From sequence record MN342150: a stretch of 64,000 bases of DNA; one strand, written 5' to 3'. This DNA is from Escherichia phage vB_EcoM_3HA11. How positions within the stretch are numbered: position 1 is the stretch's first letter; each line of letters starts with the position of its first letter. The position numbers were made by a program, and so were the translations under genes. Of the stretch, positions 1 to 64,000 are shown one piece after another. Under the pieces are notes generated by a model. The model worked only from the letters and a program-made list of their open reading frames with translations, did no database searches and was not told where the DNA came from.

Positions 1-248
1 CGCGCATGCTGGGGTATGTGGATTTGGTGAGTGGTTCTTGGTATCAACGTACTGCCAAAGGCGGGTTTGATCCAGAAAAAGAAAAGAAATATCGTAAGGC
101 AGAGCTGGGGGATGACTTCTGGTATCCGTTGCTGGAAAACCCAGACTTTGTTGACGATGTGAACAACATGTTCGGTATCTCTCAGAGTTCGGTTATGCCT
201 GCAGATATGCTGGAGCGCCTCGATAATGTCATCAAAACAACCGAGTAA
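1..248 (+). CDS. 3' end of an upstream gene truncated by the window edge (product unknown)
   Basis: Open frame running to the window start, stop at 246-248; lies just upstream of the helicase, where T4 has uvsX/40, but no motif recognised. Confidence 0.3.
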   Translation, partial: RMLGYVDLVSGSWYQRTAKGGFDPEKEKKYRKAELGDDFWYPLLENPDFVDDVNNMFGISQSSVMPADMLERLDNVIKTTE

Positions 249-555
249 TATTGCAGGGGGAGGAGACTCCCCCGTTAATTACAAAATCATCGACCCTGGT
301 TCTGATCAGTTAGCTATTATCGAAATAACGGAAGGCAAGTTCCGCGGTGTTCAATTTCGTATAGGAAAAGTGGGTGTCCATGTAGACAATGGAGAACCTC
401 GGTTATCCTTTACGACGGATATATTGAAGAAACCATGGCGTTTGTTATTTGTTAATTTGAAAGAAAATGACTTGTTCACTGTGGTGTCTGGGGATATCTT
501 AGTTGATCTGATACAGCAAAATGCTCAGGATTACAACAAAATTTTGGTGGGGTAG
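226..555 (+). CDS. hypothetical protein (109 aa)
   Basis: ORF directly abutting the helicase start; no recognisable motif. Confidence 0.4.
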   Translation: MSSKQPSNIAGGGDSPVNYKIIDPGSDQLAIIEITEGKFRGVQFRIGKVGVHVDNGEPRLSFTTDILKKPWRLLFVNLKENDLFTVVSGDILVDLIQQNAQDYNKILVG

Positions 556-1986
556 TTGCCAATGTTACTCGAATCTGTCGTGCTTTCCCAATTAATCTAC
601 AATGAAGAATATCAAAGAAAGATCCAGCCGTATTTGAAAGCCGATTATTTCGATAACGAAGGCGAGAAGATTATATTTGGTCTTATAGACCATTACACTT
701 GCGAATATAATGCTCGTCCTTCGGTTGAAGCGCTGTCTATTATGCTGGAAAAGACTTCGCTCAATGAACACGTATTTGATCAGGCCATTTCTGCTCTTGA
801 AAATATTAATGACAATACTTTTCATCAGGACTGGTTAGTAAAAGAAACAGAAAGTTGGGCGCGTCAGAAAGCTGTTCATAACGCAATTAGACAAGCCGTT
901 AACATATACGGCGATGAGAAACGCAAAGATGAGATGAACAACATCCCTACTTTGCTGCAAGAAGCCCTGGCGATTCAGTTTGATTCATATCTCGGTCACA
1001 TCTATTGGGAAATGGCTGAGCAACAATACGACCACATGAACTCTAATGAAGCGAAGATCCCTTTCGCCGTAGAGATATTCAACAAAGCAACTCGTGGTGG
1101 TGTTGGCAAGAAGACATTGAACATCGTTACAGGCGCAATCAACGCAGGTAAGACAACAACTCTGATTGATTTGGCTGCTGGTTATGCCGAGCAGGGGTTG
1201 AATGTGTTCGTATTCACCCTCGAAGTGGCCGAGAACGTCTGGCGACACCGCCTTGATGCCCGTATGATGCGCAGGGACTTCGAGTCCTTAGAGAAGCTCT
1301 CACGGCACGAGTATATTGCCACCATACAAAAACTGAGAACCCGTCAAGACGGTTCCATGAAGGGTGATATTGTTATCAAGGAATATCCTTCGGGCGCGGG
1401 GCATACAGGTTTGTATCGTCGTGATATTCTTGATTATGCGACTGTAACAGGAATTACACCCGATGTCATCATTATTGACTACTTGGGGGAATCTGCGTCT
1501 TCTCGCCTTCCCGCTCACTTGATGCAAAACACCAACGTGTATTATACATCCGTGGCGCGAGAATTCCGTGCTCTTGGGTTTGAGTTTGATTGCCCTGTTT
1601 GGACAGGTATGCAGTTTAACCGTGAAACGCAATCAGCAACTGATGGTAATATCAGTGACTTGGCAGACGCTATCGGTATCCCGAAGGTCGCTGACTTTAT
1701 CATGGCGTTTTATGCCCCAGACGAACTGGCGGCTGTTAAGAAAGCCAGAGCATCAATCTTGAAAAATCGTTATGCCAACAAGCAGAAACTCAAATCATTC
1801 TTGTTTGGTATGGACCAAGATAAACAGATCTTGTTCGACTTGGACTGGAATGAAGTCAAACGAGACCTGACTGATGAAGAAGCCCGTTATGTTGAGAACG
1901 TGCATATCAAGCATGACTTGAATAAAACGGGGGACTCAAATGATGTTAAAAAAGCCGAGACCGTCAATAGTTGGAATTTCGGTTAA
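556..1986 (+). CDS. 41: replicative DNA helicase, DnaB-like (T4 gp41 homolog)
   Basis: 476 aa; Walker A GAINAGKTT; N-terminal and HQDWLVKETESWARQ segments collinear with remembered T4 gp41 (HSWLVKETEKY); size matches gp41. Confidence 0.85.
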   Translation: MPMLLESVVLSQLIYNEEYQRKIQPYLKADYFDNEGEKIIFGLIDHYTCEYNARPSVEALSIMLEKTSLNEHVFDQAISALENINDNTFHQDWLVKETESWARQKAVHNAIRQAVNIYGDEKRKDEMNNIPTLLQEALAIQFDSYLGHIYWEMAEQQYDHMNSNEAKIPFAVEIFNKATRGGVGKKTLNIVTGAINAGKTTTLIDLAAGYAEQGLNVFVFTLEVAENVWRHRLDARMMRRDFESLEKLSRHEYIATIQKLRTRQDGSMKGDIVIKEYPSGAGHTGLYRRDILDYATVTGITPDVIIIDYLGESASSRLPAHLMQNTNVYYTSVAREFRALGFEFDCPVWTGMQFNRETQSATDGNISDLADAIGIPKVADFIMAFYAPDELAAVKKARASILKNRYANKQKLKSFLFGMDQDKQILFDLDWNEVKRDLTDEEARYVENVHIKHDLNKTGDSNDVKKAETVNSWNFG

Positions 1987-1987
1987 C

Positions 1988-2015
1988 TTCAATAATGGTG
2001 GTCATAGGGTATAAT
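1988..2015 (+). promoter_or_regulatory. promoter-like motif TTCAATAA-N14-TATAAT
   Basis: Upstream of the gene at 2050. Confidence 0.35.
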
Positions 2016-2049
2016 CTCTATGATCTGAATATTAACCCAGGAGCACATC

Positions 2050-2382
2050 ATGTCGGATGTTGCATTTATAGCTGACCTGATTCGGGCGGCACAACAGGTG
2101 TGCCAGTCTGGAGAAACCAGTCTCAAACTCACTACAGAGCAGACTCTAGAATTTTATAAGAATCGTCGGCATTGGGGTAAGAATGTCAAGATACATTGCG
2201 AACCAGGTGAATTGGTTCAGCTTGATCTTCCGTCTTTTCCATTGCCGGTACAGACCAACACTCAGGAATATTACAATGTTGAAGGCGTTGATATTATTCC
2301 TAAGTTTGGTTTTCACAGTATCGTTTACTTCTTCCTACGCCGTTTGGGAACCAGTATCGGCCCACTCGGTTCTCGTCATTAA
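2050..2382 (+). CDS. hypothetical protein (110 aa)
   Basis: ATG preceded by AGGAG RBS and a TATAAT box; no motif. Confidence 0.4.
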   Translation: MSDVAFIADLIRAAQQVCQSGETSLKLTTEQTLEFYKNRRHWGKNVKIHCEPGELVQLDLPSFPLPVQTNTQEYYNVEGVDIIPKFGFHSIVYFFLRRLGTSIGPLGSRH

Positions 2383-2394
2383 TGAGGATATATT

Positions 2395-2706
2395 ATGTCA
2401 GTTGAACAAATTGGTTTTTATCAACTCCCTTCTGATCCGAAACTGCGTCAAAAGATGATGCAGACATTGGAAAATTGCCGCGCCGCCCAGATCCGTATCA
2501 AGTCTGAACAGACATTTGTTACCGAAGCTCTGGCCGAATTGGCAAAAGAAACAGGCATCAAAGCCGTTGATCTGCGCAAAGTCGTTACTGACCGCGCTGG
2601 CGGAACTTACACCAAGACCATCGAGACCAGCGCCAAATACCAAGATCTCTATGAGTCTCTGTATCCTAATGCAGCGCCTGATCGCGCAGCCGATCCTCAG
2701 CCATAA
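2395..2706 (+). CDS. hypothetical protein (103 aa)
   Basis: ORF followed by a hairpin/T-run terminator at about 2716-2747. Confidence 0.45.
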   Translation: MSVEQIGFYQLPSDPKLRQKMMQTLENCRAAQIRIKSEQTFVTEALAELAKETGIKAVDLRKVVTDRAGGTYTKTIETSAKYQDLYESLYPNAAPDRAADPQP

Positions 2707-2715
2707 ATCCCCCAG

Positions 2716-2747
2716 AAAGCCCAACAAATTGTTGGGCTTTTTATTTG
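2716..2747 (+). terminator. rho-independent terminator
   Basis: Hairpin AAAGCCCAAC-aaatt-GTTGGGCTTT followed by TTATTTG. Confidence 0.5.
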
Positions 2748-2757
2748 AAACCTTTAC

Positions 2758-2781
2758 TTCAATAAAACATACGGCTATCAT
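2758..2781 (+). promoter_or_regulatory. promoter-like motif TTCAATAA-N10-TATCAT
   Basis: Upstream of the gene at 2825. Confidence 0.3.
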
Positions 2782-2824
2782 TTAACCTACTTTGAAAAGT
2801 TTCACTATATCATGAGAGGCAGAT

Positions 2825-4018
2825 ATGAAAGCCAAGACCTTCAGTATTCCTATCGACAACATTGGTCGTGTCAAGGAACGTCTGGCCAAACTTGAAAGAA
2901 CGGCCAAGCGCCTGAATCTCGAGTTCCCTCTTGTCGAATACAGCGAACCATACAAAACCCAGCATCGCGATTCTATCACTGGTGAAAAATTCTATCGGTG
3001 GTGGCAGGATTGTACACTCACTGGTGAAGGCATCGACCGCCCCGTTTCCTACGGCGGGTGGAGCATTATTGGACAATTCAATCACCAATATCCAAAAGTC
3101 ATCTTGAATAAATTAGCAGATGACATCCACCCTAATTTCATTCAAAGATTCGAAGCCGAAAACGTGTCTTGGTGTGAGCATTGTAATAAATCTGTGCGTC
3201 GTCATAACACATATGTTGTTCGTAACGAACAATCCGGCGCTCAAATGTTGGTCGGCAGTAGCTGTATGCACCATTACGTTCCTCATCAGAAATCGCTTGA
3301 TGCCGTGATGTCTTATTATATGTCGATACATGAAATGTTCTCACCTGATGAAGATGACCCTGAAGGCATCTATCGAGTGAACGAACCTGATTACGTTGAC
3401 ACTGAAGGTTATTTGCGGAATTGCTTTCAGGTTCTGCTGTCTGGTATGAGTATGAAGAGCGATGATTTTGGTCGAGTTCTTGGTCATATTTCTAGCGGGA
3501 CTCGTCCGGAGAAAGGTTCTGACATTGAGATATTCTATAACAAGGCTGTTAAAGCCCGTGAAGATGCTCAATCAGAAATGTACCATATGATGCTTTTCAT
3601 CGCCGCGTTGTCTGAGAACAATGATTTCAACGTTCGCCTGAAACGTATGTGTGAACCTGGATATCACCTCGTTAAGGACTCCACGACAGTTCGTTGGGGA
3701 GCAGCAAAGTATTATGATTATATCCACACCCCCCGCCAAATGCGTTCTGTATCAAATTGGGTGGGGGAAGTCGGTGAAATGTTAGAAGTGCAAGTCAAAT
3801 TCGAAGCAAGGATTTTCCTGCATTCATCTGATTATGGTGACACGTATCTGTATACTTTCAAAACCAAAGAAGGCAATACCATTACATGGAAGACTTCTTA
3901 TATGGAAACCGAATTCCTGGAAGGTGATATGATCATTCGTGGTCGCGTCAAAGAATTGACCGAATTCAAAGATGTTAAACAAACTCAGGTAACAAGGGCA
4001 AAACTGAGGAAATTATGA
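2825..4018 (+). CDS. hypothetical protein with Cys/His cluster (397 aa)
   Basis: Long ORF with CEHCNKS...SSCMHHY putative metal-binding cluster; occupies the position where T4 has primase gp61 but no TOPRIM or gp61-like N-terminal zinc ribbon recognised. Confidence 0.5.
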   Translation: MKAKTFSIPIDNIGRVKERLAKLERTAKRLNLEFPLVEYSEPYKTQHRDSITGEKFYRWWQDCTLTGEGIDRPVSYGGWSIIGQFNHQYPKVILNKLADDIHPNFIQRFEAENVSWCEHCNKSVRRHNTYVVRNEQSGAQMLVGSSCMHHYVPHQKSLDAVMSYYMSIHEMFSPDEDDPEGIYRVNEPDYVDTEGYLRNCFQVLLSGMSMKSDDFGRVLGHISSGTRPEKGSDIEIFYNKAVKAREDAQSEMYHMMLFIAALSENNDFNVRLKRMCEPGYHLVKDSTTVRWGAAKYYDYIHTPRQMRSVSNWVGEVGEMLEVQVKFEARIFLHSSDYGDTYLYTFKTKEGNTITWKTSYMETEFLEGDMIIRGRVKELTEFKDVKQTQVTRAKLRKL

Positions 4019-4130
4019 TTCTTTTACAATTTGTTTTGAAAGCATTTGCATTCGGTCTTATCGCATGCGGAGTGATCACAGCTATGCTGTTAATCATAGC
4101 CCTGATCATCCCCTTTAAGAGGAAACGCTG

Positions 4131-4340
4131 ATGGAATGTTCATGCGGAGGGCAAGGCACAAGTGCATACTTGCCATTTAACACCGTCAAGGAAGCCGAAG
4201 ACGCTGGATATGCCGTGGATAAGGCTCCCTGTGTAATTGCCACCAAGGATTGTCCGTGCTGTAAGAGGCACTCTCAGAACGTTTGGTATGCCCCAGAAGC
4301 AAAGGGCAAAATTAATTTATTGAATATGATGAGGAAGTAA
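4131..4340 (+). CDS. small Cys-rich protein (69 aa)
   Basis: AGAGGA RBS; CSCGG...CPCC cysteine pattern. Confidence 0.4.
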   Translation: MECSCGGQGTSAYLPFNTVKEAEDAGYAVDKAPCVIATKDCPCCKRHSQNVWYAPEAKGKINLLNMMRK

Positions 4341-4341
4341 T

Positions 4342-4683
4342 ATGACCACACTCGTAGAAACATTATTCCCAGGATGCACCCTTGGGCGCGGTGGTAGCGA
4401 AGCCAACGGGCTGGCAATTGACGCCGAACCCCAGAACTGCGTTGTTATCGACAAATTCCATGACAATCATTATGCTCTGAATGATCGTCGCGATCATTAT
4501 TTGGTTTCTGTGGGAGAATCTTTGGTTCACCTTCGAATCTGTTCTGCTTTACCAGGATATGGGTATGACGCATTTGCTTATATCCATGATGTTTCCAACG
4601 GCGCGTTGGGGAAAGAATCCCTGATTGAAAAATTCAAGAGTTGGAAGGAGTCCTTCACCTCTGTCACACCACCTAAGAAATAA
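4342..4683 (+). CDS. hypothetical protein (113 aa)
   Basis: ATG 1 nt after previous stop, GAGGAAG RBS. Confidence 0.45.
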   Translation: MTTLVETLFPGCTLGRGGSEANGLAIDAEPQNCVVIDKFHDNHYALNDRRDHYLVSVGESLVHLRICSALPGYGYDAFAYIHDVSNGALGKESLIEKFKSWKESFTSVTPPKK

Positions 4684-4698
4684 TTGAGGAATATATTA

Positions 4699-5307
4699 AT
4701 GTCACTGAAAACATTTTTAAACCGCCTGTTCAGCACTGTCGAGGCCAATTTAACTGCAGGTTTGGATAAACTCACAGATACCGAGAAGCGTTTGAATCTG
4801 GCTGCACGGAAACTATCTGATGAAATCCGGCGTTTAGAAGAAGCCCGTGTAACCAATGTCCACCATGGCGTTAAGATGAAGAAGACCGCTGATGAAAATC
4901 TGGCTGAAGCCATCAAGCGAGAAACCATTTTGAAAGATGCGATCGCTCGTGGAGTAACTCCTACCCGCGCCGAAGCTTTAATCATACTCCACCGCCGTCG
5001 TATTGGTGAAGCCTTGCTGGATAAAGTCAAAGAGATCGAATCTGGCAGCGTGAAATTGAATTCGGCGATTGTTGAATTGGGTGACAAACTGGACGCTGTT
5101 AAGTCTAATCTCGAATTGGTCCGAATTCAGAAAGAATCGAATGATCTTGGGTTAACTTTACCGGAAGACATCGATTACGCGGCTGGAATGATTAATGTCG
5201 ATGTTGATGCTATCCTTCGGGAAGCTGAAATCGCAGATTCCAATTATTCTACCAATAGCCCTTCAGCAACAGAAGCGGACAATTATCTGGCAAATTTATC
5301 AAAATAA
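4699..5307 (+). CDS. coiled-coil protein (about 203 aa)
   Basis: ORF-track frame from 4684 (TTG); first ATG at 4699 with GAGGA RBS; heptad-rich, charged sequence. Confidence 0.45.
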   Translation: MSLKTFLNRLFSTVEANLTAGLDKLTDTEKRLNLAARKLSDEIRRLEEARVTNVHHGVKMKKTADENLAEAIKRETILKDAIARGVTPTRAEALIILHRRRIGEALLDKVKEIESGSVKLNSAIVELGDKLDAVKSNLELVRIQKESNDLGLTLPEDIDYAAGMINVDVDAILREAEIADSNYSTNSPSATEADNYLANLSK

Positions 5308-5344
5308 TATAGAAGGGGCATGTGCCCCTTCATTTGGGGGATTT

Positions 5345-5917
5345 ATGGTCATTATTGACTCAACAGATATTTTGATTGCTGTTCTTAGTATGGTTGGGGT
5401 CTGTATTCTCGTTATGGGAATCAAAAAATCTTTGGGAAAACAAGTTGTTGAGGCCGTCTCCTCAGATTTACAACCAGAAAATACCACGAAAAATGTTAAA
5501 GACATAAAACTTATTCTGAGTAGCCGTGTGTCCAAAAGTTTGGTTCCGAGCATAGATGATTTCAACTTACACTACAAAGACCCAGACACTACTCCTGAAG
5601 AATATTTTCAATATTTCATGAAAGGTTTGGGTTGGCCGTTCATAGAATCGTGTGTATCAAAATCAAATTGTTTCTATTTGAAAATAGCATGTAAAGGTGA
5701 ATATCAGGCTGTATGGTTTTGGAATTACGACGACACTTACGATAAACAATTTTTGATATATCTTCACAGGTTGTTTAAAGAGTATATGAACAACGGCAAT
5801 GTCCCTGTTCACAAGGTAGAAACTGTAGAATCTATCGTGGATCGTGCTCGAACTCGTAATGGAACGAAACCAGATTATCTTTCCAAGTATGGATTTGTTT
5901 GGAAGGAGGACATATGA
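5345..5917 (+). CDS. membrane-anchored protein (about 190 aa)
   Basis: Internal ATG of ORF 5195..5917 located just after the terminator-like hairpin; N-terminal hydrophobic helix ILIAVLSMVGVCILVMGI. Confidence 0.45.
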   Translation: MVIIDSTDILIAVLSMVGVCILVMGIKKSLGKQVVEAVSSDLQPENTTKNVKDIKLILSSRVSKSLVPSIDDFNLHYKDPDTTPEEYFQYFMKGLGWPFIESCVSKSNCFYLKIACKGEYQAVWFWNYDDTYDKQFLIYLHRLFKEYMNNGNVPVHKVETVESIVDRARTRNGTKPDYLSKYGFVWKEDI

Positions 5918-6081
5918 AAGACATTTCATTTTATATTTGGTCTGCAATATTATTTTTCGGGATCTTGATTATTCTTTTTCAACCGTTTTGGGCCGAATGG
6001 ATCAATAATAGAAGAATGCGCAAATATGGAGTGGATGTTCTTCAGATTGTAGATAAGGCTAGAAAAAGACGCAGCAAATAA
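5914..6081 (+). CDS. small membrane protein (about 55 aa)
   Basis: ATGA start/stop overlap with preceding gene, AAGGAGGA RBS; one hydrophobic helix then basic tail. Confidence 0.35.
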   Translation: MKDISFYIWSAILFFGILIILFQPFWAEWINNRRMRKYGVDVLQIVDKARKRRSK

Positions 6082-6134
6082 ATCTATTGAAGTCTCTGGG
6101 GTTATAATAACAAGACGAATAACCCTGGAGACAC

Positions 6135-7562
6135 ATGATGCTTCCTCTCTTAGAAATAATCCAAAATCTTCGTGATACCAAAGGCACTAATGCTAAGAAA
6201 GCCGTGTTGACCGAAGCGTTCAGAACCAATCCGGAACTGGTTGATTTCCTTCAATACGTTTATGATCCAATGCGTTCTTATTATCGCACCCAATTCAATC
6301 TGAATGCATTCCCTCGTATGCTTTCGCGCGGCGTTGTCGGTAGCTGGGATCAGGTTTATGACGTTCTTGATATGATGTCAGAACGTCGTATTGGCGGGAT
6401 GAAGGCCGACCAAGAACTGGCAAAAGCCGCAACGAATATTCACTCTGATTATCACACCCTCATCCAGATCATTCTCGACCGAGACATTAAAGCGGGGATT
6501 GCTGAGAAAGGTATCAACGCAGCATTCAACGCAGCCGGAGGCACAGGTCGCCTGATTAACATCCTCCCATATCATCGTTATGGCAACATGACGATTGATT
6601 TGTTGAAGACGATGGACTTTAAGCGTGGCGTCTTCAGCCAGCTGAAGTCAGATGGCATGTTCGCCAACATCATCTGTCGTTATGGAAGAGACCCAGAGAT
6701 TCGTTCTCGTTCCGGTTCTCTTATTGCAGGAGGTTCTGTTGATAACCTGTCATTAGTTTTCAAAGACCTGATCTACGATGCGGGGATTGGTGAAAGTGTA
6801 TTCCATGGTGAACTCCTCGTCATTGATCTGAAAACGAATACAGTGTTGCCTCGGGCTATCGGCAATGGTAAGCTCAACAGTGTCATCCAAACGGGTGAAC
6901 CCCTGGAAGATCGTTACAAGGTGATCTACCGAGTGTGGGATGTTGTGCCGTATGACAAGTGGTTCGCCGCCGAGCGCGTGGACACGCCTTACGAGCAGCG
7001 CTTCGATATCATACAGCAACTGTTTGATGAAGGCGATGGTCTGGTTCAGGTTCAGGAGACCCGTGTCGTTCATTCGTTCGAAGAGGCGGTTGATCATTTC
7101 AAGGACGCACTGGCCCGTGGTGAAGAAGGAACGATCTGCAAAGCGGCTGATATGCCATGGGAAGACGGCACGTCCTCTGAAGGTCTGAAGCTGAAGATGG
7201 AAGTAGAATGTGACCTTGAAATCGTTGGCTTCAATGAGGCCGACAAGAAAGGGAAACACGCCAAGACATTTGGTTCCCTCCTCTGCAAGACATCCGACGG
7301 CCTATTAGTCGTTGGTGTCTCTGGGATCTCAGATGAGCTGAGACTCCGGATGTGGGAAAACCAGGGCGACTACATTGGCATGATAGCTGCAGTGCTCTCT
7401 AACGGTGTCCAGGATAAAACAGATGACGCCATGAAGTCCTTGTTCCTCCCGCGACTTGTCGAAGTGCGCACAGACAAGAAAGTTGCCAACACGCTGGCTG
7501 AAGTCTATGCTATCCAGAAAGCGTACATTGAAAACATTCTGGTGTTGTTAGAGGCAGCATAG
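6135..7562 (+). CDS. 30: ATP-dependent DNA ligase (T4 gp30 homolog)
   Basis: 475 aa; adenylation motif KSDG (LKSDGMF); N-terminus LLEIIQNL...KKAVLTEAF parallels remembered T4 ligase ILKILNEIASIGSTKQKQAIL. Confidence 0.85.
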   Translation: MMLPLLEIIQNLRDTKGTNAKKAVLTEAFRTNPELVDFLQYVYDPMRSYYRTQFNLNAFPRMLSRGVVGSWDQVYDVLDMMSERRIGGMKADQELAKAATNIHSDYHTLIQIILDRDIKAGIAEKGINAAFNAAGGTGRLINILPYHRYGNMTIDLLKTMDFKRGVFSQLKSDGMFANIICRYGRDPEIRSRSGSLIAGGSVDNLSLVFKDLIYDAGIGESVFHGELLVIDLKTNTVLPRAIGNGKLNSVIQTGEPLEDRYKVIYRVWDVVPYDKWFAAERVDTPYEQRFDIIQQLFDEGDGLVQVQETRVVHSFEEAVDHFKDALARGEEGTICKAADMPWEDGTSSEGLKLKMEVECDLEIVGFNEADKKGKHAKTFGSLLCKTSDGLLVVGVSGISDELRLRMWENQGDYIGMIAAVLSNGVQDKTDDAMKSLFLPRLVEVRTDKKVANTLAEVYAIQKAYIENILVLLEAA

Positions 7563-7575
7563 TCACGATTGAATT

Positions 7576-7596
7576 AAGGGGGGTATAACCCCCTTT
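7576..7596 (+). terminator. rho-independent terminator after the ligase gene
   Basis: Hairpin AAGGGGGG-tata-ACCCCCTT followed by T-rich TCAATAAAT. Confidence 0.45.
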
Positions 7597-7619
7597 CAAT
7601 AAATCTATGGCAGTATAAT
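7595..7619 (+). promoter_or_regulatory. promoter-like motif TTCAATAA-N11-TATAAT
   Basis: Upstream of the gene at 7648, just after the ligase terminator. Confidence 0.35.
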
Positions 7620-7647
7620 TCCAACAAATCATCACAACGGTATTGTT

Positions 7648-7911
7648 ATGAAACTTGTTGACAAACAACCAAGAAAGAATAATGACTCATTACATCTCTT
7701 AACCATTATGCGGGAGTTGGGAGTTTCTGAATTGCAAATGATGAAGATGATGAATTGTTCTGACGTTGTCTATAATTGGACAAACGGTTATCGTCTTATC
7801 CCAAAATCATTCCGTCGTTTTATTTTGGCATTGGTGTTTATTCATCGCCAAGGAAAAACAGAAGAGTTTCAACGTTTCGTTAAATCAGAGGAGAGATCAC
7901 GTGGTTGGTAA
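7648..7911 (+). CDS. small putative DNA-binding protein (87 aa)
   Basis: Helix-turn-helix-like segment LLTIMRELGVSELQMMK; preceded by TTCAATAA-N11-TATAAT promoter-like motif; position matches dsbA/33 in T4 (synteny only). Confidence 0.35.
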   Translation: MKLVDKQPRKNNDSLHLLTIMRELGVSELQMMKMMNCSDVVYNWTNGYRLIPKSFRRFILALVFIHRQGKTEEFQRFVKSEERSRGW

Positions 7912-8054
7912 AAATCCGCCGTCATATGTCAAAATCGGGATCGCTTTCCGGAACGCCATGCTTTTCATTAAAGAGAAAGGCTTGATGTCGGAGTTCAATC
8001 AGTTCTGTTCTGAACGCCGCAGATTACAGAAACAGAAAAGCAGGGAGAAACGCC

Positions 8055-8717
8055 ATGATAACTGAGTGGGAGAAAATGCAATATGAACGTGCATTTAACG
8101 TTTATTGCATATATATGGCGATCAAGTTGCATTTCACCACCAAAGATTTTGATTATGGTCTGTATGGGCCGATGAACAATTACAAGTTTGAAACATTCTA
8201 TTCTAAACAGGGTGTGGCCAAACAATTTGCCAAACTTGCTCGTCGGTTTGAATCTTCCCAGGGTGAAGTGGTGGAAAATTATATCATCGCCAACTTTGTT
8301 AAATCACCAAAAACATGGGTGACAACATTACTCACCCGTCAGGCTCAAGAAAATTATAATGAATATCGCCGCCTGTACGATAACTTTTCATATAATTTTC
8401 TTGACCATTTTGAACGTTATATGATTCCGGAAATAAAAGAAAGAGGTGTGAACTTTATCCAGTACATCAAAGGAAATGGGAATGGTCACCCACCGTTGCT
8501 GACAGACATTATCATCAAACGTTATCCGATTTGGTTTTTGGTTGGATTGAATAAAGTGGTGGGATTTATTCATTTGTATGATACAATACTCAAGGAAGAT
8601 ATTTATTGGAATTCTGAGTCGTTCTTATTGAAAAAGACTAATTCTGTGGTTCCGGATGAAAATACAGAATACACGAAAGGAAAACTCCGTGAGCTAATCC
8701 TTGCCCACGGAATTTGA
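8055..8717 (+). CDS. 59: helicase loader / helicase assembly protein (T4 gp59-like)
   Basis: 220 aa; N-terminal YCIYMAIKLH and IIANFVKSPKTWV resemble remembered gp59 YKLYLMIKQH / ISNLVANQDAWIG; size matches gp59 (217 aa). Confidence 0.5.
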   Translation: MITEWEKMQYERAFNVYCIYMAIKLHFTTKDFDYGLYGPMNNYKFETFYSKQGVAKQFAKLARRFESSQGEVVENYIIANFVKSPKTWVTTLLTRQAQENYNEYRRLYDNFSYNFLDHFERYMIPEIKERGVNFIQYIKGNGNGHPPLLTDIIIKRYPIWFLVGLNKVVGFIHLYDTILKEDIYWNSESFLLKKTNSVVPDENTEYTKGKLRELILAHGI

Positions 8718-10658
8718 TTACCAATCCCAAAGAATACGACCTGCGTCAGTACGGTTGGACGGCTCCAGTTGTGAACTGTTGAAGTTGTTTGTCGTACTGA
8801 CTTTCTTCGAGTTATCAACATTTTGTTGTACAGGCATTACCACACTGGCTGGCGGGTTGGCGTAGGAAGATTTAACTTCCTCAATGTTGTTAGCCGCTCT
8901 CCCCTGAACCGGATATGCCCCACCCAGAGTACCTCCCCCGATCCCAGCATATGCATCTTTCAATTGAGAAGTGCGATCTGTTACGTTCACAGCATCCGAA
9001 GAAACCCCAGAAGGCATTGGAGTCAGCGTGCTGATATCTGCATTAGGTTGTGCTGGCGATTGACTGTTCGGTGGTGCAGAGGCATTCTCAGGAGCCTTAT
9101 CGTCTTGGCTTATCAGCATAGACTGTCTTGCTTCCGCCATCTTATTCCTGGCTGCTTCACCACCCAACGCATCGGGGATAATGCTGACAAACTTATCCAC
9201 GATATCAAACATCGCATTGGTGATAGCATTCAACATGTTGAAGAAAGGTTTCTTCACATTTTCAGCAAATCCTTTCTTCATGTCTTCAACGACTTTGTTT
9301 GCAGCCGCCATGCCGTCATCTATCAGGCCAGTTATTCCACCCGTTACCCAATCAACCAATTTTATCAATTGGCCTTGCAAGTTATCTGCAAGTTTACCAG
9401 GTATTTCGGTCAGTGATGTACTCTTCCCGATACCCGCAAACAAATCGTTGGTGACCCAATCAACAATCGAGTTCAACCAACGCACGGGCGCTTCGGTCAT
9501 TTTCAGCACTTGTTCACGGAACGCCTTTCCAAACCCAGCATTGTTCCATCCGAATATTTCAGCAACCCAATCGGCGAGATCCCCGAAACTACCGACCAGC
9601 TCTGTTATCCCTGCCTGAACCCGATCAACGATCGATACTTGCGCTTTACCAAGGATTTCTTTAGCATTAAAGAACCCTTTACCGAATTCAAATACAGATG
9701 TTATTAACGCCAGAGGTCCAACTCGAAGCATCTTGGTTGCTGCTTTCAGAGGCGCAAGCAACCCGCCGATCCCAGCACCAAACCCCATGAATAATTTAAT
9801 GAAGCCACCAACAAGTTTTAATGGGGACATCAGGAGTTTTAACGCGCCCAGTCCAAGGAGTGCCCCCAGCGCCGCGCCTAACCCAGAAGATTGACCATCT
9901 TGTTTAGGCTCAGACGGAGGGATAGAACCAGCCTCTGGATTGTTCTTGTTTTCCTTACCTTCTTCGCCACGACGGAATTTCTCTTCTTCTCTATATTTTT
10001 GATCACTTTCATAGATACGTGTCAGAGTATCATTAAGATCTTCGTTCATGTATCCCAATTTGTCATCAATGCTGTCGAGGCGGGTAACAGTTTCGTTACT
10101 GGCATCTTTATTGAAATCTAGCGTGTCCTTATGCGTTTGAAGCATTATGTCAGTCAGGTTTACGATCTTCCCTCCGACCAACGCCAGCTTATCCTTTAAT
10201 CCATCAAGGCGTTCAAGACTATCTTCGTTGGCCGCGCCCAATTGATCTGATATCATGTCAAGATATTCAACTGACATGTCGTCAACCGGACCATTCGCTG
10301 CTTCACCAAATTTTTCGATCTTGGTGGCGATACGCATCAGTTCTTCATTGCCATCCTTTGTTAGACTGACGGTGTCTTTCATCCAAGTGCTGTAATCCCT
10401 TGTGAAAATAGGACTGACGCGGACAAACCCACCAACAATATCATTCACCGATGGGAATTTAATTGGCGGGACTTTCTGCTCCTGATTAGACGCCTGGCGT
10501 GTCTTCAGAGATTGCAGTTGTTTGTTGACATCGGCGAGCTGTTTATTCGTCTCGGATTGGGCGCGCAATTGCTTGCGCTCCATCATTTCTTTTTTGATTT
10601 TATCCAAAACCTTGACGATGTCTTGCTGCCCTGGTGTCGGTTGATTGTTATCTGCCAT
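8718..10658 (-). CDS. tail tape-measure / baseplate hub-like structural protein
   Basis: 646 aa; N-terminal coiled coil, central Gly-rich hydrophobic block (GLGAALGALLGLGALKLL...GFGAGIGGLLAPL); last gene of a four-gene minus-strand structural operon. Confidence 0.4.
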   Translation of the reverse strand: MADNNQPTPGQQDIVKVLDKIKKEMMERKQLRAQSETNKQLADVNKQLQSLKTRQASNQEQKVPPIKFPSVNDIVGGFVRVSPIFTRDYSTWMKDTVSLTKDGNEELMRIATKIEKFGEAANGPVDDMSVEYLDMISDQLGAANEDSLERLDGLKDKLALVGGKIVNLTDIMLQTHKDTLDFNKDASNETVTRLDSIDDKLGYMNEDLNDTLTRIYESDQKYREEEKFRRGEEGKENKNNPEAGSIPPSEPKQDGQSSGLGAALGALLGLGALKLLMSPLKLVGGFIKLFMGFGAGIGGLLAPLKAATKMLRVGPLALITSVFEFGKGFFNAKEILGKAQVSIVDRVQAGITELVGSFGDLADWVAEIFGWNNAGFGKAFREQVLKMTEAPVRWLNSIVDWVTNDLFAGIGKSTSLTEIPGKLADNLQGQLIKLVDWVTGGITGLIDDGMAAANKVVEDMKKGFAENVKKPFFNMLNAITNAMFDIVDKFVSIIPDALGGEAARNKMAEARQSMLISQDDKAPENASAPPNSQSPAQPNADISTLTPMPSGVSSDAVNVTDRTSQLKDAYAGIGGGTLGGAYPVQGRAANNIEEVKSSYANPPASVVMPVQQNVDNSKKVSTTNNFNSSQLEPSNRTDAGRILWDW

Positions 10659-10668
10659 TTGTCACCTC

Positions 10669-12057
10669 TCAGACCTTCTGGGCTTGTCCTTTCTCTATTG
10701 GCGTCGGAGTTGGTGTAGAAGCCACAGTTTGACCAGTCTGAGGCGGTAAGACCTTCTGGATCATACTATCTTTGGCAATCTCAGCGACGCATTGATAATC
10801 ATTTGTCAGGCGTGAAATCTTGTGGCGTATCTTTGTGACGATATAATGGCCTGTTGATAACTTACTTAACTCGGCAATGTTTTCATTAGATTTCGGGCGG
10901 TTCGACAAATCTTCAATATAATAAACCTGCCCAACATTCAGACGGTTATCCCCCACGACCAGCAAACGCATAACCGTTGACGCGAGGCTGAATTCTATAA
11001 CGCGTCGTGCGTAATCTATTTGTTCGGCACCATCCGGTTGCGCTTCAATGTACCTAACGTTCTCACGGTCGAATTGATCAGAGAACAAAGGGAACGGATC
11101 AAGGTGAGCAGTGCTGTCAAACCATTCTGAATAAATGCGTTGGGTCGCTGTCGTGGATTTTGTACTAAAGTCATACACGCGCTCGTTCACTGCCAAGATA
11201 TCCCGATAATTCGCCATGTACTGATCACGCGCCAGTTTCTTTTCAGCCTTGATGATCGTCCGCATAAAACGTTCGGAGTTGAAGTTATTGTCTTGCATCA
11301 ACGGGGCATCTTGAGGATCACGGAAGAATTTCTTTTCCGCGCTTGCCTCTTGTTTCTCTTCGGCAGTCATGGACTGATTGCCCTGGTTGAACAATGTCGT
11401 CATGCTCTTGAAGTGATAGCCTGTGAAGTCTTCATAGAAAACAAATGGCATAAACAATTCGTCGTATGCGCGGCTGGCCATATAATCGATGGAACGAAGT
11501 ACAGGCCAAAGAGGAGTTGCGAATCGTTCTTGCACGCCATACGACGGATCTATGTCTTCAAATTTGGTTCGAGAATTTAACTGCTCAAAAATCTTGGCCG
11601 CCATTTCTGAATAAGAACCGTTCAGACCGATAGACTTACGCAGCATGCTGTCACGGTACGCATCTGTTGTCACCAAGTGCAGCCAAAATGCTTTTTTAGA
11701 TGATGAATTGGATTCATCCGCAACTCTACCCACCCGACTCACGCGCAATGAGAGAGTAGTGTAATCAGAAGCCGCTGGTGATTTGAATGACACCACTACT
11801 TCTTCACCGCCAAGTATCGGCATTGTGTCCAATATATCCCAACCTTCTTTTATCAAGATATTGGCTGTCAGTGAAGGAGAAGCATTACCTTCCAAACCAA
11901 GATCTTGGTAGACGTTGAATTCTTGAAATAAAGAAGACAGGTCATATGGTCTTGGCGTACCACCTTCTGGAGTATGTGGTAGGATCGCCATATACTTCAA
12001 ATCAAATGTGGTGGACGGTGTTAAAATACCGTCTTGAGATTCTTTATTTTCGATCAT
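10669..12057 (-). CDS. putative baseplate/tail structural protein (462 aa)
   Basis: Operon context with neighbouring structural genes; 4-nt overlap with upstream gene; no specific motif. Confidence 0.35.
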   Translation of the reverse strand: MIENKESQDGILTPSTTFDLKYMAILPHTPEGGTPRPYDLSSLFQEFNVYQDLGLEGNASPSLTANILIKEGWDILDTMPILGGEEVVVSFKSPAASDYTTLSLRVSRVGRVADESNSSSKKAFWLHLVTTDAYRDSMLRKSIGLNGSYSEMAAKIFEQLNSRTKFEDIDPSYGVQERFATPLWPVLRSIDYMASRAYDELFMPFVFYEDFTGYHFKSMTTLFNQGNQSMTAEEKQEASAEKKFFRDPQDAPLMQDNNFNSERFMRTIIKAEKKLARDQYMANYRDILAVNERVYDFSTKSTTATQRIYSEWFDSTAHLDPFPLFSDQFDRENVRYIEAQPDGAEQIDYARRVIEFSLASTVMRLLVVGDNRLNVGQVYYIEDLSNRPKSNENIAELSKLSTGHYIVTKIRHKISRLTNDYQCVAEIAKDSMIQKVLPPQTGQTVASTPTPTPIEKGQAQKV

Positions 12058-12611
12058 TTGGTCAGCTCCTGTTCCAGCTGATTAACAAAGGAAGAAACAT
12101 AATCTGGATCGAGCACTTGGATGTTACGTTTGGCTTCGTTTTTGTTTATTGCATCATCGTGATATGTAATGCCAGTCAGCCCGTAATTCGCGATGATTGT
12201 CGCGTCGTCCATAGCGCCAAGGCCATATGCCAAACGGATAGCGCGGGGATCTGTTTCATTCCCAAATTCGTCAACGTAGTATTTTACGTCCCACATCCCA
12301 TCGAGTCCATAACGAGCAGTTAGCTCTTCAATGATTCTGCGTTCTGGTTTTGGCCAGTCTTCTGTGATATCCATGATACCATTGATAAGACATGGTATCC
12401 AGAACAACTCGAAGGAACCATAGACCCGTTCCGCAAAAGACCTTGGGGTTTCCCCATCAAAAACAGTATAAGGCAGGAGAAGCCCTTCTATGTCCCGAAT
12501 TTTCTTAACAACCATAACCCGTCGTGTCAAGTTTTGCAACAGGACTTGGTCATTTTCTTTGACACCAATTAGTTGATGCCATACGAGTGGAAATTTCTCA
12601 AAATATTTCAT
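12054..12611 (-). CDS. putative baseplate structural protein (185 aa)
   Basis: Translationally coupled within the structural operon; size similar to T4 gp28 (not verified). Confidence 0.35.
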   Translation of the reverse strand: MKYFEKFPLVWHQLIGVKENDQVLLQNLTRRVMVVKKIRDIEGLLLPYTVFDGETPRSFAERVYGSFELFWIPCLINGIMDITEDWPKPERRIIEELTARYGLDGMWDVKYYVDEFGNETDPRAIRLAYGLGAMDDATIIANYGLTGITYHDDAINKNEAKRNIQVLDPDYVSSFVNQLEQELTK

Positions 12612-12623
12612 GGCATCTTCCCC

Positions 12624-13592
12624 TTAGAAGCTGTCGCCTTCGGTATCAAAGCGGCCTTTGTGCAACGGTTCCAGTTCGATAAATGTCATATCAATCTGGG
12701 TTGACACGATGCTGTCATCTTTGTGGACAGCATATGAAGAATCCGGCGTCTCGTTGACAAACATGTTTGACAAAACACAAGTCGATATCCGATGCAACCA
12801 TTTGTTGCGTTCCCCCTGCACCATGAACGTGATGTCAAATGTGGAAGGGTGTAGATAGAATGCACTGGAATTCTTGTTGTATTTGTATTCGGGGTACATA
12901 TGCATCTTGAACAGACGAATGATTTCCCTCACCATTTTCGCCTCTTTTTGCGATCTTGGAGTGAATTTGAATGTGAACGGGATTTCTCGGTTGCGCACCC
13001 CTTGGAAAATCATTTCCACATACGGGTTGGTCATCGTACCTGTAAACAATTCTAATGTATCATGAGCATTAATTGTCGGCAAGAAAGGAATTGCTTCCGA
13101 AGCAGATTGGATGGCCTTTGTCGCCGCAAATCTCCCCATTTCTTTCCCAACATTCAAAGCATCCCCAAGTTTGAATTGACTCATATCTTGGGCGGCGCGT
13201 GATAAGAATTGGGCACCCATACCTGCTAATCCCAACTCGGAGCCGTTCCAGCCAACGCCATAGTTGGTTGTAATGGATTCGGGCATACACAACACGATTG
13301 ATTCGTTAGAGCGGACGTGACGCGCCCAAGCATATTTGCTAATAGAACCCGATTTAGAACCATAAACCACAGGAGTCTTACCCAATGGATTTTGTATCGG
13401 ATTTTCGACGGTTTGGGTTGTGGTGTCCCCATATGAAGAACCGGATATTCGGTTGATGTTGAATAGAACATAATGGCCGAGGGTTTTACCCCCTGTTATG
13501 TCTAATGGATAGACCAATTGCTTCTGAGACTTGGCCAAGCCTTTTGTGTTCAGAACTTTGATCTTATCGATGGTCGACTTGAAATTCGCCAT
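12624..13592 (-). CDS. putative baseplate/tail-tube-like structural protein (322 aa)
   Basis: First gene of the minus-strand structural operon; beta-rich sequence; CTAAATAG late-promoter-like motif upstream. Confidence 0.35.
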   Translation of the reverse strand: MANFKSTIDKIKVLNTKGLAKSQKQLVYPLDITGGKTLGHYVLFNINRISGSSYGDTTTQTVENPIQNPLGKTPVVYGSKSGSISKYAWARHVRSNESIVLCMPESITTNYGVGWNGSELGLAGMGAQFLSRAAQDMSQFKLGDALNVGKEMGRFAATKAIQSASEAIPFLPTINAHDTLELFTGTMTNPYVEMIFQGVRNREIPFTFKFTPRSQKEAKMVREIIRLFKMHMYPEYKYNKNSSAFYLHPSTFDITFMVQGERNKWLHRISTCVLSNMFVNETPDSSYAVHKDDSIVSTQIDMTFIELEPLHKGRFDTEGDSF

Positions 13593-13628
13593 GGTCTGAA
13601 GCCCTTTAATTAGAATAGAGTGATGACA

Positions 13629-13636
13629 CTATTTAG
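13629..13636 (-). promoter_or_regulatory. late-promoter-like motif CTAAATAG
   Basis: About 40 nt upstream of structural gene start 13592; resembles the T4 late consensus TATAAATA. Confidence 0.25.
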
Positions 13637-13645
13637 GACTAGAAT

Positions 13646-14266
13646 ATGGCTATGTATTTGCAGGGGAAGTATGTTCCCGTAAATCCCAAGAAATATAAAG
13701 GCGACGTGAACAAAATAGTATTTCGTTCTTCGCTAGAACTTGTCGCCTTTAAATTTTGTGATATGAATCCTGCTATCGTCTATTGGTCTTCAGAAGAAAC
13801 TGTAATCCCTTACATATCTCCGGTTGATGGTCGCGCCCATCGTTATTTCATGGATTTGAAGGTTTGGACTCGTCGGCAGGATTCCGATGAATTACAAATT
13901 ACTCTTATTGAAATAAAACCCAAAGACCAGATTAAAGAACCTCGCAAAACTAAAACGATGAAGGAATCAACATTCAATAATTCAATGCGCACTTGGTTGG
14001 TAAATCAGGCAAAGTGGACAGCAACTAAAGAACATTGCGCGAAGGTAGGTTGGAAATTCATTATCTGGACAGAAGAACATTTGGTGCCAGGTGAAGACCC
14101 AGAAGTTAAAAAACAATTTGCTCTTCGTTCTAAGAAAAAGCGCGAAGTCGAAATGGAAGATCGACGCCGCGCTCAAAGGATTAATGCGTTGAAAGAGCAA
14201 ATGAAGAAGGAAACTGCTAATAAACAACCAACGCAATTGAAAGATGATGGTTTGTTATTACCCTGA
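13646..14266 (+). CDS. 4: head completion protein (T4 gp4-like)
   Basis: 206 aa; N-terminal LQGKYVPVNPKKYKGD...IVFRSSLELVAFKFCDMNPAIVYWSSEETVIPY matches remembered gp4/gp2-family signature (RSSWE...W..E.VVIPY). Confidence 0.5.
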   Translation: MAMYLQGKYVPVNPKKYKGDVNKIVFRSSLELVAFKFCDMNPAIVYWSSEETVIPYISPVDGRAHRYFMDLKVWTRRQDSDELQITLIEIKPKDQIKEPRKTKTMKESTFNNSMRTWLVNQAKWTATKEHCAKVGWKFIIWTEEHLVPGEDPEVKKQFALRSKKKREVEMEDRRRAQRINALKEQMKKETANKQPTQLKDDGLLLP

Positions 14267-14476
14267 TTTCCTTGGATGTCCAGGGGCAAAGCAAGTTTGT
14301 TTGTCCCTGCATATCATCCACCCATCAGCACGGGCTTGTCTAGCACAGTCTCCCCAAGATTCACCAGCATAAGACTTCATCCCACATCTGGGGTGATGCT
14401 CTTGCCAAGCCCAATCACAAGATTTGCATTCCACACATTCACAATACAAATCTATCGTGTATCCTGCGGTAATCAT
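14258..14476 (-). CDS. small Cys-rich protein (72 aa)
   Basis: Abuts upstream minus-strand gene (start 14476, previous stop 14477); CxCxxC...C pattern; 3' end overlaps the convergent gp4-like gene by 9 nt. Confidence 0.3.
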   Translation of the reverse strand: MITAGYTIDLYCECVECKSCDWAWQEHHPRCGMKSYAGESWGDCARQARADGWMICRDKQTCFAPGHPRKSG

Positions 14477-14884
14477 TTAATCCGCCAGGCGTTCGTAAAT
14501 TTTTTGACGGAACTCATTCCCTTTTGCACAACCTGTGGCCAGCAAACGAGTACCGCCTGTCCCGATGACACTGATAGTTGAAAATCTTAAAATACGGCCT
14601 GTAATGGACTGATCCACTTTGATGGTCTCAACTTTACCCAGGCGAAGTTCATCAGCATCACGGCGGATAAATCCTCGTTTTACGATAACCCGTTTGTTGG
14701 TGACTGCGAATTCCGTGGTCATCACATTCAAGATAGTTGGGATCAGGAATAACAAACTGAAACCAAATGTTGGAATAATCGTTAAAGCGACGAGAACATA
14801 AATCCAGAATCCACTCCACCAAGTCGGACGAGTGAATGCAACCACATATTCATTTTCGCTCAGCATACGATCGACGTAACGCAT
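14477..14884 (-). CDS. membrane protein, bacterial PH-domain-like (135 aa)
   Basis: Two N-terminal hydrophobic helices then a soluble domain (TEFAVTNKRVIVKRGF...), an arrangement typical of bPH/DUF304 proteins. Confidence 0.35.
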   Translation of the reverse strand: MRYVDRMLSENEYVVAFTRPTWWSGFWIYVLVALTIIPTFGFSLLFLIPTILNVMTTEFAVTNKRVIVKRGFIRRDADELRLGKVETIKVDQSITGRILRFSTISVIGTGGTRLLATGCAKGNEFRQKIYERLAD

Positions 14885-14885
14885 T

Positions 14886-15407
14886 TTAATTCCTTACTTT
14901 GTCAGGATTAGATAATATTTGTTCGTATCCGACTTCTCCTTGATAGTCGAAAACATGCTGAAGAATCGCCATATCGTCTACCATCCGATAAACTTCAATT
15001 CCAGCGTTCATCAATTTTTTGATTCCATCCATAATACGATATGGCTCACGATAATATACTTTATCGATTTTACCGCTATCTATTATCTTTTGAGTGCAAT
15101 TAGGGCAAGGACTATGTGTCACAAACATAACCAACCCTGTGAAATCATCTGCATTTTCGGGGATACGCATTAGAGCATTTTCCTCCGCATGAACAACACA
15201 CGGGTTTGTAACAATTTGCCCGTGTTGCTCCATCTCACAAACATTCGGCATGCCAGGAGGCGTTCCGTTCCATCCGATAGCCACAGGCTGATCAGTTTCA
15301 GGGTTTACGATAACACAACCGACTTGCAGACGCCGAGCATAACTGGTTACACCATATGCTGCAGCTGATCGCATATGAGCAAACATCATACGTGGTTTGA
15401 TAGCCAT
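14886..15407 (-). CDS. cd: dCMP deaminase
   Basis: 173 aa; zinc-binding cytidine/dCMP deaminase motifs HAEENAL and PCPNC. Confidence 0.85.
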   Translation of the reverse strand: MAIKPRMMFAHMRSAAAYGVTSYARRLQVGCVIVNPETDQPVAIGWNGTPPGMPNVCEMEQHGQIVTNPCVVHAEENALMRIPENADDFTGLVMFVTHSPCPNCTQKIIDSGKIDKVYYREPYRIMDGIKKLMNAGIEVYRMVDDMAILQHVFDYQGEVGYEQILSNPDKVRN

Positions 15408-15739
15408 TATTTTATCAGAGCCTTTTCAAGTAAAAAGATCATGTCATCCTGGTCGGCGCGGCCAAAGATCTGACCGAGGGACACCATGGAATGAACCTCT
15501 TTGACAATCAGGTCTTTGCCTGTTACACCGCTGTTGTCCAATTCGAGAATTGTAGACATGCGCTCAACCATATGAGGTGGATGATTGATATAACGTTGAA
15601 GATACTTTTCACGCAACGCAATTTTTTCGATAAGATCTGACATTTCTGCATTCTCTTCTGAATACAGACGTTCTTTAGATTTCAGTTCTTCGAGGCGTTC
15701 GTACATTTCTTTTAATGAAATCATGTTTATCTCTCCCAA
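15407..15739 (-). CDS. hypothetical protein (110 aa)
   Basis: ATGA-type overlap with downstream gene; GGGAGAG RBS. Confidence 0.4.
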   Translation of the reverse strand: MGEINMISLKEMYERLEELKSKERLYSEENAEMSDLIEKIALREKYLQRYINHPPHMVERMSTILELDNSGVTGKDLIVKEVHSMVSLGQIFGRADQDDMIFLLEKALIK

Positions 15740-15786
15740 TAAATTAAGGGGAAGTATACCTTCCCCTTCTTCAATAAAATAAATTA

Positions 15787-16137
15787 TTATTCAGTACAAG
15801 CTCGACCAAGTTCAGTCAGGCGGTAGAATGTTACTTCTGATTTCGGCCAATGCTTATACTCTTCAGAGTCATCATGAACCATTGTAAACGCAGGTTCGAT
15901 CAGACCTTTAGATAATAATGATTGCCCTGAACGTGTATCCCACGGATCACCTTTTACAGAACGAAACCCACCAGCAATCGGAGGGGTATGGAATGTCCAT
16001 ACTGTCTTGCCCTTTTCATTCGTCCAAGACTTCGGATTGAAATACCAATGACAAAGGCGTCTGGCTTCACCCTTTTCAAAATTTAACATTCCTAAAAGGA
16101 CGCAGAGTTGATGTCCTGTGATTCTTGGCTTTTTCAT
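15787..16137 (-). CDS. hypothetical protein (116 aa)
   Basis: ORF in operon; no motif. Confidence 0.4.
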   Translation of the reverse strand: MKKPRITGHQLCVLLGMLNFEKGEARRLCHWYFNPKSWTNEKGKTVWTFHTPPIAGGFRSVKGDPWDTRSGQSLLSKGLIEPAFTMVHDDSEEYKHWPKSEVTFYRLTELGRACTE

Positions 16138-16466
16138 AAGATCCCCAAGTCAGTAAGGTAACGATAAGACAGGACTACAGATAGAAATCCAATTAACGCC
16201 CAAGACGACAGAATAGGCTTGCAATTTAGCGTAGTCTTTCCATTGGGTATGTTGGGACTTCCAGTAATAACAACCGAATCCGTTTCAGCTCTCAGTGTCA
16301 TGACAGAACCCATGAGAATGATTGGGCGCACATAATATCCTTCATTATTGCGCTTTACGATACATGGTGAAGAAAATCGCAGGAACGGATCACCGCTTTT
16401 ATAACCGAATAACTCGACCTTTTCTATTTCTTCGGGTACTTTCTGACCAGGAAAGAATATTTTCAT
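16134..16466 (-). CDS. hypothetical protein (110 aa)
   Basis: 4-nt overlaps with both neighbours. Confidence 0.4.
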
Positions 16467-17041
16467 AATGCAATTCCTAAATTTGTGTATAACAACTCAG
16501 CCAGGGTGACAGGACGCTTGAATTGTTCCCAACTGCAGTTCAGGTATTCGCGCTCTTCGCGAATATTTTCGTGAAGATGGCCATGGATATTATACGCCCA
16601 ACGGTCTAATTGATAAGGAACATGTGTTGTCAACACACGGCCAACAGGCGTGTCACGTTCGTACATAGCGCCGAAGGAGCTAATCCAGCCGTCCATATAC
16701 AAAGACAACAGCATCTTAAAGCTGTCGTGGTTGCCCTGTGCCACCCTGATGATAAAGTTCGGACGCCAGTCATCGGGGACGGGGCGTCGCTTAAACTCAT
16801 CAATGTTTCGCTTGGCACCCTCCCGCATCAGGCGAATGAACCCTTCAGCCCCGATGAAGCATATATCACCAGCCAGTTCAAGGACGTCCCGAGACTTCAG
16901 CCCCTGGAAGATCGTGTCGATAACCGCAGCGTCATGCGCTTCCTGTGTATCAAATCCACGCGGTTTAAAGACCTTCTTATGCCCAAGGTGAGTGTCACCA
17001 AGGTACTTTACGATTCCCGCCATTATGGTTTCCTCAGCCAT
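16463..17041 (-). CDS. calcineurin-like metallophosphoesterase
   Basis: 192 aa; phosphoesterase motifs GDTHLG, GDICF, GNHD, GHLH in canonical order. Confidence 0.7.
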
Positions 17042-17364
17042 TCTAAAATTGGTACGTTCACAAACCCTTTGTGCCAGCGGTGTGGGTTGTGGCCTCTGTT
17101 ATGATCTAGTAAGCACGTATCGGGAGGAACACTGAAGTGAATGCCTTCGATGTCATAATAATTCCCATCAATCAGGGTGTATACATGACCTTCAATCTGG
17201 CTATAATGGATCTCTGCTTGGGGATACACATGCTTCAGAACCAGAGCAACCTGATAGCACTTTCCGTTCTTCCCGATATACTCGACATCGACCTGTTGTG
17301 GGAACACGTCTTTGATAAGATTTATCAATCTCGTGATATCATTTACAACAACCGAACGTTTCAT
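17023..17364 (-). CDS. hypothetical protein (113 aa)
   Basis: ORF in operon; His-rich C-terminus. Confidence 0.4.
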
Positions 17365-17366
17365 CT

Positions 17367-18029
17367 CTATGATAACTCATGGCGGTGTCGAACACACGCA
17401 GGGCAATTACAATTCTTTTTCAAAATTGGCATTTCACACCATGTCATTAAGTCATGTATTGGGGACATGTGATGATAGAACCAAGATTTCTTGAGACTAA
17501 TCAATGGATATAAAATTTCAATAGGTCTTTCCCCGTCTCTGGTCATCATGTTGTACCCTTCAATGACTTTATTAAAAGCGGGTATCCAGTGTATTGCGTC
17601 ATCGCCGTTAACATATGCCAATATATACGTGGACGGCAAGCCCCTGCCTTTAAATTGCGTGTTTAATAACCATATCGGGGCTTGTGCTAAACAAGCGCGA
17701 AAACCACCGTCAGGGACGTTGATGCCACTGATAGGTTCTTGATGATGTGTCCAACGATACATAAGAAGTGGGGCATTTTTATTAATCCAGTTGTGAATTT
17801 TATTCCTCGCCCAATTTTCGCGTTTAGATTTGCATTTATTATTTTCGAGGTGGCAATACACAGTATGAACTGAATATCCTTTCGATAACAACCAAATCAA
17901 CATGTATGTGCTATCCACCCCACCAGACCAGAACAACGTCACTTCTTGATTATTCTCCGGCAATGGAGCATCCCCTTGAAGAACACGGTATACAAAATCA
18001 CAATCAGATATTGAGACAACAATTTCCAT
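17367..18029 (-). CDS. PP-loop ATP pyrophosphatase, QueC-like (7-cyano-7-deazaguanine synthase-like)
   Basis: 220 aa; N-terminal PP-loop LFWSGGVDST; C-terminal cysteine cluster CNCPAC resembling QueC zinc site; size matches QueC. Confidence 0.5.
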   Translation of the reverse strand: MEIVVSISDCDFVYRVLQGDAPLPENNQEVTLFWSGGVDSTYMLIWLLSKGYSVHTVYCHLENNKCKSKRENWARNKIHNWINKNAPLLMYRWTHHQEPISGINVPDGGFRACLAQAPIWLLNTQFKGRGLPSTYILAYVNGDDAIHWIPAFNKVIEGYNMMTRDGERPIEILYPLISLKKSWFYHHMSPIHDLMTWCEMPILKKNCNCPACVRHRHELS

Positions 18030-18110
18030 TAAAATATTCCTCTTAAAGAATCATTTGTTGTGCGCCATAAAGATATGATGGTGCAATGATAATACATTAT
18101 ACAAATAGAA

Positions 18111-18129
18111 AAGCCCCTTTCGGGGCTTA
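18111..18129 (-). terminator. rho-independent terminator
   Basis: Hairpin AAGCCCC-tttc-GGGGCTT; on the minus strand followed by TTCTATTTG. Confidence 0.4.
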
Positions 18130-18417
18130 TTTGTCTTCAGATTCATACAAACGCCAATTGCCGATGCTAAACCATTCCCCTACATTATTTGAATATCTGG
18201 TTGTTCGGACTCCTCCGACTTCATACGCCCATTTGAAGAATTTCCATTTGGACGATAAAGAAGGACATTCGCTTCCGGATTTCAGAGAACACGCTGTGAG
18301 CCAACGCGTAATACTGAGAGCCTGAAAAATCGGATGGATAAATGAAGAATACAATATCCAAAGCGTTATGACAACAAAAATAATGGTCGTGATCACCCCG
18401 ACAATTTGAAAGAACAT
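18127..18417 (-). CDS. small membrane protein (96 aa)
   Basis: GGAGG RBS; N-terminal transmembrane helix; hairpin terminator just downstream. Confidence 0.35.
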   Translation of the reverse strand: MFFQIVGVITTIIFVVITLWILYSSFIHPIFQALSITRWLTACSLKSGSECPSLSSKWKFFKWAYEVGGVRTTRYSNNVGEWFSIGNWRLYESEDK

Positions 18418-18493
18418 TTAAGAACCTCCAAAATATTGAACACTGACTATGAAGAAAACCATGATTGTAAACAACCATGAAACAAGGAAAGAT

Positions 18494-19126
18494 TCATCCT
18501 TCCACCTTCAGTCCCATCAGGTCTTCCATGGTTTTCTGAATGCGTAACCAATCAAGCGCCGCATCATAACGAGGATCATGATAGACCATACCTTCCAGTT
18601 CCCACGCCTTGATACCAGCATATCGATCTTGCTGCCCAACACCCTTCAGCCAGCTTACGATGTCAAATGTGTGGTGATAGTCCCAAGGTTCGTTGGAATC
18701 TTGCTTACACGTCACCTCAATGATGTGCTGAGCCTTGCGTAGGTCAAACAGATTCCTATCACACCAGTCAACCGAGCGTGGGTCGATCCCAAGGCGATGG
18801 CACCCCTTGCGAATTTCATCGGCCAATTCGAAAATAGAAATATCCTTGTCGGTCGGATATAGACTGATAGCTCGGGCGGCGTCGCACGGGTTGCGTTTAC
18901 CTGTACCCAGCCACCATTCCACAGTACCCTGGTCTTTCACACGGCCAAGTTCAATCTGTTCTTTGACATTCAGTTTGATAAATGTCGTGCGCTCTTCAAC
19001 AAGCTGCTGAAGAGTATAACGCTTTGTCAGGTCGGCGATAGTCTGTGCCCAAGACAACATGACAGCATCATCCCAACGACCGAGAGTTTCGCTATCAGCG
19101 ACGGCCAAGAAATTAGATTTATACAT
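18494..19126 (-). CDS. DEDD-type 3'-5' exonuclease-like protein (possible DexA analogue)
   Basis: 210 aa; Exo I-like FLAVADSETLG, Exo II-like RNLFDL, Exo III-like YHHTFD; motif-level only. Confidence 0.4.
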   Translation of the reverse strand: MYKSNFLAVADSETLGRWDDAVMLSWAQTIADLTKRYTLQQLVEERTTFIKLNVKEQIELGRVKDQGTVEWWLGTGKRNPCDAARAISLYPTDKDISIFELADEIRKGCHRLGIDPRSVDWCDRNLFDLRKAQHIIEVTCKQDSNEPWDYHHTFDIVSWLKGVGQQDRYAGIKAWELEGMVYHDPRYDAALDWLRIQKTMEDLMGLKVEG

Positions 19127-19463
19127 CAGTTTCCCCTGCTTTCTCTAAAAGGAGTTTCAAAGGATATGTCCCACAAGCGGTGGCATACTCGACTTTGAAA
19201 TATGAATTATCGTTCATGGCGAAATTTCGATGTGGGAAATATTCCCCGTCATCCAACCCGCCTAATCCCCCGCCGACGCGATATTGTTTCAACTCAACTT
19301 CGCCGCCATAACGGAGTTGGGCATATAGGCCGATAGGAGCGCGAACGTAATTCTCCAGCCATACCCAATTTCCATCGTGTAAACGTGTAGGGATAAATGC
19401 AAAACGCACCTTGGGATGAAGAACGGCTTTGGCGAGCATCTCTTCTGTTATTTCACGTTTCAT
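19119..19463 (-). CDS. hypothetical protein (114 aa)
   Basis: ORF overlapping neighbours by 4-8 nt. Confidence 0.4.
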   Translation of the reverse strand: MKREITEEMLAKAVLHPKVRFAFIPTRLHDGNWVWLENYVRAPIGLYAQLRYGGEVELKQYRVGGGLGGLDDGEYFPHRNFAMNDNSYFKVEYATACGTYPLKLLLEKAGETDV

Positions 19464-20080
19464 CCAATACCTTCCTCTTCGATAATATCTTCTTCACTAG
19501 CGACGACAGAGATTCCGTAGTCTACCATCTGGGAAAGTTCTTGTAAATCTTGTTCAAACCCGTCACCCTGTCGGATATAAAAGACGGGTACGACACGACG
19601 CCTGGTATCTTCGAAGATAGTCTCCGCGATTTTATTAATCTGGCTCACTACATGAAACAGTTTCAAACCACCGATACCACAGCCGATGGCGGGTAAACCG
19701 ACATAGACTGTTTCGTCGGTTTTTGCCTCAATGATATCGTGAACTTGTTCAAACATAATCTGAACTGAACTGATAATGGAAGGCATGCGTGCGTTAGGAC
19801 CAGGATAGAACTGAGTGTACAAATTGAATCCCCAGACACCCGTGTCATGATCAAACGCATAGGACATGTTCCCCAAACGTTGTTCCGGACCACGTTCATC
19901 TAATTGGTCGGCTCGGTAAATTTCTGGGAAATCCAATCGAACATGGTTGGCGATACCTGCGCCCATCACAGACCAACAATTTGCGCCATGAGCAAAGGCA
20001 TTGATGAGATTGAAACTCGTGGCAGCTTTCAGTAAATCGCCGTTTGTGATAACATATGTGGTCATGCGTAACGTCTCCAT
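19460..20080 (-). CDS. macro domain protein (ADP-ribose binding/hydrolase-like)
   Basis: 206 aa; LINAFAHGANCWSVMGAGIANHV and VGLPAIGCGIGGL match the macro-domain NAAN...GGG and distal glycine-rich motifs. Confidence 0.6.
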   Translation of the reverse strand: METLRMTTYVITNGDLLKAATSFNLINAFAHGANCWSVMGAGIANHVRLDFPEIYRADQLDERGPEQRLGNMSYAFDHDTGVWGFNLYTQFYPGPNARMPSIISSVQIMFEQVHDIIEAKTDETVYVGLPAIGCGIGGLKLFHVVSQINKIAETIFEDTRRRVVPVFYIRQGDGFEQDLQELSQMVDYGISVVASEEDIIEEEGIG

Positions 20081-20298
20081 TGTATAATTTCGTTGTTGAC
20101 ACAGCTAACCTGGATGATACACATATTCTGGCGATGGTCAGTGAGTGTCATAATAAAACTGTCTGGTTGTGACATGACACGATTAACAGATATCCCGCGC
20201 GACATCAAACGAACACAGATTTCTTGATACAAACGTTGCATGTATCCTGAAACAGAAGCCGATTCATACACACGTTCAAATTCATATAAGTCGTTCAT
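20062..20298 (-). CDS. hypothetical protein (78 aa)
   Basis: ORF in operon. Confidence 0.35.
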   Translation of the reverse strand: MNDLYEFERVYESASVSGYMQRLYQEICVRLMSRGISVNRVMSQPDSFIMTLTDHRQNMCIIQVSCVNNEIIQWRRYA

Positions 20299-20519
20299 TT
20301 GTTCAGACCATTAATAGCATTTTCAGAGATGTATTCGACAAATTGATTGTCAGCCGCCATTTTTAAAAGTTCAAATAATTCCGTTCCGACGGTACTCCCG
20401 AACATTCCTTCCAATACGCCTTGGACATCTTCATCTATTTCTTCGATGATGAGTCCATAAGATTTCAGGCGGCGCGAAATAGCACGGAACTGGGCGATAT
20501 CACCAATTTCATTTGCCAT
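20295..20519 (-). CDS. hypothetical acidic protein (74 aa)
   Basis: ORF in operon. Confidence 0.35.
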   Translation of the reverse strand: MANEIGDIAQFRAISRRLKSYGLIIEEIDEDVQGVLEGMFGSTVGTELFELLKMAADNQFVEYISENAINGLNK

Positions 20520-20567
20520 GTTATTGTCTCATTATGGGATTAGGCGGCAATTATACCGCCAATTTAT

Positions 20568-20981
20568 TCAATAGAGGTCTTCGGAAAAGAGTTCACGGAA
20601 AGGAGTGTTCTTCAAACGAACTTGATTAGTTTGTCCGGCTTCACGGGCGACCACAGCGGCCTCTTCACGGGACATCCATTGCCCATAGTTATCAATAAAA
20701 CCTTGTTCACGAGTGTGAGTGGTTTCGATAATACCTGCTTCTTTCAATCGTTTGAGTTGCGCGTTCATCAATTTGTCGTGATGTCGAGCGCTTACAACGA
20801 TCACATCACCATATTTGTTGGCAGCAGCCACAACACGCCGATCAAACTTGGTTGGGTCAGGTATATCACGAGCATACAAGGCGATGTGAGTGTCGTCCAC
20901 GTCCCCTTTCACTTCAGAGTATAACTGACACCCATTAGGAGATCCAGTAGGTAAAGAACGAAAATATCCAAGTAATTTCAT
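20568..20981 (-). CDS. hypothetical protein (137 aa)
   Basis: ORF; no motif. Confidence 0.4.
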   Translation of the reverse strand: MKLLGYFRSLPTGSPNGCQLYSEVKGDVDDTHIALYARDIPDPTKFDRRVVAAANKYGDVIVVSARHHDKLMNAQLKRLKEAGIIETTHTREQGFIDNYGQWMSREEAAVVAREAGQTNQVRLKNTPFRELFSEDLY

Positions 20982-20984
20982 AAT

Positions 20985-21296
20985 CTAATCTATCCATATT
21001 TCAGGTTCAGGAATATCGACCATCTCCACGGTTTGATTCTTTAATTCGTGGAAACAATCTCCAAGGAATTGTAATTTACCATCTGTCAAAAATAAATGGC
21101 AACGGCTATTTGGATCAGAATGATTCACCAACAGACTAGGAGTGAAAGTCGGTGATTCGAGATCGTGATTCCATTGCCATATTGGGCCAGGCATTTGCCC
21201 TGAAATGCGATAAGGATGAAGCATATTACAACCAGGACAATGAAAATATATGGAACCACCCATTGACAATAATTTTGAAGTCAGCAACTTTGACAT
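20985..21296 (-). CDS. small zinc-finger-like protein (about 103 aa)
   Basis: Start moved to Met 1 nt after the upstream stop; HCPGC...CH...C..H pattern. Confidence 0.4.
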   Translation of the reverse strand: MSKLLTSKLLSMGGSIYFHCPGCNMLHPYRISGQMPGPIWQWNHDLESPTFTPSLLVNHSDPNSRCHLFLTDGKLQFLGDCFHELKNQTVEMVDIPEPEIWID

Positions 21297-21297
21297 A

Positions 21298-21609
21298 TTA
21301 CGCCTCCACTTCTTCATCAGGAAAATAAGGGCGTAAATCCCCAATTAATTTAGGGAAGAGGGCAAACCCGAACAGATTAAAAGAACGCATGGTCCCAACC
21401 ATACCAACATCATCCAATTCGGTAACGTCAGAAAGGGCACACAACGGTATCCACACGTCTTCTTGTCCTTCGTAATTTACGAAGGCAACTTCCTCTTTGA
21501 TGAATCGAGGACACAGAATATCAAACAGCCAATAGACGTATGCCAGCAATGAGAGACTGCGGAAATATACAAACATGGTGAACCCCTCACAGGTTTGGAG
21601 GGAATTCAC
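21298..21609 (-). CDS. hypothetical protein (103 aa)
   Basis: ORF following the topoisomerase genes. Confidence 0.4.
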   Translation of the reverse strand: MNSLQTCEGFTMFVYFRSLSLLAYVYWLFDILCPRFIKEEVAFVNYEGQEDVWIPLCALSDVTELDDVGMVGTMRSFNLFGFALFPKLIGDLRPYFPDEEVEA

Positions 21610-21618
21610 CCTCCAGAT

Positions 21619-22950
21619 TTATAGGCTTAATACCTTTTCAAGATCATCTAAATCATCATTGTAGAGATCAATGTCTTGTTTGTTATTTAATTCTTCTCTT
21701 TGTTCTTCCAGATTCTTTATCTGATTCAACAATCGTTCACGTGCGTCTAACGTGATTGATGATAAAGACATCTTGAATAATTCATCAAGATCACCATCAA
21801 AATCCGGATAATCCGTTTGAAACAACGCTTTCAGTTCTGTAATGCTGCGACGCATATCCGTAACCACAGCCCAACTGATGAATAATGCACGGTTGTTCAG
21901 GCGATGAATTTTATCAGTCATCTCCTTTAACAGGTATTGACGACGGTCTTCATAACGGATCAAACGATAGTTGAAGAAGGAAAGCAGCATCTCCTTCCAC
22001 CCAGAATAACGTCGGATGACACCATCTTCATCCCATGCCGTCCAGACGGGTTTGTTCGCAGAGTACAGTTTGAACATCTGCTCGATTTGTGCATCATCCA
22101 GCTTAGACAATTCACCACGTTTGAACACGACAGTAATGTCCCAGCCGTCTTCGGTCGTGTCATTGGCGTATTCAGTGAGCAAACCCGCCTTATACAACGG
22201 CAACAGAACTTTGGTCTCATACGATTTAGCGAACCAACCAATTGGGACCTCGGTGATGTGAAGGGTTGTAGCATTGATGCGTTTGAAGATGCCGCGACTG
22301 TATGCTCTTCCTTCCTCAGTATAGCCTGTCTCTCCTTTATATCCATTCCAGTACGGTTTTAAGTCCGTAGGGTCTTCGCCACGGAGAAGTGCTCTCAGAG
22401 CGCCGAGGACTGATTTAACGCAATGGCATGGGGTGTCCGTTGAGTACCCAGATCCGATACCATTAATTCCGTTCACCAAGAACATGGGAATAACAGGCAA
22501 AAAGAACTTTGGTTCCAATTGTTCTTCACCCAAGTAGTTGTAATCCAAAATCCCCTCATCTTCCTTACGGAATATTTTACGGATAACATCGGATACAGAA
22601 ACAGAGATGTAACGAGCAGACGATGCATCACGTCCCATGATAGAACCAAATTGACCATCACGGTCAAAGTATGGAATATTGTTCGTACCAGGAAACGCCT
22701 GAGCCATGTTCACAATCGTATTGCCCATGTTCTCACCACCGGACTTGTAGTTGGTACGAGCGGCGGCGAACATACCCAGACGATCAACAATCTCTTCCTT
22801 GCCATATTCTAATGCAGTGAAAAGAATTTTGCGCTGACTTGGTTTCAAACTGTCAATCAACTGAGGTATTTGACGGATGCTGTTGAACACAGAAAATGCC
22901 TTGTGATCATTATTGACATAATCCGTGACATTGATACTTTGAGCGACCAT
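21619..22950 (-). CDS. 52: DNA topoisomerase II medium subunit (T4 gp52 homolog, GyrA-like)
   Basis: Start moved to Met 1 nt downstream of the large-subunit stop; KPSQRKILF...GNFGS segments collinear with remembered gp52 (KPVQRFVI...GNFGSR). Confidence 0.8.
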   Translation of the reverse strand: MVAQSINVTDYVNNDHKAFSVFNSIRQIPQLIDSLKPSQRKILFTALEYGKEEIVDRLGMFAAARTNYKSGGENMGNTIVNMAQAFPGTNNIPYFDRDGQFGSIMGRDASSARYISVSVSDVIRKIFRKEDEGILDYNYLGEEQLEPKFFLPVIPMFLVNGINGIGSGYSTDTPCHCVKSVLGALRALLRGEDPTDLKPYWNGYKGETGYTEEGRAYSRGIFKRINATTLHITEVPIGWFAKSYETKVLLPLYKAGLLTEYANDTTEDGWDITVVFKRGELSKLDDAQIEQMFKLYSANKPVWTAWDEDGVIRRYSGWKEMLLSFFNYRLIRYEDRRQYLLKEMTDKIHRLNNRALFISWAVVTDMRRSITELKALFQTDYPDFDGDLDELFKMSLSSITLDARERLLNQIKNLEEQREELNNKQDIDLYNDDLDDLEKVLSL

Positions 22951-22951
22951 C

Positions 22952-24862
22952 TTATTCTCCCTCTGTTTCAAACAAACAAACATCACTAAACCAGGTTTTG
23001 CGGTAATCGGAGGCCTCATCACCGAAGCCGTTCTTCAGTGATTCTTTGTAGTTGTCATCCAACGTGACCGTCGTAGTATACGCATCCAGATTGTTTAGAA
23101 TACGTTTGAAGTCTTCAGTGCTGTTACCACCAAGACCTTTCAGATATTTCTTCTTCGTAATCTTCTTGGCGTCAGGGGTTTTTAAAAATTCTTCATATTC
23201 CGTATTGCTCATAAACTCATACATCGTTTTACCACACCAAATACGCATGTATGGTGTGCGCAGGAGTTTCAGCCTACCCTGACGGACGTACTCCGGCCAA
23301 TATGTGCAATACAGGGTAATCAACAAACCACGGATGTGAATGCCATCATCGTCCGCATCGGTGGCTACAACAGTCTGTGGATAGCGGGTGATATCAATCG
23401 GCTGACCTGGGACTGCGCCTCCATGAATCGTGCAAAGATTCTTGAACTCCTCATTATTCATTACCTTTGATCGCGGATTGTTTAAACAATTGATGAATTT
23501 ACCACGCAAAGGGAATAATCCGATCTTTTTAGTATCACGGGCGTTCAGGATAGGATTGGACGCGCTGTCACCTTCAGTCAATAACAGAGAGCACCCACTG
23601 CGATCACCACGGGCGGTCGCCGGATAATACTTCTCTATCTCACGATAATCCCGTTTGCTAATATCCTTCTTGGCCTTTTCAAATTCAGCATCATCTTGGT
23701 CGTTACGCAAGGCGGCCAATTCTTTGCTCAGGCCAGCTGTGACAAACTCCAGAGCCTTCCGGATTAGTTTATCGCTGGGTTTATAGGTCGTACCAAACTG
23801 ACTAACAGGAGTCGTCATGCGCTCCTTGGTTTGGCTATCAAAGCGTGGATTGTTGATATCCGCCGAGATGAAAAGCATCATATGGTTTTTAATCATAGAA
23901 GGCTTCAGATCAGTCTTAAACTTTTTCACCAATTGTGGGCGAATCGCATTCACGATCTGGTCAGCAACGTAATCCACATGAGGACCACCGATATGGGTGG
24001 CAATGCTGTTCACATATGATGCATGAATAAACGCCCCCTGCGAAGGAGCAACAGCGACAGACCACTCCTCTGTTTCATCAACAGAAGAACCTTGGCAAAA
24101 GTAATCCACAAAATGGCCAAAGCGGTCGATACGGATTTGTTTCCCGTTCAGAATGACTTTCAGGCGCGGGTTACAAGCAGCCACTTCAAATGCTCGGCGA
24201 TAGATCATCAACAAGTTATTTTGATCAAGACCTTTGACACCCAGACGCGCATAATCAGGTATCCATGCGATAGACGTCCCAGGGGCATTCAAATTACTGA
24301 TCACCGGATTAGAACGTTTGCTCAAATTGTCTTCAAATGTTTGAGTGTAAGACTTCTTCCCGTCATTTGTCGTGACACGGAACCATTTTGAAAATACGTT
24401 GACCAGTGAAGCCCCTTCACCGTTCTGACCACCTGATTTTTTGTTATTGTATTCTTCATCGTCGTCGTTGAAGTTGCTACCCGCATAGAGGGAGCCAAAT
24501 AACATTTCAGGGAGCCATTCTTTGGTCTCCCCGTGTTTAACAACCGGAATACCCCCATTGTCAGCCACGATGATCTGACCATTCATAGGAGAAACGGTAA
24601 TGGTGATTTCTGTGAGGCTTTTACCTTCTGGCGTTTTGCTATGATCTACAGAGTTGGTGATAATTTCATCAAACTGTTTAATCAATGCAGGAGAATATTC
24701 AAAATTATCCTTGAATATAACTTGATCTTTTATTGGATCATATATCCAAGTTGTTCCAACGGATGAACGGATACTGCCCAGATGACGCTCTGGGCGAAGA
24801 AGGATATGCTCTATGTGAGTGAGCTTTTTGTATTTTCGTTCAATATCAATCATATTAGACAT
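22952..24862 (-). CDS. 39: DNA topoisomerase II large subunit (gp39 plus gp60 equivalent in one ORF, GyrB-like)
   Basis: 636 aa; GHKL ATPase N-terminus, RFDSQTKER, TOPRIM LLLTEGDSA; continuous ORF covering the region split into genes 39 and 60 in T4. Confidence 0.85.
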   Translation of the reverse strand: MSNMIDIERKYKKLTHIEHILLRPERHLGSIRSSVGTTWIYDPIKDQVIFKDNFEYSPALIKQFDEIITNSVDHSKTPEGKSLTEITITVSPMNGQIIVADNGGIPVVKHGETKEWLPEMLFGSLYAGSNFNDDDEEYNNKKSGGQNGEGASLVNVFSKWFRVTTNDGKKSYTQTFEDNLSKRSNPVISNLNAPGTSIAWIPDYARLGVKGLDQNNLLMIYRRAFEVAACNPRLKVILNGKQIRIDRFGHFVDYFCQGSSVDETEEWSVAVAPSQGAFIHASYVNSIATHIGGPHVDYVADQIVNAIRPQLVKKFKTDLKPSMIKNHMMLFISADINNPRFDSQTKERMTTPVSQFGTTYKPSDKLIRKALEFVTAGLSKELAALRNDQDDAEFEKAKKDISKRDYREIEKYYPATARGDRSGCSLLLTEGDSASNPILNARDTKKIGLFPLRGKFINCLNNPRSKVMNNEEFKNLCTIHGGAVPGQPIDITRYPQTVVATDADDDGIHIRGLLITLYCTYWPEYVRQGRLKLLRTPYMRIWCGKTMYEFMSNTEYEEFLKTPDAKKITKKKYLKGLGGNSTEDFKRILNNLDAYTTTVTLDDNYKESLKNGFGDEASDYRKTWFSDVCLFETEGE

Positions 24863-24909
24863 CGGCCTATCCCGTCAATGGTAAACACAAGATTATGTAT
24901 GGGGTCGGC

Positions 24910-25488
24910 TTATAGACCAAATTTACCGCGCCATTTCTGTACTTTGTGTTCAATGGCATGCTCAACTTTGACTATGGTGCTTTTTAGATTATGGTTGTGA
25001 TCACAAGCCAGTTTGGCAGTGTGTCGGATGACACCATTTACCAAATCGGCCAGATTATCATCTGTTCTTTGTGGTTGGTTGAGTAATCTGGTAATGCGAC
25101 CTTTGTAGTGGTTGATCATCGCTAGTTGCTCGTCCAAACTATCAACCCCACCACAGAACCAATAATCTTCTAAGGTGTGTTGTGTGAGGTCACTTGTACA
25201 GTTGGCCCGAGACAGAGAGAACACGATCGAATCAAATATCTCGTCTTTGTTCATAGAGCCGTATTGTTGAATATGCTGATATTCACAAACATACAACAAG
25301 TCCAGTGCTGAAATAATAACGTCTGCCACTTCACCATTCAGAGGTTCTGAAGCAGAAATCTCATATAACACGTCAGACAATTCGCAAGTTTCTTCAACAA
25401 GTTTACAGAACACAAATACAGATGGGCGATTCGGTTCTTTCTGGCTGAGTTCATAAGATGTTTCTAAGATGCGACGAATAAATTTCAT
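24910..25488 (-). CDS. MazG-like all-alpha NTP pyrophosphohydrolase (putative)
   Basis: 192 aa; paired acidic helices CKLVEETCELSDVLYEI ... EVADVIISALDLLY consistent with the MazG/dUTPase-like EExxE motif. Confidence 0.4.
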   Translation of the reverse strand: MKFIRRILETSYELSQKEPNRPSVFVFCKLVEETCELSDVLYEISASEPLNGEVADVIISALDLLYVCEYQHIQQYGSMNKDEIFDSIVFSLSRANCTSDLTQHTLEDYWFCGGVDSLDEQLAMINHYKGRITRLLNQPQRTDDNLADLVNGVIRHTAKLACDHNHNLKSTIVKVEHAIEHKVQKWRGKFGL

Positions 25489-25985
25489 TTCAAATATCCT
25501 TCTAAGCGAAAGCGGTTGATATGTTGTATGATAAAGTCCATAGAGTTTTGAAAACTATATTTCCCCTGATGCTCATATGCATGAATAAGGGGAAGTCGGC
25601 TGTGAGCCAATTGGAATCGCAGTCTTGGTGGCATAGACAACAACTTGGCTGATGTCGCCGCGATAATACGAGAACGCAATATGGGGGAATCCGAATCAAC
25701 GAGAGGGATTTGCGTTTTACCCAAATCCAATCCATACTTCTTGGCTTCATAACCACTCAGATGCCGAAGAGCATCATCGCGATATTTTATCCAGTACCAA
25801 TAACCCTCGATAGAATCGAAGTGTCCGTCCAGGGTTTCAATCGGATGATGGGTAAAATGCGATAGGAATTTTCCCAGATCAGTCCGGCTTTGGCTGTATA
25901 TGTTGTAATGATTGACACCCTCAGTTATAGGCGTCATCGCTTTCTTTGAAACATTCAGTAATATAAGCATGATATAGAGTCTCAA
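25485..25985 (-). CDS. hypothetical protein (166 aa)
   Basis: 4-nt overlap with downstream gene. Confidence 0.4.
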   Translation of the reverse strand: MRLYIMLILLNVSKKAMTPITEGVNHYNIYSQSRTDLGKFLSHFTHHPIETLDGHFDSIEGYWYWIKYRDDALRHLSGYEAKKYGLDLGKTQIPLVDSDSPILRSRIIAATSAKLLSMPPRLRFQLAHSRLPLIHAYEHQGKYSFQNSMDFIIQHINRFRLEGYLK

Positions 25986-26249
25986 ATCAAAATTGCTGTG
26001 TGTAATCAGGTCAAATCTTTTTATATGCTTTCAGGGTACAGATAATAGAGACGCCGCCAAACAGAACGAGCAATATGAATCGTTCCATCCTGAAATCAGG
26101 AAGGGAAAGCAGTCCCACAAGGCTGTCTAAAGCAATCATGAACGTTACTCCAGTCAGCATGCCTAACTTAAAGGAGTTGGAACCTCTTTTGCAACGTAGC
26201 ATAAATCACCTCCGATTCAAATGGGGAGTTTCCTCCCCATACAAATTAT

Positions 26250-26753
26250 CTAGCCCAGAAACACTACTAAAGTCAAATTTGTAAAGCAGCTGCGATTATC
26301 TTTTAACATTTGATGGGCAGCGGAAAGGCGCTTAGCATCATGCAGAGTATCTGAAAACACGATGATATTGGCCTTGTCGATTTTGGTTCCCATAAAATTG
26401 GCCATGGTCGACGTTTTCTCTTTTCGATCAAATTTTTCATACTGCTCCCCTGTGGTTACATTTTTCGATTGAGTGAAAAACGTATCACGTTCACGAGCAG
26501 TGTGAAATACACCGAATACGTCGATTTCATTTTCAATTTGGAATTTTTCAGAAAGGAGTTTCTTTAACGCCGCAGTGTGACCAGTCTGGCGAAGCATTCG
26601 ATAGTAGAGCATGCTCCCACTGTCTGCGGGATCAAGGTCGTGACGAATCCGACGATCTTTTTGAATTTCATACACATCTAGAACCAATTGTTGTAGCATT
26701 TCAATATGCGCATTAAGGGATACTTCTACTTTTCGTTTAACTAAAGATTTCAT
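26250..26753 (-). CDS. hypothetical protein (167 aa)
   Basis: ORF; no motif. Confidence 0.4.
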   Translation of the reverse strand: MKSLVKRKVEVSLNAHIEMLQQLVLDVYEIQKDRRIRHDLDPADSGSMLYYRMLRQTGHTAALKKLLSEKFQIENEIDVFGVFHTARERDTFFTQSKNVTTGEQYEKFDRKEKTSTMANFMGTKIDKANIIVFSDTLHDAKRLSAAHQMLKDNRSCFTNLTLVVFLG

Positions 26754-26825
26754 TGTTGTAGCCTCGAATTTACGTTCCGCTCATGGGGAACATAAAAATT
26801 ATACCCTTAGACACAACAATGAAAA

Positions 26826-26841
26826 AGAGGCCGAAGCCTCT
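26826..26841 (-). terminator. rho-independent terminator
   Basis: Hairpin AGAGGC-cgaa-GCCTCT with T-run on the minus strand. Confidence 0.45.
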
Positions 26842-27063
26842 TTAATCGTCATATTTGCCTGTCCTGAAATTCCATTTCCTGGCCTTGGATAGGTCAAGAT
26901 CTTTGAATATATTACCGAAGATCTTTTTAAACCCTGACTCTTCTTCAAGATCTTTCGGTCTCTTGACAGGTTCTTGAACCATACCGCCTTCGGGTTTCCC
27001 CACATCAGCGGTAGTGGTGGCCGGAGCAGAAGAGTCTTCGAGGTAATCCTGGAAGCTCTTCAT
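26842..27063 (-). CDS. hypothetical small protein (73 aa)
   Basis: ORF followed by hairpin terminator at 26826-26841. Confidence 0.35.
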   Translation of the reverse strand: MKSFQDYLEDSSAPATTTADVGKPEGGMVQEPVKRPKDLEEESGFKKIFGNIFKDLDLSKARKWNFRTGKYDD

Positions 27064-27066
27064 AAA

Positions 27067-27888
27067 TTACACCACAGCCAGTTCACAACGGGCGGAAGTT
27101 ACAGAATGGCCGTCCGCGTCTTCTACAACACACCAGTACTCACCCTCAGAAGCAGCGGTGACAGCGTGGTTGACCAGAGACGCAGTCGCTGCTGTTGGGT
27201 TAACACCAGCATCAATCACCACACCTTCGCCGCCAGGGGTGTCAGAGTAATACCACACATAAGAGTACGGCGCGGTGCCGCCAGCAGCAACGATAGTGAA
27301 TGTCGCATCAGCGCCGTCGGCCACGTCCTGAGAAGCAGCCAGATCGGTTGTCAACGACAACAGTCCTGCGATGGTAATGACGGTAGAATCGGTGTGATTT
27401 CCTTCTACAGTAACACCATAAACTGTAACAGAACCAGACTGAAGCAGTTTGAATTTACCACCGCCGATATGGATCGCCTTCGCCAGGTCGCCAGAATACC
27501 AGTTCACTCCTTGATATGTTGCGTTCACAGGAGCAACAGTGGCCAGCAATTCAACGATTTGGCCTATTTCCCCGCTGGCAGTAGCCGGAGTAATGGTCAG
27601 ACCCGTGGTCAGAACAGCAGTCGGATCATGGATTTCATAAGAAACCTGGAAACCTACTGGCTTGGTCGGATCAACTTTGGTGACACCGTCCGCTTGCAGA
27701 TTGCTTTTGGTCAGCAATGCATCAAGACCTTTACATTCGGTCAGGATCTCATCAGGATCTTGATTTAGGCTGGTTTTTTGCCAACCCTTTGCAACACCCG
27801 TCACGACATGATTGCGTTCGGTTTCCGGTTTGTTGCGGACAACTTCCGGCGCGACTAATACTGTGATTGTTGGCATGGTTTCCTCCAC
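27067..27888 (-). CDS. Ig-like (Big_2-type) domain protein
   Basis: 273 aa; ATVAPVNATYQGVNWYSGDLAKA resembles Big_2 signature; C-terminal Y.C...G Ig-like motif; Thr/Ala/Val-rich beta sequence. Confidence 0.45.
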   Translation of the reverse strand: MEETMPTITVLVAPEVVRNKPETERNHVVTGVAKGWQKTSLNQDPDEILTECKGLDALLTKSNLQADGVTKVDPTKPVGFQVSYEIHDPTAVLTTGLTITPATASGEIGQIVELLATVAPVNATYQGVNWYSGDLAKAIHIGGGKFKLLQSGSVTVYGVTVEGNHTDSTVITIAGLLSLTTDLAASQDVADGADATFTIVAAGGTAPYSYVWYYSDTPGGEGVVIDAGVNPTAATASLVNHAVTAASEGEYWCVVEDADGHSVTSARCELAVV

Positions 27889-28247
27889 TCATCCAAATCG
27901 TTGTTCAGAGCCATCATCAGCTCGTTATCTGGTTCGTATGAACCGGAACATAAATCATCTCTCCAAACTCCTAACGTCAACAGTGCTGCCTTTAGACGAG
28001 GATGTTGGTTCTTATCCGTTTTCAACACCAGCATTCGACACACAGCTTCAGTTTCGAAAGTATTGAAAAGAATAATCAATTGATTGATAAGCACACGAGG
28101 ACTTTTCCCTGGCACAAATCTCTTCAATGATTGATTAATTAGCGAAATTCGCTGAATGTCTACCATCAAATCATCCCGTGAGACACCAGCAGTGATATAG
28201 TGTCTCAGGGCATATTCCATCAAATTGCTTTCGTCAACGATAGCCAT
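27855..28247 (-). CDS. hypothetical protein (130 aa)
   Basis: ORF overlapping downstream gene start. Confidence 0.4.
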   Translation of the reverse strand: MAIVDESNLMEYALRHYITAGVSRDDLMVDIQRISLINQSLKRFVPGKSPRVLINQLIILFNTFETEAVCRMLVLKTDKNQHPRLKAALLTLGVWRDDLCSGSYEPDNELMMALNNDLDEWRKPCQQSQY

Positions 28248-28279
28248 ATTGAATTATAATCAGCAGTTATACACTGGGA

Positions 28280-28693
28280 TTATTTAATCTGGAGTTTTTC
28301 AGTCAATTGAGCAATAATTTCATTCCGGTCGGTAGAAACAATTCCCAAAGGTTCGGCCAATGTTTTAAGATCATTGATGTCAAGCAAGAGAAGGACTTCA
28401 ACCGTAATATCGGTGGATACCACAGTGCCTGGTTTCATAGGCTTACCGAACTTGTCTAACCCATATCGACGTAAAGTACCCGCCAGCCCCGTAAGTTCCT
28501 CCAGAAGCTCCTTCGTGCCGTCTTTGTATTCACAGACCCAACCGTAGTCACCAGCATAAACTACGCCACCGTCGCCCCCCTGAGGGATGTTATCCACCAC
28601 ACGCTGGAGATAACTTGGAAGTTTGTTTTCTTCCTGGGCGGTGATTTCCTGGGAAGTTTGGGTATTTTCAATTTTCTTTGGTGTCTTCGCCAT
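28280..28693 (-). CDS. hypothetical protein (about 137 aa)
   Basis: Start moved to Met with AGGAGA RBS (track ORF begins at 28789). Confidence 0.4.
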   Translation of the reverse strand: MAKTPKKIENTQTSQEITAQEENKLPSYLQRVVDNIPQGGDGGVVYAGDYGWVCEYKDGTKELLEELTGLAGTLRRYGLDKFGKPMKPGTVVSTDITVEVLLLLDINDLKTLAEPLGIVSTDRNEIIAQLTEKLQIK

Positions 28694-28967
28694 GATCAGT
28701 TCTCCTATAGACTGTAATGTATTTACCACAGCAATTGCAGCAATAAACGTGCATGGAATATCCGTCGTCATTGAAATCACACCCACCACAACGACAGAAC
28801 AATTTCACAAACTGGTCACCACTGACTTCTCTTGGAGGAAAATTCTTAAACGAGTATTCTCTGAGTTCACCCTCAAATTGGAATGAATCAACAAGGAACT
28901 TTGTTTTTCGGCGCAGTGATCCAAATGCCTGTTGCTCATACACGAAGTAAACATCTCTGGTTTCCAT
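28668..28967 (-). CDS. Cys-rich small protein (99 aa)
   Basis: CRCGGC...CCNCCGK cysteine cluster; first gene after the rIIB terminator. Confidence 0.35.
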   Translation of the reverse strand: METRDVYFVYEQQAFGSLRRKTKFLVDSFQFEGELREYSFKNFPPREVSGDQFVKLFCRCGGCDFNDDGYSMHVYCCNCCGKYITVYRRTDHGEDTKEN

Positions 28968-28984
28968 ATTAACCTCAAAGAAAA

Positions 28985-29000
28985 GGAGGCCGAAGCCTCC
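28985..29000 (-). terminator. rho-independent terminator after rIIB
   Basis: Hairpin GGAGGC-cgaa-GCCTCC, T-rich on both sides (bidirectional). Confidence 0.5.
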
Positions 29001-29020
29001 TCTTTTATGTCAGTTCGCGG

Positions 29021-30604
29021 TTACTTGTACAGACCGTCAACGTCAATAGATTTATGTTGGCGGTTGTATTCCGTGGTATAGTCATCCATCACGAGATATT
29101 CACAGCAACGGATTTTACTAGAACCGTAATCATCAGTGATAGACACGATGTCTTTCGGGTTCAGTTTACAACGCACAACCCGCTGGCCCAGGCTACCGAA
29201 ACATTGTTTCAGATACGCCAGAGAACAAACGTGAAGACCATAGGAGCACAGGTCTTTGTTGTTATCGTTCACGAATGAGCGAGCCATCCGGACGATAGTG
29301 CCAGGTGCGTTGCTGACTTTACCTGTGCGCTTATCCATATAATTTCCGCGAACGGATTTGTATAGAATAATGTCGCCGTCTTCATGAATCTCAATGTCTG
29401 AGTATGCCATGAATTCATAGATCCGACCAGACTGAACCAGCGCGGCGCTCGGGTTTTGGAACATCTTGTCAAGGAAACGGCCCAAGCGTTCCAAGTTCGG
29501 ATAATCGCCTTTTAATGCCAAAGCCAAAATGCGTTTGGCAACGGAAGTTCCGGTGATATCATAGCCACCCCAGCGAACACGGTTGTCTGAAAGATCAACC
29601 ATGCCTGTAGTGAATTGTTTGATGGCTTCACGCGGTTTCATCAGAGTGTAAGCTGTTTTGACGTCACGATTTTTAATCGCTTCAACAATACGGTCATACG
29701 CCTGGTGGCTCGTTGTGATCGTTTCCGGTTTACCATCGACCACAATCACGATACTTTCCGGCAAAATCATGATCTGGTGTTCGTTCAGGAACACAGACAG
29801 TTCTTTTTCATTAAATGAATTCTGAGTTTGCTTGTCGCCTGTTTCTTCAACAACTGCAACCGTCTTGACCACGAATAATACGGATGACAATGCCAGACGA
29901 AGTGTACGGCCTAAAATTGCATCAAAGTAACCCACGCGCCGACGGGCATCAAGGGAACCGCGCATCGGATATGTTTCACCGTCATGCTGTACGCTGATTT
30001 CCACACCATCATTGACTTTAACCACGCCATCAACCAATGCAGTAGCCAGTTCTGCTAACGGCGAAATATTTTCTTCATTGAAGCGGCTTGACCGAGTTTC
30101 TAACGGTTTCAGTTCTTCGCTTCTGAAAAGTTTGGCCTGAATAGCAGCAGAGCTATCATAACGCATACAGATAAACACTGTTTGGTTTTCCAGGAAACGG
30201 CCAACATACCATTCTTCGCCTTCAGAATCGACAGACACCGAACCTTCCAGAACTTCATAGGTGTCGGGGATTTTGCCTTCTTCAGTCAATTCTTTAATTG
30301 GCGAAATCACGACCACGTTATTAGATTCTTTGATGATACGAACCATCAGGGCGCGGGCAATTGTTTTGGCACTGACACCATAAATTGATGCCAGAGAAGA
30401 ATTGCTTTCACCTTTGCTGCTCTTGGTTTGTATTTCTTGAATCTGTTCTGTGGTCAGAGACTTAATCGAAGCCGGATCCACTCCCAGTTCTTTATCCGAC
30501 ACGCGTTGTATCATTGAGCGCGGTACGCCCAATTCACTGGCTATTGAACTTTGACTTCTGTTCTCATTCAACAGCTTGAGAATACGTTTTTCTATAGCAT
30601 TCAT
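29021..30604 (-). CDS. rIIB: rIIB-like protein
   Basis: 527 aa; N-terminal HTH (SQSSIASELGVPRSMIQRV) and C-terminal CSYGLHVCSLAY...FGS...RVV...DY...RCCEY collinear with remembered T4 rIIB (CSRGLHVCSKSY...FGS...RVV...DY...RTCQY). Confidence 0.7.
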   Translation of the reverse strand: MNAIEKRILKLLNENRSQSSIASELGVPRSMIQRVSDKELGVDPASIKSLTTEQIQEIQTKSSKGESNSSLASIYGVSAKTIARALMVRIIKESNNVVVISPIKELTEEGKIPDTYEVLEGSVSVDSEGEEWYVGRFLENQTVFICMRYDSSAAIQAKLFRSEELKPLETRSSRFNEENISPLAELATALVDGVVKVNDGVEISVQHDGETYPMRGSLDARRRVGYFDAILGRTLRLALSSVLFVVKTVAVVEETGDKQTQNSFNEKELSVFLNEHQIMILPESIVIVVDGKPETITTSHQAYDRIVEAIKNRDVKTAYTLMKPREAIKQFTTGMVDLSDNRVRWGGYDITGTSVAKRILALALKGDYPNLERLGRFLDKMFQNPSAALVQSGRIYEFMAYSDIEIHEDGDIILYKSVRGNYMDKRTGKVSNAPGTIVRMARSFVNDNNKDLCSYGLHVCSLAYLKQCFGSLGQRVVRCKLNPKDIVSITDDYGSSKIRCCEYLVMDDYTTEYNRQHKSIDVDGLYK

Positions 30605-30636
30605 CTTGTAGTTCTCACTGTGGGGTAATGGGGCTA

Positions 30637-33378
30637 TTATGCCCCGAGAATACGTTTTGAAATAGCCTTCACAAATCTAGTGGCATCTTCAATCGCATTA
30701 TGCGCCGTTGGCTGATATTTTGACATCATGAATTTCACCAAACGATGACATTCAACTCGGTATCGGTTTTTGGCCTTTTGCTTTTGAGATATAGTGCTAG
30801 TGACCTTTATCTCATCAAATCCTTCAGTAGTTAATTTTTCATTCAATAAATCAACAACTTGAGTTAACTGGTTACAGGCGCGGAAAAATCTCGTAGTTGA
30901 GAAAGGCATTTCTATACGATAATGTAATTCCTCAACAGCCTTGCGGAAATAACCGTACCCCGATCCAGACGGGTTTCGTTTGGCCAGCATACGAACAACC
31001 TTCCATTCTTCTTCAGTGATTTGTTGTTTCGCATAACCGATGATTGCTTTTGCCCTGTGTTGATGATGAGCATAGCCATCCGTAACTTCTCCATGGGAAT
31101 CAATCAACAGCTTGGCACCATAATCAATGCGATGAGACATGATGTTTATGCCCTTGCGAAGTTTCAGGAGTTTCTTAGATTCAAGCGCCTGAAATTCATC
31201 TTTATAATGCTCAAGCAACATATCAAACACTGCGTCAATGGGGATGAATACTTCTGGGAATTTCTTCATCATCGGAACAGATTTACGACGCGCAAGAACG
31301 ATTGTTGGATGCGCTCCCAGCAAATCAAACATGTTTTCGTTTCCATTCTCGCCGAACTTCGTTCTTTCCATCGCTTCACGCAAATGTCCAGCCGTGGATT
31401 GTCGTAAGGTATTACCATGAATTTTATGGATACCTTCTCGGCCAGATACTTCGATGTATACGATCTTTTTGCCTGAATCAATAATATCTGAAACGGTTTT
31501 TCCATCCAATTCATAAACGCTGTCGAAGTTAAATGAATTGTAATGGAAACTAAACATCCCAGGATCTTTTTCAACGGTCGGGCGAACATATTCCATTTCA
31601 TGCATGAAATAAACTTCATCCGGATTGAATAAATCGCCAAAAACCTCGATCAGTTTATCGGCAAAGACCAGGTAGTCCGGTGTTGTTTCTTGTACACCGA
31701 TCCATGATTCAAAATAAGACTTCAATTCCTCATGGTTGGTGAATGATTCTTTATGTGCCGCCAGCTGATTCCGATTACTGAAATAATTTTCATTCGGTTT
31801 GACGACGATAACGACATTGAAGTTATTGCGTGCTGTTTGTATCTTCAGGTTTCGAGCACGATTCGAGTTATCAATAATAACAGCAATTTTTGATTTAGAT
31901 TTCAACCAATTTCCGACAGAGTTCACATAAATGCTGTCGTGTACTACACCGTCGTCGTGTACTTCAATTTCGTAAGGACTACCAATAGACCGGAAAGGTG
32001 CATCCACAGAGTAATCGCGCACGACGTCCGGCGCTCCGATATAACGGAACGTGCCTTTGTAGAAACGGTTATCTGCAGGAAATTCTCGCTCCACTAATTT
32101 ACGGAAACCACTACCGAACATATCGGTCAATTGAGCCTTCTTCATATAAAGCATAAGAGGACCCATAGATTCGGCCTGGCGAAGTTCATACATCTTCGCC
32201 TGCATAATATTGTCAGCCACATATTTGAACACTCGGTTCAGGCTTTCACGGGTGAACTCGTCATATGACAAGTCTTCACGTGATGGAGGAACATTCAATT
32301 CTCCAAGTTCAAAGAATGTATAGGAACTCGGGAATTTCTCCAGCACCGAACGTATTTCAGAATCCAATTGCTCAAGATCTATCGGATAAGAAACCCCGCC
32401 CATAACGGCATAGTGGGTATTATCAGAATCAGACTTCGGCTGAATATACGTGTTGCCCACACGGTTTTCAAAATTGATGTCCTGCCAGCGGAAAGAATAA
32501 CTGGCATTTTCAACCTTCGGGCGCATTGATGGGCGCATAACTCGACCCAGACGGACCAGTTCTTGTTCAAATGCGGTAAATCGCTGATTCTTTACAGGCA
32601 CTTTAACAGTCAGACCATTGAACTCATCAGTGTCTTCTGGTTTCGGATCACGGGTATCCAAATCCTTGGTGATCAGGTCCACAGTAGGAATCCTGTCCGC
32701 ATTCAGATACATAAGGAAGCGATACAGTTTACCTTCATAACGACTTTCTACAGTAAATGAGTCCGACACTGCAAATGGGGATTTAGAACCCAGACCAAAC
32801 GCGCCGATCTGCCCGTCGTCGTCCTCTTTGGTGCTATGGAAGAGTGTGGTGTACAAACCAGGTCCACGGATGATCTCGCCATCCTCAGCGCGGAATACCA
32901 ACACCCCATTGTAATAACCAGGCGTCCCAATAACAGCAGTGCTGTCAGGGATCTCATCTTCCTTTACAACAATGTTGCCTTCGACAAGCACTTCATCTTC
33001 CCGCGCTGCGATAGGTTCCCCGATAATCATTTCTAACGGAAGGCCAATCCCATAATCCTTGATTTCCAACCATGGTTCCATAACATCAGGTAAATGGACC
33101 ACAACGGGCGTCCCTTTGGGAGCAAGATGCTTGCTGTATCTTTGGGGCATAGGGGTAAGAGGGGCATAATGGGACGGCAACCAACGCTGTTGGCGATCGC
33201 GCATATTATGCGAGTCTATACCGTTACATAACGTCTCACGCAAAGATGCGGCCTCTTTATATTTGTAGAGACTTGAGAACAATGTTTCAAATAATTTATC
33301 CGTCATCTTGACATTAAATGTCTGTCCGACGATAGTGGAAGAAGAGCGCACGAAATGCTCAGACTTGCGCATTTTCAT
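30637..33378 (-). CDS. rIIA: rIIA-like protein with GHKL-type ATPase domain
   Basis: 913 aa; Bergerat-fold motifs ETLCNGIDS (ExxxNxxD), DYGIG, GAFGLGSKSPFAV; immediately upstream of rIIB. Confidence 0.7.
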   Translation of the reverse strand: MKMRKSEHFVRSSSTIVGQTFNVKMTDKLFETLFSSLYKYKEAASLRETLCNGIDSHNMRDRQQRWLPSHYAPLTPMPQRYSKHLAPKGTPVVVHLPDVMEPWLEIKDYGIGLPLEMIIGEPIAAREDEVLVEGNIVVKEDEIPDSTAVIGTPGYYNGVLVFRAEDGEIIRGPGLYTTLFHSTKEDDDGQIGAFGLGSKSPFAVSDSFTVESRYEGKLYRFLMYLNADRIPTVDLITKDLDTRDPKPEDTDEFNGLTVKVPVKNQRFTAFEQELVRLGRVMRPSMRPKVENASYSFRWQDINFENRVGNTYIQPKSDSDNTHYAVMGGVSYPIDLEQLDSEIRSVLEKFPSSYTFFELGELNVPPSREDLSYDEFTRESLNRVFKYVADNIMQAKMYELRQAESMGPLMLYMKKAQLTDMFGSGFRKLVEREFPADNRFYKGTFRYIGAPDVVRDYSVDAPFRSIGSPYEIEVHDDGVVHDSIYVNSVGNWLKSKSKIAVIIDNSNRARNLKIQTARNNFNVVIVVKPNENYFSNRNQLAAHKESFTNHEELKSYFESWIGVQETTPDYLVFADKLIEVFGDLFNPDEVYFMHEMEYVRPTVEKDPGMFSFHYNSFNFDSVYELDGKTVSDIIDSGKKIVYIEVSGREGIHKIHGNTLRQSTAGHLREAMERTKFGENGNENMFDLLGAHPTIVLARRKSVPMMKKFPEVFIPIDAVFDMLLEHYKDEFQALESKKLLKLRKGINIMSHRIDYGAKLLIDSHGEVTDGYAHHQHRAKAIIGYAKQQITEEEWKVVRMLAKRNPSGSGYGYFRKAVEELHYRIEMPFSTTRFFRACNQLTQVVDLLNEKLTTEGFDEIKVTSTISQKQKAKNRYRVECHRLVKFMMSKYQPTAHNAIEDATRFVKAISKRILGA

Positions 33379-33463
33379 AGTATAGAATTCCTATTCAGTT
33401 TCAAAGGGAAACACATTATTGGGTAATGGGTATGATACTGGTGGGAGACTCAATAGAAAAAGC

Positions 33464-33481
33464 CTCCAAAAGGAGGCTTAA
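33464..33481 (-). terminator. rho-independent terminator
   Basis: Hairpin AGCCTCC-aaaa-GGAGGCT followed by TTTTT on the minus strand. Confidence 0.45.
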
Positions 33482-33487
33482 TCAGGT

Positions 33488-33841
33488 TTAACTCTGGTCT
33501 ACATTTACAACGGCAGCGTTAAAGTTGAATGTCGGATGGGTAGCGCCTGGCTCTAACGTTTCTTCCAGATAACCCGCGATATTCCGCACCACGGTTTTAG
33601 GCTCAGAACGTGAAGGCTTCGTTGCTCCAAGTTCAATGATACTGGAAGTAACTTGTTCGACTTGGGTGTGGGCCACAACAAAATGGTAACGACTACCAAA
33701 CGCCGCCACTTCAACTTCTGTAATTTCCAAACCACTCAATTCAGAGCTGCTCAACTGCTTCACATTCAGTTGTGAACGAAGGTGTTCCACAATGTTGCTG
33801 TAAACATATTGTGGCGTGATCAGCTGTTCAATAGAACTCAT
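33488..33841 (-). CDS. hypothetical protein (117 aa)
   Basis: ORF followed by hairpin terminator at about 33464-33481. Confidence 0.4.
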   Translation of the reverse strand: MSSIEQLITPQYVYSNIVEHLRSQLNVKQLSSSELSGLEITEVEVAAFGSRYHFVVAHTQVEQVTSSIIELGATKPSRSEPKTVVRNIAGYLEETLEPGATHPTFNFNAAVVNVDQS

Positions 33842-34041
33842 GACATATCCTCATTTCTTTGGGGGTTATTGTTACTTAACCGGACGACCTCTGCTCGAAG
33901 GAAAAGGATTTCATCGGCCATTATCTTTCCCTCTTCAAACATCACATGGCAACGTGATAATCTGGGTTCGCCTTCAGATAATGCGTGAAGACGATATTCA
34001 GGGATGACATCATTTACGGCGTTTCTTTTTGTTCTTTCCAT
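33838..34041 (-). CDS. hypothetical small basic protein (about 67 aa)
   Basis: Shortened from track ORF 33838..34128 to an internal Met; ATGA overlap with downstream gene; overlaps the next small gene, so uncertain. Confidence 0.25.
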   Translation of the reverse strand: MERTKRNAVNDVIPEYRLHALSEGEPRLSRCHVMFEEGKIMADEILFLRAEVVRLSNNNPQRNEDMS

Positions 34042-34216
34042 GCGTCTTGGCCTTTTTAGGACGACTAACGGAAGGACGGGCATGCCCAGGCTCCCCAGGG
34101 GTACAACCTTGGGCATAACGTTGGTCATCCCAGAGGCGTCCTTTGTGAGACATATCTTCAGCCATCGCGGACAAGGCGAGGGTTGCTACAGCCGCAGCAG
34201 ATAATGGTTTAGACAT
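34010..34216 (-). CDS. small secreted basic protein (about 68 aa)
   Basis: Internal Met of ORF 34010..34237 preceded by AAGGAG RBS; signal-peptide-like MSKPLSAAAVATLALSAMA then Lys/Arg-rich tail. Confidence 0.3.
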   Translation of the reverse strand: MSKPLSAAAVATLALSAMAEDMSHKGRLWDDQRYAQGCTPGEPGHARPSVSRPKKAKTHGKNKKKRRK

Positions 34217-34655
34217 CTGTTTCTCCTTTTGCTGCATATGCCAGTGCTTTTACAATCATCACGGCCAATCCGATTGGGTCGCACGTACCTTCGAATTCTT
34301 GTTCTAAAATCTCACGTATTTCATCAGAAGATTGTACTTCGGAGCAGTTCTTGCTCTGTCGACGTTGTTCTTGCTCAACGAGGTCTTTGAACAGAAGGTC
34401 TTTGAAAGAATACTCATCGAAGTTTTCCAGATACTGCTGGATACTTGGTTGTTTCGCATCCATCGTTCTACGCAGATTGCTGATAGTTGAACTCGCCTGT
34501 TCGCGGTGTTTGTTCATAACGGAAAAGTTCACGGGTTTCCCCCAAGCGTTCGTCACTGTGTTGGAACACACTTGTCCGAAGAGATCTTGGAAGGCGTCAT
34601 CCAGATGAATCAGCGCGGCGGCCAGTTCATCATAAGTTGGTTTTTGAGCAGTCAT
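34209..34655 (-). CDS. hypothetical protein (148 aa)
   Basis: ORF in operon. Confidence 0.4.
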   Translation of the reverse strand: MTAQKPTYDELAAALIHLDDAFQDLFGQVCSNTVTNAWGKPVNFSVMNKHREQASSTISNLRRTMDAKQPSIQQYLENFDEYSFKDLLFKDLVEQEQRRQSKNCSEVQSSDEIREILEQEFEGTCDPIGLAVMIVKALAYAAKGETDV

Positions 34656-35035
34656 TTTCGTTTATTCCTATTTTTAGATTTCTTGGCTTGACGTTTATGC
34701 TGAGCGGCTCCATACAAGCGCGGAGGCTTTTGATAACGCTGTGAGGCAATTATATCCCTGTAGTCGGCTTCGGCTTCACAGCAAGAAACATCCGTTCTTC
34801 GTAATTGTGCGACCGCTTGAGATACCAATGTTTTGCGTTCACTTTCTACCAGATCATCACAAATTATCATGCGTTCACCTGGTTCACAACGACGTTTAGG
34901 AATATCGTCTACACTGATACATTCTACTTCAACGCCTTTCAACTTTTCTTGAAGGATAATGGCCATAGTACGAGCGCCCACCCCTCCTCCAATAATTGCA
35001 ATCTTTCTTGGCTTGTCAGACATATTACATTCCAT
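34652..35035 (-). CDS. small Rossmann-like nucleotide-binding protein with basic C-terminal tail
   Basis: 127 aa; N-terminal IAIIGGGVGA dinucleotide-binding signature; C-terminal KRQAKKSKNRNKRK; promoter-like motif upstream. Confidence 0.4.
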   Translation of the reverse strand: MECNMSDKPRKIAIIGGGVGARTMAIILQEKLKGVEVECISVDDIPKRRCEPGERMIICDDLVESERKTLVSQAVAQLRRTDVSCCEAEADYRDIIASQRYQKPPRLYGAAQHKRQAKKSKNRNKRK

Positions 35036-35053
35036 AAAAAAGAGGATAGAGCA

Positions 35054-35079
35054 ATAATACCCTATCCCCCTTTATTGAA
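35054..35079 (-). promoter_or_regulatory. promoter-like motif TTCAATAA-N12-TATTAT (minus strand)
   Basis: Upstream of gene 34652..35035; part of an 18-nt block CGTTCTTCAATAAAGGGG repeated at 38021-38038. Confidence 0.35.
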
Positions 35080-35085
35080 GAACGA

Positions 35086-35529
35086 TTAGTCTTTGGATTC
35101 TACTTTATCACCGCGCAGATCCTGGACGAGTTTGCCATCCGGCGACATGATGTAGATGGTGTTAATTGTCTCAAACCAGGATAGTTCATCAACTCCTTCA
35201 GTGTATGGAGTTACCGGAACTGAAGTTTTGATATGATCACCATCGTTATTTGGGGTGCCATCAGACTTCAGCACTGGCTCCAGGAAGGCGAAACGACCAT
35301 TTGGATAAATCACCCCGCCTTTAAACATGCGGATCTTCTTGCGAGGGTTGTTGGCCTCGCCAAGGCACACGACCAGATGATGGATCATCTCCGGACGGGT
35401 AAGCAACGTGTCGTCACGGATGATACCCTGTTTAATAGCGGAGATCACCACTTCGTCCAACAGCGCCTGCTGCTGGTCCAGCGTCAGTGATTCAGTAAGT
35501 TTCAGAGCCATTATTCGTACCCCAAACAT
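35086..35529 (-). CDS. hypothetical protein (147 aa)
   Basis: ORF; no motif. Confidence 0.4.
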   Translation of the reverse strand: MFGVRIMALKLTESLTLDQQQALLDEVVISAIKQGIIRDDTLLTRPEMIHHLVVCLGEANNPRKKIRMFKGGVIYPNGRFAFLEPVLKSDGTPNNDGDHIKTSVPVTPYTEGVDELSWFETINTIYIMSPDGKLVQDLRGDKVESKD

Positions 35530-35643
35530 TTGTTTAAGAAAGTCAGGACATCGTCCATGGTCTTGACCTCAATTTCAATGCCGAGTTGTTCCGCCAACTT
35601 GTTGGTGTTCTCGACGATCTCTTTGTCTCGCGCTGACATGATG

Positions 35644-36213
35644 TCAGCCTTTGAAGTTGATCGGTTTCTGAACCCCAGCGTCAAACGCGGCCTGGGTACG
35701 GGTATCGCTCACCACCTGGCAGGTCTTGTCAAGATCGATGCGCGGGTAGCCAAACACACCAGCAATCAACGAACCAGGGAACTGAGCCAGCTTGGTTTCG
35801 TACATCGCGCAGATGTCAAGCTTCTTGGTCTGACTGATACGGAACTCATCGCGGCCTGAGCTGATGACAACCTGGATCTCTTTGTACAGACTGGAATCAA
35901 ACTGAATGTTCTGTTCCTGGATCCACTGCATCACAGCCTTGGAACCATCAGCACCATAACGCCCTTCGAACGTACCTTTGATAACTTCCTTCAGGCCGTC
36001 TTTGTACATGTCAGGAATCTGCGCCGTCTCCTGAACTTTGAGCGTGTAGTTGCTCAGGTAGTTCTCAGAGTCTTTGTTGAACTTCTTGACCTGTTGCTCA
36101 GTGCGGTTGAAGTCGTTGAAATAACTGACGAAACTACCAACACCGATTACAACAAAAGCCAGAATCGCCAAACCGATGATCCAACCAATTGAAATACCTT
36201 TACGCTGCGACAT
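35644..36213 (-). CDS. LemA-family membrane protein
   Basis: 189 aa; N-terminal TM helix; C-terminal KLAQFPGSLIAGVFGYP matches the conserved LemA FP..IIAG.FGF segment. Confidence 0.55.
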   Translation of the reverse strand: MSQRKGISIGWIIGLAILAFVVIGVGSFVSYFNDFNRTEQQVKKFNKDSENYLSNYTLKVQETAQIPDMYKDGLKEVIKGTFEGRYGADGSKAVMQWIQEQNIQFDSSLYKEIQVVISSGRDEFRISQTKKLDICAMYETKLAQFPGSLIAGVFGYPRIDLDKTCQVVSDTRTQAAFDAGVQKPINFKG

Positions 36214-36228
36214 CTTTACTTCCTCTTG

Positions 36229-37338
36229 TTAAAACAAACGTTTGTAAGTGCGACCATTGTAGTGCATATGGCCTAATATGAAAATTGCGGTAAACGGAAC
36301 ACAACCTAATAAAACGACGATAATCACTTCCCATGTCTTGAGGTCACGCCATTTCAGATACTCCATTTCCTTCATTTCAACGCGGTTATAGCCTTTGCTT
36401 ATATTGACTGCAACTTCTTGGAATACTGATATCCCCATGGGTTTGCCAGTCAATGAAAGACCGTTTCGGGAATGAAGTTCCATGTTATTCATCCCATCAG
36501 CAAATGACGTGGATTTACCCCAATTGATTTTCATATCCTTCGATATGTCAGTAACCACAATGACATCGTTCTTTTTACCACCGGGCCATGCATATAGCAG
36601 CCCCTGAAAATATTCCACAGGCTGGCCAGAAGTCACTACCCACACGATATTGACCTGACGTGATGCCCCCAATGTTTTCAAAGTGTTGTTCAGATAATCA
36701 TTCCAATAATCAACGGGAATATCCATCCCCGACATATTCAGAACACGAGTCACCCGATAATAATCATACACCCTTGGATATGACGGGATATGGTCTTTGA
36801 ACTTCTCAGCGAATTGTTGGTCAGATTTGGAGAATAAAGAATCCTTGTTCCCCAGAACATAGTTCATATATGCATGTTCACGCGCTGCAGGTTCTCCGAT
36901 TTTAACTTGTGCCCAACGTGGAGGCTCTGTAGTACCCTGACGATCAATACGGTCAATGCTCAGATCACCGACGGTTGTTAATACGTCCCAATCAACGTCA
37001 TAAGAGTGCTCATAGCACGTGCTGCAATGACGCGTTTGTGTACAAGATCGGTTATTTCCTGAACCAGAGCAAGAAGTTGTGTAATAGCACATACATTCAT
37101 AAGAATGGCTACAACCCACCTTATTTCGTTGCTTGTCAGTAACGTACCCATTCAAAATTTCAACATCTCCCGAACTACCCAGGGAAAATGCAGCGTATGC
37201 TCCCGCCTGGATAAGACAGGATAATACAACCACTATCGCAGTAGCAATTAGCGTTTCTTTTGGTTCATGGGTTTTGCGATGGTAAACCACGAACAATATG
37301 GCTAAAATAATAGGGACCACAAACAGAAGGTAAATCAT
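36229..37338 (-). CDS. polytopic membrane protein with Cys-rich extracytoplasmic domain
   Basis: 369 aa; two N-terminal and one C-terminal hydrophobic helices; CSHSYECMCYY...CSGSG...CTQTRHCSTC cysteine cluster; immediately upstream of the LemA-like gene. Confidence 0.45.
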   Translation of the reverse strand: MIYLLFVVPIILAILFVVYHRKTHEPKETLIATAIVVVLSCLIQAGAYAAFSLGSSGDVEILNGYVTDKQRNKVGCSHSYECMCYYTTSCSGSGNNRSCTQTRHCSTCYEHSYDVDWDVLTTVGDLSIDRIDRQGTTEPPRWAQVKIGEPAAREHAYMNYVLGNKDSLFSKSDQQFAEKFKDHIPSYPRVYDYYRVTRVLNMSGMDIPVDYWNDYLNNTLKTLGASRQVNIVWVVTSGQPVEYFQGLLYAWPGGKKNDVIVVTDISKDMKINWGKSTSFADGMNNMELHSRNGLSLTGKPMGISVFQEVAVNISKGYNRVEMKEMEYLKWRDLKTWEVIIVVLLGCVPFTAIFILGHMHYNGRTYKRLF

Positions 37339-37721
37339 AACACACCATCCACGAGTTGTTCCTTCGTCATACCAAGAAGTTGATTTTTATGATCTGATTC
37401 AGCTCCATTTTTCAACAACAGATCCCAACGTTCTTCATGATACTGTGGAGCCATCGCATCGTCAAAAGAAACATGGTGGCGATGCATAATTGTTGCAACG
37501 GTATGAAGAACGATTGCTGTCGCTCTTTTTAAAGCACGTGTATCAGTGATATGGTCTTCATATTCGATACCCATCAAATCGAGTTCTTTCCGAATATATG
37601 CAATAGACAAATCACCTTCAGAATGCAATTTAACAATAGTCGCTTTCTTAGGATGTAACACGCCGTCTGTTTCTTTCATGAACAGATCGTACAAATATTG
37701 TTTGTATTCGGGGCGCATCAT
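37335..37721 (-). CDS. hypothetical protein (128 aa)
   Basis: 4-nt overlap with neighbours. Confidence 0.4.
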   Translation of the reverse strand: MMRPEYKQYLYDLFMKETDGVLHPKKATIVKLHSEGDLSIAYIRKELDLMGIEYEDHITDTRALKRATAIVLHTVATIMHRHHVSFDDAMAPQYHEERWDLLLKNGAESDHKNQLLGMTKEQLVDGVL

Positions 37722-37972
37722 CTCGTAATCCCTCCGGCACAGATAATATTCAGTTCACCGCGACGGAAACCGCCTTGCCCCTCGCCATGTAGTAGACCAA
37801 ACGCACTCTTGCCGGAATTTTTGTTGCCGTTCAGTATATTCCAAAGAGCATCAGCATCGCCTAACTCAGTCATCTGGTATTTTGTTGGATTTTTATGATC
37901 TTCTTCCAGAATCACCGATACCATAGATTCAATATCGAGGGAGTCCATATCTTCAATTCGTTGCATTGCCAT
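37718..37972 (-). CDS. hypothetical protein (84 aa)
   Basis: Preceded by TTCAATAA-N12-TATTAT promoter-like motif. Confidence 0.35.
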   Translation of the reverse strand: MAMQRIEDMDSLDIESMVSVILEEDHKNPTKYQMTELGDADALWNILNGNKNSGKSAFGLLHGEGQGGFRRGELNIICAGGITR

Positions 37973-38007
37973 GATGTATTTCCTTGTAAAAGAAAGGGGA
38001 ACGGGCT

Positions 38008-38033
38008 AATAATAACCCATTCCCCTTTATTGA
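38008..38033 (-). promoter_or_regulatory. promoter-like motif TTCAATAA-N12-TATTAT (minus strand)
   Basis: Upstream of gene 37718..37972; same 18-nt block as at 35067-35084. Confidence 0.35.
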
Positions 38034-38053
38034 AGAACGCAATCGCAGTCAGA

Positions 38054-38221
38054 TTACTTTTTCTTCAGCTCTTCCAGCTTGGCTTCAATTTGGTCCAGAA
38101 TCTCTTTACCTTTCTGGACGATGGCTTCACCGTCTTGCGCGTGTTTACGAAAAACCAGAGCGCCAGCAATGAAACCAACAACCACGCCTGGGAGCGCATA
38201 CACCAACAGATCTTGTAACAT
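38054..38221 (-). CDS. small membrane protein (about 55 aa; below ORF-track cutoff)
   Basis: ATG with GTGAGGA RBS; sequence MLQDLLVYALPGVVVGFIAGALVF then charged tail; coordinates hand-counted. Confidence 0.35.
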   Translation of the reverse strand: MLQDLLVYALPGVVVGFIAGALVFRKHAQDGEAIVQKGKEILDQIEAKLEELKKK

Positions 38222-38259
38222 GATTTATATCCTCACTTTTATAAGCAAGGATATTTATA

Positions 38260-39495
38260 TCATCGTTTCAACAAAGACATGAGGTTTACACTGGTCGACT
38301 TCGGATTGTCCTCTATCTTCCGGACGGGCATTTTCAGATTAGTGTAAACCTCAGATGGTTCCCAACGCGTACCCTGCTGCAGGTGCCATATATGTAGAGG
38401 AACACCCGTCTCAAAGAACACAGACATCTTCCACTTCTGGACGCCAGGAACGTGCCCTGCAGGAGCTTTTTCGCATAACAGGGTATCTGGTAGCCAGAGG
38501 GAACGGGCTTCCCATAATGCCTTACAGGAGTACTCAGGCCAGATGCGTTCCATGTAGTCGATCTCATCCCAAGTACGCTCGGCATCCCACCCGATGTAAC
38601 GAGTGTTTTTCAGACGGAAGAATTTCTTAAGCCAACAAGCACCGGAAGTCTCAAAGTTCAAACGATTGATGAACGTGATGTGACCAAACTCGGCGACACA
38701 ATCTTTGAATGCCTGTTCAAGATCAGCCTCAAGGATGTCGCATTCTTCATCGGTGATAGGACAGCCGTTGATCTTTTTCTTTCCGTGCTTGGTCACCCAG
38801 TCGTCACGGTTTGACAAGAATGCCGCGCCGTTACGGTTGGACTCACTACCATCACGGTCACGCAACATGAACCCAGGGACGTCGATCTGATACATGTTGC
38901 CGAATACCATGTTCAGGGCTTCCAGGAAGTTCCAGGCGCTCAGGCGACCGAAGTATTTCCACCCCATAGCCGTGTCCCATAGCTTAACGAATTGATCACT
39001 TTGCAGTTTAGTCTCCAACAACGGACGGAAAGCATCCATCTGAGTACGACCAGCCAGCCAATCAATGTAGGACTGAACACACGGGATCATCTTCGATTTG
39101 CGATAGCGGCAATCAGTATCGAATCGCATACGCTCGAAGTTCAGGTTATACCAATCACAGAATCGCTTGAACTCTTGTGGTGACTGAGGCGGTACAGGAA
39201 ACTCACTATAAATCGTCCATGGGCCAACCCCATTATAACAACAGCCCCAAAGGAACGCCATCCAGATCTTGCGCTCGATCTTCTCAAGCTGCGTAATGCC
39301 TTCAGTGACTTCAATCGCATAATCCATCAGACGAACTTGTTGGTTGTGTTCTTCCGTATACGACAGCGCCTCCACCCATGCTTTGAGCAGATACATCCGA
39401 TTCTCTGGCTTACGATAATCGATTGACAAATCAATTGGGTACTTCCATTCAGCCGGAGGCGTATAACCTGTCGGCATTTTAGATAGATGCGTCAT
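38260..39495 (-). CDS. hypothetical protein (411 aa); candidate DNA-modification enzyme by context
   Basis: Large Trp/Cys-rich ORF with no motif I can name; upstream in the same operon as the P-loop kinase. Confidence 0.4.
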   Translation of the reverse strand: MTHLSKMPTGYTPPAEWKYPIDLSIDYRKPENRMYLLKAWVEALSYTEEHNQQVRLMDYAIEVTEGITQLEKIERKIWMAFLWGCCYNGVGPWTIYSEFPVPPQSPQEFKRFCDWYNLNFERMRFDTDCRYRKSKMIPCVQSYIDWLAGRTQMDAFRPLLETKLQSDQFVKLWDTAMGWKYFGRLSAWNFLEALNMVFGNMYQIDVPGFMLRDRDGSESNRNGAAFLSNRDDWVTKHGKKKINGCPITDEECDILEADLEQAFKDCVAEFGHITFINRLNFETSGACWLKKFFRLKNTRYIGWDAERTWDEIDYMERIWPEYSCKALWEARSLWLPDTLLCEKAPAGHVPGVQKWKMSVFFETGVPLHIWHLQQGTRWEPSEVYTNLKMPVRKIEDNPKSTSVNLMSLLKR

Positions 39496-39853
39496 CCTTC
39501 ACCTCGGCTTCGAGTTGGATATCTTCAGGGTTTAAAACGGGCTGGCCCAAAGACCAAATTGGAAGGAACCGACGGTCATTGGATACTACCCAGATTTGCT
39601 TGGCGGTTTTCGTTTTTTCAGAAATATAATGCTGGGCATTAACCTGAGTCCGTGCCAGCCCAATTTGCCGCCATGCACCGAAATCTTTAGAAGATGGATT
39701 GGTGTTCAGCTGAAATTGTGGGACGATTTTATTCTGTTCCGGATAGTAACGGACAGCGTTAATCATCTTCGCATCACCACGGTAATCAATAGCAACAGCG
39801 ACAACGTTGCGTGGAATGAGGATTTTCATTTTAATTCCTTTTGAAACTTTCAA
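39479..39853 (-). CDS. hypothetical protein (124 aa)
   Basis: ORF in operon. Confidence 0.35.
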   Translation of the reverse strand: MKVSKGIKMKILIPRNVVAVAIDYRGDAKMINAVRYYPEQNKIVPQFQLNTNPSSKDFGAWRQIGLARTQVNAQHYISEKTKTAKQIWVVSNDRRFLPIWSLGQPVLNPEDIQLEAEVKDDASI

Positions 39854-40034
39854 TTATGTTGTAAACGAACGGCGTTAATAAAGCAACACCGCCCGAATAA
39901 TATAACGCGTAAACATTCAATATTTCGGTTGAGTCTAATTCAACGATGCCCAAATATTTCATAACACCGACAAGCATAGCTGAAAAGCACATCACCAGAC
40001 CGACGAACACAAAATATTTAGACATCTGTTTCAT
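39831..40034 (-). CDS. small membrane protein (67 aa)
   Basis: Two hydrophobic helices. Confidence 0.35.
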   Translation of the reverse strand: MKQMSKYFVFVGLVMCFSAMLVGVMKYLGIVELDSTEILNVYALYYSGGVALLTPFVYNIIESFKRN

Positions 40035-40036
40035 TT

Positions 40037-40951
40037 CTAACCCTTGCTCAACAGGCCGAGAAGGGACACGGATGAGGTCTTTGGTTCTTCCTTGGCGACG
40101 GCCTTGTTTTTAGTTTTGGATGCCTTCTGCGGCTTCTCAGGCACTCTGTGAGCCAAAGGATCCTGACCGCCGACTTCACGCGTCATCGGATTGGTTTCGC
40201 AATAGCCGTAGAAGTCTTTCGACATCAGATTGTTAGCGCGGCAAACTGTGCCAAGCTGATGATAGATAGCATTACCCACCACCCACAACGGGGCGTCGAA
40301 CGGCAACATAGCCAATTCGCTATCATTCCCAGTCTTGAATTCTTGGGTGTTCGTAGCCGTTTGGTGGTACAAAACGTCTTGCCCACTGTAATCATCCACG
40401 GCAACATTCCAGCCAAGCGCCAGCATTTCAGCCTTGGACTTCTCGAACTCCTTGGAGTAAGATTCGTTGCGCGACCAGCCGGAATCCCCCGCTTCTTTAC
40501 CAGAGCGTCCACGGATGCGGGCATCGTACTGATAGCGGTCTGGATATGCAAAGTACAGCAGCGCCAAAGAATCAATCGGATAGTTATTGAACATCCATTC
40601 AGGACGCCACTTGTCCGACAGCATCAGAGGTTCGCCCTCACACACCAGGGTATATCCCTGAGCCAGCCAACCCTTGACGAGGTCGCGAGCAATATCCCCA
40701 GAGCCTGTGGCCGCATGAATGGCGTCCATAGAGGTCCAAGACGCCAGGCCGGATTTATTGGACACTGTGTATTGGCCGACGAAGATTAACTTCAGCTCTT
40801 CAAATTTCAGGCCGAAGGGGCGCGTCTTATCCCCAACAGTGTACGACAATTCAGTCGGCTTCAGCTTAGTGCGGAGCCACTCGATGAACTGTACGACACG
40901 AGTGCCTTTACCCGTGCCGCTGGTTCCTTTGATTACAATGATCTTTGCCAT
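40037..40951 (-). CDS. P-loop kinase (candidate nucleotide/DNA-base kinase)
   Basis: 304 aa; N-terminal Walker A IVIKGTSGTGKGT; no match to T4 dNMP kinase gp1 as remembered. Confidence 0.45.
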   Translation of the reverse strand: MAKIIVIKGTSGTGKGTRVVQFIEWLRTKLKPTELSYTVGDKTRPFGLKFEELKLIFVGQYTVSNKSGLASWTSMDAIHAATGSGDIARDLVKGWLAQGYTLVCEGEPLMLSDKWRPEWMFNNYPIDSLALLYFAYPDRYQYDARIRGRSGKEAGDSGWSRNESYSKEFEKSKAEMLALGWNVAVDDYSGQDVLYHQTATNTQEFKTGNDSELAMLPFDAPLWVVGNAIYHQLGTVCRANNLMSKDFYGYCETNPMTREVGGQDPLAHRVPEKPQKASKTKNKAVAKEEPKTSSVSLLGLLSKG

Positions 40952-41256
40952 TATGCAGCATCCTCAATGCGCCAACTCACTCCACCCAACCAAGGTGCCC
41001 AAAACACGGCAACTTGCGGATGACCATTCTCAACAAACTTCACTTTATACTGGTCATCAAAGTTATAGAAAATTTCGTCGTCATCAGGTGCCATACCGTT
41101 TTCAATCAGAACTCGTTTTAATTCCAACGCTGCGCCAACGGAAGTTGGTGGATTCTGATTACGGATGAAGTTGTTTACATGGATAATGATACCATCCATA
41201 TCACTGTCACCGGAACGCTTGTCAGGGCTTTCTACAACTTTATTTTGTTCTTGCAC
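40951..41256 (-). CDS. hypothetical protein (101 aa)
   Basis: ORF in operon. Confidence 0.35.
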   Translation of the reverse strand: MQEQNKVVESPDKRSGDSDMDGIIIHVNNFIRNQNPPTSVGAALELKRVLIENGMAPDDDEIFYNFDDQYKVKFVENGHPQVAVFWAPWLGGVSWRIEDAA

Positions 41257-41265
41257 GATGTGCTC

Positions 41266-42048
41266 CTATCGGACATATTGATAATGAGAAACCAGGCGAT
41301 TCACCACTTCATCGAGGTTACGATTTAAGAAGTCAAAGTGGTTTTGGCCTTCTACATGCTTAATATAAAGCATATCCTCGCAATTCGAAAGATCCAGTTT
41401 TTCATAATTGCCCTGAGGGACGAAGATGACGAAGATGTTATTCAGGGCACACGGCTCAACATACTTCGGATTGTCGTCGATCAGGACATCGCCAGCAAGC
41501 AGATGCTTTTCATCCGTGCTCACGAACCCATTAATCAACGATTCAAAGTGATGGTATGTGAACTGACGCTTGCTGCGTTCGTGTTCCGGTTCGCATTTTG
41601 TAACTGCCACCATTTCCACTTGCTCAAACTTCTGAAGGAGAGCGGCCTTTAAATTCGTAAGGAATTCAACAGCCCCTGGCAGTGGTGACATTCTGGAATA
41701 CAGATCAGGCATACGCCACCAATCCATCGGATCACGTCCTGTTGGCGAATCCATCCACTGACCAGCAACGAATACACGGCGCGTTAACCAGGCCGGATGC
41801 GCGCGTTCACGCATGAGGATCGCCAGATCACCAGCGTGTGACATATAGCACTCTTTGGTGATTGGTTGAAATTCAGATGGGTAGTCGTGACATCCCATAT
41901 TTTCCGCAGCGGCTTTAGAATTAGAGATATTGAACCATTCAACCCACGGCGAAAGGGAATCAACCAGAGTCAAATCCACATCCACCAGAACGCGATATAA
42001 CCCGCCAATTTTAGAACATGCGTCATACAGACCAACGTGATTATTCAT
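41266..42048 (-). CDS. HAD-superfamily hydrolase/phosphatase-like protein
   Basis: Start moved to Met with GGAGA RBS (track ORF begins at 42108, which would overlap the upstream gene by 68 nt); HAD motif I VLVDVDLTL. Confidence 0.45.
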   Translation of the reverse strand: MNNHVGLYDACSKIGGLYRVLVDVDLTLVDSLSPWVEWFNISNSKAAAENMGCHDYPSEFQPITKECYMSHAGDLAILMRERAHPAWLTRRVFVAGQWMDSPTGRDPMDWWRMPDLYSRMSPLPGAVEFLTNLKAALLQKFEQVEMVAVTKCEPEHERSKRQFTYHHFESLINGFVSTDEKHLLAGDVLIDDNPKYVEPCALNNIFVIFVPQGNYEKLDLSNCEDMLYIKHVEGQNHFDFLNRNLDEVVNRLVSHYQYVR

Positions 42049-42385
42049 CAGATTTCTCCACTTGATCATAACCAGTTGCGGTGCATTGTTCTTCGGTGCA
42101 ATCAGCATACAGAACCACAGAAGATTCCTTCACGTAAGTGGTGCAGTGATAGGTTTCATCTTCCTGGATGGAATCATCATAATTGCAAACTGTTTGCAAC
42201 GGACCAGGAGTGGTGTTGTCCAAAGCTGCATGTGCCTTGATGGTGTCTTCCATCTTATTCACCGCTTGCTGATTGGTGAACGTCGGCGCATCGAGGTCAA
42301 CAGTAGACGCAACGTCCAGAAGGGTAGAGCATGCAGTGGTAGAGAAAGCCAGAGCACACACCAGAAGAATCTTATTGAGTTTCAT
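42041..42385 (-). CDS. secreted protein or lipoprotein (about 114 aa)
   Basis: Signal-peptide-like MKLNKILLVCALAFSTTAC with Cys after the hydrophobic core; TTCAATAA-N12-TATAAT motif upstream. Confidence 0.4.
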   Translation of the reverse strand: MKLNKILLVCALAFSTTACSTLLDVASTVDLDAPTFTNQQAVNKMEDTIKAHAALDNTTPGPLQTVCNYDDSIQEDETYHCTTYVKESSVVLYADCTEEQCTATGYDQVEKSDE

Positions 42386-42419
42386 AATAATACCTGTTGT
42401 CAAAGGGATAACAGGGGGA

Positions 42420-42445
42420 ATTATATCCCCCTTTGATTTATTGAA
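42420..42445 (-). promoter_or_regulatory. promoter-like motif TTCAATAA-N12-TATAAT (minus strand)
   Basis: Upstream of the secreted/lipoprotein gene. Confidence 0.35.
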
Positions 42446-45442
42446 TCAACCTTTCTTGCCCATCATGGACAACAGATTAACTCGACGTTTGTGAGACCAA
42501 CCAACCACATCCAAGATAGACTGAATTGGCTCTATGAAGGTCTTTTCAAACGTGGTGTGGTAATCTACCCACTTATCCAGCCCCAACTCCGGAGGGAGGA
42601 AGTCAGGGAAGGCTATGCGGTCGTTCCCCACAGGATTGCCAGGTTTCAGGTTGATGATTTTAACCTTATCACCGGATTCAATAGGCGGAAGACCGAGATC
42701 TTCGTGCTTATCGATCAGCTTGTTGTACATAATACAAGCCTTGGCAGCAAAGTGTGTACCGCTGATATAATTCCCGTTCGCGTCCAGCCACTTCTCAATA
42801 TCGCTTACACCAGATGCCTGAGCGATATCATCCACGGTGAGTTCCATATATTCCTTTTTGTATCCAGCGATTAATTCCTGAACTTCAGCCTCCGTCCCGA
42901 GCAGGACTTTCTCATAACATTTGACAAGACGCTCACGACACCATTCCGGCGTTGTAGACTTACGCGCTTCCAGACCTTTGAATTTTATCTTTGGCTTCTC
43001 ATACTTGATGCCTTCGCTATCGTATACTGCCATGCAATACATCTTCTTGGCTCGCCATACAGCAGACGATGCGATGACCTCACGTTCCCAGACCATGCGC
43101 TGCTCAAACCCGTTCATGGTATTACACAACAACTGCGCCCATTCACTGGTTTTTGGCTGGTAATTCTCTTTGATCCATTGGTCAATGTTATCAACGAGTT
43201 TGTGATGGTCCTTTTCTTCAGGCCACAATTGCTTGACCAGGCGTTCAATGCAAATGTAGTTGGAGTCAGTATCACCCGCGATAACAAAATCCTGACCAGT
43301 AGTGCCGCAAAGTTTGTTCAGATAATCATCGGTGTGGCGTTTGTTCCATTTGTTGATCAGCTGGCCGGAAGTGGTGATTGCTTCAGCGATGTTGATGTTG
43401 AAGTATTCTTTAAACCAGACGTTGGAGATTGCGCCATAACCTGCGTTCATCAAGATCTTCAGACCTTGTTGTAACGTATCTTGAGCAACCCCCAGATCTT
43501 CCCATTTGTGCATGACTTCAGTCAGGTGATCAAGATCGATATGCTTGTGTTCTTCATACCATTCAGGATCGTAGAAACGAGATTTCATGGCGGACTCAAG
43601 GTGGAAATCACCTTTAGACATTTCCTTACACCAACCAGCCCATTGCTCATACTTCAGGCCAGTTGCTTTCTCTCCTTTACGGTCAGCGTATATGCCTCGC
43701 ATAATTTCGGAAAGGAAGGACATCTTCTCATTACTGAAGAACTGAACGTTCGGGGTAAACGAAACGTTATATCGGCGTAATGTTTCAAAATGGAATTCGC
43801 CCAGCGCGACCAATTCATCAACAACTTGTATGCGTTCATCAATAGCACGCTGCAACTTGTCGTGAAGATTTTTGAGATGACGACGTTTATTCATCGGCGT
43901 TGTCATATCATTCATCGCTTTGGTCAATTCCTCACACATGGCCTCAATAATATCACGGCGTGTGTGCTTATCAGAAACGATAGTCTCTGGACCAAGGTTG
44001 TATTGCTGTATGATGTGGGGATACAGGGAGTTTAAGTCCTCAGAGAAGACCCAGAAATATATCCCTGGGGCAACCTCCATGACATATGCGCCTTCAAAAT
44101 CTGTTGGCCCATCATAGACGCGCTGGATTTTCGGGACAATCCCCTTCTCATAAAGACGATAATAACACATCGCCAGCCACGGCGCTACAGTGCCGAGACC
44201 GTCTTCATAGTTGGATTTAGTGCGATAAGCCAATACAAACATCAGCTGTATCAAACGCAGTTTTTGTTCTAAGCGCCACACCAGCTTGACGTCTTTGATA
44301 CCATATCGCGTATGCTTGCAATAATCATTGAAATAAAGGTCATACAATGATTTGCTTTCACTATAATCCAACTTCTTCTCACCGAGTTCACAATAAGCGA
44401 TCCAGTCCAGTGAGTATTTTTCGCGGGTGGTGTAAGTGTGTTTCTTGTACACTTGCATGTAGTCCATCATTGGACAACCCACAAACTGATAAGACGTGAC
44501 GTCGCCTTTACGGTCTTTGATGAAACGTTTCTTCAGTTTACCCCAAGGACTGAGACGTTGGGCTTCAGATTCACCAAGAACCTGCGTAATTCGTTCAACC
44601 AAATAGGGGCTATCGAACGTTTCAATGTTCCAACCAGTCCAACCGTCAAATTGACGTTCCGACCAGTAATCCAAGAAGGCGCGAAGCAGATCTTGTTCCG
44701 TCGTATATTCTTTATATTCAACCTCAAGACCGCCGACTTCTTCATCATTGGGGTCATATTTGAATTTATGGCGATCCTTGGAACACGGCATGCCCCAGAC
44801 ATAGAATTTATTGGTATTCATATCTTGGAGCTGTATCAGCGTAATAGGGAACGCCGCATTCATGTTCTGTGTGATTTTACCGTTACTGTCAATTATAGGG
44901 AATTGGTCAGTCACGTTGTTGGAAATAAAGGAACCAGGGAAATGCTCCCGAACGAAATCATGGTTGGCCAGTACTTGCTTATGGAAACGACGAACCCGCG
45001 CCTCGCTGCCTTTAAACGTGTGAGATTCAATCGTTGCGTGTGGGAATGGACCTTTAGTCATTTCTCCGTCACGCCAACCAGCCGAGAACACTTCGATATC
45101 CACGTTGGCGATGTGGATATTTGAATAATCAGGTGTGATCATCCCAGGAAAACTATGGGCGATGAATTGATATGCATAATCCGTTTGTCCATACACCGCA
45201 GCCCCTTCGACCTCCTTGTACTCCTCAAGATAGTTGTCAGCGTCGCGCATTGATGCAAACTTTTTAGACACCAACGGTTCGTTGAGGAGGCCAATCTTTT
45301 CAACTTTGGAATAATCAGCTGTGGGTAAATACAAGGTGGGTTCGAATTTCTTACGCAACATGCGGCGATTGCCGTTGTCGTCTGCGATACGAATCAGAAG
45401 GTCGTTACCCTGTCGGGCAACGTTCGTATAGAAAACAGTCAT
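42446..45442 (-). CDS. 43: family B DNA polymerase (T4 gp43 homolog)
   Basis: Exo I DIE, Pol motif A DLNSLYP, motif C YGDTDS; start moved to Met 35 of the track ORF (GGAGA RBS; MTVFYTNVARQGNDLLIRIADDNGN parallels gp43 N-terminus), giving about 998 aa. Confidence 0.9.
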   Translation of the reverse strand: MTVFYTNVARQGNDLLIRIADDNGNRRMLRKKFEPTLYLPTADYSKVEKIGLLNEPLVSKKFASMRDADNYLEEYKEVEGAAVYGQTDYAYQFIAHSFPGMITPDYSNIHIANVDIEVFSAGWRDGEMTKGPFPHATIESHTFKGSEARVRRFHKQVLANHDFVREHFPGSFISNNVTDQFPIIDSNGKITQNMNAAFPITLIQLQDMNTNKFYVWGMPCSKDRHKFKYDPNDEEVGGLEVEYKEYTTEQDLLRAFLDYWSERQFDGWTGWNIETFDSPYLVERITQVLGESEAQRLSPWGKLKKRFIKDRKGDVTSYQFVGCPMMDYMQVYKKHTYTTREKYSLDWIAYCELGEKKLDYSESKSLYDLYFNDYCKHTRYGIKDVKLVWRLEQKLRLIQLMFVLAYRTKSNYEDGLGTVAPWLAMCYYRLYEKGIVPKIQRVYDGPTDFEGAYVMEVAPGIYFWVFSEDLNSLYPHIIQQYNLGPETIVSDKHTRRDIIEAMCEELTKAMNDMTTPMNKRRHLKNLHDKLQRAIDERIQVVDELVALGEFHFETLRRYNVSFTPNVQFFSNEKMSFLSEIMRGIYADRKGEKATGLKYEQWAGWCKEMSKGDFHLESAMKSRFYDPEWYEEHKHIDLDHLTEVMHKWEDLGVAQDTLQQGLKILMNAGYGAISNVWFKEYFNINIAEAITTSGQLINKWNKRHTDDYLNKLCGTTGQDFVIAGDTDSNYICIERLVKQLWPEEKDHHKLVDNIDQWIKENYQPKTSEWAQLLCNTMNGFEQRMVWEREVIASSAVWRAKKMYCMAVYDSEGIKYEKPKIKFKGLEARKSTTPEWCRERLVKCYEKVLLGTEAEVQELIAGYKKEYMELTVDDIAQASGVSDIEKWLDANGNYISGTHFAAKACIMYNKLIDKHEDLGLPPIESGDKVKIINLKPGNPVGNDRIAFPDFLPPELGLDKWVDYHTTFEKTFIEPIQSILDVVGWSHKRRVNLLSMMGKKG

Positions 45443-45503
45443 TGTTTGTCTCCGGTTAACCGTGCCGTCAGCACGTCCCCGTAATTTAACCGAGGAACGT
45501 TCA

Positions 45504-46094
45504 ATGACCAAGGAGTTTAAAATGGCAATCCCCTTTGTGAGCATGATTCCAGGGGCGCTAAAGCAACTCTGGAATCTTGGGACTGATTTGGTGCAATATA
45601 AGCGGGAAATTGTTCAGGCTAAACACGATGTTAAACTGGAGGCAATAAAGTCTTCTTCAGAATGGGAACTTTCTAAGATTACCGAAGTCGGCGGATCTTG
45701 GAAAGATGAATTCTGGACAATCGTTTTGGCTGTTCCCGCTATCCTTGTTATGATCGCTCCGGTTGTGGAACTTCTAATGTTCCCCACCGAGTATCATAAA
45801 GGGGATTTCATCAAAGCAGTAATTGATGGTATGCAAGCCCTTGAAACAGCGCCTGATTGGTATACTGCTTCGCTATTGACAGCAATTAGTGCATCATTCG
45901 GTATCAAGGGGTACAACCATTACAAAAGCAATAGCCGGAAGGCGCAAGCTGTGGATGCTCTCAAACAGTTTGGGGTCAAAGTGGTTAACAAAGATCCCAC
46001 TGTTGTTACTCAGTCGGGTTCTCCCGATCTTGAGTCTGCTCCCCCAGCTGGGTCTACTGCGACCTCTGGTGCGTGGCCTGATCTGAAGAAATAA
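45504..46094 (+). CDS. membrane protein (about 196 aa)
   Basis: Divergent from DNA polymerase; GAGGA RBS (alternative ATG at 45522 with AAGGAG); central hydrophobic helix FWTIVLAVPAILVMIAPVV. Confidence 0.4.
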   Translation: MTKEFKMAIPFVSMIPGALKQLWNLGTDLVQYKREIVQAKHDVKLEAIKSSSEWELSKITEVGGSWKDEFWTIVLAVPAILVMIAPVVELLMFPTEYHKGDFIKAVIDGMQALETAPDWYTASLLTAISASFGIKGYNHYKSNSRKAQAVDALKQFGVKVVNKDPTVVTQSGSPDLESAPPAGSTATSGAWPDLKK

Positions 46095-46100
46095 GTTCAA

Positions 46101-46126
46101 GGGGAGGAAACTCCCCTTTCTTTTGG
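46101..46126 (+). terminator. rho-independent terminator
   Basis: Hairpin GGGGAG-gaaa-CTCCCC followed by TTTCTTTTGG. Confidence 0.5.
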
Positions 46127-46135
46127 TGTTAGGGA

Positions 46136-46348
46136 ATGAAAGTGGTAAACAAGAGATTGCTCGTCACCCAAGGCGGGGCGACGATAGTACGCGGACGGAT
46201 ATATGAACAAACCAAGCTGGGTGATCATAAGACTCGTCTGACGGTTAAAGCCCCCGACGGCGGTTGGCCAACAAAGGTGATTGTCCCAGACGGCCTCATA
46301 GAACGAGGGACGGCGACGTATAAGGGTGCAGAGTTCAAAATTTATTAA
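46136..46348 (+). CDS. hypothetical small protein (70 aa)
   Basis: ORF after a hairpin terminator. Confidence 0.35.
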   Translation: MKVVNKRLLVTQGGATIVRGRIYEQTKLGDHKTRLTVKAPDGGWPTKVIVPDGLIERGTATYKGAEFKIY

Positions 46349-46443
46349 AATATTTATTGAATAAAGTTTACTTCTTCAATAACTGGCGTATACTTCTAAT
46401 TGTAGTACGAACAAACAACAATCTGAAGAGAAGGAAATACATC

Positions 46444-47001
46444 ATGGCAATCGAAATTATCGCTCAATCAAAATCAGGCAAGACTGTAATGTACGGCACT
46501 GAAGAAGGCCGCTGCATCATCAACTACGGCACTATCACTGGCGAGTCTCCAGAGAAAGGTGGTCGCTATCTGGTTGAGTACGGATCACGCCTCCTGATGG
46601 TAAGCAAAGTCGATGGTCGTGAAATCATGATTCCTCGTAAAGAATACTTTGACTCACGCTCTGCCGCGATGACTTTCTTCCTCTTCCAGAAACGCCACGA
46701 ACTCTTCGTTGAAGCGAAAGACGCAGGTCTGGACGACGCGACGGCTGAGCTGATTGCCGAAGGTAAAATGACTCTCGAAGCTGCTCTGGGGGACATGGAT
46801 TGCGAAGCCGAAGCACATTATATTGAATATTCCGCATATCAGAACGAATGTGAAGATGATCCGGAAGACGACGGATTCGACCCTGACCTCCACGGCGGCG
46901 AAGACGATAACACCCCTTCCTTAGAAGTTCTGATGGCTGGCGGCCAGGCCGCTTGGGAATGGCAGAACGAGAAGAACGCCTGGCTGGATTCCCGTATCTA
47001 A
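46444..47001 (+). CDS. hypothetical protein with strongly acidic C-terminus (about 185 aa)
   Basis: ATG with AAGGAA RBS inside track ORF 46357..47001; C-terminal ECEDDPEDDGFDPDLHGGEDD. Confidence 0.45.
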   Translation: MAIEIIAQSKSGKTVMYGTEEGRCIINYGTITGESPEKGGRYLVEYGSRLLMVSKVDGREIMIPRKEYFDSRSAAMTFFLFQKRHELFVEAKDAGLDDATAELIAEGKMTLEAALGDMDCEAEAHYIEYSAYQNECEDDPEDDGFDPDLHGGEDDNTPSLEVLMAGGQAAWEWQNEKNAWLDSRI

Positions 47002-47008
47002 TTGACTG

Positions 47009-47030
47009 AAGCCCCTTCGGGGGCTTACTT
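47009..47030 (+). terminator. terminator-like hairpin
   Basis: AAGCCCC-ttcg-GGGGCTT followed by ACTTTG (weak T-run). Confidence 0.35.
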
Positions 47031-47049
47031 TGAACTGAAGGACTATATC

Positions 47050-47202
47050 ATGATTTTAATCTTATGGTTTGTATTCACATTTCTGGCCATGGCCGACATC
47101 GGCAAGTATCACGTTCTCCCAAGCGACCTGACCGTCCTGCTATACGGCATAGTTTCGTTTGTGCTGGGTTCCTTGCGCGCCCATATGAGGACTATATCAT
47201 GA
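47050..47202 (+). CDS. small membrane protein (about 50 aa)
   Basis: ATG with GAAGGA RBS inside ORF 47002..47202; hydrophobic MILILWFVFTFLAMA. Confidence 0.35.
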   Translation: MILILWFVFTFLAMADIGKYHVLPSDLTVLLYGIVSFVLGSLRAHMRTIS

Positions 47203-47396
47203 GCACCCCAAAAACTCCTGTCCGTATCGCTGTTGAGCCTCTGCTGGTTGATGCTGAGAATGCTGCTGAGCAGTACGCGAACAAAATCATCAAGAACATA
47301 ATGGACGATCTAGCATCCAACGGCTGGGACGTTGAGAAGTGCGCTCCGTGGCCATCTTCGGTTGGCGTCAAGTTTGGTGATCCAGTTTACAAATGA
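47199..47396 (+). CDS. hypothetical small protein (about 65 aa)
   Basis: ATGA overlap with previous gene; GAGGA RBS; leader sequence duplicated from the preceding gene. Confidence 0.4.
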   Translation: MSTPKTPVRIAVEPLLVDAENAAEQYANKIIKNIMDDLASNGWDVEKCAPWPSSVGVKFGDPVYK

Positions 47397-47489
47397 AAGA
47401 CTCATACTGCATCGCGGCGTTTCGACGTGCTTCCTTGACAAACAGAGCATGGCGTTCAGGATCAGCTTTGACAATATCCGGCTTCCCAG

Positions 47490-47744
47490 GTGTGTAAGAA
47501 GGATTCACTGCCTGGGTCAAAGAACGGTAGAGTGCGTGTTTTGATTTCATTCGTTGGTAATCTGGAAAACAAAATTGGTGGTCACAGCGCGGCTGTACTG
47601 AATGGTTCCCATGTATGGGGGTATTCAATCCTGACCGTGACTACACCAGAGGGGATCGAGCGCTGGAAGACTCAGACGATTATCAATGTGTCCAAGCTGG
47701 GCAAACTCTTTAACCAATATCCAACCAGGAAGGTGAAGGAGTAA
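47490..47744 (+). CDS. hypothetical small protein (84 aa)
   Basis: Plus-strand ORF ending before the hairpin at about 47757-47777; preferred over the overlapping minus ORF 47368..47628. Confidence 0.3.
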   Translation: MCKKDSLPGSKNGRVRVLISFVGNLENKIGGHSAAVLNGSHVWGYSILTVTTPEGIERWKTQTIINVSKLGKLFNQYPTRKVKE

Positions 47745-47756
47745 AATTAGAACAAC

Positions 47757-47777
47757 AAAGGGGCATTAAGCCCCTTT
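47757..47777. terminator. bidirectional terminator between convergent genes
   Basis: Hairpin AAAGGGGC-attaa-GCCCCTTT with T-rich flanks on both strands. Confidence 0.45.
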
Positions 47778-47779
47778 GT

Positions 47780-48238
47780 TTATTTCCCATCCCAAAAGTC
47801 GTCTTCATCGTCTACTTCATCAAACGCAGAATCCAATTCTTCGTCAGAGTACTCTGGAAGGCGACCATTCTGTTTCAGATATTCAATCTCGTCATCTTCC
47901 AATTGAAGATCCGTTGCTATAAACAGTGCTCCGGTCTCTTCATCATGTTCAATGCTATAAGACGTATATTCAGAACCCTGAACTGTAATGATGATAGATG
48001 TTGGATCTTCTGGATCCACGTGAGCTTCAAACGGGATACCGTCAATTGGGGCGTCTTCTAAGAACGTTGCAAGGGCTACGGCAGCGCGGACAACATCCGT
48101 GCCCTGTACCGATGCATAAATTTCTTCTGCACCCGTTTCCCCGCGCTCAAAGAATTCAATCGTAGTTCCGTCTTGAACCCCAGTCCAGATAGGCATATCT
48201 GCTGGTGTATCGGCTTCAAATAATTTTGAAATTGGCAT
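47780..48238 (-). CDS. highly acidic protein (152 aa), candidate DNA mimic
   Basis: About a quarter of residues are Asp/Glu with few Lys/Arg; C-terminal DEVDDEDDFWDG; last gene of the operon before a terminator. Confidence 0.45.
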   Translation of the reverse strand: MPISKLFEADTPADMPIWTGVQDGTTIEFFERGETGAEEIYASVQGTDVVRAAVALATFLEDAPIDGIPFEAHVDPEDPTSIIITVQGSEYTSYSIEHDEETGALFIATDLQLEDDEIEYLKQNGRLPEYSDEELDSAFDEVDDEDDFWDGK

Positions 48239-48273
48239 GTTCGTTTCCTCTATGGATAAACCTTATGGGATAT

Positions 48274-48723
48274 TTAGGCTTCTCTCTTCGCCAGCCCTGG
48301 TTTAAACACGACCATTTCTTCAACGTTATTAGCGCTCATAGAGGCTATGGAATCGAATCCTTTATTGATAAGTTCCTTCACATTATCGTGAATCTTACCA
48401 GGTTCTATCCCCAACTCACGCATTTTGTTTTCCCAAACAGAAACGTTATTAGAATCTATCACCAGAGTCTTCTTGGCCTTAACACGAAATGCCATGACAA
48501 CAGGTTCACCAGATTGACGATAGCGAACGGCGTTTTCCGCGTAGATCTGCGCTTTTTCTGGATCCCCTGTCAGGTAAAATCCAGCACCCATCGTACCTGA
48601 GTCAGTCTGGCCAAATTTTTCAAAGTCAAAGACGTCGAATTCAACATTCGACCCATGATATAAAACAATATCCGTAAAATCGGGCAATGTTGATTCACGA
48701 TAGAATTCTAGGAAGGTTTTCAT
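48274..48723 (-). CDS. hypothetical protein (149 aa) with HGS motif (speculative ADP-ribosyltransferase-fold)
   Basis: LYHGSN near the N-terminus, then aromatic-rich GAGFYLTGD and a later Glu; pattern-level resemblance only. Confidence 0.4.
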   Translation of the reverse strand: MKTFLEFYRESTLPDFTDIVLYHGSNVEFDVFDFEKFGQTDSGTMGAGFYLTGDPEKAQIYAENAVRYRQSGEPVVMAFRVKAKKTLVIDSNNVSVWENKMRELGIEPGKIHDNVKELINKGFDSIASMSANNVEEMVVFKPGLAKREA

Positions 48724-48762
48724 AGATACCCCACACTTGCTGTATGGGGTATTTAGGAGGGA

Positions 48763-50037
48763 TCAATCAGGGGTAAACTCGTTCACAGGAACTTGTTCCG
48801 GCATAGACAATTCGGGGCATGCTGCCTTCATTGGCTCAATATACGGCTTGCTACCAACAATCCAGAACAGAGCGTTTTCGTTGAGCAGTTCTGGCTTATG
48901 CTGTTGGATCCAGGTCATGACCTTGCCTTCATAGCGAGGATGCAGCTCAATATCACCCCACTGATAATCCATCAGGTCATTATAGCGAACCCAATTCGTT
49001 GTATGCAAATCCCAATGGTGTACTGCAAAGCGTGGGAGCGTTATCTCCGACTCTCCCTTCTCGCGGATACCCATCAGGAGGCCAGCCAGCGAAACGCTCT
49101 TAGAGGCATGCTGAAGATCCTTCTTGCCGTACACATAATCTGGGTTGTCGTGATAGCAACGAGTGAAATCCGTTATGTGCGGAAGATTAGCTTGTTTTCC
49201 AATAATACGCAAACGGCTTTCAATAAAGTCCAGACGGTTGGGACCAATCCCGATCAGATATACATTTTTCAGATTCGGTTTCGGGTGCATTGCCAGCCCT
49301 GTCAAAATGCTGGTACAAGAATTACATGAACCAGCAGGAATGATCAGATCTGTGATATGGTCCGGAATGTTAGCAACCTGCTCGCCGCCCAGCATATGAA
49401 ATCCTGCAATCCTCTCCGGAGAATGCAACGTATGATCCAGAGTGATCCCATACTCTAGATAATATGCTTTTGGATTCTGCTGCTCAATCAATTTCTTGCA
49501 GCGCGGCTGGATAGTGCTGTTGTAACCCGAACCGACAAAGTTGAATTCGCTGCCGAACCAGGCGCTCATCTTCACCATGTCATGGTTCATACACGTGGTG
49601 GGTTTGGTAGCGCCCAGGACTGTAGTTGTCTTGCCGCCGAAATGCCGTGAGACTGCTGTCGCCATAGGGGACTGCGGACTACCAACGACAGTACCATGGA
49701 TAAGGTCTGGGGAGCCTCCGGCCTTTAAATGCTCAACCATCAGCCAGATGGCCTGACGCAATTTACTACCATTGATCCCCTGCTTACCATTCATATAACA
49801 AGACAGCGGCGCGAAGTAATCTTCACGTTTGAACCAGACCTGCTGATTAGTTTCAGGGTTGGCAACGAGTTCGCATGGGGTGTGCTTATAGAGATAGTCT
49901 TCCCAATGGATATGGTCTCTGTTAAGGGAAAGAACATTAAAGATAGTTTTGTATGGACCTTTCCCAATATGATGCATCGGGATATATGGGGAAAGCGGTT
50001 GGCTGGGAAAAGATTTTGGATCAATTGGTTCGTTCAT
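48763..50037 (-). CDS. PLP-dependent enzyme, fold type II (ACC deaminase / D-cysteine desulfhydrase-like)
   Basis: 424 aa; FKREDYF...NGSKLRQAIWL resembles the KRED...GGNKxRK PLP-lysine region of that family. Confidence 0.45.
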   Translation of the reverse strand: MNEPIDPKSFPSQPLSPYIPMHHIGKGPYKTIFNVLSLNRDHIHWEDYLYKHTPCELVANPETNQQVWFKREDYFAPLSCYMNGKQGINGSKLRQAIWLMVEHLKAGGSPDLIHGTVVGSPQSPMATAVSRHFGGKTTTVLGATKPTTCMNHDMVKMSAWFGSEFNFVGSGYNSTIQPRCKKLIEQQNPKAYYLEYGITLDHTLHSPERIAGFHMLGGEQVANIPDHITDLIIPAGSCNSCTSILTGLAMHPKPNLKNVYLIGIGPNRLDFIESRLRIIGKQANLPHITDFTRCYHDNPDYVYGKKDLQHASKSVSLAGLLMGIREKGESEITLPRFAVHHWDLHTTNWVRYNDLMDYQWGDIELHPRYEGKVMTWIQQHKPELLNENALFWIVGSKPYIEPMKAACPELSMPEQVPVNEFTPD

Positions 50038-50106
50038 TCTATTTCTCCTGTAGACATTGGCTTATCATAGCGTATCTACAGGAGTATAGAAAAGGAGAAT
50101 CTCGGG

Positions 50107-50790
50107 TTACTTGGTCAGAAAATCCATCAGGCGGCGGAAAAACGATTTGTGTGAGTCACTCACCTTCGGAGGATACTGAAGGATGGGTGGAAGTTCAGGA
50201 TCCACACCAACAGGCGCTCCCTGATCGTTCAGAACACGACTGGCTGGTGGAGTCGGTGGAGTCGGCTTCAAAGATTTGATCGCCTGATTCAGATCGGAAT
50301 TGTCCACAACACTCGCTTCTTCAGCCACAGAAACACACGGCTTGATTAAAACAGATTTCTTAGACTGCTCATACTGATGAGCGATATCTAGATATTTCTT
50401 GCGCTCAGCGTAGAAATCGACGTTCTTAACTTTACGGCGGCGAGCAGTAGAACTCTCTTCACCATAAAAGTCATATCCATTTTTGAACATCCAATTCACT
50501 GCTTGCTCAAATGAATTGAATACCATATACAGGCCGCGCCGCCCGTTGACCATATCGTCTTCGCTGGAATAACCGATGAACACCGCTTGGCCTTTCTTGT
50601 TCAGATCAAATGGGGTGCAGACGCCCGTATCATCTAGGGAACGCGGTGCGAGGTGCCCGTCTCTGTAAATGTAAGCCGGATACAAGAACTCATTCAGAGT
50701 GCGCTTGTTGCCTTTATATGTGTACAGACGAGCAAATGGAGGCAGATCACAAACAACATCATTGTAATCCCAAATTGTTACATTGCGCAT
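50107..50790 (-). CDS. hypothetical protein (227 aa)
   Basis: ORF; Pro-rich C-terminal segment TPPTPPAS. Confidence 0.4.
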   Translation of the reverse strand: MRNVTIWDYNDVVCDLPPFARLYTYKGNKRTLNEFLYPAYIYRDGHLAPRSLDDTGVCTPFDLNKKGQAVFIGYSSEDDMVNGRRGLYMVFNSFEQAVNWMFKNGYDFYGEESSTARRRKVKNVDFYAERKKYLDIAHQYEQSKKSVLIKPCVSVAEEASVVDNSDLNQAIKSLKPTPPTPPASRVLNDQGAPVGVDPELPPILQYPPKVSDSHKSFFRRLMDFLTK

Positions 50791-50861
50791 GGTGTTTCCT
50801 CAAATCAATGAAGGGGTTTATAAACGGTTAAATTTTAAACCCCTTATTGTCATTGAACAAA

Positions 50862-51380
50862 TCAAATGCTGGTCATATAGAGTGGGACAACCTGCTCGGC
50901 AATCAACACGACCTCAGTAATAGTGAAGTCACCGCCATAAGAGTACAGTTTGATTTGCGCCCCGTTTGTCGCCAGATTCCCATCCTTGTCAACACTGAAG
51001 AACGTAATGAAAGACAGGGTGTCCGGCGGCGGTACGCTAGCATCACGACTTCTTGATAACTGGTTCCCAAGAGAGCCAACAAAGTCAACAATCATGGTTC
51101 TGTTTGAAGTGGATCCAGACCATGAACCGACGATATTGACCTTCACCGGAAGAATAGAATCATAAGGAAACGCGTGAAATTTGTGATCTGATAATTTAAA
51201 GAACGGAGCCAAACCAGTAGGAGAAGAAGGGTTCGGAGTCTTCCCATCCAACACAGTTAACAAATCTATTCCAGTTGCCCCAGAAGTTAGAAGTTGTGAC
51301 AAACCGGAAAATCTGACTTCTGTTTTGATGCGATGGGTCTGAAGCATATTCCCCAAATAGGGAGATGTCAAAATGGCCAT
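50862..51380 (-). CDS. hypothetical beta-rich protein (172 aa), possibly structural
   Basis: Ser/Thr/Gly-rich beta-type composition. Confidence 0.4.
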   Translation of the reverse strand: MAILTSPYLGNMLQTHRIKTEVRFSGLSQLLTSGATGIDLLTVLDGKTPNPSSPTGLAPFFKLSDHKFHAFPYDSILPVKVNIVGSWSGSTSNRTMIVDFVGSLGNQLSRSRDASVPPPDTLSFITFFSVDKDGNLATNGAQIKLYSYGGDFTITEVVLIAEQVVPLYMTSI

Positions 51381-51389
51381 ACCCCCTCC

Positions 51390-51623
51390 TTAAGAAACGA
51401 TAACCGTCGCATCAGAATTAATTGCCTTAACCCATCCCACCGTCGGCGGGGTTAAAACGACCATATTTCCTTGATATATGATATGCGCGTTGTTACCCGT
51501 TGGAGTGCTGGGGTTATCACACAGATACACAGAACCGTGAGTCACTTGAAGAGTTTTCAAAGATGTGCCGTCTGAGACTTGCGTCCATGTACTTGCGTTT
51601 GGTGTGATCTTAGCAGTTGCCAT
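51390..51623 (-). CDS. hypothetical beta-rich protein (77 aa), possibly structural
   Basis: TAAATAG late-promoter-like motif upstream; beta-type composition. Confidence 0.4.
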   Translation of the reverse strand: MATAKITPNASTWTQVSDGTSLKTLQVTHGSVYLCDNPSTPTGNNAHIIYQGNMVVLTPPTVGWVKAINSDATVIVS

Positions 51624-51648
51624 AATAGACCTCCTTTACAAGTCAGAT

Positions 51649-51658
51649 CTATTTATTA
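51649..51658 (-). promoter_or_regulatory. late-promoter-like motif TAATAAATAG
   Basis: Upstream of gene 51390..51623. Confidence 0.25.
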
Positions 51659-51660
51659 CA

Positions 51661-51691
51661 GACAAAAAGAAACCCGATCATCCTGATCGGG
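51661..51691 (-). terminator. terminator downstream of the tRNA array
   Basis: Hairpin CCCGATCA-tcc-TGATCGGG followed on the minus strand by TTTCTTTTTGTC. Confidence 0.4.
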
Positions 51692-51744
51692 CTATGTTAA
51701 ACCATCGTGGGGATGGAAAGACTACTCACAGCAATTTCTGATAA

Positions 51745-51835
51745 TGGGCGTTGGGAGAGTGCGTCGGGAATCGAACCCGAAACCGTCAGGACAATGAAAA
51801 GCTATTGCATTTCACCTTGCATATCCTCCGGCTTT
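51745..51835 (-). tRNA. tRNA-like element (T-arm present, cloverleaf not resolved; possible pseudo-tRNA)
   Basis: GGGTTCGATTCCC T-arm signature on the minus strand, but no complementary 5' acceptor strand found by eye. Confidence 0.2.
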
Positions 51836-51917
51836 CTTAACTTCCTTAACCCCAGATTGTTATGAAGTCGGCATGCACACCTTCTTCATCTTCAGGAAGT
51901 CACACTCATTATTCTGA

Positions 51918-52003
51918 TTGCTTCAACTGGATTCGAACCAGTGACCTCAGGCACCTTGTTCTCTCGAAACTTTCCTGCGCTCTACCACTCGAGCTATGAA
52001 GCA
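51918..52003 (-). tRNA. tRNA-like element, 86 nt, anticodon arm non-canonical
   Basis: Perfect acceptor stem (TGCTTCA/TGAAGCA), canonical D-arm and T-arm (ACTGG-TTCGAAT-CCAGT), but 35 nt between D- and T-arms with no standard 5-bp/7-nt anticodon stem-loop. Confidence 0.35.
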
Positions 52004-52006
52004 ATT

Positions 52007-52095
52007 TGGCGGAAGGTGAAGGATTCGAACCTTCGGGGGCTAAAAGCCCCACTCGATTAGCAGTCGAGTCCCTTAAACCTCTCGGGCAACCTTCC
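52007..52095 (-). tRNA. tRNA-Ser (anticodon GCU)
   Basis: Hand-folded cloverleaf: acceptor GGAAGGT/ACCTTCC, anticodon stem CTCGA/TCGAG with loop CTGCTAA, long variable arm, T-loop TTCGAAT, encoded CCA. Confidence 0.7.
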
Positions 52096-52099
52096 AATT

Positions 52100-52183
52100 T
52101 GGAGCGGGAGAACAGGATTCGAACCTGTCCAGTGATCGTCGCCGATGATCAGTCGGCTACTGGCCAACCCCTATGGCTCCCGC
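52100..52183 (-). tRNA. tRNA-like element (anticodon loop CTGATCA, possible GAU), non-canonical junctions
   Basis: Acceptor GCGGGAG/CTCCCGC and T-arm present, but one extra nucleotide between T-stem and acceptor, no clean D-stem, pyrimidine at position 37. Confidence 0.3.
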
Positions 52184-52544
52184 GAAATTAGGACGGGCTT
52201 CACACCCGATTGAGCATTTCATCTGCCCGTTTGAAGGGCGACCAGTGCCTTCTGGTCTGTACACAGCTGGCTGCAACGCTTACCGTGTTTGGTCTACCGC
52301 TACGTGCTGGGCCACGCTCGAGGACATCGGCCATCCTTCCTCAGCTAATCCACGCAGCGGCAGATTTGTATCAGAGTGTCCGGTGTAGCTTTCCGTGAGG
52401 TGCGCACTACTGTAGCCTCTACACTCTGAATTTGGTGGGCGTTACTATCGTCGTCTTCGGATTCCGTTCTGCTATTGGACAGAGGCTTGGAGCTTGTCGG
52501 TCGCATACTTCGTGCCTATTCACTTTCGTTCACACCCGTAATTC

Positions 52545-52619
52545 TGGCGGTGCCTCAAGGACTCGAACCTTGCTATCACGGATTAACAGTCCGCCGCTTC
52601 ACCATTTAGCTAAAGCACC
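52545..52619 (-). tRNA. tRNA-Asn (anticodon GUU)
   Basis: 75 nt; acceptor GGTGCTT/AGGCACC, anticodon stem GCGGA/TCCGT with loop CTGTTAA, T-arm CAAGG-TTCGAGT-CCTTG, encoded CCA. Confidence 0.65.
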
Positions 52620-52627
52620 TGAATATT

Positions 52628-52703
52628 TGGCATGCCCTCCAGGACTCGAACCTGGGTTGTACGGTTTTGGAGACCGACCTCATAGCCGCTAGATCAAGGG
52701 CAC
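52628..52703 (-). tRNA. tRNA-Trp (anticodon CCA), weak D-stem
   Basis: 76 nt; acceptor GTGCCCT/AGGGCAT, anticodon loop CTCCAAA, T-arm CCAGG-TTCGAGT-CCTGG, encoded CCA. Confidence 0.5.
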
Positions 52704-52717
52704 ACACCTTACAACGA

Positions 52718-52742
52718 ACTATACTGTATAAAGGTTATTGAA
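52718..52742 (-). promoter_or_regulatory. promoter-like motif TTCAATAA-N11-TATAGT (minus strand) upstream of tRNA-Trp
   Basis: The -10-like hexamer ends about 15 nt before the mature tRNA-Trp 5' end. Confidence 0.35.
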
Positions 52743-52771
52743 ACAAACCTTTATTTTATTCAACCATAATA

Positions 52772-52848
52772 TGGTGATCCTGGTTGGGTTTGAACCAACG
52801 ACCAATGAATTATGAGTTCACTGCTCTAACCGACTGAGCTACAGGACC
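52772..52848 (-). tRNA. tRNA-Met (anticodon CAU; initiator/elongator/Ile-lysidine not distinguished)
   Basis: 77 nt canonical cloverleaf: acceptor GGTCCTG/CAGGATC, D-arm GCTC-AGTCGGTTA-GAGC, anticodon stem GTGAA/TTCAT with loop CTCATAA, T-loop TTCAAAC, CCA. Confidence 0.75.
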
Positions 52849-53252
52849 TTTTGATTCTTCAAATTTCTCAACACGTGTGGGTTGGATTCTAACATCTTCT
52901 TCATGTTGTCCTCCTTACTTAACAATTGTAAATTCCACAGTGCGCAATTATATTTGTTCTCATCAATATGGTCTATTTCAAACCCTTCTGGAACTGGGCC
53001 ATTAAACGCCACCCAGACAAACCAGTGTAGATATTTCCTGAGATATACACCCAGATATTCCACTTTTATTTGCAAATAGCCAGTCCCGTTGTCCACTGCA
53101 GTCAAATACTTCTCTGGCAGTTTCTGTTCATATTCCCTAAACTGGTTCTTACGGAGTATAGTCAATTCAGGCTTCTTGACCTTTCCGTAGTTGCTGACAA
53201 ATACGCAGATTCCGAGTTTATCCAAACACAACTCTTTCCAAATCTCTTCCAT
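52839..53252 (-). CDS. HNH homing endonuclease
   Basis: 137 aa; HNH motif EIDHIDENKYNCALWNLQLL; adjacent to the tRNA array; 3' end overlaps tRNA-Met by about 10 nt. Confidence 0.6.
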   Translation of the reverse strand: MEEIWKELCLDKLGICVFVSNYGKVKKPELTILRKNQFREYEQKLPEKYLTAVDNGTGYLQIKVEYLGVYLRKYLHWFVWVAFNGPVPEGFEIDHIDENKYNCALWNLQLLSKEDNMKKMLESNPHVLRNLKNQKVL

Positions 53253-53259
53253 GCCAACT

Positions 53260-55600
53260 ATTCCCCGTTATTTGTGATGTGTCCAACCAAGGTCTCTCAA
53301 CCCTTTATCCCGTTTGTGCATGATCAGTTCATGCATGCCTGTTTGTGCGCCTCACGGCAACGCGCTTCTGTGGGTCTTTGGCTTGCACCGTAGCCTCACC
53401 ACAGGCGTTTATTTTTCCAGGGCTTTCCACTTGCAAGTCTTGACCATATAGGGATACGGGCTTGCAAGATCGGGTTGGACACAACTTTGATGGCTCTAGG
53501 ACTAAAGATCCCGCGTCACCCATAGACTTGGTTTATAAAATCTAGAGCCATCAAAGTTGCAACCAATGTCGCAACTCGCACTTCAGCGTCTTCGTCTCGC
53601 TTCAGCACTTGTCCTCTACGCTCGGACCAAACGAGGCTGGCCGACAGAAACATGACACCACTCATCACTAGAGCGAGGATGTGGTTGATAGCCACGATGT
53701 TACATCTCTGTCGCAGAGTGATCACACTTGTCAGGATGATCACTGTTTTGCGAACTTGAAAATACTGCGCCTGTCTCGGGTTTCCCCTTAGTTCGGCCTC
53801 TCATTGTTCGTCTAGTCAGGGAGCTACCCTTGATGACCAGCTTATTTTGAGATCTTCGCCAGCACCCACTAGTGTCTAGAATATGTAGGTGTCGAGGTCC
53901 GCAAGGCATTGCCCTATTTCATACAACGCTCTCTCAAGTACGCAAATCGAAGTTCTCTGGGCTTAACAGGTTCGACCCAACATGTTGTATATCGCCTAAC
54001 TTACTCATGGGACGGCCACTTCTGTGTACAGACCTTGAGGGTTAAAAGATATACCCAAAGAACTTCGATTTGCGTTGTGGGGCAAACCCCCACACGGCTA
54101 CTTCTTTGACAGGGATTGCTAGCCCTGGGGATTCCACTGTTTAAGGCTTTATCCCATAACGCCCGAGGCGCGTTTTAACTTATTGAAGCTTGCATAACTG
54201 CAAACTGATGCGCTGTGAGACACATCTTTGAGGGCACTCAGTGTACAACAGGCTCCGATATTTCATAGGGCATTACTGCCTCGGATTTAAGTTGCCTTTC
54301 TCCTGAAACTCCATACAGTCTCGCGTCTGACGCGGAATGCCCTCAAAGATATGGAGCCGTTTTAGGGAGTCGAACCCAAATGCTTGGCCAGCGCTGACCT
54401 TACATCCCATCTGACTTAGGCAACCCACCTCTGCTTACTCAGGAGCTTATCCCCTTTGGACAGTCAGATATAACGGCTTTGGGATTGGAGGAAGGACTCG
54501 AACCTTCTCATGTACGCTCCTGATTTCTCAGAAGTAGTCTGCTCCCATCGACCTATTAAGTACACGCTCCGCTCATTGTTCGGCGGGAGCTTATTAATCA
54601 CACCCTCCCGCCTATTGTTAGTGCGCCGAATTTTGTTATGAGGAATCGGAAGACCTCACTGGTGTATGGCTATTAAGCTACTGCCAGGAACGTGTTATCA
54701 TTAGCGATTATTTTTGTGGTCAGTTTCTAAAAACCCGCAAAGTCACGCACAACGAAAACGAAAACCTGTTTGAGTCCTAAACCTACCTGTCTTGGTCTCA
54801 CATCGCTATGAGTGGCCAGGACTCAAACAGCTTGCCGTTCAGTGAGTTAACTATACTTTGTAACCCGTTATTGATAAAACCTTTTATTTTTGTTGACGAG
54901 GGTGTGGAATCGAACCACACTTCTGAGCGCTGCCCCGTGTCACCAATGCACCACCTCACCATCGATTTGCCGGAACTTACGCATCCGGCCTCGTCCTGTC
55001 GGTGTTCTTCTGAATCCGGGAAGATCAGCAGGAACTATGAATCAAGTTAATTCAACCAACAGGAATCCTCGTGTTGCCCTTTGACGCAACATTATGAACC
55101 CTCTATGAAGACTCATAATGTTGTCGGCGTGATGGAGATTAGCGCCCCCGACCTCCCCTTATATGTTGGTGTCGACTTGCCAACAGGGTGCTCTCTGATT
55201 CTGAGCTAATCACGCTACAACAGGGAGTTTCGTTCTCCGACGGTCAAGTGCGTCCACTGACACCAGCGAGGTGGATATTATGCCTCTATTCACACAAGCC
55301 CCAGAGACTAGGGGTTCACTGTTTTCGGTTTCAAGCCTACTCACACTGTGCTGTTTCCCTCATGTTTGATACTTTACTGCAAGCCAGCCAATTTGAAAAA
55401 TCCTCTCCCCTTTGAATTACACTGCCCACAGCAGTGCGGACGAACCTTCATTCAAAACCGGATGCGCCGAAATGGGCGACTGTGTACCGGACTGATCAGG
55501 TCGACCCAGGAGAGAGCAGGTAATCCCGATCAGGAGGATGAGGAGTAACATCATGTAAAACATAGTGTTCCCTCCCTTCCATGCAACTAACTTTACCGCA
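53260..55600. other. ORF-poor structured region with tRNA-like fragments and long-range inverted repeats (candidate ncRNA, intron or pseudo-tRNA remnants)
   Basis: No credible ORF of 60 aa or more; T-arm-like motifs at about 54366, 54496 and 54910 with acceptor-like pairings at non-tRNA spacing; inverted repeats such as 53483-53500/53551-53568, 53943-53957/54060-54074 and 54225-54234/54341-54350. Confidence 0.4.
55414..55560 (-). CDS. small hydrophobic peptide (about 48 aa; below ORF-track cutoff)
   Basis: ATG preceded by strong GGAAGGGAGGGA RBS; MFYMMLLLILLIGITC signal-like N-terminus; coordinates hand-counted. Confidence 0.3.
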
Positions 55601-55613
55601 TTTATTTATTGAA
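55590..55613 (-). promoter_or_regulatory. promoter-like motif TTCAATAA-N10-TAAAGT (minus strand, weak -10)
   Basis: Upstream of the small peptide gene 55414..55560. Confidence 0.25.
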
Positions 55614-55620
55614 TAAAGCG

Positions 55621-56190
55621 TTATTTTATCAATTCTAACTTCACAACGCGGCGCAGAAGATAAACATATTCACCAGACGCTTCATGCGACATATAATGTG
55701 TAGAAGGGGTGGAATGGTTGTTCTGGGTTTCTTTTAACCCAACGCGTTCAGCCCAACCATTAATGGAGTTCCCGTAAAACCCGATAATCGCGCCGAAATA
55801 AATGCGCTGGCTCTCTGGTTCTAAAATATAGTTGACAGTGAAGCAGATGTCAGAACGAATAGATTCTAATTTTATACCAACCCGACCTTCAGAGAATTCG
55901 TTGCGAACATACAAATGACGAAAACGATCGCGTCGCGCTTGTGATGACTCTTCCAATTCTTGGCGAAGTGAGGATGTTGCATCGATATTAAATGAAAATG
56001 TCGGGTTTTGCAAATCGGTACGGGCTAACTCTAATGCTGATTCAACAACACGGCGGAAATTAATATTTTTGCCAGTCAGACGTTTCACTTCTTCTGTAAT
56101 TGTTCCGAAAGGAATTTTTGTAGCACGTTCCCCTTCGTATTTTGCTAACAAAGGGATGATGTGTTTCATTATTGCTGTATTAATGTGCAT
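55621..56190 (-). CDS. hypothetical protein (189 aa)
   Basis: Isolated minus-strand ORF between the ncRNA-like region and the plus-strand structural operon. Confidence 0.4.
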   Translation of the reverse strand: MHINTAIMKHIIPLLAKYEGERATKIPFGTITEEVKRLTGKNINFRRVVESALELARTDLQNPTFSFNIDATSSLRQELEESSQARRDRFRHLYVRNEFSEGRVGIKLESIRSDICFTVNYILEPESQRIYFGAIIGFYGNSINGWAERVGLKETQNNHSTPSTHYMSHEASGEYVYLLRRVVKLELIK

Positions 56191-56506
56191 TTCCTGAGCC
56201 TCGTCAAATTAATTAAATGTCCCCACTATTATATTGGGAATATGTTTATTGAATATAACCCCAAGAAAGGCCAATAAAATAATGACAGCGATTATTAATA
56301 GGTAAAAACTACTTTTCTACAACATCAAGAAACTGTATCTTAACGCGGTGCCCTTCGAGTTGTGAGTGTTAACGAACAACGAGAAGCAGCCTCCATGGCT
56401 GCGGAATGGGACTGCCTGTCAAGGCGGTGTTACGAGCGAGGGCGTCAGCCCCCTCGCGAGTATATTCGAATAAATTAACGCGCGAGAGCGTTTTGATTCC
56501 CTTTGG

Positions 56507-56513
56507 CTAAATA
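56507..56513 (+). promoter_or_regulatory. late-promoter-like motif CTAAATA
   Basis: About 40 nt upstream of the baseplate gene ATG at 56554. Confidence 0.25.
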
Positions 56514-56553
56514 TCTTCAACACCATATTCAAACTCAGGTGATGGAGATTATC

Positions 56554-58335
56554 ATGGCCACGCAAACAGTTCCTTCACTCGACGTCAGAGCCTTTGAGTA
56601 CATTATCAAACAGCGAATGAAAGCTGATCCCACCTTTAAAGATTATGACTTTGAAGGTTCCGGTCTTAGTGCTATTATTCGTTTGTTGGCATCTGATGCG
56701 AACGCCATAGCCTTTATGCAGAACATGCTTAATGGTGAAGGCCATTTAAAAACAGCAAATCAACGTTCTAATGTTGGTTTGTCTGCTGCTTTTCTTTCTT
56801 ATACCCCCGACAACTATCGGGCGGCATACATGTATGCCAACATCAAAGTAACGCCGTATGACGCCAGTACAGCTCCTAATGAGATCATTATGGACCGCCG
56901 TGTGATGTTCGTTGGGGCGAAGGATGGGAGTTCCTACAACTTTACTGTTGAAAAACCCGTGTCCGCCACGTTGACAACAGACGGTTATTACATGTTCAAC
57001 AACGTGAAACTGATTCAGGGTAACTGGTTGTACAAGACATATGATGTTGAAGGAAGCGCGATTTCGACTTATACGATACCTTCGGAAAATGTTGATATCA
57101 ATCATCTGGTCGTACAGGTACAGGAATCAGAGTCCTCTGATGTTTCAACGACATACCAGAGATACAACAGTCCGTTCGACCTGAATCAATATGCATATCT
57201 CTATTTTGTGGAATTAGGGATAGATGGCCTGTATGTGTTTGAGTTCGGAGATGGTTATCTGTCTCGCCGAGTAGAAGATGGCAACGTTATTTTCCTCCAG
57301 TATTTAGAAACTTCTGGCGCTGAAGGTAATGACATCACTAGTTTATCTTCCGCATCTTCGATAGGCGGGTTTAACCAGGTTGATATAGAATTGGTTTCCG
57401 AACGCAGTGCGGGTGGGGGAGATCCGGAATCTATTGAAGATACGAAGCGTCTGGCACCTTTGGCTTATCAGGCTGATGGCGCTGCCGTTACGGAAACCGA
57501 TTACGGTGTTTTAACTGAACGCTTGTTTTCTAACGTTGCCCGTGCTAAATCATATGGGGGTGATACGCTTTCCCCTCCGGATTCTGGTTACGTTTATATC
57601 GCTGTGATACCATCTGTTGGGGAGACTCTTTCAGACGCAGAGAAGGCTGATATCGTTGCCGCGTTGGACAAATACAACGTTGGGTCCATCACCCCCAAAG
57701 TGGTAGATTCTGAGATCACATATATCCAAGTCGCCACGACTATATTTTGGGATCCGACTTCAACGGTTTATGTTGAAGAACAAATGAAAGTGGTGGTGGG
57801 TAATAGTATCACCAAATGGGGTGAAAACAATCTCGGTGGTTTTGATCAATTGTTCGATAAAGAGATATTGCAGGAAGCAATTACTAAAATGGAACGATCC
57901 ATCAATTCGAATATTACAGCTGTTGGGTATAAACGCCATTTCAAACCAGAATACGGGATTTTGGACAGCTTTACGTTTAATTATGGAAGAAGTATCAAAT
58001 CTGGTTCTGTGAAAATAACAGGGTTCAAACCGCTTCCAGCAGAAGTTGATTTCACTTATTATATGCGCGATGACAATGGCGATTTGAACATGTATAAAGT
58101 GAACAACAACGACACCACTAAAGAATTTTTGGTTCAAAAGACTGGTGTTGTGGATTACGCCAACGGCGTCGTAGATCTTCAGCAGATTACGGTTTCAAAC
58201 TATAATACTGAAGGAGTAACGATCGTTGTGCTACCAGATGGCCTGAACCAGAACATACAGGCTACGCAAAACCAGGTATTCAAGATTGGTGATGTGGTTG
58301 TTACGCCAGAGGTGCGCTATGTCCAAAGATCTTAA
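56554..58335 (+). CDS. baseplate wedge protein (gp6 / Baseplate-J-like, putative)
   Basis: About 593 aa from an ATG with GGAG RBS (track ORF begins at 56503); first gene of a coupled baseplate/fibre operon; CTAAATA late-promoter-like motif upstream. Confidence 0.4.
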   Translation: MATQTVPSLDVRAFEYIIKQRMKADPTFKDYDFEGSGLSAIIRLLASDANAIAFMQNMLNGEGHLKTANQRSNVGLSAAFLSYTPDNYRAAYMYANIKVTPYDASTAPNEIIMDRRVMFVGAKDGSSYNFTVEKPVSATLTTDGYYMFNNVKLIQGNWLYKTYDVEGSAISTYTIPSENVDINHLVVQVQESESSDVSTTYQRYNSPFDLNQYAYLYFVELGIDGLYVFEFGDGYLSRRVEDGNVIFLQYLETSGAEGNDITSLSSASSIGGFNQVDIELVSERSAGGGDPESIEDTKRLAPLAYQADGAAVTETDYGVLTERLFSNVARAKSYGGDTLSPPDSGYVYIAVIPSVGETLSDAEKADIVAALDKYNVGSITPKVVDSEITYIQVATTIFWDPTSTVYVEEQMKVVVGNSITKWGENNLGGFDQLFDKEILQEAITKMERSINSNITAVGYKRHFKPEYGILDSFTFNYGRSIKSGSVKITGFKPLPAEVDFTYYMRDDNGDLNMYKVNNNDTTKEFLVQKTGVVDYANGVVDLQQITVSNYNTEGVTIVVLPDGLNQNIQATQNQVFKIGDVVVTPEVRYVQRS

Positions 58336-59173
58336 TAATGGGCACAACGGGGTTAAGTATGAAACTCCGTTGTTCTACCAGAATGATTTCCCTCTGTTCA
58401 TAGAATTTATGGACACGTTCTTCAATTGGTTGTATAGGCAGCAGGGGTTCACTCAAGAAGAGATATTGGCATATTTGGCAGATACGTCTAGTTGGATGAA
58501 TCCCGAGAGTGAAGATTCTCCTGTTAAACAACTCATAGATTTAAAGGCCGACAAAACGCCAGGCTCTGAAGCCAAAGATTATTTGTCAGATAAATTTTTG
58601 GTCAGAACATTTGAGAACATGATGGCTCTTGATGCCGAGACGCTGCTAGACGCTGATGGAAGGCCGTTGCTTTCTATTGAAGACAAGAACAAGCAGATAG
58701 ACGACTGGTATAATGATTTTGGGTTTCAACGAACTGTCGATAAATCATTTCAAGAATTTGGACATTTTATCCCAGTCGGTTCGGATTCTTTATTGACGGC
58801 CACGGGCGATACGTTCTCTGTTTATATTGAAGGAACTAAACGAAGAACTCTGGATCATCCGCGTTGGCTGAAATTGTTGAAACACATTTATAAAATACGT
58901 GGAACAAAGAAAGCGATTGAATTGTTCTTTTGGATATATTTCGGTTGTCCAGTCAGCGTCTATTTTACGAAAGAAGACATAGGCGGTCTGGACGGAAATT
59001 TTGAATGTGACGGCACGACAGGGATGCGTGATGATTACTATTATGATGAATACACTTATGTTATAGGAGTCCCAGGCGACGTATCTGATTTTGAAGGTGT
59101 GTTTGAGCGCGTCTTCCGTCAGCATTTCCATCCTGCTGGATTTACTGTATTCCTAGAAAGCACAAGGAGCTAA
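58319..59173 (+). CDS. baseplate/tail-fibre-associated protein (putative)
   Basis: About 284 aa; ATG inside track ORF 58286..59173, 17-nt overlap with the preceding gene. Confidence 0.4.
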   Translation: MSKDLNNGHNGVKYETPLFYQNDFPLFIEFMDTFFNWLYRQQGFTQEEILAYLADTSSWMNPESEDSPVKQLIDLKADKTPGSEAKDYLSDKFLVRTFENMMALDAETLLDADGRPLLSIEDKNKQIDDWYNDFGFQRTVDKSFQEFGHFIPVGSDSLLTATGDTFSVYIEGTKRRTLDHPRWLKLLKHIYKIRGTKKAIELFFWIYFGCPVSVYFTKEDIGGLDGNFECDGTTGMRDDYYYDEYTYVIGVPGDVSDFEGVFERVFRQHFHPAGFTVFLESTRS

Positions 59174-59175
59174 AA

Positions 59176-60366
59176 ATGGCCGATTTCCTGAGTCAATATA
59201 CAGGTCAGCAGATAGATCAGATATTGGGTTCTGTTGACGACAAAGTAAGTAAAAACGACGTCATTGATGATTTTGAAGTCAGTGACCCATTGTTTCCGCC
59301 TTCTGCTCGCCTGACTTATGAGTTGAAAAGGTCTGTGGATACGATTAATGATACCCTGACCAACAAAGTTATAAGAACGGATAGTGGCGAACAGACAATC
59401 AATGGCAAAAAGACTTTCAATGCTTTGTTGGTGACCAATGGGGGCATACAAGTCCCCGCTGGAAAATCCGTTTCAATCACAGATGAACCAACGAACTCGA
59501 CAGATGGTGTTAACCTGAGCATGTTGAGAAAGCATGGCGTCAGTGAAGACACTACCCCGCCTGGTTCTGGTTTGGCTGGGGAGTTGTTGACATCCGGATA
59601 TTACAAATTCAATTTGGATTTCACCAGATTGTCTGCGTATACCGGACCAACGTTGCCGACTTCAGTTCCTGTACAGACAGATTCTGGAGCGCGTTATTGG
59701 ACAATGACTGCATTTTTTGATGCGTTGTTTGCAGACAACCGATTTAATGGATATGTGACAACGACAGCGTATGACGCAGATATGCTGAGTCTAGAGTCTC
59801 AGATTAATAACATCAACACGTCGTTGAACGGGAAAGTCAACACCTCAACTTACAACACTAAGATGGCGTCGTTGGATTTGAGTATCTCCAATATCAACAC
59901 GTCTCTGGGTAATAAAGTCGAGGTCAGCACATATAATACGAAGATGACTTCCTTGGACGGCAGTATCAGTTCTCTCACGACTGGTAAGGTCGATGTATCA
60001 ACGTATAATGCCAAAATGACCACAATTGATAACAGTTTAGGGAACGCAGTTTATCGTACCAAAACGAATTTGTCGTCATACACGGTTTCGGCTTCGGGAA
60101 CGACGGCTCTTCCAGATTTTGATTTGGTAAACCTTTGTCAAATACTGGTAACTGCGCAATGGGGGACAGGTAACGTTGTTGACACATATCGAGTAACCAT
60201 AACTCGTGACGGAACGATCAAATCAGAGTTGTTGGTTCAGAAAAGTACGAGCGGTACAGTGACGTTCACAGGGGCTGTGGTGGGTGGCAAATTGAGAATT
60301 TCCGTTGTTAATGCAAATACAACAACCGCTTGTTCTGTCGATTATTCTATTGCAGCTTATTTCTAA
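59176..60366 (+). CDS. tail fibre protein with tandem repeats
   Basis: 396 aa; SGEQTINGKKTFNALLVTNGGIQVPAG fibre-like motif; three tandem repeats of about 20 aa (KVNTSTYNTKMASLD / KVEVSTYNTKMTSLD / KVDVSTYNAKMTTID). Confidence 0.5.
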   Translation: MADFLSQYTGQQIDQILGSVDDKVSKNDVIDDFEVSDPLFPPSARLTYELKRSVDTINDTLTNKVIRTDSGEQTINGKKTFNALLVTNGGIQVPAGKSVSITDEPTNSTDGVNLSMLRKHGVSEDTTPPGSGLAGELLTSGYYKFNLDFTRLSAYTGPTLPTSVPVQTDSGARYWTMTAFFDALFADNRFNGYVTTTAYDADMLSLESQINNINTSLNGKVNTSTYNTKMASLDLSISNINTSLGNKVEVSTYNTKMTSLDGSISSLTTGKVDVSTYNAKMTTIDNSLGNAVYRTKTNLSSYTVSASGTTALPDFDLVNLCQILVTAQWGTGNVVDTYRVTITRDGTIKSELLVQKSTSGTVTFTGAVVGGKLRISVVNANTTTACSVDYSIAAYF

Positions 60367-60368
60367 AA

Positions 60369-60375
60369 CTAAATA
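60369..60375 (+). promoter_or_regulatory. late-promoter-like motif CTAAATA followed by a 9-bp 5'-UTR hairpin
   Basis: Upstream of the tailspike ATG at 60413; inverted repeat AATACCCCT/AGGGGTATT between motif and start. Confidence 0.25.
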
Positions 60376-60412
60376 CCCCTAGATGACATGAATACATTTA
60401 GGGGTATTACAA

Positions 60413-63400
60413 ATGGCCAACAAACCAACACAGCCTCTTTTCCCTTTGGGTTTAGAAACTTCTGAGTCTTCGAACATAAAAGGCTTCAACAACTCCGGCA
60501 CTATTGAGCATTCCCCTGGTGCCGTAATGACATTCCCTGAAGATACTGAAGTTGCAGGTCTTCCATCTTCTGTACGTTACAATCCTGATAGCGATGAATT
60601 TGAAGGTTATTACGAAAACGGTGGTTGGTTGTCTTTGGGGGGCGGTGGAATACGCTGGGAAACGCTCCCTCACGCTCCCTCTAGCAATTTGTTAGAAGGT
60701 CGCGGCTATCTCATTAATAACACCACAGGGGCATCTACAGTGGTTCTCCCTCCCCCTACACGTGTTGGGGATTCCGTTACTATTTGTGATGCTTATGGAA
60801 AATTCGCCACTTACCCATTGACTGTATCTCCAGCGGGAAATAACCTTTACGGCTCCACCGAAGATATGACGATATCCACCGATAACGTGTCGGCGACTTT
60901 CACTTGGTCTGGGCCTGAACAAGGTTGGGTTGTCACATCCGGCGTCGGCCTTGGCCAAGGCCGTGTCTACAGTCGTGAGATTTTTACACAAATTTTGGCG
61001 TCTGAAACAAGCGCTGTCACTCTCAATACTCCACCAACAATCGTGGACGTGTATGCTGACGGAAAACGTCTTGCGGAATCCAAATATTCACTAGATGGGA
61101 ATGTGATCACTTTCAGTCCTTCTTTGCCAGCCAGCACAGAACTTCAGGTGATTGAATATACTCCTATTCAATTGGGTAATGGCGGTGGTTCTAGTTCTTC
61201 TACGATTACCTGGGTCTATAATGGGGGTTCTGCGATTGGTGGTGAAACCGAAATCACGTTAGACATCGTTGTCGATGATGTTCCGGCCATTGATATAAAC
61301 GGAAGTCGCCAGTATAAAAATCTGGGGTTCACATTTGATCCATTAACCAGTAAAATCACTCTTGCGCAAGAACTGGATGCAGAGGATGAAGTTGTTGTAA
61401 TTATCAATGGAACGCCAAACATCTATAATCAAATTGATTATACTTTGCGGGAAGTGGCTCGTGTAACCAATGTTAAAGATACAGAGGTTGTTTATTTTAG
61501 TGTTGGTGCGGTGTTAAGCGGGTATAAAGTTATCTATGATAAAGTAACACAGAGATCATATTTTATTCCAGAGCTACCGACTGGAACCACGGCAGTCAGC
61601 CTTAGTTCTTCGGCTGTACTTGTGCATTCTGCTGGTAGTGTTGATCTGGGCGCATTAGCTGTATCTCGTGAAGAATATGTTACCTTGTCTGGGACATTTG
61701 ATTCTGGTGCTGTTATCAATGTTAAAAATGAATTACTCACCCATACGAACGGTAAGTATCGTTGGGATGGTGCACTTCCTAAAACTGTCGATGCTGGCTC
61801 AACACCTGAGACAACTGGCGGCGTTGATTTAGGTGCATGGGTTAGTGTTGGTGATGCTTCTCTACGTAATGATTTAAAATCTGATGATGTACAGTTAGGT
61901 GATAACTTAATTACAGTAAAGCAACCATTCTCTTCAGCATCTACCAGAACCCAACACAATAAGAACTCAGAATTCGTCAGTCTGATGGATTTTGTCGACC
62001 CTAATACCGTCACTACGGATTACACGATTGCTATTTTTAATGCTATATCTGATGGTGTGACTGGTCTGATAATTCCTCCAGGAAAATATGTAGTCAGTAA
62101 TCTTGAGATTGGTATCCCATTACAATTTCTTCCAGGTAGTTCGTTGTCTGTCACAGCAGGGTCAACCTTAACAATCAGGGGACAAATTTTTGCTCCTGAT
62201 GTTAGAATTTTTTATGGTGATGGTACTGTTAATATTCAGGGGCCAGCCAGAAAAAATAAATCAGGTGCTTACTGGTTTGGGCTACATGGAAATGATGTAC
62301 GTGTAACTGCAACATGTGCAATTGGTAATCCGGTAATATCTGCCCCAGGTCATTTCTTCCAGGAAGGGGATGGTGTAGCTATAGAACATGTTGGGTCTGC
62401 TGCTGCATTACCCATCCCTACAAATGTCACTGTAGCGGCAACAGGACTTAATAGACAAGGGCCAACAGGAACCACAACATACAGCTATCGCGTTGCTACC
62501 GTTGATGAGAATGGTGCTGTAAGTGTAGCTAGTGCACCAATTACCATTACTAATGGTAATGACACTCTTGGTAAATTGACACCAAGCATACGTGGTTTAG
62601 CTTTTAACGTTATTCGTTGGGATAGTTCTATAGGAAGTGCTGCTGTATGGCGCAGTAAAGCTGGTGGTGCATATGAACTATTGGGTGTATTTGGTATGGG
62701 TCAATCTGACTCTATAGCTAATGGCCTAATGGATTCTGGATTGCCTGCTATCACTATACCGTGGATTCCACCACAACCTACGGAAGCGGCATTACCTCCA
62801 CGTATTATTACTAAAGTTGTTTCTGTAACTACTAATACGGTTACTGTGAAGAATGCACCACAAGTAACTGGTGCTGCATTGATACGTAATGATGCGTCAG
62901 TAGACTTGGTTAGTTACATGAATAATTGTGATGAGGCATTTATCCCCTCTGGTGTGCATAACGTAACAAGCTGCACTGTTCCTACCACAGTTAAACGAAT
63001 TTTTGGTAATGGATACCAGTCTCTTATATATGGTTGGGGTAACTTAAATAGCGTACTTAATTGTACTGGGATGGGGGCTGGATTCTCGATTGAAGGTATT
63101 CGTGTGCATAGTACAGCTTGGCATAACCAGATTGGCATTCAATTGAACCAGCTTACTAAGGCAAAGGTCAAAGATTGTTATACGTCTGGTAACTTGCCCA
63201 TATTCCTCAATGGTTGTACCCGCACAGTTGTATCCGATGTGCTTGTTGAAGAGTGGATTGATTCCGCAATTTTCGACTACATGGGTAACTGGAATACCAT
63301 CAAAGATATTGACGTGGAACAAGGCTGTGCAGCTATCCCACAAAACGCTGCTGCTATTCACTTGTATGGTACAAGTACTGGCATTGTTAGGGATATTCGC

Positions 63401-63994
63401 ACATCTGGTTTCCATGTGTATGGGGTTAAGATAGAAAGTGGTAATCAGAACTGGGCATATCAGAACTACATCAGTAACTCTTGGGTAGAATCTCTTCACA
63501 TTACTGGTAGTTCTTCTGGCAACAGGCTTACCAATAACTCAGTGTTCGGTGGCACTCATTGCATGGATTATGCTATTAGTATTAGCAACGATGACCGACC
63601 AAACTGCGTTATGCACGCGAATGAGGTTGCCTACAACTTCATTTATGAATGCGGTACTAGTGCAATAGCTGTTTGTGAATTTGGAGGTGCTAACCCAGAT
63701 ATAAATTACACGGTAGTTAAGGGTAATACCGTATTTGGTGCTAATAAGAATGGTATTGCAAATACACCAGAAATTTATATTGAAGGTTCCCACGTACATA
63801 ATACGTACGTAAGTGACCATCATTCGTTTTCTTCTGGTGCTGTGAATTATACGGTACAAGAAGTTAACGACCTCTACGGATTACCCAACAACACACAAGT
63901 TGGTACTCTTTTTGGCGATACACCAACAACAGGCCTCGTTATGTTGACTGGTACTGGCAGTGCTAAACTAGCAGGCGGAGGAACTGGCTTATAA
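60413..63994 (+). CDS. tailspike / large tail fibre protein (receptor-binding, possible beta-helix depolymerase)
   Basis: 1193 aa; Gly/Ser/Thr/Asn/Val-rich beta composition; CTAAATA motif and 5'-UTR hairpin upstream; GC content falls in the distal two-thirds. Confidence 0.5.
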   Translation: MANKPTQPLFPLGLETSESSNIKGFNNSGTIEHSPGAVMTFPEDTEVAGLPSSVRYNPDSDEFEGYYENGGWLSLGGGGIRWETLPHAPSSNLLEGRGYLINNTTGASTVVLPPPTRVGDSVTICDAYGKFATYPLTVSPAGNNLYGSTEDMTISTDNVSATFTWSGPEQGWVVTSGVGLGQGRVYSREIFTQILASETSAVTLNTPPTIVDVYADGKRLAESKYSLDGNVITFSPSLPASTELQVIEYTPIQLGNGGGSSSSTITWVYNGGSAIGGETEITLDIVVDDVPAIDINGSRQYKNLGFTFDPLTSKITLAQELDAEDEVVVIINGTPNIYNQIDYTLREVARVTNVKDTEVVYFSVGAVLSGYKVIYDKVTQRSYFIPELPTGTTAVSLSSSAVLVHSAGSVDLGALAVSREEYVTLSGTFDSGAVINVKNELLTHTNGKYRWDGALPKTVDAGSTPETTGGVDLGAWVSVGDASLRNDLKSDDVQLGDNLITVKQPFSSASTRTQHNKNSEFVSLMDFVDPNTVTTDYTIAIFNAISDGVTGLIIPPGKYVVSNLEIGIPLQFLPGSSLSVTAGSTLTIRGQIFAPDVRIFYGDGTVNIQGPARKNKSGAYWFGLHGNDVRVTATCAIGNPVISAPGHFFQEGDGVAIEHVGSAAALPIPTNVTVAATGLNRQGPTGTTTYSYRVATVDENGAVSVASAPITITNGNDTLGKLTPSIRGLAFNVIRWDSSIGSAAVWRSKAGGAYELLGVFGMGQSDSIANGLMDSGLPAITIPWIPPQPTEAALPPRIITKVVSVTTNTVTVKNAPQVTGAALIRNDASVDLVSYMNNCDEAFIPSGVHNVTSCTVPTTVKRIFGNGYQSLIYGWGNLNSVLNCTGMGAGFSIEGIRVHSTAWHNQIGIQLNQLTKAKVKDCYTSGNLPIFLNGCTRTVVSDVLVEEWIDSAIFDYMGNWNTIKDIDVEQGCAAIPQNAAAIHLYGTSTGIVRDIRTSGFHVYGVKIESGNQNWAYQNYISNSWVESLHITGSSSGNRLTNNSVFGGTHCMDYAISISNDDRPNCVMHANEVAYNFIYECGTSAIAVCEFGGANPDINYTVVKGNTVFGANKNGIANTPEIYIEGSHVHNTYVSDHHSFSSGAVNYTVQEVNDLYGLPNNTQVGTLFGDTPTTGLVMLTGTGSAKLAGGGTGL

Positions 63995-64000
63995 CAAAAA

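What the first reader, a model, noticed from the sequence alone, without database searches (positions are those of the whole stretch)
51745..52183. Three tRNA-like elements in the array do not fold canonically
Besides four canonical tRNAs (Ser-GCU, Asn-GUU, Trp-CCA, Met-CAU), three tightly packed elements have good T-arms and, in two cases, perfect acceptor stems, but aberrant internal structure: 51918-52003 has 35 nt where the anticodon arm plus variable loop should be; 52100-52183 has an extra nucleotide at the T-stem/acceptor junction and a pyrimidine at position 37; 51745-51835 lacks a matching 5' acceptor strand. They could be pseudo-tRNAs, non-canonical tRNAs needing processing, or hand-folding errors.
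Basis: seen in the sequence. Interest (0 to 1): 0.45.

Follow-up and report, generated by a model that had tools for sequence, protein, structure and literature searches.

The report
Conserved tRNA-like RNAs in phage tRNA operon
The three odd "tRNAs" in this Salmonella phage are real tRNA-shaped RNAs that cannot read codons; two belong to conserved families, one built like the long-unexplained species 1 RNA of phage T4.

Summary
The window is a Kuttervirus (Ackermannviridae). Its tRNA operon lies on the minus strand.

- **Element B (51918-52003).** It has the body of the tRNA-Ile(GAU) found at this site in phage Mooltan. A 30-nt arm, CAGG-ARAGYUUCGARAGAACAAGGUG-YCUG, replaces the anticodon arm. 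The same arm occurs in N4-like phages on a different, fully compensated acceptor stem, and in Jedunavirus-type cloverleaves. It occurs in none of 185,579 bacterial and archaeal genomes.
- **Element A.** The RNA is about 154 nt (51753-51907) and has four arms. It always sits last before the terminator. It is conserved in three Ackermannviridae genera, with 11 compensated pairs. It is built like T4 rnaC, with no detectable homology.
- **Element C (52100-52183).** ARAGORN calls it tRNA-Ile(GAU), but it has C37 and an extra junction base. It is Ackermannviridae-specific and carries an internal deletion in Det7-type phages.

None of the three can decode. The most likely reading is that they are operon-borne tRNA mimics, matured by tRNA-processing enzymes; their function is unknown.

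In passing, I found a widespread tmRNA-like tag-encoding RNA at about 54590-54790.

The parts
51753..51907 (-). Element A: a tRNA-like RNA of about 154 nt with four arms. They are an acceptor stem, a long D-like arm, a long anticodon-position arm and a T arm, followed by U-CCC-A.
   Evidence: Minimum-energy fold. RNAalifold on 12 distinct sequences from Kuttervirus, Agtrevirus and Taipeivirus gives 34 pairs, 11 of them compensated. Covariance model R1 scores 165-191 bits in the three genera.
51901..51907 (-).
   Evidence: Pairs with CGCACUC at 51757-51763. Pair 9:154 switches U-A to C-G, and pairs 7:156 and 11:152 change on one side only.
51764..51780 (-). A: T arm UCGGG-UUCGAUU-CCCGA.
   Evidence: Two compensated pairs, 134:150 and 136:148. 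T-loop motif hit at 51767-51777.
51864..51884 (-). A: hairpin P2 inside the D-like arm, with a nearly invariant apex AAGGUGUGCAUGCCGA.
   Evidence: Pair 34:43 switches G-C to A-U in Agtrevirus. Its loop UGCAU is complementary to AUGCA in the apex of the anticodon-position arm; that pairing is my inference. An 11-nt identity to E. coli ssrA is weak, reached by 19 of 500 shuffles.
51783..51830 (-). A: long arm at the anticodon position (P3), with conserved apex GUGAAAUGCA..AGCUUUC.
   Evidence: Six compensated pairs within columns 83-90 / 123-131.
51918..52003 (-). Element B: the body of tRNA-Ile with the anticodon arm replaced. The 3' end reads A-UCA here and A-CCA in some relatives.
   Evidence: RF00005 scores 48.7 bits. 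Acceptor stem, D stem, variable region and T arm are identical to the Mooltan tRNA-Ile(GAU). Family alignment: 99% of cells paired, 5 of 7 acceptor pairs compensated, 0 of 500 shuffles reach the observed score.
51948..51977 (-). B: conserved 30-nt arm CAGG-AAAGUUUCGAGAGAACAAGGUG-CCUG. A 3-bp stem capped by a GNRA tetraloop is one possible fold.
   Evidence: The same arm occurs in Schitoviridae HK2, in Jedunavirus JYSS3, in IMG/VR contigs and in metagenome contigs. No hit in 185,579 prokaryotic genomes.
52100..52183 (-). Element C: tRNA-like, with anticodon-like loop CUGAUCA (GAU, C37), an extra junction nucleotide, and an encoded U-CCA.
   Evidence: ARAGORN. No RF00005 hit. 95.5-97.7% identical in Agtrevirus. 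A 37-nt internal deletion in Det7. Found only in contigs of about 156-160 kb, the size of Ackermannviridae genomes.
52007..52095 (-). Canonical tRNA-Ser(GCU), between C and B.
   Evidence: ARAGORN; RF00005 scores 56 bits.
52545..52848 (-). Canonical tRNA-Met(CAU), tRNA-Trp(CCA) and tRNA-Asn(GUU) at the head of the operon.
   Evidence: ARAGORN; RF00005.
51671..51693 (-). Terminator-like hairpin plus U tract, closing the operon about 60 nt after A.
   Evidence: Consensus scan. Terminators are annotated at the same relative place in phages Menlow and May.

Best explanation
A, B and C are tRNA-derived RNAs that do not decode and that travel in the phage tRNA operon.

Each keeps the coaxial acceptor stem plus T arm. 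By established knowledge of tRNA maturation, that is the part RNase P, the 3' trimming nucleases and the CCA-adding enzyme recognise. Each has something else in place of a working anticodon arm. I therefore expect them to be cut out of the polycistronic transcript like the neighbouring tRNAs and to accumulate as stable small RNAs. That step is inferred. They cannot act as adaptors on the ribosome; that follows from the sequence.

- A is an Ackermannviridae-wide four-arm RNA of about 154 nt at the end of the operon, architecturally like T4 species 1 RNA (rnaC).
- B is one member of a mobile class in which a conserved 30-nt arm sits on different tRNA-like scaffolds in unrelated lytic phages.
- C is a lineage-specific, dispensable relative with a degenerate Ile-like anticodon loop.

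The most likely mode of action for A and B is molecular mimicry. The acceptor/T 'elbow' would dock onto a tRNA-binding partner from the translation, ribosome-rescue or tRNA-targeting-defence machinery, while the substituted arm gives specificity. The partner is unknown.
For: Shown:
- Non-canonical features of all three elements.
- A: 34-pair consensus fold with 11 compensated pairs across three genera that share only 72-76% identity.
- A is always the last element before the terminator.
- A weak, syntenic paralogue exists in Limestonevirus, and by eye in Cba120.
- B: identical scaffold to a canonical tRNA-Ile at the same site in Mooltan.
- B: all 9 differences between the window copy and the pSal-SNUABM-02 copy fall in unpaired positions.
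- B: the N4-like copies have 5 of 7 acceptor pairs changed on both sides. The D stem and T arm are invariant and the 30-nt arm differs only at a few unpaired positions and one G-C/G-U pair.
- The arm is absent from 185,579 prokaryotic genomes.
- T4 rnaC shows the same layout: it is last in the tRNA cluster, and its ends pair next to a canonical T arm.
- Three further elements of the same kind lie upstream in the window.

Inferred: processing by RNase P and the CCA-adding enzyme, stability, and mimicry.
Against: - I found no expression or end-mapping data for any Ackermannviridae phage.
- Within Kuttervirus the elements are nearly identical, so conservation there says little.
- The cross-family spread of B could partly reflect recent horizontal transfer rather than long selection.
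- C is internally deleted in many Kuttervirus genomes, and B is replaced by a normal tRNA-Ile in Mooltan-type phages. Neither is therefore essential.
- The window copy of B has lost its encoded CCA.
- No partner or phenotype is known. T4 rnaC, the closest analogue, still has no known role.
Confidence: 0.6

Rival explanations
1. They are dead tRNA genes, left behind by the rapid turnover of this homing-endonuclease-rich tRNA region, and have no function of their own.
For: The array is very fluid: tRNA-Tyr, tRNA-Trp, tRNA-Ile and other modules come and go between close relatives. C carries a 37-nt internal deletion in Det7-type phages. B is replaced by an intact tRNA-Ile in Mooltan, which lacks C altogether. 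Det7's annotators called B a pseudo-tRNA.
Against: A has 11 compensated pairs and nearly invariant loop sequences across genera that are otherwise 72-76% identical. B's odd arm is conserved on three different scaffolds in unrelated phage families with compensated stems. Substitutions avoid the stems. A decaying pseudogene would show neither pattern.
Confidence: 0.15
2. They are tRNA-like-domain partners of a phage trans-translation system. The tmRNA-like tag RNA W (about 54590-54790) lacks its own tRNA-like domain. One of the neighbouring tRNA-like RNAs would supply the acceptor end or bind SmpB, either as a split tmRNA or as a TLD-only inhibitor like the one in mycobacteriophage DS6A.
For: W carries a 10-codon tag frame in 101 of 103 distinct copies, with clear third-position variability. 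In each of the three phage families examined, W is followed within about 60-130 nt by a non-canonical tRNA-like element: E2 in the window, a GUUGUGGUG cloverleaf in 31 of 119 loci, and a G3:U70/A73/CCA element in FelixO1. Contig L036 has the 3' half of W next to a cloverleaf that carries B's arm. A shares GUGCAUGCCGA with E. coli ssrA. TLD-only phage RNAs are on record (PMC4131195).
Against: None of A, B, C or E1-E3 has G3:U70 with A73. A has G3-C70 and U73, read directly from the sequence. Neither ARAGORN nor the Rfam tmRNA models hit A, B or C. The A-to-ssrA similarity is weak, reached by 19 of 500 shuffles. A, B and C lie about 2.5 kb from W, beyond an HNH gene and canonical tRNAs. Pollock's W appears to end at a hairpin followed by a T run that I read as a terminator, with no tRNA-like domain.
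Confidence: 0.15
3. B and/or C are real decoding tRNAs. B would need removal of a mini-intron. C would be an unusual tRNA-Ile(GAU) that escapes host anticodon nucleases.
For: ARAGORN calls C tRNA-Ile(GAU), with a 5-bp anticodon stem, a 7-nt loop, U33 and an encoded CCA. With introns allowed it calls B Pro(AGG). By established knowledge, phage tRNAs with altered anticodon loops that evade nucleases are a known theme.
Against: B: the ARAGORN solution has A33, and an intron at the canonical 37/38 site would also leave A at position 33. 13-15 nt is far too short for a self-splicing intron, and enterobacteria have no tRNA splicing endonuclease (established knowledge). C: a pyrimidine at position 37 rules out t6A37, which E. 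coli IleRS uses. It also has a weak D arm, an extra junction nucleotide, an RF00005 score below reporting, and is deleted in relatives.
Confidence: 0.07

Closest known systems
Bacteriophage T4 species 1 RNA (rnaC), and its neighbour species 2 RNA (rnaD)
   Same: Like A, it is the last gene of a phage tRNA cluster that also holds a homing endonuclease. It is 139 nt, against about 154 nt for A. Its 5' and 3' ends pair in a 7-bp acceptor-like stem that abuts a canonical T arm (CCGGG-UUCGAAU-CCCGG). It has a long arm at the D position and a hairpin at the anticodon position. Its function is unknown (PMC3014915; PMC12685909).
   Different: There is no detectable sequence or covariance-model similarity: R1 does not hit T4 rnaC. 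T4's acceptor stem has two U-U mismatches. A has conserved apical motifs (GUGUGCAUGCC, GUGAAAUGCA) that T4 lacks. Common descent is not shown.
Pseudo-tRNA / 'tRNA-OTHER' annotations of Kuttervirus genomes, for example Det7 gene 194
   Same: This is the same locus as B. Det7's record reads 'pseudo tRNA undetermined specificity; contains a possible 15 bp intron'. Other records call it tRNA-OTHER, Leu(aag) or Pro. C is annotated tRNA-Ile in some records.
   Different: The annotations treat B as a defective tRNA. They do not note that its arm is conserved on other scaffolds in N4-like and Jedunavirus-type phages. A is unannotated, or overlaid by hypothetical ORFs, in the records I inspected or saw listed.
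tmRNA tRNA-like domain, including the TLD-only RNA of mycobacteriophage DS6A
   Same: An acceptor stem plus T arm without a decoding anticodon arm, encoded by a phage (PMC4131195). A tmRNA-like tag RNA lies in the same ncRNA island.
   Different: A, B and C lack G3:U70 with A73 and are not recognised by ARAGORN or the Rfam tmRNA models.
Bacterial and phage Y-RNA-like YrlA, a tRNA-mimicking module
   Same: A non-coding RNA that imitates the tRNA acceptor/T/D region, and that by my own knowledge is often phage-encoded near tRNAs.
   Different: By my own knowledge, YrlA's ends lie in the Ro-binding stem and its acceptor-like stem is closed by a loop; here the ends lie in the acceptor stem. Rfam RF02553 gives no hit on A, B or C.

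Membership tests
Canonical elongator tRNA (Rfam RF00005) | 7-bp acceptor stem directly stacked on a 5-bp T stem with a UUCRANY loop | tested here: met
   Met for A and B. C has one extra nucleotide at the junction.
Canonical elongator tRNA (Rfam RF00005) | 5-bp anticodon stem closing a 7-nt loop with U33 and a purine at position 37 | tested here: not met
   B has a 22-nt interior on a 4-bp stem. C has U33 but C37. A has an arm of about 48 nt instead.
Canonical elongator tRNA (Rfam RF00005) | Score at or above the curated gathering score (29 bits) | tested here: inconclusive
   B scores 48.7 bits, but only with permissive filters and with a 13-nt insertion (missed). C and A have no RF00005 hit at E <= 10.
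Intron-containing tRNA | Removal of the insert restores a canonical anticodon loop, and a splicing mechanism exists in the host | tested here: not met
   ARAGORN's 15-nt solution leaves loop CAAGGUG with A33. The canonical 37/38 position also gives A33, read directly from the sequence. 13-15 nt cannot be a group I intron (established knowledge).
T4 rnaC-type stable tRNA-like RNA | Last element of a phage tRNA cluster, 130-160 nt, ends paired in an acceptor-like stem next to a canonical T arm | tested here: met
   A. T4 rnaC.
T4 rnaC-type stable tRNA-like RNA | Sequence or profile homology to T4 rnaC | tested here: not met
   Model R1 finds no match at L033 2409-2547, only T4 tRNAs at 9-13 bits.
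T4 rnaC-type stable tRNA-like RNA | Accumulates as a stable RNA matured by RNase P, with a CCA end | not testable with these tools
   I found no transcript data for Ackermannviridae.
tmRNA or tmRNA tRNA-like domain | G3:U70 wobble pair and A73 (alanine identity) | tested here: not met
   A: G3-C70, U73. B: C3-G70, A73. C: G3-C70, U73. Read.
tmRNA or tmRNA tRNA-like domain | Recognition by ARAGORN or the Rfam tmRNA models; tag reading frame | tested here: not met
   No tmRNA call. No tmRNA-family hit on 51500-53000. The short frame after GCC in A is not conserved between genera. The tag frame is instead in element W.
YrlA / Y-RNA-like | Match to RF02553 and permuted topology (ends in the Ro-binding stem) | tested here: not met
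   No hit on A, B or C. The ends lie in the acceptor stem.

The most novel reading that the evidence does not exclude
The tRNA-like RNAs (A, B, E1-E3 and their relatives) and the tag-encoding RNA W would be the dispersed parts of a phage-borne trans-translation or ribosome-rescue system. W would supply a phage-specific degradation-tag frame (ANDNTFLAVA). One of the tRNA-like RNAs would supply, or block, the tRNA-like domain that works with SmpB. This would let diverse lytic enterobacterial phages take over or disable host tmRNA during infection.
Probability: 0.15. Interest if true: 0.9.

Novelty: new variant of a known kind. Interest (0 to 1): 0.6.

Why it matters
Phage tRNA genes are usually discussed as codon-usage helpers or as replacements for tRNAs cleaved by host defences. 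Here, at least half of the RNA units in one well-studied phage family's 'tRNA region' are not tRNAs. They are conserved tRNA mimics.

- One (A) gives T4's species 1 RNA, unexplained since the 1970s, a structural counterpart in another phage family. That makes its function approachable by comparative and genetic means.
- Another (B) shows that a specific 30-nt RNA module moves between tRNA-like scaffolds in unrelated lytic phages. That pattern is expected for an RNA with a defined molecular target.

There is also a practical point. Genome annotations currently label these loci inconsistently as Ile, Pro, Leu, Asp, 'OTHER' or hypothetical proteins.

Tried and rejected
- **Real intron in B.** Rejected: no excision gives U33 with a purine at 37.
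- **A as a tmRNA or mini-tmRNA.** The short frame after GCC in A differs in length and sequence between genera. There is no G3:U70, no ARAGORN or Rfam hit, and the 11-nt identity to ssrA is reached by 19 of 500 shuffles. I kept it only as a low-probability lead.
- **B's arm as a sarcin-ricin-loop mimic** (AGU..CGAGAG..AAC, recalled from memory). Rejected because half of the family has GAAA instead of GAGA.
- **B's loop as a peptide frame** (KFRENKV / ELRKNKV). Rejected: the only ORF there runs through tRNA-Ser.
- **Origin of C.** Global alignment to Tyr, Ser, Leu, Gln and Ile tRNAs from the same and related arrays gave at most 63% identity and no clear parent. Its interior has two competing folds that the few substitutions cannot separate.
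- **IMG/VR pattern scan for A** returned four high-GC coding-sequence false positives. **The scan for B's arm** returned seven coding false positives.
- **R1 against T4 rnaC:** no hit.
- **Rfam:** nothing at E <= 10 for A or for the 360-nt region G.
- **Literature:** The one on rnaC/rnaD gave the T4 papers cited here; none found a paper on Ackermannviridae tRNA-like RNAs, on transcriptomes of these phages, or on tmRNA-like RNAs in enterobacterial phages.

Full report
**Context.** The 1.3 kb around the finding is 100% identical to several Salmonella Kuttervirus genomes (family Ackermannviridae), such as vB_Sen_ST2 and AR2819. All RNA genes lie on the minus strand. Read 5' to 3', the order is:
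- tRNA-Met, tRNA-Trp and tRNA-Asn;
- a 360-nt non-tRNA stretch, which I call G;
- element C, tRNA-Ser(GCU), element B and element A;
- about 60 nt further on, a terminator-like hairpin with a U tract at 51671-51693.

**Checking the observation.**
- Default ARAGORN finds the four canonical tRNAs and also calls C tRNA-Ile(GAU).
- The Rfam tRNA model does not report C. The best clan hit is tRNA-Sec at 23 bits, against a gathering score of 47.
- B is missed by default ARAGORN and by the whole-window Rfam run. With permissive filters it scores 48.7 bits as a tRNA, with 22 nt where 9 are expected.
The minimum-energy fold pairs GAGUGUG (51901-51907) with CGCACUC next to the T arm, which gives an RNA of about 154 nt.
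- T-loop motifs are enriched and strand-specific: 6 observed against 1.6 expected.

**Element A.**
- BLAST finds A in 234 phage records. All named records I inspected are Ackermannviridae, apart from a few oddly labelled ones. Identity is 94-100% in Kuttervirus, about 75% in Agtrevirus and about 72% in Taipeivirus.
- In every locus inspected, A is the last element before the terminator. It directly follows whichever tRNA or tRNA-like element precedes it: B, tRNA-Ile or tRNA-Gln.
- An alignment of 12 distinct sequences gives a consensus fold of 34 pairs, 11 of which have changes on both sides. These are one pair in the acceptor stem, two in the T arm, seven in the long arm at the anticodon position and one in hairpin P2.
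- The layout is a four-way junction: acceptor stem; a D-position arm CUUCCU/AGGAAG that encloses hairpin P2 and a conserved AAUCUGGNGUU; the linker UUAAGAAA; a long anticodon-position arm; the T arm; then U-CCC-A.
- The two apical loops hold the invariant, mutually complementary pentamers UGCAU and AUGCA.
- A model built from this alignment scores 165-191 bits in the three genera. It scores 19 bits (E about 1e-4) on a syntenic, shorter element just after tRNA-Met in Limestonevirus. By eye, that shorter element is also present as a second copy in Cba120.
- T4's tRNA cluster ends in the same way. tRNA-Arg is followed by rnaD and then rnaC. rnaC (139 nt) folds with its ends in a 7-bp acceptor-like stem next to the T arm CCGGG-UUCGAAU-CCCGG, a long D-position arm and an anticodon-position hairpin.
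- The A model does not detect rnaC. The resemblance is therefore architectural and positional, not demonstrated homology.
- The role of rnaC and rnaD is still described as unknown (PMC3014915; PMC12685909).

**Element B.**
- Phage Mooltan has a canonical tRNA-Ile(GAU) at exactly this site. B shares its acceptor stem, D stem, variable region and T arm base for base. It differs in the D loop, in the whole anticodon arm and, in this window, in the CCA, which reads UCA. Other Kuttervirus copies keep the CCA.
- Excising the insert at the ARAGORN position or at the canonical 37/38 position does not give a loop with U33 and R37.
- The Agtrevirus copy in pSal-SNUABM-02 differs at 9 positions, all unpaired.
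- The decisive result is that the arm CAGG-ARAGYUUCGARAGAACAAGGUG-YCUG recurs outside the family:
  - in N4-like Schitoviridae (HK2 and three contigs) on a scaffold whose acceptor stem differs at 5 of 7 pairs, all compensated, with a further C-G to U-A switch within that group;
  - in a 72-kb contig, inside a tRNA array and with an encoded CCA;
  - in Jedunavirus JYSS3 and related contigs, on a different cloverleaf with a 9-bp closing stem, a D-like hairpin and a T-like hairpin with a 9-nt loop.
- On the family alignment, 99% of cells are paired, and no shuffle of 500 reaches the observed covariation score.
- The 24-mer core is absent from 185,579 bacterial and archaeal genomes.
- Position 2 of the interior and the third tetraloop base change together (A with GAGA, G with GAAA). 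Both states occur in the Ackermannviridae group and in the Jedunavirus-type group. I cannot explain this.

**Element C.**
- C is found only in Ackermannviridae.
- It is 95.5-97.7% identical between Kuttervirus and Agtrevirus. The few substitutions keep the acceptor and anticodon stems paired through wobble pairs.
- In Det7-type phages a 37-nt internal deletion removes half of the anticodon arm, the variable region and most of the T arm. 27 records match only the 5' part.
- I found no canonical parent, and two folds compete.
- C is best described as a dispensable, degenerate tRNA-like element. Whether it does anything where it is intact cannot be decided here.

**How it most likely works.**
- Shown: the shapes, their conservation, and the loss of a decoding anticodon arm.
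- Inferred from established tRNA biochemistry: an acceptor stem stacked on a T arm is sufficient for RNase P cleavage, 3' maturation and CCA addition. These RNAs should therefore be released from the operon transcript and be stable.
- Inferred further: A and B act as tRNA mimics that bind a tRNA-recognising partner and present a specific substituted arm.
- I put 0.6 on this reading. I put 0.15 on plain pseudogenes (mainly C), 0.15 on a link to trans-translation, and 0.07 on decoding tRNAs.

**Wider locus.**
- Three further acceptor-plus-T-arm RNAs lie upstream: E1 54895-54995, E2 54484-54548 (with a GNRA-capped arm and an encoded CCA) and E3 54355-54478.
- The 360-nt stretch G is conserved in all four genera and shows compensated helices. 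It is interrupted by tRNA insertions at fixed points in relatives.
- An element of about 200 nt, W, is shared with Felixounavirus, N4-like and T1-like phages. It carries a tmRNA-like 10-codon tag frame.

**Novelty.**
- B and C are visible in public annotations under inconsistent names.
- A is unannotated in the records I inspected or saw listed.
- I found no paper, in the library available, that describes A as a conserved structured RNA, the cross-family arm of B, or W.
- tRNA-like stable RNAs in phage tRNA clusters are a known kind, through T4 species 1. I therefore rate this a new variant of a known kind.

Noticed in passing
window 54590-54790, minus strand (element W): A tmRNA-like mRNA-like domain. 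The sequence AAAAAUAAUC GCU AAU GAU AAC ACG UUC CUG GCA GUA GCU UAA UAG encodes ANDNTFLAVA**, and the stop codons sit in a hairpin. E. coli ssrA encodes ANDENYALAA**. A query that includes W (54340-55010) matches 663 phage records, and the matches outside Ackermannviridae (Felixounavirus, Schitoviridae, T1-like siphophages) fall on the W part and are unannotated. A similar query hits 143 E. coli genomes at W. In 101 of 103 distinct copies the frame is exactly 10 codons, AN(D/E)xx(F/V/Y)L(A/M)(V/A)A. Summed entropy by codon position is 4.5 / 4.6 / 9.9. ARAGORN finds no tmRNA. Rfam gives only weak tmRNA_permuted and beta_tmRNA hits. I found no tRNA-like domain belonging to it. A published exhaustive search found phage ssrA only in mycobacteriophages and Bacillus phage G (PMC4131195).
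   Followed up: partly
window 52184-52544, minus strand (region G, between C and tRNA-Asn): A stretch of about 360 nt with no Rfam hit. It is conserved in Kuttervirus, Agtrevirus (97% over 250 nt), Limestonevirus (83% over 360 nt) and, in pieces, Taipeivirus. It contains several helices with compensated pairs. Modules within it end in ACCAAAUU / ACCAAAC, the same punctuation that follows the tRNAs. Relatives have tRNA-Tyr and other modules inserted at fixed points. Small ORFs annotated here in some records are probably spurious.
   Followed up: partly
window 54895-54995 (E1), 54484-54548 (E2), 54355-54478 (E3), minus strand: Three more non-canonical tRNA-like elements, each with an acceptor stem closing next to a UUCGAnU T arm. 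E2 has a 7-bp arm capped by GAAA and is followed by C-CCA. E3 is a four-arm RNA of about 124 nt, like A, and ends in (U)CCA. E2 and E3 are separated by only a few nucleotides, as tRNAs in an array are. They are conserved at 96-100% in Kuttervirus loci. There is too little diversity for covariation.
   Followed up: partly
L032 1969-2110 (Dickeya phage Ds20CZ) and L005 about 1860-2000 (Cba120): A shorter paralogue of A, which I call A2. It shares the apex AAGUGAA..AUAGCUUU but lacks hairpin P2. It sits just after tRNA-Met in Limestonevirus and between tRNA-Asn and G in Cba120. Its T stem differs between the two by a compensated pair. It is absent from this window.
   Followed up: partly
L007 1299-1490 (Ag3), L030 2261-2455, L021: Another element of about 190 nt, with T arm GUGGG-UUCAACU-CCCAC and acceptor UGGGUGG/UCACCCA. 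It lies between tRNA-Ser or B and A in Agtrevirus and in some Kuttervirus genomes. It is absent from this window.
   Followed up: no
L054 about 893-975 (Salmonella phage FelixO1), about 60 nt downstream of its W copy: An element that ARAGORN does not call. Its acceptor stem is CGGGGCG/CGCCUCG, which gives G3:U70, A73 and an encoded CCA, the alanine identity set of tmRNA and tRNA-Ala. It also has an arm GCGGU-CUUCUAA-ACCGC. These features are read directly from the sequence.
   Followed up: no
window 51948-51977 and homologues (B arm): Interior position 2 and the third tetraloop base always change together: A with GAGA, or G with GAAA. Both states occur in the Ackermannviridae group and in the Jedunavirus-type group. 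The change is not Watson-Crick. The cause, a tertiary contact or arm swapping by recombination, is unknown.
   Followed up: no
window 52839-53252, minus strand: An HNH homing-endonuclease ORF sits directly upstream of tRNA-Met and overlaps its 5' end by a few bases, as annotated in relatives. T4 likewise has the homing endonuclease segB inside its tRNA cluster. This probably explains the rapid gain and loss of modules in the array.
   Followed up: no

Follow-up and report, generated by a model that had tools for sequence, protein, structure and literature searches.

The HNH gene and its overlap with a tRNA gene

Why should the gene of a phage endonuclease end inside a tRNA gene, and is such a gene a mobile element that has entered the tRNA region and changed it? 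The question is raised by a stretch of 64,000 nt from Escherichia phage vB_EcoM_3HA11 (sequence record MN342150), in the following called the window. Here the initial annotation described an HNH endonuclease ORF of 137 aa reaching about 10 nt into the 5' end of a tRNA-Met gene, situated between the tRNA array and a structured region, and took it for a mobile-element insertion. The elements of the locus are listed below.

52839..53252, minus strand: HNH_3 endonuclease ORF of 137 aa with an ATG start, consisting of a beta-rich NUMOD4-like N-terminal half and an HNH (His-Asn-Asn) core
52772..52848, minus strand: tRNA(CAU) with encoded CCA, reported by ARAGORN as tRNA-Met(cat) and also found by Rfam
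52839..52848, minus strand: overlap of the ORF and tRNA(CAU), 10 nt corresponding to tRNA nucleotides 1-10
51916-52848, minus strand: tRNA array, of which tRNA(CAU) is the first gene
52628-52703, minus strand: tRNA-Trp (ARAGORN, Rfam), immediately downstream of tRNA(CAU) in the same orientation
52545-52619, minus strand: tRNA-Asn (ARAGORN, Rfam), immediately downstream of the tRNA(CAU)/tRNA-Trp pair in the same orientation
51671..51693, minus strand: terminator-like hairpin and T-run after the last tRNA, from a consensus scan only
53253-55620: ORF-free stretch of about 2.4 kb upstream of the HNH gene

Both the ORF and its motif are borne out by the ORF coordinates and the family matches given below, EIDHIDENKYNCALWN corresponding to residues 92-107, and the overlap proved to be exactly 10 nt (52839-52848). 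The 3' end of the ORF reads AAG GTC CTG TAG, where the last G of AAG is the first nucleotide of tRNA(CAU) (GGTCCTGTAGCTCAG...) and the TAG is made up of the tRNA nucleotides U8-A9-G10; the ORF is without a stop codon of its own. Despite the overlap the tRNA is intact and uninterrupted, with an Rfam score of 71.1 bits compared to a gathering score of 29. The ORF is the sole one of at least 100 aa in the region 51381-55620, and it is far from a chance ORF because it matches Pfam HNH_3 over residues 73-117 (E 1.1e-15; 57.4 bits against a cut-off of 24.8) as well as PHROG 959 ‘HNH endonuclease’ (phrog_959) over its full length (residues 1-136; E 2.8e-29).

On the minus strand the order of elements is the ORF-free region of about 2.4 kb, the HNH gene, tRNA(CAU), tRNA-Trp, tRNA-Asn and a gap of 360 nt, after which follow an 84-nt tRNA-like gene, tRNA-Ser and a further tRNA, the last of these found by Rfam and missed by ARAGORN at default settings. 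The hairpin at 51671..51693 probably marks the end of a transcription unit holding the HNH gene and the tRNAs. Around the HNH gene lie tRNA genes, genes for a tail needle knob and a baseplate wedge, and the ORF-free region, and the placement of the gene between the array (51916-52848) and the region at 53253-55620 agrees with what had been proposed. The description of the region as T4-like is acceptable only in a loose sense; strictly, the locus belongs to a Kuttervirus (Ackermannviridae), since 4.9 kb around it are 99.8% identical to Salmonella phage vB_Sen_ST2 of that genus.

While ARAGORN and Rfam agree on the position of the overlapped tRNA, its identity as tRNA-Met is doubtful, the label being the ARAGORN default for a CAT anticodon. 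Among 5,400 E. coli genomes, the closest matches over its full length carry the annotation tRNA-Ile, with 83% identity, and its acceptor stem carries C4-G69 and C5-G68. It is therefore referred to here as tRNA(CAU), and judged by these features it is more likely a lysidine-modified, AUA-reading tRNA-Ile2 than a tRNA-Met.

The HNH protein resembles the homing endonuclease I-HmuI

To place the protein we compared it with its relatives at the level of both sequence and predicted structure. A word-indexed protein search returned 7 relatives, while an exhaustive HMMER search returned 5204. H95 and N107 are invariant in alignments of 15 close relatives and of 51 family members, N116 is invariant in the former and nearly so in the latter, and D94 is nearly invariant among the 15 close relatives. 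An AlphaFold2 model (pLDDT 95.1) places strands at residues 91-95 and 108-112, followed by a helix at 113-123. With this model I-HmuI (1u3e) was the top and only significant fold match in the PDB (probability 1.00, E 4.4e-5, TMq 0.62), while a search of the PDB with the sequence alone gave nothing usable (E 0.66), so that the fold search was needed. The suspected kinship with homing endonucleases is thus upheld by the Pfam HNH_3 match, the full-length PHROG match and I-HmuI as the best fold match to a confident model.

According to the model, the protein shares with I-HmuI of Bacillus phage SPO1 an N-terminal beta-sheet DNA-binding half, the beta-beta-alpha metal core of HNH enzymes and an active site of the His-Asn-Asn type. 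I-HmuI differs in being a homing nickase of 174 aa that is encoded in a group I intron and ends in a C-terminal helix-turn-helix, whereas the protein of the window is free-standing, 137 aa long, without a helix-turn-helix and 23% identical to I-HmuI. Since the helix-turn-helix is missing, the specificity of the 137-aa protein is uncertain.

A truncation at the tRNA junction, with loss of a C-terminal DNA-binding domain, was considered and ruled out, since many of the HMMER relatives are 131-140 aa long and align end to end with the HNH protein at 36-47% identity; about 135 aa is therefore the natural size of this subfamily and the ORF is not a shortened version of a larger enzyme. A conserved SNPHVLxNL motif extends to residue ~133. 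No HNH paralogues were found in the window by tblastn.

Presence and absence of the gene at one fixed site

HNH gene DNA was found in 29 phage records, compared with about 323 that share the locus, a minority of about 9%, and tblastn returned the same 29 records with the next identities below 50%. The nucleotide identity is 99.8-100% in 14 of these records (allele 1) and 82-85% in the other 15 (allele 2 together with the alleles of Klebsiella phages); all 29 copies are full length. The gene is absent from the type phage Vi01 and from about 90% of the related phages. In every HNH-positive genome examined it occupies this one site and overlaps the tRNA by 10 nt, as was seen for ST2, SeF6a, PMBT18 and Guerrero (Kuttervirus, allele 1), for SS9, CBA120 and Mutine (Kuttervirus, allele 2), for KpS110 and P01 (Taipeivirus), and for the metagenomic contig L018. 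Several copies have been named before: CBA120 orf221 and its homologues in Marshall, Maynard, Mutine, SS9 and KpS110 are copies of this gene, identically placed and with an identical overlap. At the protein level they are 100% (allele 1) or 86-89% (allele 2) identical, and they are annotated as ‘HNH homing endonuclease’ by similarity only. In the records of UTK0005, PMBT18, P01 and STP-4 the gene was left unannotated, and it appears that some annotation pipelines drop it because it overlaps a tRNA.

HNH-negative relatives carry unrelated fillers of 7-226 bp between the same two flanks:

KE31: 7 nt
Se-G: 120 nt
SM5 and pertopsoe: about 200 nt
ECML-4/Vi01: 226 nt

Of these fillers, 201 records have the Vi01 type and 62 the PM10/SM5 type. 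The filler of the 201 records contains a conserved structured element of about 111 nt which is absent from the window. In comparison with HNH-negative relatives, homology stops exactly at the 5' end of the tRNA and restarts 5-26 nt upstream of the ATG, and three independent pairs of HNH-positive and HNH-negative genomes place the edges of the cassette at tRNA +1 and at this upstream position; SS9 and ECML-4, for instance, keep an identity of 99.5% that breaks off only 5 nt short of the ATG. In the window the upstream edge is made up of two elements.

53253..53277, minus strand: 5' edge of the cassette, containing the Shine-Dalgarno-like sequence AACGGGGAA 9 nt before the ATG and shared with the SM5-type filler of HNH-less phages
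53278..53340, minus strand: conserved ‘anchor’, reading TGTGTCCAACCAAGG... on the plus strand, where homology with HNH-less relatives resumes and the ORF-free region starts

As judged from these junctions, little more than a Shine-Dalgarno sequence and the ORF is mobile, approximately 410-430 bp in all. The upstream junctions lie in two different fillers and not at one shared point, which fits a recombinational replacement and is no proof of homing. Taken with the homology of the protein, the presence of the gene in 29 of approximately 320 records and the precise empty sites of the others support the view of the gene as a mobile-element insertion.

Selection on the HNH gene and exchange of the tRNA block

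Between the diverged HNH alleles dS ranges from 0.9 to above 2, i.e. it is saturated, while dN/dS is 0.02-0.09; by these estimates the alleles are old, functionally constrained lineages and not decaying copies. It is clear that the locus holds an intact and strongly constrained gene for an I-HmuI-like nuclease, which occurs sporadically at one fixed site in two phage genera.

Comparison of sequence identities along the locus points to an exchanged block:

51400..53500: block of about 2.1 kb comprising the tRNA array, the HNH gene and about 250 nt upstream

Against SeF6a or PMBT18 the window is approximately 100% identical over 51400-53500 and 88-95% identical elsewhere. The opposite pattern is seen against SS9, where both flanks are 99-100% identical and the stretch 52200-53500, which holds the HNH gene, tRNA(CAU) and their neighbours, is only 77-95% identical. 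Allele 1 is 99.8-100% identical in 14 records whose backgrounds differ by 2-12%. Both identity patterns are consistent with gene conversion around a homing endonuclease gene, but ordinary recombination could give the same. They are likewise in line with the broader observation that boundaries of genetic exchange between phages are marked by nuclease genes (PMC10448857).

The initial annotation further suggested that the insertion may have reshaped the adjacent region. This holds in a modest sense, as the cassette takes the place of a resident filler of about 200 bp and travels within the 2.1-kb block, but it does not hold for the content of the array. KE31 has a tRNA block 99.8% identical to that of the window and no HNH gene; upstream of the slot the identity is 78%, and the breakpoint falls exactly at the cassette. 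The idea that the HNH gene sets the tRNA content was ruled out, since KE31 has the same tRNA set without the gene and SS9 and ECML-4 share theirs. The same pairs of phages were inspected for immunity polymorphisms, and none were found in tRNA(CAU) or the anchor between HNH-positive and HNH-negative phages (KE31 compared with the window; ECML-4 and SS9), which can be identical there. I-HmuI also cuts its own allele, and for this reason the missing polymorphism is not decisive.

The deep divergence of the alleles together with the strong purifying selection could mean that the nuclease benefits the phage and is not purely selfish. Taken further, this becomes the view that a domesticated nuclease excludes co-infecting relatives, degrades host or competitor DNA, or boosts recombination and amplification of the tRNA cluster, and does not merely home for its own sake. 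The dN/dS of 0.02-0.09 at saturated dS does indicate a stronger and older constraint than a cycle of gain, decay and loss predicts, the position of the gene is unchanged between the two genera, and a 2026 paper describes SegB as promoting the amplification of anti-defence tRNA loci (PMC13096335). However, the gene is dispensable, because about 90% of the related phages, including Vi01, do without it, and the proposed behaviours are largely those of homing endonucleases anyway, making this proposal a refinement more than an alternative. As a separate explanation we consider it unlikely.

The converse view, that the gene is an inactive relic of a past insertion, decaying and carried as a passive passenger of the tRNA block, could draw on KE31, where the same block exists without the gene, and on the metagenomic copy L017, which has lost both the conserved C-terminal motif and the tRNA neighbour. 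It is very hard to reconcile with 29 full-length genomic copies out of 29, with conserved catalytic residues, a dN/dS of about 0.05 and a highly confident AlphaFold model, or with an allele 1 that stays at 99.8-100% identity in 14 records with backgrounds 2-12% apart, and we regard it as highly improbable. Hardly any credence is left for an intron-encoded enzyme of a group I intron in the tRNA region, despite the intron origin of I-HmuI as the closest structure, or for a terminase-associated HNH protein of cos-type phages (HK97 gp74 type), since no intron family (Intron_gpI, gpII) matched in 51400-56300 at E up to 1, tRNA(CAU) is contiguous at 71 bits, the cassette holds only a Shine-Dalgarno sequence and the ORF, and the tRNA, tail needle knob and baseplate wedge neighbours are not terminase or portal genes.

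Association of the HNH family with tRNA(CAU) genes

For nine relatives with known context (36-88% identity) the surroundings of the gene were inspected; eight have a tRNA gene no more than 400 nt away, and for six the neighbour is a tRNA(CAU) gene. The individual loci were as follows.

L018 (P0003): ORF ends 10 nt inside tRNA(CAU)
L077 (P0014; 39% identical): ORF runs 24 nt into tRNA(CAU), in a different reading frame, with the D-loop TAG as stop
L016 (P0011): starts 15 nt after tRNA(CAU), on a contig similar to a CBB-like jumbo phage
L080 (P0010): begins about 14 nt downstream of tRNA(CAU)
L019 (P0018): starts 130 nt after tRNA(CAU)
L076 (P0013) and L078 (P0019): downstream of tRNA-Arg
L017 (P0004): altered C-terminus with the conserved motif lost; tRNA neighbour absent
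L079 (P0023): no tRNA within the 1-kb contig

In L018 the protein ends in HSAP instead of QKVL because the acceptor stem of its tRNA differs, and in L077 the conserved C-terminal motif ends exactly at tRNA +1. The tRNA(CAU) gene is probably a conserved landmark of this HNH lineage and, to judge from these contexts, its probable target as well.

A tmRNA-like RNA upstream of the HNH gene

The more surprising item of the locus is a different one, namely an unannotated tmRNA-like RNA approximately 1.4 kb upstream of the HNH gene.

54480..54947, minus strand: tmRNA-like RNA, found by ARAGORN at a relaxed threshold, with the tag ANDNTFLAVA followed by two stops

Rfam tmRNA matches at the same spot are sub-threshold. 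The ten-codon tag frame is kept across relatives with synonymous and conservative changes, the tags being:

ANDNTFLAVA: the window, ECML-4, SS9, SM5, May, P01 and SeF6a
ANDDVVLMAA: KpS110 and DS8
ANDSEVLMAA: PMBT18 and Guerrero
ANDNAFLMAA: metagenomic contig L018
ANDNVFLAVA: wV8
ANEEMYLAVA: pIS4-A and the E. coli prophage L081

Across the relatives, pairing amounts to 97.5-100% in a stop-codon helix and a pseudoknot downstream of it, with compensatory changes, and the unit carries its own sigma-70-like promoter. It was found in 657 phage records (Ackermannviridae, Felixounavirus, Deseoctovirus and Roufvirus siphoviruses) and in 144 E. coli genomes, where the one copy examined is flanked by the Q and holin genes of a lambdoid prophage; in these records it is almost never annotated. 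No similarity to the host ssrA gene was detectable by blastn, and no canonical tRNA-like domain attached to the RNA was identified; in wV8 the RNA is directly followed by a tRNA-like gene that has G3:U70 and A73. Scanning IMG/VR with ATAAATGCAAACGA-N11-CTG gave 53 loci, in 34 of which ARAGORN called a permuted tmRNA at the match, while enterophage-type downstream motifs were present in none of the 53. A literature search found no report of such a phage tmRNA-like RNA.

Proposed homing at the tRNA boundary

As precedents from the tRNA region of T4 the initial annotation had named segB and mobE. The second of these has to be dropped, since mobE lies in the nrd region and not in the T4 tRNA region, where our gene differs from it; phage T5, on the other hand, has free-standing HNH endonucleases in its tRNA region (F-TflI, F-TflII and F-TflIV) that mobilise themselves and flanking DNA. 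The first precedent stands: T4 segB is a free-standing homing endonuclease gene in a tRNA cluster, and in mixed infections it brings about the preferential transmission of the T4 tRNA region (PMC2330249). The identical block of about 2.1 kb at the HNH locus fits a SegB-like behaviour, although SegB is a GIY-YIG and not an HNH enzyme, is unrelated in sequence, has its own stop codon and is encoded between tRNA genes. Free-standing HNH endonucleases of the T4 Mob type, such as MobE, likewise mobilise themselves and flanking DNA (PMC2790892), and homing endonucleases are common in Ackermannviridae according to a review (PMC8472413).

Collectively, these data make it probable that the HNH gene, which lies exactly at the 5' boundary of tRNA(CAU), the first gene of an Ackermannviridae tRNA array, encodes a free-standing homing endonuclease. 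The best reading, by analogy with T4 SegB, is that it is active or has been so recently. Besides SegB, the homing of I-HmuI serves as a paradigm for how such a gene would spread. In a mixed infection the enzyme would nick or cut the DNA of a relative lacking the gene, either within tRNA(CAU) or next to it, and recombinational repair from the HNH-positive genome would copy the gene in and co-convert its flanks, including the tRNA cluster. Cleavage activity, the target site and the choice between nick and cut are here presumed from the SegB and I-HmuI paradigms (PMC2330249, PMC2988022).

No conserved promoter precedes the HNH ORF, and expression by read-through is therefore probable; the gene would then be transcribed as the 5' leader of the tRNA precursor, with translation ending at U8-A9-G10 of the tRNA. 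Two sequences resembling promoters, at 53285..53257 and 52975..52947, differ from allele to allele. The latter, a 10/12 match inside the ORF, was considered as a promoter driving the tRNAs and was ruled out, since its -10 element is not kept in KpS110 or L018 and it overlaps conserved codons. From the established biology of RNase P, release of the tRNA would cut the HNH message short by its stop codon and the three sense codons before it. Stops supplied by a tRNA occur both as U8-A9-G10 in the window and as a D-loop UAG in the 39%-identical relative. One may go further and suppose that the whole lineage has the 5' edge of phage tRNA(CAU) genes as its precise homing site and is deliberately stop-less, terminating at invariant tRNA nucleotides; this we find rather unlikely. 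If true, release of the tRNA by RNase P would strip the stop codon from the endonuclease mRNA, and the dosage of the endonuclease would be coupled to tRNA maturation and to the rescue of stalled ribosomes. The tmRNA-like RNA about 1.4 kb upstream may have no part in this.

Significance of the locus

A literature search found no paper characterising the HNH gene, its slot or its tRNA overlap. The arrangement with the stop codon inside the tRNA and the association with tRNA(CAU) genes are modestly new; otherwise the case is an ordinary one, a further free-standing homing endonuclease among phage tRNA genes, and close relatives already carry that label. For annotation, it flags the adjacent ‘tRNA-Met’ as a probable AUA-reading tRNA-Ile, and the stop codon within a tRNA is an unusual detail that can be tested. 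For the biology of these phages, the locus brings out a small HNH family consistently tied to tRNA(CAU) genes in unrelated phages, and with at least four alternative states of the slot and at least three ancient alleles in two genera it offers a clean natural system for intronless homing in Kutterviruses of therapeutic and biocontrol use.

The HNH slot and its alternative contents

In the window the HNH cassette displaces a conserved element of approximately 111 nt, which is absent from it and which in 201 Ackermannviridae records lies directly upstream of tRNA(CAU). The copy in Dickeya phage PP35 is still 94.5% identical, and the folding of the element exceeds that of shuffled controls (z -3.4). 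Klebsiella phages May and P01 have it downstream of the tRNA instead. A second alternative content of the slot, the PM10/SM5-type filler, is found in 62 records. It is ordered as a conserved 14-aa micro-ORF (MTWRQRGYKTVELI), a G+C-rich hairpin and a promoter-like TTGTGT-17-TATATG that directly abuts the tRNA, and its micro-ORF has a Shine-Dalgarno sequence in common with the HNH gene.

Slot contents in relatives
ECML-4/Vi01 locus (L002), 2580-2700: conserved ~111-nt element
SM5 locus (L004), 3477-3675: PM10/SM5-type filler, also in the May locus (L008)

As a separate matter, GenBank OR844942.1 (“Enterococcus phage Efm 3-10”) is 98.6% identical to the Kuttervirus region of the window, and this record is probably mislabelled or contaminated.

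The tRNA array

An ORF-free gap inside the array is 90-100% conserved among the relatives, and the tRNA-Tyr gene of ECML-4 is missing from the window at ~52290 (52288-52293).

Features of the array in the window
52184-52544: ORF-free gap of 360 nt
51916-52004, minus strand: tRNA with an Rfam score of 48.7 bits
52100-52183, minus strand: 84-nt “tRNA-Ile(gat)” call

The GenBank labels of these two genes differ between records (Leu, Pro or OTHER). The first (Rfam 48.7 bits) was overlooked by default ARAGORN, and for the second, the 84-nt “tRNA-Ile(gat)” call, Rfam gives just a weak tRNA-Sec match.

A tmRNA-like RNA in the ORF-free region

The region upstream of the HNH gene contains an unannotated tmRNA-like RNA with its own promoter-like site, consisting of the mRNA-like domain only; a canonical tRNA-like domain was sought and none was found.

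Features of the ORF-free region in the window
54560-54880, minus strand: tmRNA-like RNA
54705 to 54670, minus strand: its tag codons
54877 to 54850, minus strand: its promoter-like site
54341-54466, minus strand: tRNA-like module
54480-54550, minus strand: tRNA-like module
54895-54965, minus strand: tRNA-like module
53465-53580: long, near-perfect hairpin

The tag frame of 10 codons is conserved, with synonymous codon changes, and compensatory changes occur in the stop-codon helix and in the pseudoknot downstream. The tag reads ANDNTFLAVA, followed by two stops, in the window, and ANDDVVLMAA, ANDSEVLMAA, ANDNAFLMAA, ANDNVFLAVA or ANEEMYLAVA in other copies. The RNA is present in 657 phage records, which belong to several families that are not related to one another. 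It also occurs in 144 E. coli genomes, and the single E. coli copy that was inspected is located in a lambdoid prophage. A literature search found no report of such an RNA.

The tRNA-like modules, detected by ARAGORN at relaxed thresholds only, are scattered through the region and consist of a T-arm, an acceptor and CCA, while the anticodon arm is not convincing. Their presence varies between relatives, and the vB_Sen_ST2 record labels one of them “tRNA-Ala”.

The hairpin has weak miRNA-precursor-like Rfam matches on both strands and lies at ~53500, where both recombination blocks have their upstream boundary (the ~100%-identical block of SeF6a and PMBT18, and the stretch diverged from SS9).

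Further HNH insertions

Se-G, PMBT18 and Phi_10 (H204) carry other, unrelated HNH homing endonuclease genes, inserted just upstream of the tmRNA-like core.

Insertions in relatives
Se-G locus (L003), 3945-4415: HNH gene, corresponding to ~54760 in the window
PMBT18 locus (L012), 1564-2079: HNH gene, corresponding to ~54760 in the window

In PMBT18 the insertion stands in place of the promoter and the long hairpin of the core. Such HNH homing endonuclease genes have a hotspot in the ORF-free region.

Follow-up and report, generated by a model that had tools for sequence, protein, structure and literature searches.

Our analysis of a 64,000-nt stretch of DNA from Escherichia phage vB_EcoM_3HA11 (hereafter the window) indicates that positions 53253–55416 are likely to form a minus-strand island of non-coding RNA genes, which continues the adjacent tRNA cluster, would give rise to processed small RNAs and, through its tmRNA-like parts, may act on host ribosome rescue. 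The direct observations behind this reading concern the non-coding status, conservation, modularity, covarying secondary structure and strand of the region, the ssrA homology of a tag region, and the distributions of two RNA families. The island would consist of discrete cassettes, each a closed and independently folding RNA: multi-helix domains, two tRNA-like RNAs (M2 and M4), a decayed tRNA (M1), a structured RNA that we call Family 1, and a tmRNA-derived pair, in which a coding body would be followed by a separate mini-RNA (M3) that resembles the tRNA-like domain (TLD) of tmRNA and carries CCA.

The phage is a Kuttervirus (Vi01/CBA120-like, Ackermannviridae). Five tRNAs are located just downstream, at 52007–52848(−), and no other tRNA is called in the window by ARAGORN at default settings or by Rfam at the gathering threshold. 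The gene at 52839–53252(−), taken for a flanking HNH endonuclease by the first-pass annotation, does encode an HNH_3 domain (Pfam, E=1e-15). The open reading frames listed within 53260–55600 are all short (≤80 aa) and give no Pfam match at threshold. The same annotation regarded this whole stretch as ORF-poor, which holds for 53260–55416, where there is no conserved ORF and no internal ORF stays intact across the genera compared, but not for 55417–55563(−), a genuine gene for a 48-aa protein with one predicted transmembrane helix. This gene, orf219 of CBA120, is preceded by a strong Shine–Dalgarno sequence (GGGAGG, 7 nt upstream of the ATG), and its product, which has a conserved hydrophobic N-terminus, belongs to no Pfam family; CBA120, MK-13 and L023 retain the full reading frame, and Menlow conserves its N-terminal part. 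It is not part of the RNA island, and the truly non-coding portion is therefore 53253–55416. The homologous 2.2 kb carries no annotation in the curated CBA120 RefSeq record. Database records for the region are either blank or filled with spurious small ORFs by annotation pipelines, and several place a pseudo 'tRNA-Ala' or 'tRNA-OTHER' here. The literature that we searched on Ackermannviridae, Kuttervirus and CBA120 for non-coding RNA, transcriptome or tmRNA does not discuss the region. A catalogue of 10,006 viral structured-RNA candidates exists (PMC10690425), and it may include these motifs, unnamed.

The region is conserved in 317 phage records, and about 270 Ackermannviridae genomes carry the island, a length of about 2 kb overlooked by annotation in phages many of which have been proposed for phage therapy or food biocontrol. 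Across five genera, most of the 2.15 kb is conserved at least as well as the neighbouring protein genes; the 3′ block (Block A) is 93% identical to its counterparts in Dickeya and Shigella phages, as compared to 69–79% for the neighbouring protein gene. This degree of conservation is difficult to reconcile with a graveyard of decayed tRNA genes, left behind by turnover of the array and devoid of present function. Such a graveyard would explain M1, which is tRNA-sized with a good T-arm, no anticodon stem and a broken acceptor, as well as the gain and loss of tRNA-sized cassettes and the pseudo-tRNA entries in several records. Nevertheless, it is largely refuted by the covariation, since compensatory substitutions maintain the stems; two of the modules belong to families that also occur in unrelated phages, and only about 75 nt are pseudogene-like. 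We consider it very unlikely.

Close comparison revealed that the island is modular. Relatives differ by exact cassette indels of 75, 102 and 214 nt, and the Dickeya phages retain only about 1 kb. A single giant RNA of 2.15 kb, acting as one molecule in the manner of GOLLD or ROOL, appears unlikely given that the modules are gained and lost independently, that Family 1 and the tmRNA-like body stand alone elsewhere, flanked by tRNAs, terminators or ORFs, that the 3′ ends of two units have an encoded CCA, as processed tRNAs do, and that there is no Rfam GOLLD or ROOL match. On the other hand, such a molecule would fit the continuous conservation and structure, the lack of convincing internal terminators and the abutting units, which lie 0–3 nt apart; GOLLD and ROOL are themselves large, phage-associated and often found beside tRNAs (PMC5737381).

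Rfam at the gathering threshold and ARAGORN at default settings are silent on 53253–55416, and Rfam 15 at E≤10, run over 52800–55800 on both strands, returned only tRNAs and weak tmRNA-type matches. The first-pass annotation listed the absence of any Rfam or tRNA model match among its grounds for refutation. While this silence is real, the conservation and covariation are strong, and such a test would have wrongly dismissed the region. The three T-arm motifs that it pointed out are all present on the minus strand, each followed by an acceptor-like 3′ strand and two of them by an encoded CCA, and the lengths of their units (126, 69 and 75 nt) are consistent with its comment that these elements are oversized or atypical as tRNAs. 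Its proposal of intron-containing or split tRNA genes, with exons joined by splicing or trans-assembly, was not borne out. The T-arms and acceptor-like ends lie 70–126 nt apart, an HNH homing endonuclease gene adjoins, and the intron mode of ARAGORN yields two candidates at a threshold lowered to 90%; however, these demand implausible 'introns' of 403 and 460 nt and pair unrelated modules. Neither a group I nor a group II intron model matched at E≤10 on either strand of 52800–55800. Moreover, M2, M3 and M4 lack an anticodon arm, so that no stem-loop could be restored by splicing, and the HNH gene is free-standing and missing in relatives where tRNA-Met directly follows Family 1. This explanation is scarcely credible.

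The tmRNA-derived body occupies 54582–54831(−) and was delineated by ssrA alignment, a tag frame and covarying structure. From its 5′ end, it consists of the covarying P0 hairpin (54765–54831), a region with homology to the D-loop analogue and P2b of tmRNA (54706–54766), the tag frame (54670–54705), a helix-5-like hairpin with the stop codons in its loop (54659–54687), a PK2-like pseudoknot (54626–54658) and a PK3-like pseudoknot (54582–54625), all on the minus strand. The frame, GCU AAU GAU AAC ACG UUC CUG GCA GUA GCU UAA UAG, encodes ANDNTFLAVA followed by two stops, in the resume context AUAAUC-GCU. The tag region aligns with nucleotides 80–127 of E. coli ssrA over 48 nt, without gaps and with 67% identity. 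In about 100 homologues, the frame comprises exactly 10 codons plus stop, and the wobble changes are synonymous. The helix-5-like hairpin covaries (G-C to A-U in 16 of 34 sequences), and the two H-type pseudoknots 3′ of the tag show compensatory changes in all four stems. For the body structure as a whole, 97.1% of the cells are paired and 10 of the 24 pairs are compensatory, as compared to 33–45% paired in slid controls. A PK1 equivalent was searched for 5′ of the tag, and none could be defined.

The body thus resembles tmRNA in several respects: its A-rich resume context keeps U-5 and A-4, its 10-codon tag begins with A-N-D, as in the enterobacterial SsrA tag (ANDENYALAA), and its stops lie in a helix-5-like hairpin loop that is followed by two H-type pseudoknots. 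It departs from tmRNA in that the last four residues of the tag are LAVA or LMAA, not ALAA, and that the tRNA-like part, where present, forms a self-contained unit downstream and does not enclose the coding part, a topology that is neither the standard nor the known permuted form. In addition, the 3:70 pair in the window is G.A, and many homologues have no tRNA-like unit at all. No tmRNA is found in the window at the Rfam gathering threshold (RF00023, RF04321); the best scores are those of tmRNA_permuted (20.6 bits, gathering 47) and beta_tmRNA (14.6 bits, gathering 84). ARAGORN calls no tmRNA at its default or at 95%, and does so only when the threshold is lowered to 85%. Homologues of the body occur in FelixO1-, T1- and T5-like phages and in lambdoid prophages; in one such prophage, it is situated between Q and the gene for the holin and has the same orientation as both, in line with the strand assigned here. 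One E. coli prophage homologue is a standard one-piece tmRNA gene for ARAGORN at the 95% threshold, and Rfam returned only weak tmRNA-type matches, besides tRNAs, on the prophage locus.

M3 is a 69-nt unit at 54480–54548(−) that resembles the TLD of tmRNA alone. Its acceptor, AUGGGAG/CUCCAAU, contains a G3.A70 pair and is followed by discriminator C and an encoded CCA, and a 7-bp helix capped by a GAAA tetraloop replaces the anticodon/P2 arm. The 3′ half (54480–54507) comprises the T-arm GAAGG-UUCGAGU-CCUUC at 54491–54507(−), the acceptor strand, C and CCA. The only conserved 5′ partner of this half is the local AUGGGAG, 41 nt upstream, which makes M3 a self-contained unit. Its cassette (54478–54579, 102 nt) is missing in some relatives. 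The alanine identity pair G3.U70 is absent in M3, with G3.A70 in 8 of 8 Kuttervirus sequences, while the Felixounavirus counterpart has G3.U70, A73 and CCA. The unit of phage wV8 shares these three features, and 28 nt of it are 79% identical to the 3′ end of ssrA. M3 and the wV8 unit are similar to the TLD-only molecule of mycobacteriophage DS6A. Phage-borne tmRNA forms available for comparison are those of the mycobacteriophage Bxz1 group and Bacillus phage G, and the DS6A TLD-only RNA; the latter, and the inhibition of tmRNA by such molecules, provide precedents (PMC4131195, PMC11915505), and 79 phage tmRNAs are listed in PMC11915505.

In the ARAGORN call at 85%, the M3 stretch serves as the 3′ tRNA domain of a tmRNA with a distal 5′ domain in M1. 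A one-piece tmRNA of this kind was rejected: the 5′ partner in M1 is not conserved, being variable among close relatives and gone where M1 is gone, and M1 and M3 do not co-occur. We also rejected, as an acceptor pairing, the match of GCUGUUU (54825–54831) with the M2 3′ strand, although it is complementary at 7 of 7 positions in all Ackermannviridae, because GCUGUUU forms the base of the covarying P0, and it is the local partner that shows genuine compensatory change. No conserved 5′ acceptor strand precedes the body, and the tRNA-like unit that follows it varies among phages or is missing, with none in Menlow and a terminator in its place in a 68-kb phage. Because of these features and G3.A70, a canonical role in trans-translation is not established. 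The tmRNA-like RNAs may nevertheless act on host trans-translation, either by adding rescue capacity with a phage-specified tag or by titrating SmpB and the ribosome as mimics; the latter option is suggested by the fact that most body homologues have no linked tRNA-like domain. A bolder and more tentative proposal, possible but in our view not the likelier outcome, is that a split, rearranged tmRNA in at least four unrelated enterobacterial virulent lineages (Vi01-, FelixO1-, T1- and T5-like) alters host ribosome rescue, and that Family 1 is a new trans-acting RNA of tRNA arrays. One RNA would then be a coding and pseudoknot body without a TLD, accompanied in some phages by a separate TLD mini-RNA, and the two, jointly or apart, would reprogram or shut down host ribosome rescue. 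If true, the split tmRNA would add a third gene topology to those of tmRNA and would be the first of a new class of RNA mimics directed against the host. If our main reading is right, tmRNA-derived genes missed by standard detectors would be common in the best-studied coliphage groups, and the manipulation of trans-translation by phages would be directly testable through the predicted tag (...ANDNTFLAVA) and SmpB titration.

Family 1, the other module with relatives far beyond this phage group, is a 204-nt structured RNA at 53279–53482(−), identified by the covariance model R1 and alignment. Its helix P1 (53473–53482 with 53279–53288) closes the molecule, hairpin P2 presents the conserved 25-nt loop GCCCGUAUCCCUAUAUGGUCAAGAC (53437–53461), and the further elements are P3 and three hairpins, one of the GNRA type, one formed by GCAUGA/UCAUGC and one terminal. 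R1, by which the family is defined in this analysis, matches 53412–53475(−), over P2, with E=1.3e-7, and this is the sole copy within the 64-kb window. The definition runs from a P2 hairpin with the loop GCCCGWAUCCCnnUnUGGUYAAGAC through J-P3, the GNRA hairpin and CAAAC-P3′ to the terminal hairpin, and the same series is found in the window RNA, where the mid-part is too diverged for global R1 alignment and the elements beyond P2 were assigned via the homologue of phage KP13-26 and typical members. In 22 Ackermannviridae sequences, pairing is observed for P1, P2, P3 and both the GNRA and the terminal hairpin, and 21 of the 48 predicted pairs of this form are compensatory. In the wider family, 96% of the cells are paired and 20 of 21 pairs are compensatory, in alignments that, being fitted by a covariance model, lean towards the model's own structure. 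The most conserved sequence resides in the loops and not in the stems. Rfam 15 gives no Family 1 match in the window, at 12 other Family 1 loci or in one typical member, either at gathering or at E≤10.

Family 1 occurs in about 150 viral and metagenome contigs, usually within or beside tRNA arrays. A pattern scan found it in 61 IMG/VR contigs, 40 of them non-Ackermannviridae (13–358 kb), and in 108 metagenome contigs, but in only 3 of 100,044 bacterial species genomes; R1 matches 100 of 100 loci. Among the 41 non-Ackermannviridae loci (the 40 IMG/VR contigs and GenBank phage KP13-26), 27 have tRNAs within 4 kb, on the same strand in every case, and many Family 1 RNAs at tRNA-flanked loci begin less than 10 nt after a tRNA. 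When the ORFs within 3 kb of 92 distinct loci were clustered in search of a protein partner, no family appeared at more than four loci. A Ro60-like ORF lies near the KP13-26 copy and QueC-like ORFs at three loci, neither being general. A cis-regulatory leader was rejected, as there is no relationship among the genes downstream of the different copies, and terminators or tRNAs come next in some cases. Our best guess is that Family 1 acts in trans, and not as a cis regulator, with a link to the metabolism or processing of tRNAs.

Like GOLLD and ROOL, Family 1 is phage-borne, often adjacent to tRNAs on the same strand, and folds into a complex multi-helix structure (PMC5737381). It differs from them in size (about 135–230 nt versus 600–800 nt) and in its almost exclusive occurrence in contigs of virulent-phage size, and neither GOLLD (RF01998) nor ROOL (RF03087) gave a match, at gathering or at E≤10, in the window or at 12 other Family 1 loci. 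By eye, one junction recalls P4 of RNase P RNA. In typical members, ..AAUAG-U-CCGG.. pairs with ..CAAAC-CCGG-C.., giving a G-C pair, a bulged U and a 4-bp helix with A-rich flanking strands and a hairpin before it. The RNase P J3/4-P4-J2/4 region used for comparison is GGAAAG-U-CCGG / ACAGAA-CCCGGC, and the Ackermannviridae form at this junction is GUGGAAAGCCC. Family 1, unlike RNase P RNA, has no equivalents of P1/P2/P15/P18 and no specificity domain. Its assignment as an RNase P RNA was rejected, with no RNase P model matching at E≤10 in the window or the Family 1 loci, and the resemblance may be due to chance, because the helix sequence covaries freely.

All three inverted repeats reported by the first-pass annotation are real, with the second arm of the first misplaced by 9 nt, and in other genera their stems are kept with compensatory changes. 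The first forms a long hairpin at 53482–53559(−) (arms 53542–53559 and 53482–53499), directly 5′ of Family 1; Taipeivirus and Agtrevirus retain the stem, in which compensatory changes affect 6 of 13 pairs. Immediately upstream, a small hairpin extends to about 53590, and Serratia phages have a tRNA-like 3′ end (T-arm and GCCA) at the place of the long hairpin. Block B1 (53582–53939(−)) is a series of conserved hairpins according to conservation profile, alignment and RNAalifold, and among the 8 lineage groups compared, 7 share an identical segment at 53607–53641. The second repeat closes a domain at 53940–54075(−) through a 21–22-bp long-range stem (53940–53961/54054–54075); alignment folding gave 31 pairs, 10 of them compensatory, as exemplified by the change from UCGAAGUU/AACUUCGA to GUAGAGUC/AACUCUAC in phage MK-13. 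The hairpin module at 54076–54220(−) has been lost or exchanged for other sequence in some relatives, and mosaic breakpoints lie at 54075/54077 and 54221/54243. The third repeat (IR3) forms the 19-bp stem (54221–54239/54335–54353) of a closed multi-branch domain at 54221–54353(−), which starts right after the CCA of M2 and has 43 pairs by alignment folding, three of them compensatory, in an almost invariant sequence. Sequence variation is scarce in both M3 and the IR3 domain, so that most of the evidence for their folds comes from thermodynamics and a few substitutions.

Long perfect inverted repeats in an ORF-free region might also function as DNA, in a replication origin, a packaging or recombination site, or protein-binding palindromes, and the GC skew changes sign about 0.3–0.8 kb from the region, near 55600–56000, where gene orientation flips as well. 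However, G.U pairs are tolerated on one strand only: the G.U pair in PK3 is invariant in 34 of 34 sequences and indicates the minus strand, and several G.U/U.G pairs exist in Family 1 and the 53940–54075 domain. Furthermore, sequence conservation peaks in loops instead of stems, and CCA ends, a tag frame with synonymous changes and pseudoknots are features of RNA. We therefore regard a DNA role as highly improbable. The first-pass suggestion of a structured ncRNA, in turn, was right but understated, as there are many units, at least two of them in families reaching far beyond this phage group.

Decayed tRNA genes, also considered at the outset, account for M1 only, while M2 and M4 keep their stems by compensatory change. 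M1 (54890–54964(−)) is a 75-nt cassette with the T-arm GUGUGG-UUCGAUU-CCACAC at about 54902–54920(−) and no CCA. It corresponds to an exact 75-nt indel, missing in Menlow and MK-13, its acceptor pairing is disrupted by substitutions among close relatives, and it is labelled 'tRNA-Ala' in some records; it is probably a decayed tRNA gene. M2 (54352–54477(−), 126 nt), recognized by sequence and compensatory changes, has the acceptor GCCGUUA/AAACGGC, a long internal hairpin (UCUGACU/AGUCAGA), the T-arm UUGGG-UUCGACU-CCCUA at 54363–54379(−), discriminator U and an encoded CCA. Both stems change in a compensatory manner in MK-13, to GCCGCUA/AAGCGGC and CCUGAU/AUCAGG. M1 and M2 are called as tRNAs by ARAGORN only at the 80% threshold. 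Further conserved structures make up Block F (54965–55416(−)), defined by an alignment of 10 genomes and found by BLAST almost only in Ackermannviridae. It includes M4 (55126–55215(−)), which combines the acceptor GCGUGAU/AUCACGC, the D-arm GCUC/GAGC and an anticodon-like stem with the 10-nt loop CAAGUCGACA, and lacks a T-loop and CCA; the other elements are a 13-bp hairpin (55083–55125), a long-range stem (55055–55063/54995–55003) and a hairpin (54969–54989), all on the minus strand. Compensatory changes in Taipeivirus yield GUGUGAU/AUCACAC and GCGG/CCGC.

The layout is reminiscent of phage T4, where a tRNA cluster with a homing endonuclease gene inside is directly followed on the same strand by two small stable RNAs. 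These species 1 and 2 RNAs (rnaC and rnaD) share a transcript with the tRNAs, from which tRNA processing frees them; a T-arm is present in rnaC and a terminal CCA in rnaD. Homology of rnaC or rnaD to M1–M4, Family 1 or the IR3 domain was rejected as not significant (shuffle p ~0.06–0.9), and R1 found no match in the T4 region. By analogy with T4, the island would be co-transcribed with the tRNAs, whose strand is that of every tRNA-like 3′ end and CCA, and host enzymes of tRNA processing would release stable small RNAs from it, with RNase P cleaving at the tRNA-like 5′ ends and 3′ trimming to CCA. If the overall reading is right, the old question of the two T4 RNAs could be viewed in a much larger comparative context, structural and functional work could turn to Family 1 as a new RNA family with strong covariation, and phage tRNA clusters, with GOLLD and ROOL, would be hot spots for large functional RNAs.

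Internal promoters may also contribute to the transcription of the island. Promoter and terminator scans gave 9 matches versus 6.5 expected and 7 versus 4.6 expected, respectively, which is background level. One of the sigma-70-like matches from this consensus scan, TTATCA-16-TATAGT at 54850–54877(−), lies upstream of the tmRNA-like body; a consensus match of this kind does not by itself speak for function, and the promoter-like stretch is conserved in Dickeya and Serratia phages. By eye, wV8, BUCT610 and a T5-like contig have better promoter matches at the corresponding position.

The region beside the tRNA array is probably a conserved island whose structured RNA genes are functional, and any specific molecular function for its RNAs can be proposed only with low confidence. 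Megablast assigned the window to the Kuttervirus genus (Ackermannviridae, Vi01/CBA120-like), with Salmonella phage vB_SenM_UTK0005 as the best match (99.7%). The region is bordered by an HNH gene (52839-53252, minus strand; Pfam HNH_3, E=1e-15) and a conserved 189-aa gene (55621-56190, minus strand); the minus strand also carries five tRNA genes (Ser, Ile, Asn, Trp and Met) at 52007-52848. The first-pass annotation had described it as ORF-poor, with T-arm-like motifs and inverted repeats, and as a whole this observation was borne out. The curated CBA120 record is blank there. Automatic annotations place "hypothetical proteins" of 30-80 aa on both strands, none of which is kept in the other genera compared, and a 64-aa ORF over 53329-53523 already carries three stop codons in CBA120, despite highly conserved DNA. 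The sole exception is a 48-aa protein gene (55417-55563, minus strand), which has a strong ribosome-binding site and encodes an N-terminus that is hydrophobic and conserved; since this is a real gene, the non-coding part is 53253-55416.

The region is present in 317 phage records, with genomes all of Ackermannviridae size and hosts among Salmonella, Escherichia, Klebsiella, Shigella, Dickeya, Serratia and Enterobacter. A comparison of five genera, represented by Menlow (Taipeivirus), MK-13 (Agtrevirus), Ds9CZ (Limestonevirus), 3M (Miltonvirus) and CBA120, revealed sharp breakpoints that divide it into blocks, including an exact 75-nt indel (54890-54964), a 102-nt cassette (54478-54579) and a segment absent from Menlow (54366-54579). 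Dickeya phages retain only about 1 kb. Block A (53269-53581) was found in all five genera and is 93% identical to its counterparts in Dickeya and Shigella phages, as against 69-79% for the adjoining protein gene. In the per-base conservation profile, long runs are identical across all eight lineage groups.

The minus-strand alignment of block A displays invariant single-stranded runs and obvious compensatory changes. It contains a 204-nt structured RNA, Family 1 (53279-53482, minus strand), for which RNAalifold predicted 48 pairs from 23 sequences, 21 of them with compensatory changes. A 10-bp helix, P1, closes the fold, which also contains hairpin P2 with its conserved 25-nt loop, a short helix, P3, and three further hairpins: one GNRA-capped, one GCAUGA/UCAUGC and one terminal. 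In the seed alignment of the covariance model (17 short members), 88.6% of cells are paired versus 62% after shuffling, 19 of 21 pairs are compensatory, and none of 500 shuffles attains the observed value. The model matches 100 of 100 loci, with scores of 27-134 bits. When 89 distinct sequences were aligned to it, 96% of cells were paired (60% in shuffles, 25-40% in slid controls), 20 of 21 pairs were compensatory and up to six pair types occurred per position, figures biased towards the model structure because the alignment was fitted to the model; the statistics of a plain MAFFT alignment of the seed agree in direction. Family 1 has no match in Rfam 15 and is an uncatalogued RNA family.

One junction of Family 1, AAUAG-U-[P3] / CAAAC-[P3']-C, resembles helix P4 of RNase P RNA and its flanks in its G-C pair, bulged U and A-rich flanks (53414-53430 and about 53300-53315 in the window). 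The Ackermannviridae form of the junction is GUGGAAAGCCC (cf. GAGGAAAGUCC), and typical members carry the motif GUGGAAAGC in the terminal hairpin loop. None of the RNase P models supports homology to Family 1, and we treat the likeness to the P4 core as a lead only.

Outside the Ackermannviridae, BLAST gave one partial match to Family 1, in Klebsiella phage KP13-26 (Stephanstirmvirinae), where the architecture occupies a 217-nt gap between tRNA-Asn and tRNA-Thr and P1 is fully different yet complementary. Scans with the loop motif GCCCGWATCCCNNTNTGGTYAAGAC recovered 61 IMG/VR contigs, 40 of which are not Ackermannviridae (13 to 358 kb), and 108 metagenome contigs; only three of 100,044 species-representative bacterial and archaeal genomes contained the loop, all MAGs. 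Of 41 non-Ackermannviridae loci (the 40 IMG/VR contigs and KP13-26), 27 have tRNAs no more than 4 kb away, in every case on the same strand. At 12 or more loci, about 10 nt or less separates a tRNA 3' end from the start of Family 1, several loci have a tRNA directly after it, and other loci have an intrinsic terminator or unrelated ORFs downstream. No recurring protein family was found among ORFs within 3 kb at 92 distinct loci. A QueC-like ORF (MSKAYVLLSGGIDSTTCLA...) lies about 0.9-1.0 kb downstream at three metagenome loci, including L149, and a ThyX-like ORF follows in L066, numbers too small for an association. In the tRNA arrays of KP13-26 and a related IMG/VR contig (L030/L048), a 476-aa ORF (N-terminus MSKLFDSSKTK...ARDVRGGMGERE) lies about 1.5-3 kb upstream of Family 1. 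It may be a Ro60/TROVE protein, which would suggest that Y-RNA-like partners are perhaps also present in that array.

The window holds a single copy of Family 1, separated from tRNA-Met by the HNH gene. In the Kuttervirus relatives L023, L027 and L029, which have no HNH gene, tRNA-Met (GGUCCUGUAGCUC...) lies about 12 nt past the P1 3' strand; the endonuclease therefore inserted exactly at the junction of two RNA genes. At the other side, an unannotated tRNA-like 3' end (GGAGG-UUCGAAU-CCUCA CUCGGGU G CCA) in Serratia phages (L008/L016, Miltonvirus) replaces the Kuttervirus hairpin 53482-53559 and stops 5 nt before P1.

A second component of the island is a body derived from tmRNA (54582-54831, minus strand). 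Distant BLAST matched a 100-140-nt segment of it (54619-54759) to 137 E. coli chromosomes as well as to unrelated phages; in phage wV8, the segment lies within the tRNA array and adjoins an HNH gene. A pattern scan listed more than 120 IMG/VR contigs with the segment, and the matches listed include Felixounavirus (86-90 kb), T1/Webervirus-like (40-50 kb), T5-like (111 kb) and 68-72-kb phages. The minus strand reads ...ACAAAAAUAAUC GCU AAU GAU AAC ACG UUC CUG GCA GUA GCU UAA UAG, a gapless match to positions 80-127 of E. coli ssrA (67% identity) that spans the tag codons with the A-rich resume context before them and the stops after them. Each of the roughly 100 distinct homologues has exactly ten codons followed by one or two stops, with the consensus A-N-[DE]-[DENS]-x-[FYV]-L-[AMI]-[VA]-A; synonymous third-position changes occur, and U-5 and A-4 are kept. 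Structure counts on 34 diverse sequences support a hairpin like helix 5, with the stops in its loop, and two H-type pseudoknots downstream, resembling PK2 and PK3. Paired cells amount to 97.1%, versus 33-45% in slid controls, 10 of 24 pairs are compensatory, with at least one covarying pair per stem, and one invariant G.U pair fixes the strand.

Rfam gave tmRNA-type matches to the body below threshold only, and ARAGORN at the 85% threshold reported a tmRNA in the window with the tag ANDNTFLAVA and two stops. The body lacks a conventional tRNA-like domain (TLD). The 5' partner chosen by ARAGORN lies inside the tRNA-like unit M1, differs from one close relative to another and is not found together with M3, the unit that follows the body. 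By eye, three unrelated phages have promoter-like sequences placed such that the RNA would begin right at the conserved AGUUUUCG (homologous to the D-loop analogue of tmRNA) and no acceptor strand would precede it.

M3 (54480-54548, minus strand) is made up of an acceptor stem with G3.A70, a GAAA-capped helix, a T-arm, C and CCA. In one subgroup of Felixounavirus, the body is followed by an 81-nt unit with G3.U70, A73 and CCA, the last 28 nt of which match the 3' end of ssrA at 79% identity. In wV8 (L003 2132-2212), the 81-nt unit is annotated as a pseudo "tRNA-OTHER" and directly follows the tag-coding body in a Felix O1-type tRNA array; it looks like a TLD-only tmRNA fragment, not a tRNA pseudogene. 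Elsewhere, the body is followed by unrelated tRNA-like units or ordinary tRNAs, by an intrinsic terminator in a 68-kb phage, and by nothing in Menlow. In MK-13, an unrelated structured insert of about 190 nt stands in place of M3, and the PK3 3' half with the next 30 nt is tandemly duplicated (L006 about 3880-4076; GGGUGUGAUUAAUAAGCUCCCGCCGACUAAAAUCUGUUUGGG x2).

Both halves look like tmRNA but form two tandem units, in which a self-contained tRNA-like domain comes after the body, a layout that differs from the standard and the known permuted gene forms (PMC11915505). That source, a 2025 database, counts 79 phage tmRNA sequences; earlier reports of phage ssrA covered only Bxz1-like mycobacteriophages, Bacillus phage G and DS6A (PMC4131195). 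The mycobacteriophage DS6A has a TLD-only RNA, and such molecules inhibit tmRNA, perhaps via SmpB titration (PMC4131195). Judged by sequence, the phage tmRNA-like RNAs may support tagging, assemble non-covalently, or act as mimics.

In bacteria, the tmRNA-like element is present, unannotated, in 137 of the 5,426 E. coli genomes that are complete. E. coli 55989 (L290, NC_011748 2691330-2691720) has a near-complete, divergent second tmRNA-like gene in a lambdoid prophage, between antiterminator Q and the holin gene and on the same strand as both. ARAGORN recognized it as a standard one-piece tmRNA (tag ANDDVVLMAA and two stops) at the 95% but not the default threshold. Repeated hairpin modules of about 100 nt (ACAACAGGUAAGAGCA...UGCUCUUAUCGUUGUGG), whose 3' end is also a possible acceptor 5' strand, interrupt or flank this element and are present in T1-like Klebsiella phages (L004, L201).

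The minus strand does contain the three T-arm-like motifs noted earlier (54363-54379, 54491-54507 and about 54902-54920). The three inverted repeats are likewise real, although one arm had been displaced by 9 nt. As to their meaning, structured non-coding RNA and one decayed tRNA stood from the proposed explanations, and introns did not. The 126-nt unit M2 (54352-54477, minus strand) consists of an acceptor stem, a long internal hairpin, a T-arm, U and CCA, with compensatory changes in its stems in MK-13. M1 (54890-54964, minus strand) has a good T-arm, no anticodon stem and an acceptor pair broken by substitutions, and is probably a decayed tRNA. Block B (53582-54353, minus strand) is a chain of closed domains: a 21-bp stem (53940-53961/54054-54075) has 10 compensatory pairs within its domain, and a 19-bp stem (54221-54239/54335-54353) closes a nearly invariant multi-branch domain. 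In the hairpin 53482-53559, 6 of 13 pairs covary. Block F (54965-55416, minus strand) contains several hairpins and the tRNA-like M4 (55126-55215, minus strand), in which compensatory changes preserve the acceptor, the D-arm and the anticodon-like stem, but which lacks both a T-loop and CCA. By BLAST, blocks B and F occur only in the Ackermannviridae, save for a 214-nt match in the 68-kb Klebsiella phage GKM-TASP92 (PV588653 11346-11558; window 55199-55412, 84% identity). This structured stretch lies between the 48-aa membrane-protein gene and M4, and the match hints that it also moves between phage families.

Expression, processing and transcript ends of the island RNAs are suggested by their location on the tRNA strand, the spacing of 0-12 nt by which units adjoin each other and the tRNAs, the encoded CCA ends and the precedent of T4. 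Scans for consensus promoters and terminators gave background levels; our literature search found no RNA-seq study of an Ackermannviridae phage, and tRNAs and non-coding regions go unmentioned in a family review from 2024. As a whole, the island resembles the T4 cluster of tRNAs and stable RNAs, in which rnaC and rnaD directly follow the tRNAs and a homing endonuclease is also present, and it shares with GOLLD and ROOL the habit of adjoining phage tRNAs. None of its units is homologous to rnaC or rnaD, and none belongs to the T4 stable-RNA, GOLLD or ROOL families.

Within the tRNA array, the Rfam tRNA model recovered four of the five tRNAs at the gathering score and missed the 84-nt "tRNA-Ile(gat)" of ARAGORN (52100-52183), which other records name "tRNA-OTHER" or Tyr. 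The 360-nt gap between tRNA-Ile and tRNA-Asn (52184-52544) has only tiny annotated ORFs and might contain further RNA modules.
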